Positions 1-15,393 of a DNA stretch of 15,393 nt are shown piece by piece. Source of the DNA: Promethearchaeota archaeon (GTDB lineage Archaea > Asgardarchaeota > Lokiarchaeia > Sigyniarchaeales > SOKP01); assembly GCA_048941265.1 (NCBI GenBank), contig JBHLNT010000002.1:84097-99489 (forward strand). The letters are read 5' to 3'. Below the pieces are notes generated by a model that searched no databases, had not been told where the DNA came from, and was given only the letters and a program-made list of their open reading frames with translations. Every line of letters begins with the position of its first letter. Positions within the stretch are counted from its first letter, which is position 1. Both the position numbers and the translations under genes were made by a program.

Positions 1-116
1 TCAATTTATAATTCTGAAACAAACAGGGTTGATTGGACATGGGACAGAGACGGACTTTATATGATGAAGGATATTGTGTAACTACTGATATTTGTAATAA
101 TATATATATTACAGTA
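1..116 (+). pseudogene. Probable decayed fragment of an SBBP/beta-propeller repeat gene (truncated by the window edge)
   Basis: Frame 1 reads ...VDWTWDRDGL, then frame 3 continues YDEGYCVTTDICNNIYIT. Joined across a frameshift near 55-60 this resembles an SBBP-type blade (W.TWGG...D.GY.VA.D...NIYITG). The sequence afterwards becomes low-complexity and AT-rich. Confidence 0.4.
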
Positions 117-412
117 ATTCCCTTTAATATTGTTGGAGATTTCTCATGCTCTATTACCCATTTTAATTTATTATATCCTTTTACTGTGAATAATTTAATA
201 ATTATTTCTGCTACTAAACTCCTAACCATAGATTCATTATCTGAAAGTATTAAAAAATTAAATCTTTAATCATAAATATTTTTTGAAAATCTTAATACAT
301 TTTTATTAATTTATCTATTTTCAGTCGAAATTTATATCTTTGCTTATATCTACTTGACTTTTTTTTATTAATCAGTTTGGATGGTCCTTGCAAAAAATGA
401 GTACGAAGATAG

Positions 413-428
413 GTGTGAAATTTCACAC
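413..428. promoter_or_regulatory. Perfect 16-bp palindrome GTGTGAAA|TTTCACAC upstream of cdhA; candidate operator
   Basis: The exact inverted repeat is seen directly, about 170 bp upstream of the cdhA start. An operator role is inference. Confidence 0.5.
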
Positions 429-597
429 TTTTTCTGCGAAAGTTAGATTTACGCCTTAGTTTTAAAATATAATAATTAGACTTTAGTTTCTATTCTCTTG
501 TTACTATCGTAGAAAAAAGAACTTAAAATAAAATCAAAGATAAAACTAAATATATTATTAATTAAATAAAAAAAATTTAGATGATGTGAAAAAAAAT

Positions 598-2946
598 ATG
601 AGTAAAAAAGGCGCAAAAATTAAAATTGATTCATATAAGGGCCCTATGGGCTCAATCAAAGGATTCGAATTGACTACTGGTAAAGTATCTTACGGCGACG
701 AGACGGAATGGGAACCGATAGGACCTACTCCTGAGCCTCACATTCCTACGCTCCGTCCATGGTTTATGAAGCTGATGGAGCGCTATAAACCTTTCTATAT
801 GCCTATTTGTGACATGTGTTGCCTCTGTACGTATGGTAAATGTAATTTGTCTAAGGGCAGGACTGGTGCTTGCGGTATTAACATGGAAACTCAACAATCA
901 AGAATCGTAGAGATTGCATGTTGTATTGGAGCGAGTTGCCACTCGGCGCACGGTGATCATCTGTTACATTGGTTAAAAGAGAAATATGGCAATGTACCCA
1001 TCAATTTTGGAAATAATATTGCCGTAGAAATGCCTCATACTCGTTTAGTAGTTGGTATGAAGCCAGAAACATTAGAGGATTTAGAAACTGCGATGGAATG
1101 GGTCCACTTTACAATTACGCACCTTTTAGCAGCTGGACATACCGGACAGGAATCAAGTTATTTAGATTACGAAGCAAAAAGTTTCTTAGCAGGTTTAGCG
1201 GATTCTGTTGGAATGGAAATTTCTGATGCAGTTCAAATTGCAGCGTATGGGTTTCCAATGGGAGATCCCAATGTCCCGATTGTGGAATTAGGAATGGGGA
1301 CTATGGATACCGAAAATAAAGCAACTATTTTAATGATTGGACATAATGTAGCTCCTGGGGTTGAATTGGTGGATTATATTAGAGAAAAAGGTTATGAAGA
1401 TAAGCTCGATATTGGTGCAATCTGTTGTACTGCTCATGATTTAACGCGATATTATGATGGAGCAAAAGTTATAGGCTCAATGTCACGACAATTACACTTT
1501 ATTCGCTCAGGATTGGCGGATGTGGTCATGGTCGATGAGCAATGTGTCAACTTAAGAAGTTTTGAACAAGCTCAACTTGTTGGTGCCCCATTTATTGCAA
1601 CAAATGAAAAAAACATGGGGGGGCATCCAGATAGAACAAATGATCCTATTGATGAAATTGTTGATGATTTAGTAAGTGGTCGGGCCCCAAGTGCGTTAAT
1701 TCTCGATCCTATTAAAGCTGGAGCAGTTGCCGCTGAAACTGCAATTAAAGTAAGACCACTCAGAAAGGCCAAGAGTGGAGTTCCAGACGAGCAAGGCTGT
1801 ATTGATATGGCATATCATTGTAATGGATGTGGAAATTGTCAGAGAAATTGTCCAAACGATTTACCTCTTGTAGAAGGAGTTAAATTAGCAAAAGAAGGAG
1901 ATTTTTCAGTACTAGAAGATGTTTTTGATGAATGTTTAGGTTGCGGTAGATGTGAAGCGGATTGTATGAAAGGTGTTTCTCCTTTAACCTTATTAATGTA
2001 TGCGGGACGAGAAAAAATAAGACATGAAAAATTTAATGTTAGAGCCGGTCGGGGGCCAATCATGGACACCGAAATTCGAAATGTAGGAGCTCCAATTGTC
2101 TTGGGGGAAATTCCTGGAATTGTTGCGATAATCGGGTGTGCTAGTTATGGAAAAGAAATTCAAGAATTATATAAAATGGCTGAAGAGTTTTGTAAAAGAA
2201 ATTATATCGTAGTAGTTTCTGGTTGCGGAGCAATGGATATTGGTCTCGTGAAGGATGAAGATGGTAAGACCTTATATGATAGGTTTCCAGGAGATTTTGA
2301 CCGTGGAGGATTAGTTAATGTAGGATCTTGTGTGTCAAATCCTCATATTACTGGTGCCGCTTGTAAAGTTGCTAATATTTTCGCAAGACGTCCATTAAGA
2401 GGAAATTTTGAAGAAATCGCTGATTACATCTTAAACAGAGTTGGCGCATGTGGAGTTGCTTGGGGTGCAATGAGTCAAAAAGCAGCAAGTATTGCAAGTA
2501 TGGCTAATGGATTGGGCGTACCTGCGGTTGTTGGTCCGCATGCTGCTGAATATAGAAGGATGTATATTGGCAAATCATATGAAGAAGACAATTGGAAAGT
2601 TTGGAACGCAAGAGATGGAACTCCCGATCATGTGGTAGGGCCCGGTCCAGAACACTTATTAACAACGGCAGAGACAATTGAAGATGCGATTTGTTTAGTC
2701 GCTAAACTATGTTTAAGACCAGCTGACAATTCAAAAGGAAGAATGATTAAATTGTCTCACTGGATTGACTTAGAACGTAAATATAAGGGAGTTGATTTTC
2801 CAGATGATTTAGAGAAATTTATTCGTGTAGAAGCAGATATTCCGATCAACTTGAAAACTGAAATTCAGGACTTTCTAAAAGAGAAAGGTTGGAAACCAAA
2901 AGAAATTGTTGACCCAACCTTGCTTGAAAGGCTTTGTCACACATAA
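598..2946 (+). CDS. cdhA: CO dehydrogenase/acetyl-CoA synthase (ACDS) complex alpha subunit, archaeal-type Ni-CODH
   Basis: B/D-cluster motif CDMCCLCTYGKC..GACG. C-cluster ligand motifs IGHN, ICCTAHD, DEQC, IIGC, SGCGA and GSCVSN, plus catalytic-Lys motif WGAMSQKA. Two ferredoxin-type motifs (CNGCGNCQRNC, CLGCGRCEADC) are typical of archaeal CdhA, and the C-terminus is DPTLL. ATG 598 is preferred over GTG 586 because an SD-like GATGTGA lies at 583-589. Confidence 0.96.
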   Translation: MSKKGAKIKIDSYKGPMGSIKGFELTTGKVSYGDETEWEPIGPTPEPHIPTLRPWFMKLMERYKPFYMPICDMCCLCTYGKCNLSKGRTGACGINMETQQSRIVEIACCIGASCHSAHGDHLLHWLKEKYGNVPINFGNNIAVEMPHTRLVVGMKPETLEDLETAMEWVHFTITHLLAAGHTGQESSYLDYEAKSFLAGLADSVGMEISDAVQIAAYGFPMGDPNVPIVELGMGTMDTENKATILMIGHNVAPGVELVDYIREKGYEDKLDIGAICCTAHDLTRYYDGAKVIGSMSRQLHFIRSGLADVVMVDEQCVNLRSFEQAQLVGAPFIATNEKNMGGHPDRTNDPIDEIVDDLVSGRAPSALILDPIKAGAVAAETAIKVRPLRKAKSGVPDEQGCIDMAYHCNGCGNCQRNCPNDLPLVEGVKLAKEGDFSVLEDVFDECLGCGRCEADCMKGVSPLTLLMYAGREKIRHEKFNVRAGRGPIMDTEIRNVGAPIVLGEIPGIVAIIGCASYGKEIQELYKMAEEFCKRNYIVVVSGCGAMDIGLVKDEDGKTLYDRFPGDFDRGGLVNVGSCVSNPHITGAACKVANIFARRPLRGNFEEIADYILNRVGACGVAWGAMSQKAASIASMANGLGVPAVVGPHAAEYRRMYIGKSYEEDNWKVWNARDGTPDHVVGPGPEHLLTTAETIEDAICLVAKLCLRPADNSKGRMIKLSHWIDLERKYKGVDFPDDLEKFIRVEADIPINLKTEIQDFLKEKGWKPKEIVDPTLLERLCHT

Positions 2947-2959
2947 ACTAAATTTAATC

Positions 2960-2988
2960 TTTTTCTTTTTCTTAATTTTTCATTTTTT
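2960..2988 (+). terminator. Oligo(T) archaeal-type terminator after cdhA
   Basis: Several T tracts (TTTTTCTTTTTC..TTTTT..TTTTTT) start 14 nt after the stop, in the gap before a convergent gene. Confidence 0.5.
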
Positions 2989-3026
2989 GACAATACTAAT
3001 TAATTATTTACTAATTTTTTGTTTAA

Positions 3027-3875
3027 TTAGTCTTTTTTTAAGTCTCTTAAGATACCTTCCATTCGAATTGTGACATTATTCCTTAAGAATATAAGATGGT
3101 CGGTTGGAATATAGAATTTGTTCTTTTTAATCCCCTGAAATAACTTATCTGCTACTTCCTGTGGTGTAATTCCATTCTCAATCGCCTGCTGATATACTTT
3201 TATAATTGGATCAAATTCGGGATTTGCTTTTAAATTATGTCGCAGCTCTTCTGGTCGATTTCGCTCACTTTCTGTTAAATTTGTTTTAACAAAACCAGGA
3301 CATAAAGCAAATACTTTAATTTTTGAACCAATACGTTGCAATTCATGCTTTAAAGACTCAGAAATGGCAACTACGGTGTGTTTGGTAATACTATAAATTC
3401 CAACTCCTAACACAGGAGTAATTAATCCGGCCATAGAAGCGGTGTTAACCAAATAACATTCATTATTTTGTTTAAGCATTATTGGAATAAAAACGTAAAT
3501 TCCATGAATTACACCCCACACATTTACGTTTAAAATCCAATTCCAATCTGATATTGGATATTCCCAAATATTAGTGGAAGTCTTAGTTGCAAATCCTACT
3601 CCCGCATTATTCACTAATAAATGAACTTCCTTAAACCTAGCTAGCACTTTTTGTGCTAAATTTTCAACCTCATCAATTTTTGAAACATCTGCAACTATGC
3701 TTAAGACTTCTACTCCTGTAGATTTTATATCTTTTTCAGTCTGAGATAATGATTTTTCTTCTATATCAGAGACAACAATTCTCATGCCCTCTTTTGCACA
3801 TTTTTCAGCTATACCACGTCCTATACCACTCGCAGCGCCTGTGATAACGGCTACTTTATCCTTAAAATCTATCAT
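3027..3875 (-). CDS. Classical short-chain dehydrogenase/reductase (SDR), NAD(P)-dependent
   Basis: TGAASGIG Rossmann motif, NNAG, NTAS catalytic Ser, YSITK (YxxxK) and CPGFVKT. Confidence 0.95.
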   Translation of the reverse strand: MIDFKDKVAVITGAASGIGRGIAEKCAKEGMRIVVSDIEEKSLSQTEKDIKSTGVEVLSIVADVSKIDEVENLAQKVLARFKEVHLLVNNAGVGFATKTSTNIWEYPISDWNWILNVNVWGVIHGIYVFIPIMLKQNNECYLVNTASMAGLITPVLGVGIYSITKHTVVAISESLKHELQRIGSKIKVFALCPGFVKTNLTESERNRPEELRHNLKANPEFDPIIKVYQQAIENGITPQEVADKLFQGIKKNKFYIPTDHLIFLRNNVTIRMEGILRDLKKD

Positions 3876-4015
3876 GAATCCTTATTTTCCTATGAATAAT
3901 TTTGGAATTTATTGGATTTTTAATTAATATAATAATTAGATCATAAATATTTAAAAAACTAATTATTCACAGATTCATTATAATTTATATTAAGTTATCA
4001 AAAATCTGATGAAAC

Positions 4016-4219
4016 ATGGATAAACAGTTGTTAAAATTATCAAAATTATGTGAACACTGGGCAAATCATAATAATTCTCATAAAGAGAATTTTTTGAAGT
4101 GGAGGGAAATAGCACAAGAAAAAGGATTAGATTCGATAGTTGAAAAATTAAACCAAGCCATTGAAATGATGGATAAATGTAGCGAAAGTTTATTGTCTAT
4201 AACTAGAGAATTAAAATAG
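4016..4219 (+). CDS. Small helical CooJ-like nickel-binding protein
   Basis: 67 aa, two amphipathic helices. HWANHNNSH matches H(W/F)x2Hx3H, the CooJ-family signature. It lies about 1.07 kb downstream of cdhA on the same strand. Confidence 0.7.
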   Translation: MDKQLLKLSKLCEHWANHNNSHKENFLKWREIAQEKGLDSIVEKLNQAIEMMDKCSESLLSITRELK

Positions 4220-4280
4220 AATCAAATGATCCCGTTAAATTTTAAAATAACCTATAAAAAAGAGAAATTAAAAGAAATAT

Positions 4281-5486
4281 TTATACGAACATATTTATTA
4301 ATGGTAGTAATTGTTCTCTAAAATACTCCAGTTTAGTATCAAGTAATTCTGGTTTCTCTGAAAGAAGCCATAGATATACGGGAATTTGTAAATCAGAGTA
4401 CTCAAACAATTTCTCTCCCCTTATCGCAATACCATTTAATGGAAGTTCAAGGACTATTGTTCTTTCCCGGATTAACCCAGTTGAATGATGAAAATTGGAA
4501 AGGGTTTGCAGTAATAAAGCAGTGTTGTTGATCAAACTTTCATCTGTAGTATTTTTGGTAAAACTTCCAAAGATTAAGCCATCCATTGAAATAATGCTAA
4601 TCGCTCTTCCTCCAATTTGAGTGCAGAAATCTTCAAGAATATGTTCTACTATTTCAGAAGTCTCAGAAACCTTCATAAGAGCAGCACTGAACATTTGCAT
4701 TATGGTCTCTCTTTGAAAAATTGAGGTATCATAATAATCAATTTTAAATTTATTAAATTCCTCTTGAACGGCGTTAAATTTACTCTTAACGGTATCAACA
4801 TTTTTTTGCCATTGAAGAGTTCTTCGAATATCTTGATCGCTTTTATGAAGAACTATTGCTATAGGTGGATATTCTTTTAATTCATCTAAAACTTTCAGGA
4901 CTTGCTTAAAATAATTAGCTGATTCTGAGAATCTATCTGAATCTTGTGAATCTATTACATATAAAACTAAATCTACTTCACCAAAATATATTTCAGGTTT
5001 AGTAAAATACATTTTTTCACGATATTGGACCTGTCCACCTAAATCCCAGGAAATAATAGGATACCCAAAGAAATCTAATTTTTCACGCTGAACTCCACGA
5101 GTAGGCATCAAATCTTTAATAATTGAAAATTTATCTTCTAAGACTGCGAGTATGGAAGTTTTACCCCCATTATCAAGTCCAATCATAAGGAGTTTCTTTT
5201 GAGCTTTTAGCTGTGCTGTTACTGCTTTTTCAAGAACCTGGGCAATTTTAATCCATTTAGTAACTATTGGCTCTGGAATAGTTCTTATCTCTGGTGGACT
5301 CTCAACATTCAGATTCGCTAGATCCTGAATATTATTAATCCTATGTTCTTTAAGTGCTTCGGCACTTACATTATCAATACCAATGAGAGTGTCTGGACGA
5401 AATCCTAATACTTCTTCAAGTTCATTAATAATTACATTACTCTTAAAAAAATCTTTAATTTTTTGATCTTTATTAATTTCAGACAT
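4281..5486 (-). CDS. Arf/Rag-like small GTPase with an N-terminal HhH-like domain and a C-terminal Roadblock/longin-like domain
   Basis: G1 GLDNGGKTS, G2 PTRG, G3 WDLGGQ, G4 HKSD, G5 TSI. The C-terminal ILEDF..GRAISIISMDGLIFGS is a Roadblock-like helix/beta-beta pattern. The N-terminal LIGIDNVSAEALKEHRINNIQDLA is an HhH-like pattern. Confidence 0.88.
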   Translation of the reverse strand: MSEINKDQKIKDFFKSNVIINELEEVLGFRPDTLIGIDNVSAEALKEHRINNIQDLANLNVESPPEIRTIPEPIVTKWIKIAQVLEKAVTAQLKAQKKLLMIGLDNGGKTSILAVLEDKFSIIKDLMPTRGVQREKLDFFGYPIISWDLGGQVQYREKMYFTKPEIYFGEVDLVLYVIDSQDSDRFSESANYFKQVLKVLDELKEYPPIAIVLHKSDQDIRRTLQWQKNVDTVKSKFNAVQEEFNKFKIDYYDTSIFQRETIMQMFSAALMKVSETSEIVEHILEDFCTQIGGRAISIISMDGLIFGSFTKNTTDESLINNTALLLQTLSNFHHSTGLIRERTIVLELPLNGIAIRGEKLFEYSDLQIPVYLWLLSEKPELLDTKLEYFREQLLPLINMFV

Positions 5487-5778
5487 AGTACATCGGGTAA
5501 AATTTCTTTTTTCTTTCGTATAAGTTTAAGTTAGTAATTTTGTTTAAAAAAATCTTTTATTTTCTAATTTAACTAGATAATAATTGCATTAATTTTTAAA
5601 TAATTCCATTTGAAAATAATTTTGATCATTTACTGTTTTCTGAAAAAAGGATTATAATTCAATAATGAGCTACTTTTTACTTGTTTCACTAAAATGATTA
5701 ATATAAATCTTTATCTTTAAGTAAAAAGATAGTTATTTATAATAGAAATTCGATATAACAATTAAGAATAAACTGGCT

Positions 5779-6984
5779 ATGGTAATTTATTTGTCAGAAA
5801 GACGCCCTGAAAATATTGTCATTTGCATAGATACTTCAAGATCAATGTTTAGAACGGATTACAAACCTAATAGATTAATATGTAGTATAAATGCCACTAA
5901 AAAATTAATTAATGAGAGATTAAGTTTAGACAATTCCAGTGCATTCTCGATTGTCAGTTTTTCAGATAACGCAGAGAAATTAACTGAATTCTCAAATTTA
6001 GAGGCAGAACTCTATGAATCTTTAGAAAACCTCAATTTAGGTGGTAAATCTGCTCTAGGCGATGCATTAGCACTGTCAATTAAACTAGTGATTGAAGAAT
6101 TACGTAAAATTATGGCAAAAACACCTCGAATACTCGTAGTCTCAGATGGAAATTATTCTCAATCTGCCATAGATCCAGTAAAAATGGCCCACCTCGCGCA
6201 AGGTTTAAGCATAAAAATTGACTCATTTAGAATCGGTGAAATGTCTCAGCTTAACATATTAAAAAGATTGAGCGATCTGACTGGAGGGAATTATTATTAT
6301 AGTAATTCTCCAGAGTCATTACTAGACTCCGCTCGTAGATTAGCTGATGACAATTTTAAAGTTCCGAGTTTAAAGTCAGAAAAATTAATTGAAAAACCAG
6401 AATTTCTGAGAAAAATCGCAGCGAATCTTTTAAGGGTTCAAGACCTCACAAAAAGTCAAGAAACAAGAATAAAACAATTAAGGGGTGAAGCTGATTATCA
6501 AAAATGTACAATATGTTTCTCTGAAAATAATCCTTACACCAAAGGCTCTTTTTATCTCACAGGTAGATATTGTCCTAATTGCCAAACACCTTATCATGTA
6601 CATTGTTTAGCATCATGGGCCGCCTCTCAAACAGATCAAATTTTAAGCGAATCTGGTACCTGTAGATGTCCTCATTGCTTTTATTTGCTAAAAATTCCTT
6701 CTGAAGTAACTCAAATCCAAAAATTAAAAATATTAACAGGTAACAGTTCTCAAAAACAAATCGGGATTGGAAAATCTGAGATAGTTCCCGCTGATTTGAT
6801 AAATATTTCTAATCTAGGCGAAGAGGCTCTTTATAAATCATGTCCGGTCTGTCATTTAATATTTGAAGAAGACCAAAAGGTCGTAAGATGCCCTATTTGT
6901 AACGAAATCTATCATGAGCCTTGTTTTAAAGAACTTGATAATTCAATGTGCAAAAATTGTTTTTCTAAACTGCACTTATATTAA
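5779..6984 (+). CDS. vWA domain protein with two C-terminal C4HC3 RING-like zinc fingers (Ssl1/p44- or Rpn10-like vWA)
   Basis: MIDAS DTSRS ... VVSDG and LTGGNYY. Finger 1 is CTIC..CPNCQTPYHVHCLASW..CPHC (6505-6678). Finger 2 is CPVC..CPICNEIYHEPC..CKNC (6841-6960). Confidence 0.88.
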   Translation: MVIYLSERRPENIVICIDTSRSMFRTDYKPNRLICSINATKKLINERLSLDNSSAFSIVSFSDNAEKLTEFSNLEAELYESLENLNLGGKSALGDALALSIKLVIEELRKIMAKTPRILVVSDGNYSQSAIDPVKMAHLAQGLSIKIDSFRIGEMSQLNILKRLSDLTGGNYYYSNSPESLLDSARRLADDNFKVPSLKSEKLIEKPEFLRKIAANLLRVQDLTKSQETRIKQLRGEADYQKCTICFSENNPYTKGSFYLTGRYCPNCQTPYHVHCLASWAASQTDQILSESGTCRCPHCFYLLKIPSEVTQIQKLKILTGNSSQKQIGIGKSEIVPADLINISNLGEEALYKSCPVCHLIFEEDQKVVRCPICNEIYHEPCFKELDNSMCKNCFSKLHLY

Positions 6985-7086
6985 ATTTAAATATAAATGA
7001 GAAAGTACCTTTTTTTATCTATTAATGCAAATTTTAAAAAACTAAATATCTTTTATCAGATAATTAAACTAAAAATTTGAGAAAAA

Positions 7087-7965
7087 ATGTCAGAAAACAC
7101 ATACTATATTTATGGAGATATAAAATTGGGAAGAGGAAATTTTGATTTGCCCCCTGTACTTATCGGGACAATCTTTTACCAAGGGCAAACTATTATAGAC
7201 CGAAAAAATCCTGAGATTTTTGACGTTGAAAAGGCAAAAAAAAGAATAAGTAACCATAAAGCATTAGCTAAGCAATATAAGATTCCAGATTTAATAGAAT
7301 TAAACGCAGACACTCCTGATGCCATGATAAAATACTTGGAATTTTACATAGACAATTTTGGACCTCCTTTTGTGTTAGGAGGTACTTTTGATGCGAGACT
7401 TGCAGGTATTGAGTATTTAAAAGAAAGAGGAATTGGACCTAATGAATATATTTACAACACTATTTCAAATCTTAAAAATAAAAAAGAAGTAGAAGTTATT
7501 CAAAAATATAAAATTGATTCCATAGTCATTTTGATAATTGGCTCTGAAAGTATGACTTCTACACAAAGATATAATTATATTATTCAAAAAAATCAACCCA
7601 ACAATGAAAGTTTACTTGATGGCTTAAAGAGATTAGGTGTCAATAAAGTATGGATTGATGGGGGAGTAATTACAATGGAAAGTTTAGCCCATATTTTAGA
7701 AACACAACGATTAATTAGTGAGTCTTTAAAAATACCTGTAGGGACAGCTCCAAATCTTTATTTGTTTAAATTTTCGTCTCCACGATTAAATCTTAAATTT
7801 CACACACGCTATAGAAGAGCATCCATAATGTTTATTGCATCATGGTATTCGAATTTTATTTTTTATGGTGCTATTGAAGATGCTAAGGAATGTTTTGCTT
7901 CAGCTTCTCAAGCAGTAGAGTTTAAAAACATCATAAAAGAGCATCACATCAAACTTTTTCAGTAA
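7087..7965 (+). CDS. MtrH-family (pterin:corrinoid) methyltransferase, divergent and standalone
   Basis: The N-terminal PPVLIGTIFYQGQTII..FDVEKAK matches the MtrH family pattern. Also AMIKYLEF, YIYNTIS, PVGTAP and FIFYGAIEDA, at the expected length of about 290 aa. Confidence 0.8.
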   Translation: MSENTYYIYGDIKLGRGNFDLPPVLIGTIFYQGQTIIDRKNPEIFDVEKAKKRISNHKALAKQYKIPDLIELNADTPDAMIKYLEFYIDNFGPPFVLGGTFDARLAGIEYLKERGIGPNEYIYNTISNLKNKKEVEVIQKYKIDSIVILIIGSESMTSTQRYNYIIQKNQPNNESLLDGLKRLGVNKVWIDGGVITMESLAHILETQRLISESLKIPVGTAPNLYLFKFSSPRLNLKFHTRYRRASIMFIASWYSNFIFYGAIEDAKECFASASQAVEFKNIIKEHHIKLFQ

Positions 7966-8095
7966 GAGTTAGACAAATAGTTTTTTAGATAAAACGATTA
8001 GTTATGCTTATTTAATTTAAATAAAACTAAAGTTTTTAAACTCGCGTATTATTAAATATTTGAAACAAAATCGATAAATTTTAAATGAGATTTTT

Positions 8096-9235
8096 ATGAT
8101 CAACAATCAAGATAAAGATCAGATGGAACTTGAAGCTATACAATTAATTGATCAAGCTGAAATATTGGCTAATAAAGGGAAAGGGGAGGAAGCAATAAGC
8201 TATTACGAAAAAGCAGCTCAAATTTATCTAGATTTTGGAAGTTATATAGAATTAGATAGACTTTTTATACGAATAATTGAAATTATTTCACAATTTAAAA
8301 ATCACATCGTAGCAATATATCGACTTAATTCAATCATCAGAAAAACTGAGGATTTACAATTATTTGAGATCTCCGCGAGATTACTGATAGAATTAGGAAA
8401 TATATCATATCAAATGAATGATTGGGAATCTGCTGGAGAAAGCTGGGAAAAAGCCTCCTATTATTTAATCAAAACGGATCCCGAAGAATATGATACTCAA
8501 TCTTGTCATCTTCTATTAAAAGCAGGACAGGCATTTGAACGTTCTCCAATAAGAAAAGATTACGGAAAACGTCTAATTCTTAAAGCGATAATGAAAATTA
8601 ATAAGTTCGATGAGTTATACGAACAAGAAGAAAAACGTGCTTATCATCTAATAAAGAATAAAGAATTTGAAGCATCAGCTAACAAATTCTTCGATATTGC
8701 GACTTATTTTAGAAAAGCTCTCGAAAATTTAAGCAATGCAATAGATGAACAGGCATCTAAAGAAACAATACTTAACGTTAAGGCGAGATTTTTTCATTTT
8801 GTTGCTGAATATCAAACTTTATCTGCACTATGTCTGAAAGCTTCGGAAAATCCTGCTTATAATGAAAAAATAAATGAACTTGCAAAAGATTCCATAAAAT
8901 TATTTAAAGAATCTATTTCACGTTTAAAAGAATATTTATTTCCCATAAAATCCGATTTTGATAAAGAGATTATATTGAGAATAACATTTGATACGATGTT
9001 ATTAACAATCATTCAAGAATTGAGTGGAATAAAAGAAGTTGAGACAATTTATTATCTCTTCGAAAATATAGAAACGAATAAAGTATTAATTACCAAATTA
9101 AAAGAATCTCCTTACTTTAAGATTACAGAAAGCATTAAAAAAATAGGTCTTCAAGAATCTTTGAATAAGCTCTTAAAGGTGCATTTAGGACACTTTGAAG
9201 AAATTAAAAACACACTAATTTCTTACTTCACATAA
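8096..9235 (+). CDS. Alpha-solenoid TPR/SNAP-like helical repeat protein
   Basis: All-helical, with repeated A..Y/W/F.KA motifs: EAISYYEKAAQIY, SAGESWEKASYY, LLKAGQAFE and ASANKFFDIATYF. Confidence 0.7.
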   Translation: MINNQDKDQMELEAIQLIDQAEILANKGKGEEAISYYEKAAQIYLDFGSYIELDRLFIRIIEIISQFKNHIVAIYRLNSIIRKTEDLQLFEISARLLIELGNISYQMNDWESAGESWEKASYYLIKTDPEEYDTQSCHLLLKAGQAFERSPIRKDYGKRLILKAIMKINKFDELYEQEEKRAYHLIKNKEFEASANKFFDIATYFRKALENLSNAIDEQASKETILNVKARFFHFVAEYQTLSALCLKASENPAYNEKINELAKDSIKLFKESISRLKEYLFPIKSDFDKEIILRITFDTMLLTIIQELSGIKEVETIYYLFENIETNKVLITKLKESPYFKITESIKKIGLQESLNKLLKVHLGHFEEIKNTLISYFT

Positions 9236-9435
9236 ATTTTTATGAGATAATTTTATGGGAATTTTGTTTCATCATTTACTCTTGTTACTTTGTTTTTATA
9301 TCCAATTAATATAAAAGGCATAAAATAATAATGTTATTTATGGATTGATTTTTTGTATTATTATTCCTATACAGACCTTAATTCTGTATTAGAAGATTAT
9401 ATTAAAAATGAATTATTAATTGAAATTGCTAAATT

Positions 9436-11001
9436 ATGAAGATTTTATATATAAATCCCTCTCGACTTGAAGCGGGATTAGATTACATTATTAAAGGTCC
9501 TCCTCTGAGCCTTATTTCAATCGCAGCAATGGTTCCCGAACATGATGCGAACTTATTTGATTTCAAGGTGCATAAATACCATGAAACAAAATTCCTTAGA
9601 GAATTGAATCGCCATGACGTAGTTGCTATAACAAGCATGACTCCACAGATATCCCATGCATTTGAAGTAGCAGAGATGGCTAAGAAACAAGGATGTACAA
9701 CAATTATGGGTGGGTATCATCCAACCCTAGATCCTGAATATGTTGCAAATCATTCTGCAGTTGATTATACTATCAGGGGAGAAGGAGAACATACATTTCG
9801 GGAGATTATAGATTATATTGATGGAAACAAACAAAATGTTTCAATAAAAGATATAGATGGAATCTCATATAAAAATAAAGATGGTAGAGTAATTCATAAT
9901 AATGATCGCCAATTGGAACCAAATTTAGATAATTTTCCAATGCCAAGACGCGATCTTTTAGAAGATAAGAAATATGTATATTTAGGAACTAGAGTTTCTC
10001 AATTAGAATCCTCACGAGGATGTCCTCATTCATGTAAATTTTGTTGCATAATTAAAATGTGGAAGGATCCCACTCAAAACATCGTCTATCGGAGTAAAAG
10101 TGTAAAAAGAATTATGCAAGAAATTTATGATATTGACTGGCATAACGATTTTATATTCTTTTGCGAAGATAATTTTACTATACAAGTAAAACGTACAAAA
10201 AAGATCTTAGAAACGATAATTAAGGCAGGAGTGCCAAACAAAATGTATTTTAGCTGTCAGTCGAGGGTAGATACCTTATATAGAAATCCATGGTTAGTCG
10301 ACCTTATGCATAAAGCAGGTATGAGAATGGTTTTTCTAGGTATTGAAACCGTTCATCAACAAAGTCTTGATGCGATGAATAAAAAAAATACTACTCCCTT
10401 GATGACTCAAAAAGTAGTTTCAATGCTACACGATCGCGGTATTTCAATATTTGGAGGTGTAATTATTGGATTTCCTGGAGAAACGAAAACTATGGTTCGT
10501 CAAACAATACAATACGCTAAATCACTTAAAATGGAGGTAGTTCAATTCACTCCTATCACAGCATTTCCAGGAACACCTTTCTACCGAGAAATGGATGAAA
10601 AAGGGTTGATAACTAGTCGGAATTATAAGCACTATAACTTATTCCATTCAATGATGAGCACCGATCAATTAACCAATAAAGAAATTTATCGATTAGTAGG
10701 TGAAGCTTACGGCGCTTATTATCTAGATGGAGATTATTTAAAAACTATGGCAAAAAGATATTTTAATCCACTAGGAAACTTCAATTGGATGAGTCGAAAT
10801 TTGTCTACATTTGCAAAAACTGTTATAAGAAGTGGTTATAAAATGCTTCACACTCAAGGGATTTCTGGTTCAATCATCTCTGAAGAATTAAAATCAATAA
10901 TGAAACATTATAAAAATCAAAGTAAATTGATGAATCTTAAAAAATCTCAGATCATTACTCCATTAGAATGTATTCTTTCATTTCCAGGTAAACAAGGTTA
11001 A
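9436..11001 (+). CDS. Cobalamin-binding radical SAM enzyme (BchE/class B-like)
   Basis: N-terminal B12-binding domain (PPLSL, MGGYHPT, RGEGE), then SRGCPHSCKFC (CxxxCxxC), EDNF, GIET, IIGFPGET and TAFPGTPFY. Confidence 0.93.
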   Translation: MKILYINPSRLEAGLDYIIKGPPLSLISIAAMVPEHDANLFDFKVHKYHETKFLRELNRHDVVAITSMTPQISHAFEVAEMAKKQGCTTIMGGYHPTLDPEYVANHSAVDYTIRGEGEHTFREIIDYIDGNKQNVSIKDIDGISYKNKDGRVIHNNDRQLEPNLDNFPMPRRDLLEDKKYVYLGTRVSQLESSRGCPHSCKFCCIIKMWKDPTQNIVYRSKSVKRIMQEIYDIDWHNDFIFFCEDNFTIQVKRTKKILETIIKAGVPNKMYFSCQSRVDTLYRNPWLVDLMHKAGMRMVFLGIETVHQQSLDAMNKKNTTPLMTQKVVSMLHDRGISIFGGVIIGFPGETKTMVRQTIQYAKSLKMEVVQFTPITAFPGTPFYREMDEKGLITSRNYKHYNLFHSMMSTDQLTNKEIYRLVGEAYGAYYLDGDYLKTMAKRYFNPLGNFNWMSRNLSTFAKTVIRSGYKMLHTQGISGSIISEELKSIMKHYKNQSKLMNLKKSQIITPLECILSFPGKQG

Positions 11002-11188
11002 GAACCCTAATAAATTTTGACTAGAGAAAAATAGATTTATTTTAAAGATCGATCTTTTAGTACCCCTCTCTAAATTTTAAAATTTTAACACTTGTTATAT
11101 TAAATCTCCAGTAAACTACTTCTGTCCTTCTATATATATACTTATACTCTTAACCTACCTTATATTTAAAAAAGATTTGATAAATTAA

Positions 11189-11638
11189 ATGAGTTCAGGA
11201 GTAGTAAAACCTAATTACCAAAATTTTCCGAAAATTGACCTGTCGATTAATGTCCTATCCAATTTTGATAAAAAGGAGGGTCAAAAATGTAAGTTTCAGT
11301 TTATTTCTGAACTTGTTTCCATGTTATTCAAACAAAAGGGTTGTCAAGATGCCTTTCAAAATCTCTCAAATTTAATCGTGTTTTCCTTAAAAGAACCAGA
11401 AGAAAAATTCGCTGACATCCTTTTTTCAGGAAATAATGGATTTGATTTTAGTAATATTGAAGAAAAATTTGAAAAACTTCTTTCTTATAAGTTTGGAAAC
11501 CAAAAAGATAAGTATTTATTAATGCTTAACCGAGTACGATCAATTTTTAATAATTGTCCTGATTTAACAAGTAAACAAAAATTTGACTATTGTGCTATTG
11601 AAAGATACTTCATGAAATCCTATCTAAAATGTTTATAA
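11189..11638 (+). CDS. Hypothetical protein
   Basis: 149-codon ATG-initiated ORF filling the gap between genes, with no recognisable motif. Its stop overlaps the stop of the convergent gene within TTATAA (11633-11638). Confidence 0.6.
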   Translation: MSSGVVKPNYQNFPKIDLSINVLSNFDKKEGQKCKFQFISELVSMLFKQKGCQDAFQNLSNLIVFSLKEPEEKFADILFSGNNGFDFSNIEEKFEKLLSYKFGNQKDKYLLMLNRVRSIFNNCPDLTSKQKFDYCAIERYFMKSYLKCL

Positions 11639-12370
11639 AAGATTTAGCCAGTTCGTATCAGATGTTAGCTTCTCATATTCATTTCTATCACCACAATCTC
11701 CAAAAAAATCATTTTCTCCTACTCTGACAATTCTGATTCTCCAATTTCTATTTTTTAAACCATAACGAATCGCTACAGGAACCTCGATTTCACCTCTTTG
11801 TGAGGGTTCCTGAGTCTTAAGCACTTTAAAAATTTCTTTAGAAAGAATGAACACTCCCGCATTGTTTAGATTTGTATAACTAGTTCCTTTAGGTGGTTTC
11901 TCGATAATATCCAAACAATAGTTCCCTTCACAATAAATTGCAGCACCTTTATAAGGGTCATCCACATAATTAGTTACCAATATAAAATCTGGATGTTCAT
12001 TCTTAAAGACATCATGAACCTCCTTATAAATCTTATAACAAACTAAAGTATCTCCCCACGTTAAAAAAAAATGCTGGTCTTCTATTAAATTTTCACATAA
12101 TAATAAGGCTCCACCTGTTCCATTCAAAAGTTCCTGTTCAATATATTTTATCTTAATTCCCAATTTTCGACCATCTTGAAAATAATCAACAATTTGTTCC
12201 TTTTGATAACCCACCACTATTATAAAATCATTAAATTCGGCACTTTTTATCCCATTGATTATATATTCTAGTAATGGTTTTCCATGAAGTGGAATCATCG
12301 CTTTTTGATACATAATGGTATGTGGCCTCAAACGCTTTCCGTAGCCTGCACACAAAACGATAGCTTTCAC
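11633..12370 (-). CDS. Sugar-1-phosphate nucleotidyltransferase (RmlA/GlmU-N/NTP_transferase family)
   Basis: MKAIVLCAGYGKRLRP.T...K signature, EQ..LNGTGGA, WGD, IIEKP, NAGVF and RGEIE. The GTG start is supported by an AAGGAG SD on the minus strand. Confidence 0.92.
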   Translation of the reverse strand: MKAIVLCAGYGKRLRPHTIMYQKAMIPLHGKPLLEYIINGIKSAEFNDFIIVVGYQKEQIVDYFQDGRKLGIKIKYIEQELLNGTGGALLLCENLIEDQHFFLTWGDTLVCYKIYKEVHDVFKNEHPDFILVTNYVDDPYKGAAIYCEGNYCLDIIEKPPKGTSYTNLNNAGVFILSKEIFKVLKTQEPSQRGEIEVPVAIRYGLKNRNWRIRIVRVGENDFFGDCGDRNEYEKLTSDTNWLNLL

Positions 12371-12380
12371 GTAAGTTTAA

Positions 12381-12386
12381 CTCCTT
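12381..12386 (-). promoter_or_regulatory. Shine-Dalgarno AAGGAG for the nucleotidyltransferase
   Basis: The minus strand reads AAAGGAGTTAAACTTAC-GTG, a 10-nt spacing. Confidence 0.6.
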
Positions 12387-12426
12387 TATTTCAGATATTT
12401 CAAAAATATATAGATGAATTAATTCT

Positions 12427-13371
12427 CTAATAATTAAAAATATCAAATATCCAAGACCTTCCCCCGGCTTTTTCAATTGCTTTGGCAACTTCTTGTTGTT
12501 TTCCGGGACAAATAGCTAGCATACAACCTCCACCTCCTGCTCCCATTTGTTTAGCACCTAATGCTCCTGCATCTTTCGCTGCTACACATAATTGAAGAAT
12601 CTTTTTACTCTCCGCTTTTAAGATTTTTTCTTGCTGCTGTTGAGTATCCATCAAATCTCCTAATTTTTTATAGTCAGCTTTTAACAGAGCTTCTTTTGCT
12701 TGATACACACAAGTTTCAATAACCTTAAAGGCATCTAAAGTAGATTTATCCTTTTCTTGGATTTGCTTTTTAACTCTATTTAAAACAAAACTAGCCTTTC
12801 TTTCTTCCATAGAATCACCAACTACGATAGGGAGCTCTTTAATATCTAACATTTCTACCCGAGGATTTTCATCCGTATGAATAAAAGTCACACCTCCATA
12901 AGCTATGCTATATTGATCCATCCTGCCGCATTGGATTCCTAAATCATTATTCTCCCCTAGATATGCTAATTCGGCAATTTCACGTATCTTAAGATTCAAA
13001 TCAAACGCATCATTTACAGCTTTCAAAAAACCAACAGAGATTGCTGCTGAAGTAGATAATCCACATCCAATTGGAATCTCTGAATATACTTCCAGACAGA
13101 ATCCTTGATTAATTCTATCCTTTAAACGCTCATAAAGTACGCTCCAATATGCTAAATCAATATCTTTAGGAGCAATGTTTCCTAAATTAAATGCTGTTCG
13201 CTCCTTTGTATCATGACTGTAAAAAGTGATTTTATTATCATCAGTAACTTTAAGGTTTATTTTCATCATTAAATTAATTGCCATAGCTATTACTGGTTTA
13301 CCTAAAAGGTCTACTTTATCTCCCATGAGACAGATGCGACCCGGTATATCAAGAGATACATCATCTTTCAT
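12427..13371 (-). CDS. GHMP-family kinase, probably an anomeric sugar kinase (galactokinase/HddA-like)
   Basis: Motif I PGRICLMGDKVD, motif II PIGCGLSTSAA, CGRMDQY and motif III GAKQMGAGGGGC. It is co-oriented, 56 bp upstream of the nucleotidyltransferase. Confidence 0.9.
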   Translation of the reverse strand: MKDDVSLDIPGRICLMGDKVDLLGKPVIAMAINLMMKINLKVTDDNKITFYSHDTKERTAFNLGNIAPKDIDLAYWSVLYERLKDRINQGFCLEVYSEIPIGCGLSTSAAISVGFLKAVNDAFDLNLKIREIAELAYLGENNDLGIQCGRMDQYSIAYGGVTFIHTDENPRVEMLDIKELPIVVGDSMEERKASFVLNRVKKQIQEKDKSTLDAFKVIETCVYQAKEALLKADYKKLGDLMDTQQQQEKILKAESKKILQLCVAAKDAGALGAKQMGAGGGGCMLAICPGKQQEVAKAIEKAGGRSWIFDIFNY

Positions 13372-13647
13372 AGTAAAGCTTTCTCTGTTATCAGAAATAA
13401 ATAACTATAATGATTGAAATTATTTTAACTTACGTAATTTAGGATATTGCATCGGTTTTCTTTTTAATATATATCTTCTTAATATAAATATAATGAGTAG
13501 TTTAAAGCAGAAATGAATTTTAAATCAAAGTGTATGTAAATCTGAAACAAATAATGTATAATTCTATTTTCAAGGATAAAATAAATTGCTAATAAGAATT
13601 GTTTAAACAAAAATGAGTAAAGATATTTAAGTATTTCAAAAAAGAAA

Positions 13648-13971
13648 CTAAAAACTAATCATTAACTTGTCATATCTTAATTTACTGATTTTTCTGACCC
13701 CATGGGCTCCGGAGCTATACTCACAAGTGATAAGACCTGCTTTTTCTAATTTTTTTATTTGAGCGGAAATATTTGCTTCAGTCATCTCTAAGTCTGAAGC
13801 GATCTTAGAGACATCCGCAGGTTCATTCTGAATATAACGTAAAATTTTTCGCCTAGTATTGCTTGAAAGTGCTTTTACAATCTCTTCTATTTGATCATCA
13901 GATTCGATTGTGATAGATTCCTCTTTCCCTACCAAACTTACTTCCAATACTTCGTTTTGAGTTAATTCCAT
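13648..13971 (-). CDS. ArsR/SmtB-type winged-helix transcriptional regulator
   Basis: KALSSNTRRKIL...VSKIASDLEMTEANISAQIKKLEKAGLI is a wHTH. The start is re-called to ATG 13971 (MELTQNE) because the 22-aa extension to 14037 looks non-coding. Confidence 0.88.
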   Translation of the reverse strand: MELTQNEVLEVSLVGKEESITIESDDQIEEIVKALSSNTRRKILRYIQNEPADVSKIASDLEMTEANISAQIKKLEKAGLITCEYSSGAHGVRKISKLRYDKLMISF

Positions 13972-14729
13972 TAGTTTTGTTCTCAACTCATACTTTAATA
14001 TAGTTTTTATCTTCAAGATAGTAATGGAAATTATCATATAAAATATTGATTTATCTATTCAAAAGTAATCTTTGTGTTTTTTTGATACTAATGTATTCAA
14101 TTATATTATTAAGATAGCATTTTCCCTTGTTAAATTCTCCATGATTTAACCGTCTTCTCGTATTTTAGAAATAGACTTAAAAGCGTTCTAATGCCATTTT
14201 ATTAGGACTTAAATTAATAATTTTAGAAAATGTCTTTAAATTAAATAAATGAACTTTTAATTAAATAATATCTTTTTAAACTAAAGAAATCTGCTGCTTT
14301 TCAATTGCTGTAGAAATACATGATTCAATCAAATAAAAATTAAAAAAAATTTAATATTTATTTATAGTTAATAGCAGATTTTAGTGTAATTTAGTTCTAC
14401 TAAAGTATAATGATAGAATCGAAAAATATCTATCTATTAATAAACTGGGATTTAGTATTTGTCCTTTTTTATTTTAAGACTATACAGTCCGAATGATTAA
14501 TATATCTAATTTATCTTTAATAATTAATCTTAAAAATTTTTGTAATTTCGTCATTTTTAGAAAATAATATCATTTAAATTTTTTTGTAATTATTATATTT
14601 ATATAGAAAAAAAATATACAAATATTACTATCGAAAATGTAGCAATAATATTTCGAAAATTAAATGTTTTTGATGGTATTTATTAATTTAAGTAAATAAT
14701 TATTTCAAAATTATTAGGGTGTTAAATTC

Positions 14730-15344
14730 TTGGTAAAAAGAGAAGAAGCTAATGTTTTAACCGTAAGAATAAATAAGGAAATTGATGAATTATTAGAAAA
14801 AGTAAAAGAAAGAAAAGGTACTACAAAGGCTATGCTTATTAGAAACTATTTAGAGATGATAAAATACATATCAATTAACAATGGGTCAATTAGATCTCTC
14901 GATGACCGTAATTTGGTCATTATCAAACGAAAAACATTTAAAAATTATTTAAAAAATTTCGGAGAAGAAGAGCAAATCAGGCAAGGTATAAAATTAGCTG
15001 AATCAATTAATGATATAGCAAGAGTACAAGGAAAGTTAGATGATATAAGCTATAAGTTAGATCTTTGCGAACATTTAGGATTTTTTCCAAAATTCATAGA
15101 TGAGGAAGGTTATATTTTATTTTCTGATAAATTTGGTCCGAAGAAATTTGTTGAGGCTTTCATATATAAACTAATTAATTTCCAACCCGATGATGAGTAT
15201 GACATGAATTTTTCTGAAGAAGGATTGGAAAAATCTAAGGATGTAAGAAAAGATTACCAGAAAAAGATAAATCCTGTTAAAAGAGCAAGTTCTTATTATG
15301 CATTTGAATTTGCTAAAATTCCTGTAGTTGAAGAAGAAGGTTAA
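14730..15344 (+). CDS. Ribbon-helix-helix (CopG/MetJ-like) protein with a C-terminal putative ligand-binding domain
   Basis: N-terminal VLTVRINKEIDELLEKV.ERKGTTKAMLIRNYLE is a beta-alpha-alpha RHH pattern. The start is TTG, and the ~150-aa C-terminal domain is unassigned. Confidence 0.75.
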   Translation: MVKREEANVLTVRINKEIDELLEKVKERKGTTKAMLIRNYLEMIKYISINNGSIRSLDDRNLVIIKRKTFKNYLKNFGEEEQIRQGIKLAESINDIARVQGKLDDISYKLDLCEHLGFFPKFIDEEGYILFSDKFGPKKFVEAFIYKLINFQPDDEYDMNFSEEGLEKSKDVRKDYQKKINPVKRASSYYAFEFAKIPVVEEEG

Positions 15345-15393
15345 ATGAAAGGGAAATTTCTTTATTGTTTATCTACAATTTCTTTCAGTCCTA

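Follow-up and report, generated by a model that had tools for sequence, protein, structure and literature searches.

A p44-like vWA-RING-RING architecture in Asgard archaea, a probable E3 ligase or adaptor

Introduction

The structural core of TFIIH (p62, p52, p44, p34 and p8) is treated as a eukaryotic invention, and to our knowledge archaeal homologues are recognised for just two TFIIH subunits, XPB and XPD. Rpn10 (PSMD4), the ubiquitin receptor of the proteasome and another eukaryotic vWA protein, lacks zinc fingers and carries C-terminal ubiquitin-interacting motifs. Archaea have small RING E3s of operon-encoded ubiquitin systems, for which, together with Prok-RING family 1, Burroughs et al. 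2011 is said to be the defining paper; very few E3-substrate relationships in Asgard archaea are known to us.

As described in PMC6422496 and PMC5737387, p44 uses loops on the MIDAS face of its vWA domain to touch XPD, and its extended zinc finger (eZnF) and RING to bind p34; residues L174 and T175 are reported there to be needed for XPD binding (PMC6422496). PMC5737387 names the RINGs of RNF38 and Ark2C as the best structural matches of the p44 RING, states that this RING binds the p34 vWA domain 'in an E3-RING/E2 like fashion', and mentions reported E3 activity for yeast Ssl1.

Here we analyse a gene in a 15,393-nt stretch of Promethearchaeota DNA, hereafter the window, whose product, as judged by sequence profiles and predicted structure, combines the domain order of p44 with RING-like zinc fingers. 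A conserved Asgard protein with the domain order of p44 and p44 as its best fold matches would be a concrete, testable candidate source for part of the TFIIH core, and since yeast Ssl1 has reported E3 activity, such an origin would tie that core to the ubiquitin system.

A three-module protein family of Asgard archaea

The product of the vWA-RING-RING gene has an N-terminal vWA domain with an intact MIDAS, followed by two C4HC3 zinc fingers (Table 1). Its translation carries ICIDTSRSMFRTDYKPNRLIC, AEKLTEFS and LTGGNY, and the HxxCLxxW motif of finger 1 is present as HVHCLASW; all the features that the initial annotation had read from the DNA are thus found in the protein. The product is perhaps 397 aa long, because homologues and the ESM Atlas record begin at residue 5, which corresponds to the alternative start. 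The AF2 model of the protein has a pLDDT of 87.9 and a pTM of 0.73, and in it the first vWA strand starts at residue 11, and so near the N-terminus. Rfam and tRNA scans of the window found nothing.

Table 1. Positions of the vWA-RING-RING gene, the modules of its product and the flanking genes in the 15,393-nt window.
Feature	Position	Strand	Basis and remarks
Rag/Gtr1- and Arf-like GTPase	4281..5486	-	Pfam Gtr1_RagA 81, Arf 75.7 bits; PDB matches
Intergenic region, AT-rich, divergent, presumed promoters	5487..5778	.	sequence; between GTPase and vWA-RING-RING genes
vWA-RING-RING gene	5779..6984	+	ORF list and translation; ATG start, 401 aa
Alternative start of vWA-RING-RING gene	TTG 5791	+	would give 397 aa
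vWA domain, about residues 10-195	5806..6363	+	Pfam; Rossmann-like alternating strands and helices
MIDAS DxSxS, D18-T-S20-R-S22	5830..5844	+	sequence and conservation
Further MIDAS residues S91 and D123	6049-6051 and 6145-6147	+	sequence and conservation
Helical linker, residues 205-236, FLRKIAAxLLRVQDLTK...	6391..6486	+	between vWA domain and finger 1
Finger 1, binuclear C4HC3 RING-type	6505..6678	+	ligands C243 C246 C265 C268 H273 C276 C297 C300; I245, W280, P298
Inter-finger linker	6679..6840	+	helix 308-319, then low-confidence 321-332
Finger 2, binuclear C4HC3	6841..6960	+	ligands C355 C358 C371 C374 H379 C382 C391 C394
MtrH-like methyltransferase	7087-7965	+	Pfam, NCBIfam; downstream, co-oriented
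TPR protein	8096-9235	+	Pfam, NCBIfam; downstream, co-oriented

Homologs are numerous, with 314 database proteins matching at E<=1e-3; the best 120 of the 314 share 58-100% identity over about 99% of the length. A relative is encoded in 112 reference genomes, and members of the near subfamily are about 60% identical. The features of the protein are therefore not chance. All named sources of family members are Promethearchaeota (Asgard), the origin proposed from the sequence alone by the initial annotation. A profile search with 16 distant members retrieved 21 proteins, and the named ones again come from Promethearchaeota, including Ca. Lokiarchaeum ossiferum. The family tree contains at least six deeper paralogue groups, and sequences bearing the same Asgard class label in their record titles do not group together in it. 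Three longer relatives (P0153, P0157 and P0159; 619-686 aa) have no recognisable additional domain. The gene product is best explained as a three-module protein, soluble and cytosolic, from a paralogous family that, judging by the named sources, is restricted to Asgard archaea.

This family is apparently undescribed. No account of it was found in a search of open full-text literature, including PMC6222260, PMC9258230, PMC7159879, PMC7016017 and PMC12962969 and the preprints bioRxiv 10.64898/2026.10.28.762692 and 10.1101/2020.10.19.343400. The four supplementary files of PMC10307638 contain no vWA- or TFIIH-type terms, and in the single supplementary file of PMC12962969 'von Willebrand' occurs in 25 rows, not one of which mentions TFIIH, GTF2H2, Ssl1, PSMD4 or Rpn10.

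The vWA domain is related to p44/Ssl1, Rpn10 and Bat-type domains

The vWA domain is modelled with high confidence (pLDDT 93-97 across most of its length). The initial annotation had noted an intact MIDAS, and D18, S20, S22, S91 and D123 are indeed unchanged throughout the alignment of the near subfamily. Among 31 diverse members (21-64% identity), D18 is kept in 30, S/T20 in 29, S22 in 26 and D123 in 27, and alignment and tree place decayed versions of the MIDAS in some paralogue groups. The linker that follows is conserved as well: nearly every position among F209 and R211-K225 is unchanged in alignments of 16 and of 30 near members, A214 and L217 are nearly invariant among the 31 diverse ones, and helices span 207-213 and 225-235 in the AF2 model.

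Pfam models that match this domain include VWA_2 at 58.7 bits, Ssl1 (PF04056) at 41.3 bits against a cut-off of 27, and the generic VWA model slightly below Ssl1 at 39.5 bits; the Ssl1 match covers profile positions 2-157 of 193. At E<0.01 the Ssl1 model matches 20 of the 31 diverse members. Among the 22 best non-family prokaryotic vWA proteins, used as controls, it matches eight, at 16.6-28 bits, under half their VWA scores. When the family profile was compared with the PDB, Rpn10 (E 5.7e-18; 68.5 bits, profile positions 6-168) and p44 (E 3e-16) came out above the bacterial Bat-type vWA structures. Segments of p44 resembling those of our protein, which the initial annotation had pointed to, are real: the HMMER alignment sets DLKPNRLTC, AEKLTELS and TGGTY of human p44 opposite the corresponding motifs. 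It had likewise named a related Rpn10 start, and human Rpn10 does show DNSEYMRNGDFLPTRL at the place equivalent to the D-x-S...P-x-RL start.

In a Foldseek search of the PDB with the AF2 model, ranks 1-24 were all p44/Ssl1, with a collinear full-length alignment. Full-length p44/Ssl1 chains scored E-values of 2e-19 to 6e-14 over 314-413 aligned columns, whereas chains with the vWA domain only scored 3e-13 to 3e-11; thus, the finger region adds about six orders of magnitude to the p44 match. The vWA-only p44/Ssl1 chains superpose with TM 0.84-0.87 and an rmsd of 2.2-2.5 A, Rpn10 with TM 0.74-0.79, and Bat-type structures more weakly (TM 0.68-0.69, rmsd 6 A). Normalised to query length, TM values for vWA-only chains show little spread (p44 0.41-0.42, Rpn10 0.37-0.40, 4fx5 0.39), and the ranking of vWA matches leans to eukaryotic proteins because the PDB holds few prokaryotic vWA structures. 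In the ESM Atlas, the top neighbours of the vWA part were clusters of generic bacterial vWAs (0.91), with a eukaryotic Ssl1 cluster following at rank 17 (0.89).

These last results bear on a rival reading, in which an ordinary prokaryotic Bat-type vWA domain acquired generic fingers; the protein would then be a metal-dependent adhesion or assembly factor with no tie to ubiquitin or TFIIH, and its likeness to p44 would reflect common vWA ancestry and PDB bias. Bat-type vWAs (BatA/BatB proteins of the aerotolerance operon type; PDB 3ibs, 4jdu, 4rck) are clear homologues that share the intact MIDAS and the DYKPxRL motif, the D.KPNRL-type motif being typical of them too, and their profile aligns to the Asgard profile by hhalign with a probability of 100% and E 9.6e-39 (28% identity across 182 columns). 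Pairwise scores against P0001 are 50-60 bits for Bat-type proteins and 31 bits for p44. The Bat-type profile also scores Rpn10 at 59.6 bits, almost equal to the score from the Asgard profile, and so the link to Rpn10 is not specific to the Asgard family. The best NCBIfam model is BatA, but at 46.9 bits it falls far under its cut-off of 380, and Bat-type proteins have N-terminal membrane helices and lack fingers (at E<0.01 the BatA_N model matches nine of the 22 control proteins), whereas the Asgard protein has neither an N-terminal hydrophobic segment nor membrane helices and, in the Pfam scan, no match to BatA_N. Moreover, p44 is scored 24.7 bits higher by the Asgard profile (62.8 bits) than by the Bat-type profile (38.1 bits). 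The fingers that such a domain would have picked up show the strongest conservation in the family, have RING-type features and strengthen the p44 fold match as described above, and every named source is Asgard. We therefore consider this reading unlikely.

Judged by score and fold rankings, the vWA domain belongs to the Bat/Rpn10/Ssl1 branch of vWA domains, and by sequence its affinity to p44 is graded, not exclusive. The narrower placement made by the initial annotation, in a p44/Rpn10 clade, therefore stands in part: the Ssl1 model passes its cut-off, Rpn10 and p44 are the top profile matches and the 24 best folds are p44/Ssl1, but the motif is shared with Bat-type domains, these are clear homologues, and the Atlas does not single out Ssl1.

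The two zinc fingers look RING-like

Both fingers have a C4HC3 order of ligands, spaced CxxC-x18-CxxC-x4-HxxC-x20-CxxC in finger 1 (C243..C300) and CxxC-x12-CxxC-x4-HxxC-x8-CxxC in finger 2 (C355..C394). Fifteen of the 16 ligands are found in 31/31 diverse members; C382 is kept in 30/31, the exception being a Cys-to-His change. The linker between the fingers is variable in the alignment, with pLDDT below 50 at 321-332. Finger 1 in addition conserves I245, W280 and L303 in all 31 members and P298 in 29. We take I245, W280 and P298 to be the consensus RING E2-docking triad (Ile after ligand 1, helix Trp, Pro after ligand 7), an assignment made by consensus match, not from a computed interface. 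In the AF2 model a helix begins at H273-C276 and W280 lies four residues past ligand 6, which we take to be the RING position, not the PHD position, for a Trp on this helix. The equivalent positions of finger 2 vary among the 31 members.

Profile searches link finger 2 to RING-H2 domains, as the family profile matched those of Arkadia (4e-8), RNF165 (2e-6), RNF38 (1e-5) and also RLIM in the PDB. For the window protein itself, two RING models match finger 2 below their Pfam cut-offs, Prok-RING_1 (PF14446) at 27.1 bits against 29.1 and zf-RING_2 at 23.1 against 27.3. Across the 31 members, zf-RING_2 matches 26 and Prok-RING_1 17 at E<0.01; some members exceed the zf-RING_2 cut-off (33.2 and 29.6 bits), and the related vWA protein P0224 passes that of Prok-RING_1 at 30.3 bits. 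Some relatives pass other RING-type models (zf-ANAPC11, 31.5 bits against 25; SLX1_C, 28.6 against 27.2), and finger 1 of some members matches zf-RING_2, FANCL_C and SLX1_C. Unlike the archaeal small RING E3s of operon-encoded ubiquitin systems, the Asgard protein does not lie in an operon with E1, E2, Ubl or JAB genes, and its RING-like finger shares one chain with a vWA domain and another finger.

In the fold search, the best matches of a finger-only model were the RINGs of RNF38, RNF13, RNF165 and RNF12, solved with E2s, at probabilities of 0.97-1.0, compared with 0.13-0.15 for PHD/PZP domains; the model is of moderate quality (pLDDT 69.3) and no Foldseek match reached E<=1e-3. The fold matches suggest an eight-ligand, binuclear cross-brace geometry in each finger. 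In an ESM Atlas feature search the finger part scored 0.75, under chance level. Eukaryotic RING-H2 E3s (Arkadia/RNF111, RNF165/Ark2C, RNF38 and RLIM/RNF12) thus give the best sequence and fold matches of the isolated fingers, but they have C3H2C3 ligands, unlike the C4HC3 order and PHD-like spacing seen here, and their E-values for the window's subfamily are weak.

That spacing suggests a different use for the fingers, as PHD- or C1-like readers that bind peptide, lipid or nucleic acid and not an E2, in which case the protein would be a recruitment adaptor devoid of ligase activity. A C4HC3 order with CxxC-x4-HxxC, present in both fingers, is typical of PHD fingers, and PHD-type and C1 models match a sizeable share of the 31 members (PHD_NSD 12, PHD 11, C1_1 14), with PHD_NSD above its cut-off in some, such as P0122 (32.2 bits against 23.9). 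The near-subfamily finger profile gave only marginal PDB matches, the Jade-1 PHD at the top (0.01) and the RLIM RING (0.046), whereas with the diverse profile only RING E3 domains reached significance. Together with the low PHD/PZP fold probabilities and the position of the finger 1 Trp, this makes a reader function quite improbable in our view.

In the fold search, then, the fingers resemble RINGs more than PHD domains or zinc ribbons. Given this result, the Ssl1 cut-off and the profile and fold rankings, neither of the two outcomes named by the initial annotation as speaking against its proposal was found, namely a vWA domain grouped with generic prokaryotic vWAs away from Ssl1 and Rpn10, or fingers folding as PHD domains or zinc ribbons with no E2 or XPD interface.

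Comparison with p44/Ssl1

By profile, predicted fold and domain order, the Asgard protein is, among the proteins compared, the closest prokaryotic match to TFIIH p44/Ssl1. In both, a vWA domain in the N-terminal part precedes two zinc-binding modules, and the order of the modules is the same; the D.KPNRL.C, AEKLTE.S and TGG.Y motifs are also common to the two, and Foldseek and PMC5737387 show the Asgard fingers and the p44 RING resembling the same RINGs, those of RNF38 and Ark2C. The finger-only model aligns to p44 across 133-140 columns, covering both fingers, at E about 1e-2. The first zinc module of the Asgard protein occupies the eZnF-equivalent place in the collinear fold alignment, where the sequence alignment to p44 is not significant; nor does the finger region as a whole have a significant sequence match to p44 or match any p44 sequence model.

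There are also differences. Eukaryotic p44 has an N-terminal extension that contacts XPB in TFIIH and is missing from the archaeal protein; pairwise matches to p44 begin at its chain residues 45-85. Human p44 has T in place of the last Ser of the MIDAS and lacks the SDG Asp, whereas both positions are intact in the Asgard protein. The initial annotation had cautioned that the finger ligands are not those of p44, and they do differ: p44 has a C4 eZnF in the middle and a C4C4 module at the end, and at these places the Asgard protein has a binuclear C4HC3 finger of RING type and a second C4HC3 finger. The model for the C-terminal C4C4 RING-like domain of p44 (TFIIH C1-like) was absent from three Pfam scans of the protein and family members. 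The relative arrangement of the domains also departs from p44, with an rmsd of about 25 A in full-length fold alignments. Finally, L174 and T175 of p44, the residues reported for XPD binding, have Q128 and S129 as their counterparts; D178/D132 alone is common, in a DP pair that is also part of the Bat-type consensus.

Taken at face value, the collinear p44/Ssl1 folds and the Ssl1 match could indicate an outright archaeal counterpart of p44. Such a protein would be a scaffold without catalysis of its own, with a vWA domain that binds and stimulates XPD and fingers that hold a p34-like paralogue in a repair or transcription complex. Such a partner might come from the family itself: it has several paralogue groups, some of them MIDAS-decayed as in p44 and p34, and the Pfam Tfb4 model has weak matches in 10 of the 31 members (best 26 bits against a cut-off of 27) and in 1 of the 22 controls. 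The contacts of p44 with XPD and p34, as given in PMC6422496 and PMC5737387, provide a precedent. However, the missing extension and C-terminal match, the C4HC3 middle finger, the intact MIDAS and the replaced XPD-binding residues all run counter to this proposal. In addition, none of the 13 ORFs of the window or the 16 recurrent flank gene clusters encodes XPD, XPB or another repair or transcription protein, and none encodes an E1, E2, ubiquitin-like or JAB protein; genomic context therefore gives no support to a ubiquitin or TFIIH link. We regard a p44 counterpart of this kind as very unlikely, and a TFIIH role of the Asgard protein is unsupported.

Proposed function and origin

With a probability of roughly 0.55, sequence and predicted structure lead us to read the family as a p44-like vWA-RING-RING architecture in archaea, probably acting as an E3 or adaptor. 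In this reading, the MIDAS face of the vWA domain would hold on to a partner or substrate by means of an acidic side chain completing the metal coordination. Finger 1 would dock a ubiquitin-like-conjugating E2 through its Ile245/Trp280/Pro298 surface, and finger 2 could be a protein-protein module for self-association or for binding another vWA domain, as the p44 RING binds p34. The analysis shows the domains, their conservation, the ranking of similarities and the Asgard sources; that the protein binds metal, docks an E2 and acts as an E3, what finger 2 does, and any descent of p44 from such a protein are inferences.

The relation to p44 can be put more specifically, as a possible but doubtful scenario. 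The Asgard family may be a surviving relative of an ancestral Asgard vWA-RING E3 ligase that gave rise to p44/Ssl1, p34/Tfb4 and perhaps the Rpn10 vWA domain, and that had already split into MIDAS-intact and MIDAS-decayed paralogues; the RING-vWA contact of p44 and p34 would then be the fossil of an E3 self-assembly or E2-docking surface. Rpn10 itself has C-terminal ubiquitin-interacting motifs, for which the window protein has no Pfam match; the C-terminal half of the Asgard protein consists of its two zinc fingers. Ancestry aside, the family is large, highly conserved and uncharacterised, and its members are probable substrate-binding RING E3s of the archaea nearest eukaryotes. In vitro ubiquitylation and XPD-binding tests are practical, given the small size of the protein, its soluble appearance and its confident model.

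Gene order around the vWA-RING-RING gene

The gene lies in a conserved block. At 80 loci, all from near relatives found with the near-subfamily alignment, the neighbours in fixed order are the GTPase gene (78/80), the MtrH-like gene (78/80), the TPR gene (71/80) and cdhA (65/80). We do not take this neighbourhood as a pointer to function: synteny extends over the entire block and the 80 loci form one shallow clade, so adjacency is not evidence of shared function. Co-folding of the vWA-RING-RING protein with the neighbouring GTPase scored 0.00 in two control-free runs with 30 matched genomes each, a result that speaks neither for nor against binding. The GTPase and vWA-RING-RING genes are transcribed away from each other, and the median gap between them is 209 bp across 77 loci.

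The vWA domain leans towards eukaryotic relatives

The vWA-RING-RING protein, a vWA domain followed by two zinc fingers, is encoded by an intact open reading frame, and its 401-aa translation contains every motif quoted in the initial annotation. A TTG at 5791 (residue 5) offers an alternative start. A 100%-identical database record (397 aa), the homologues and the Atlas record all begin there, so the true product may be 397 aa. On the vWA domain, the Pfam models VWA_2, Ssl1 and VWA scored 58.7, 41.3 (cut-off 27) and 39.5 bits, such that Ssl1 outscored VWA; Tfb4, at 26.0 bits, fell below its cut-off of 27. Among control proteins, the best 22 non-family prokaryotic vWAs, the Ssl1 model matched eight, with 16.6–28.0 bits and always less than half of the protein's own generic VWA score.

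The resemblance to TFIIH p44 proposed in the initial annotation was borne out: human p44 was the best solved-structure match of the single sequence (E 1.4e-6), its DLKPNRLTC, AEKLTELS and TGGTY aligning opposite the motifs of the window protein. The consensus of Bat-type proteins (bacterial BatA/BatB-like vWAs) also has D.S.SM...DYKPxRL, so this motif is not p44-specific. We searched an Asgard profile of 31 diverse members against PDB sequences, obtaining 68.5 bits for Rpn10/PSMD4 (E 5.7e-18), 62.8 for human p44 (E 3.1e-16), 54.2 for the bacterial vWA 4rck (E 1.2e-13), 40.2 for BatB (E 2.2e-9), 39.2 for yeast Ssl1 (E 4.6e-9) and 38.0 for BABAM1 (E 1.1e-8). A Bat-type profile of the 22 control proteins gave 222 bits for 4rck, 149 for BatB, 59.6 for Rpn10 and 38.1 for p44. 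Comparing the two, the Asgard family is distinctly nearer p44 (+24.7 bits), its shift towards Rpn10 being slight (+8.9 bits).

The two profiles are unmistakably homologous (hhalign E 9.6e-39, 182 columns). The best NCBIfam model was BatA, with a score far under its cut-off, and an ESM Atlas feature search placed generic bacterial vWA clusters at the top (0.91), with a eukaryotic Ssl1 cluster in 17th place (0.89); both results tell against a tie to p44 alone. The rival reading, an ordinary Bat-type vWA to which fingers were added, would fit these matches and the shared motif, but not so well the shift towards p44, and we consider it unlikely. From its sequence, the domain appears to be a member of the Bat/Rpn10/Ssl1 branch that leans, by degree, to the eukaryotic members.

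The predicted structure resembles p44 beyond the vWA domain

An AF2 model from the 31-sequence alignment had pLDDT 87.9 and pTM 0.73, with disorder confined to residues 1–4 and 321–332. In a Foldseek search of the PDB, p44/Ssl1 chains filled ranks 1–24. Chains with only the p44/Ssl1 vWA aligned at TM 0.84–0.87 (rmsd 2.2–2.5 Å, E 3e-13 to 3e-11), Rpn10 at 0.74–0.79, and BatB and 4jdu at 0.68–0.69; normalised by query length, the vWA-only gap is modest (p44 0.41–0.42 vs Rpn10 0.37–0.40). Full-length p44 chains aligned over 314–413 columns (E 2e-19 to 6e-14), some six orders of magnitude ahead of the p44 vWA alone, and thus the finger region adds to the match. Most of these full-length alignments had an rmsd of ~25 Å, indicating that the domains are arranged differently relative to each other.

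According to Greber et al. (PMC6422496), p44 begins with an N-terminal extension, followed by a vWFA domain, then an eZnF and a RING, and its MIDAS-face loops hold XPD. The Asgard protein has a vWA domain that passes the Ssl1 model but lacks the N-terminal extension and does not match the C4C4 RING model. Where p44 has its eZnF, it carries a zinc module that is collinear in the full-length fold alignment, although this module is a binuclear C4HC3 finger. The structural ranking favors a true TFIIH-like scaffold, and the missing extension and RING match disfavor it; we regard it as highly improbable. The protein is a candidate rather than an established member of the p44 family proper, and an ancestral tie to p44 rests on similarity rankings rather than on a tree. 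The best-supported view is that, among the prokaryotic proteins compared here, this Asgard-restricted paralogous family most closely resembles p44/Ssl1; the family is of real interest for eukaryogenesis research. The open full texts and supplements searched described neither these proteins nor any p44-like protein from archaea; public annotation of homologues reads merely 'VWA domain-containing protein'.

Two C4HC3 fingers with RING and PHD features

Both fingers are C4HC3 with PHD-like CxxC-x4-HxxC spacing, and RING, PHD and C1 Pfam models all match the family weakly: zf-RING_2 in 26 of 31 members, Prok-RING_1 in 17, C1_1 in 14, PHD_NSD in 12 and PHD in 11. In the window protein, the last finger stays under the cut-offs of Prok-RING_1 (27.1 vs 29.1 bits) and zf-RING_2 (23.1 vs 27.3). 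In some members finger 2 passes RING cut-offs (zf-RING_2, 33.2 and 29.6 bits; ANAPC11, 31.5 bits) and finger 1 that of SLX1_C (28.6 bits); the PHD_NSD cut-off is likewise passed in some. A separate model of residues 236–401, of moderate confidence (pLDDT 69.3), gave weak yet consistent Foldseek matches (best E 8e-3). RING-H2 E3 domains in structures that include E2s (RNF38, RNF13, RNF165, RNF12) had probabilities of 0.97–1.0, p44 aligned across both fingers (133–140 columns, 0.8–0.96), and PHD/PZP domains reached 0.13–0.15. A PHD-like reader adaptor, to which the ligand spacing and PHD_NSD matches would point, seems improbable beside these structural matches.

Radu et al. (PMC5737387) describe the p44 RING as most similar to those of RNF38 and Ark2C and as binding the p34 vWA in a way that resembles E3-RING/E2 binding; they also cite E3 activity of yeast Ssl1.

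Across the 31 members, the finger 1 ligands C243, C246, C265, C268, H273, C276, C297 and C300 are invariant, as are C355, C358, C371, C374, H379, C391 and C394 of finger 2, with C382 kept in 30. The MIDAS (vWA metal site) residues D18, S20, S22, S91 and D123 are invariant in the near subfamily, the window protein's close relatives, and decayed in divergent groups. Finger 1 also retains I245 (31/31), W280 (31/31) and P298 (29/31), which by consensus are the residues that dock E2s in RING E3s; the corresponding finger 2 positions are variable. This pattern suggests that finger 1 probably docks an E2 and that finger 2 may serve as a protein-protein module. We favor, at roughly 55%, a cytosolic RING-type E3 or adaptor whose MIDAS-bearing vWA domain would bind the partner.

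The family is traced within one shallow lineage and deeper groups of probable paralogues

A homology search returned 314 proteins at E<=1e-3. The best 120 of these share 58–100% identity, span 365–403 aa except for one 266-aa fragment, and, where named, are all Asgard MAG proteins. An exhaustive search of representatives gave 776 matches at E<=1e-3; full-length architecture (~390–418 aa) was kept down to ~23–25% identity, below which lie generic vWA proteins.

In a reference-genome scan, 112 genomes carried a relative. We retained 80 loci, all archaeal MAG records (70 named Asgard, 10 'uncultured archaeon'). Thor-, Hod-, Odin- and Hermodarchaeota labels were intermixed across the gene tree, with branch lengths of ~0.05 (e.g. 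loci L003, L004, L052 and L074), and these and other loci under different class labels have one common gene order; either the class labels of MAG titles are unreliable or they stem from differing naming schemes. We therefore count the 79-row clade as a single lineage and claim no Asgard-wide distribution. The tree holds at least six deeper groups. A distant-member profile retrieved proteins whose record names are Promethearchaeota, Ca. Lokiarchaeum ossiferum among them, which makes it probable that these groups are paralogues inside Lokiarchaeial genomes. One group of homologues (P0144, P0149, P0152, P0279–P0286; ~415–418 aa) is extended at the N-terminus, has a degenerate MIDAS and carries a conserved GI(Q/E)RIV tail C-terminal to finger 2. 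Another (P0151, P0161–P0180, P0274) has a ~8-residue insertion in the vWA and likewise an incomplete MIDAS.

Genomic surroundings

Features of the window (GC ~30%)
Feature	Position	Strand	Remarks
cdhA (CO dehydrogenase/acetyl-CoA synthase alpha)	586-2946	+	NCBIfam equivalog, 1060 bits
Rag/Gtr1- and Arf-like GTPase	4281-5486	-	401 aa; divergent from vWA gene
vWA-RING-RING gene	5779-6984	+	intact ORF, 401 aa from ATG 5779
vWA domain	residues 12-181		Pfam
MtrH-like methyltransferase	7087-7965	+	below all equivalog cut-offs; nearest MtgA/MtrH subfamily
TPR protein	8096-9235	+	379 aa; one N-terminal TPR
204-aa ORF	14730-15344		no family match, yet conserved in 44/80 loci
Short-chain dehydrogenase
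B12-radical SAM enzyme
Nucleotidyltransferase
GHMP kinase
ArsR-type regulator

Most of the 80 loci keep the order cdhA+, GTPase-, vWA-RING+, MtrH+, TPR+ (GTPase in 78, MtrH in 78, TPR in 71, cdhA in 65), with a median GTPase-to-vWA gap of 209 bp. All 80 loci lie within one shallow clade, so this recurrence is synteny and not proof of a functional link. Among 13 window ORFs and 16 recurrent flank clusters scanned, none encoded an E1, E2, ubiquitin-like, JAB, XPD or XPB protein.

The GTPase has a ~95-aa N-terminal extension, and its C-terminal part aligns with RagA/Gtr1 past the G domain. Its closest relatives in the PDB, 8yl2_A (profile E 7e-44) and 8zla_A, are both named only 'GTP-binding protein'; full-length copies are 64–93% identical and always divergent from the vWA-RING gene. 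The syntenic block of related genomes also holds an Arf-like GTPase of 351 aa, including an N-terminal extension of 170 aa (51 loci; L015:1788-2840), a Ras-like GTPase of 213 aa (15 loci; L008:15140-15778), a V4R-like protein (52 loci; L064:1367-1996) and conserved proteins without a Pfam match of 499 aa (39 loci; L047:362-1858) and 588 aa (38 loci; L027:8660-10423). The cdhA and MtrH-family genes are consistent with Wood-Ljungdahl-type metabolism in the host. The TPR gene, conserved downstream of the MtrH-like gene, encodes a protein with a borderline SNAP-family match (25.2 bits vs cut-off 25), its remainder unmatched. Window positions 14001-15000, upstream of the 204-aa ORF, are very AT-rich (GC 0.209 vs ~0.30 elsewhere).
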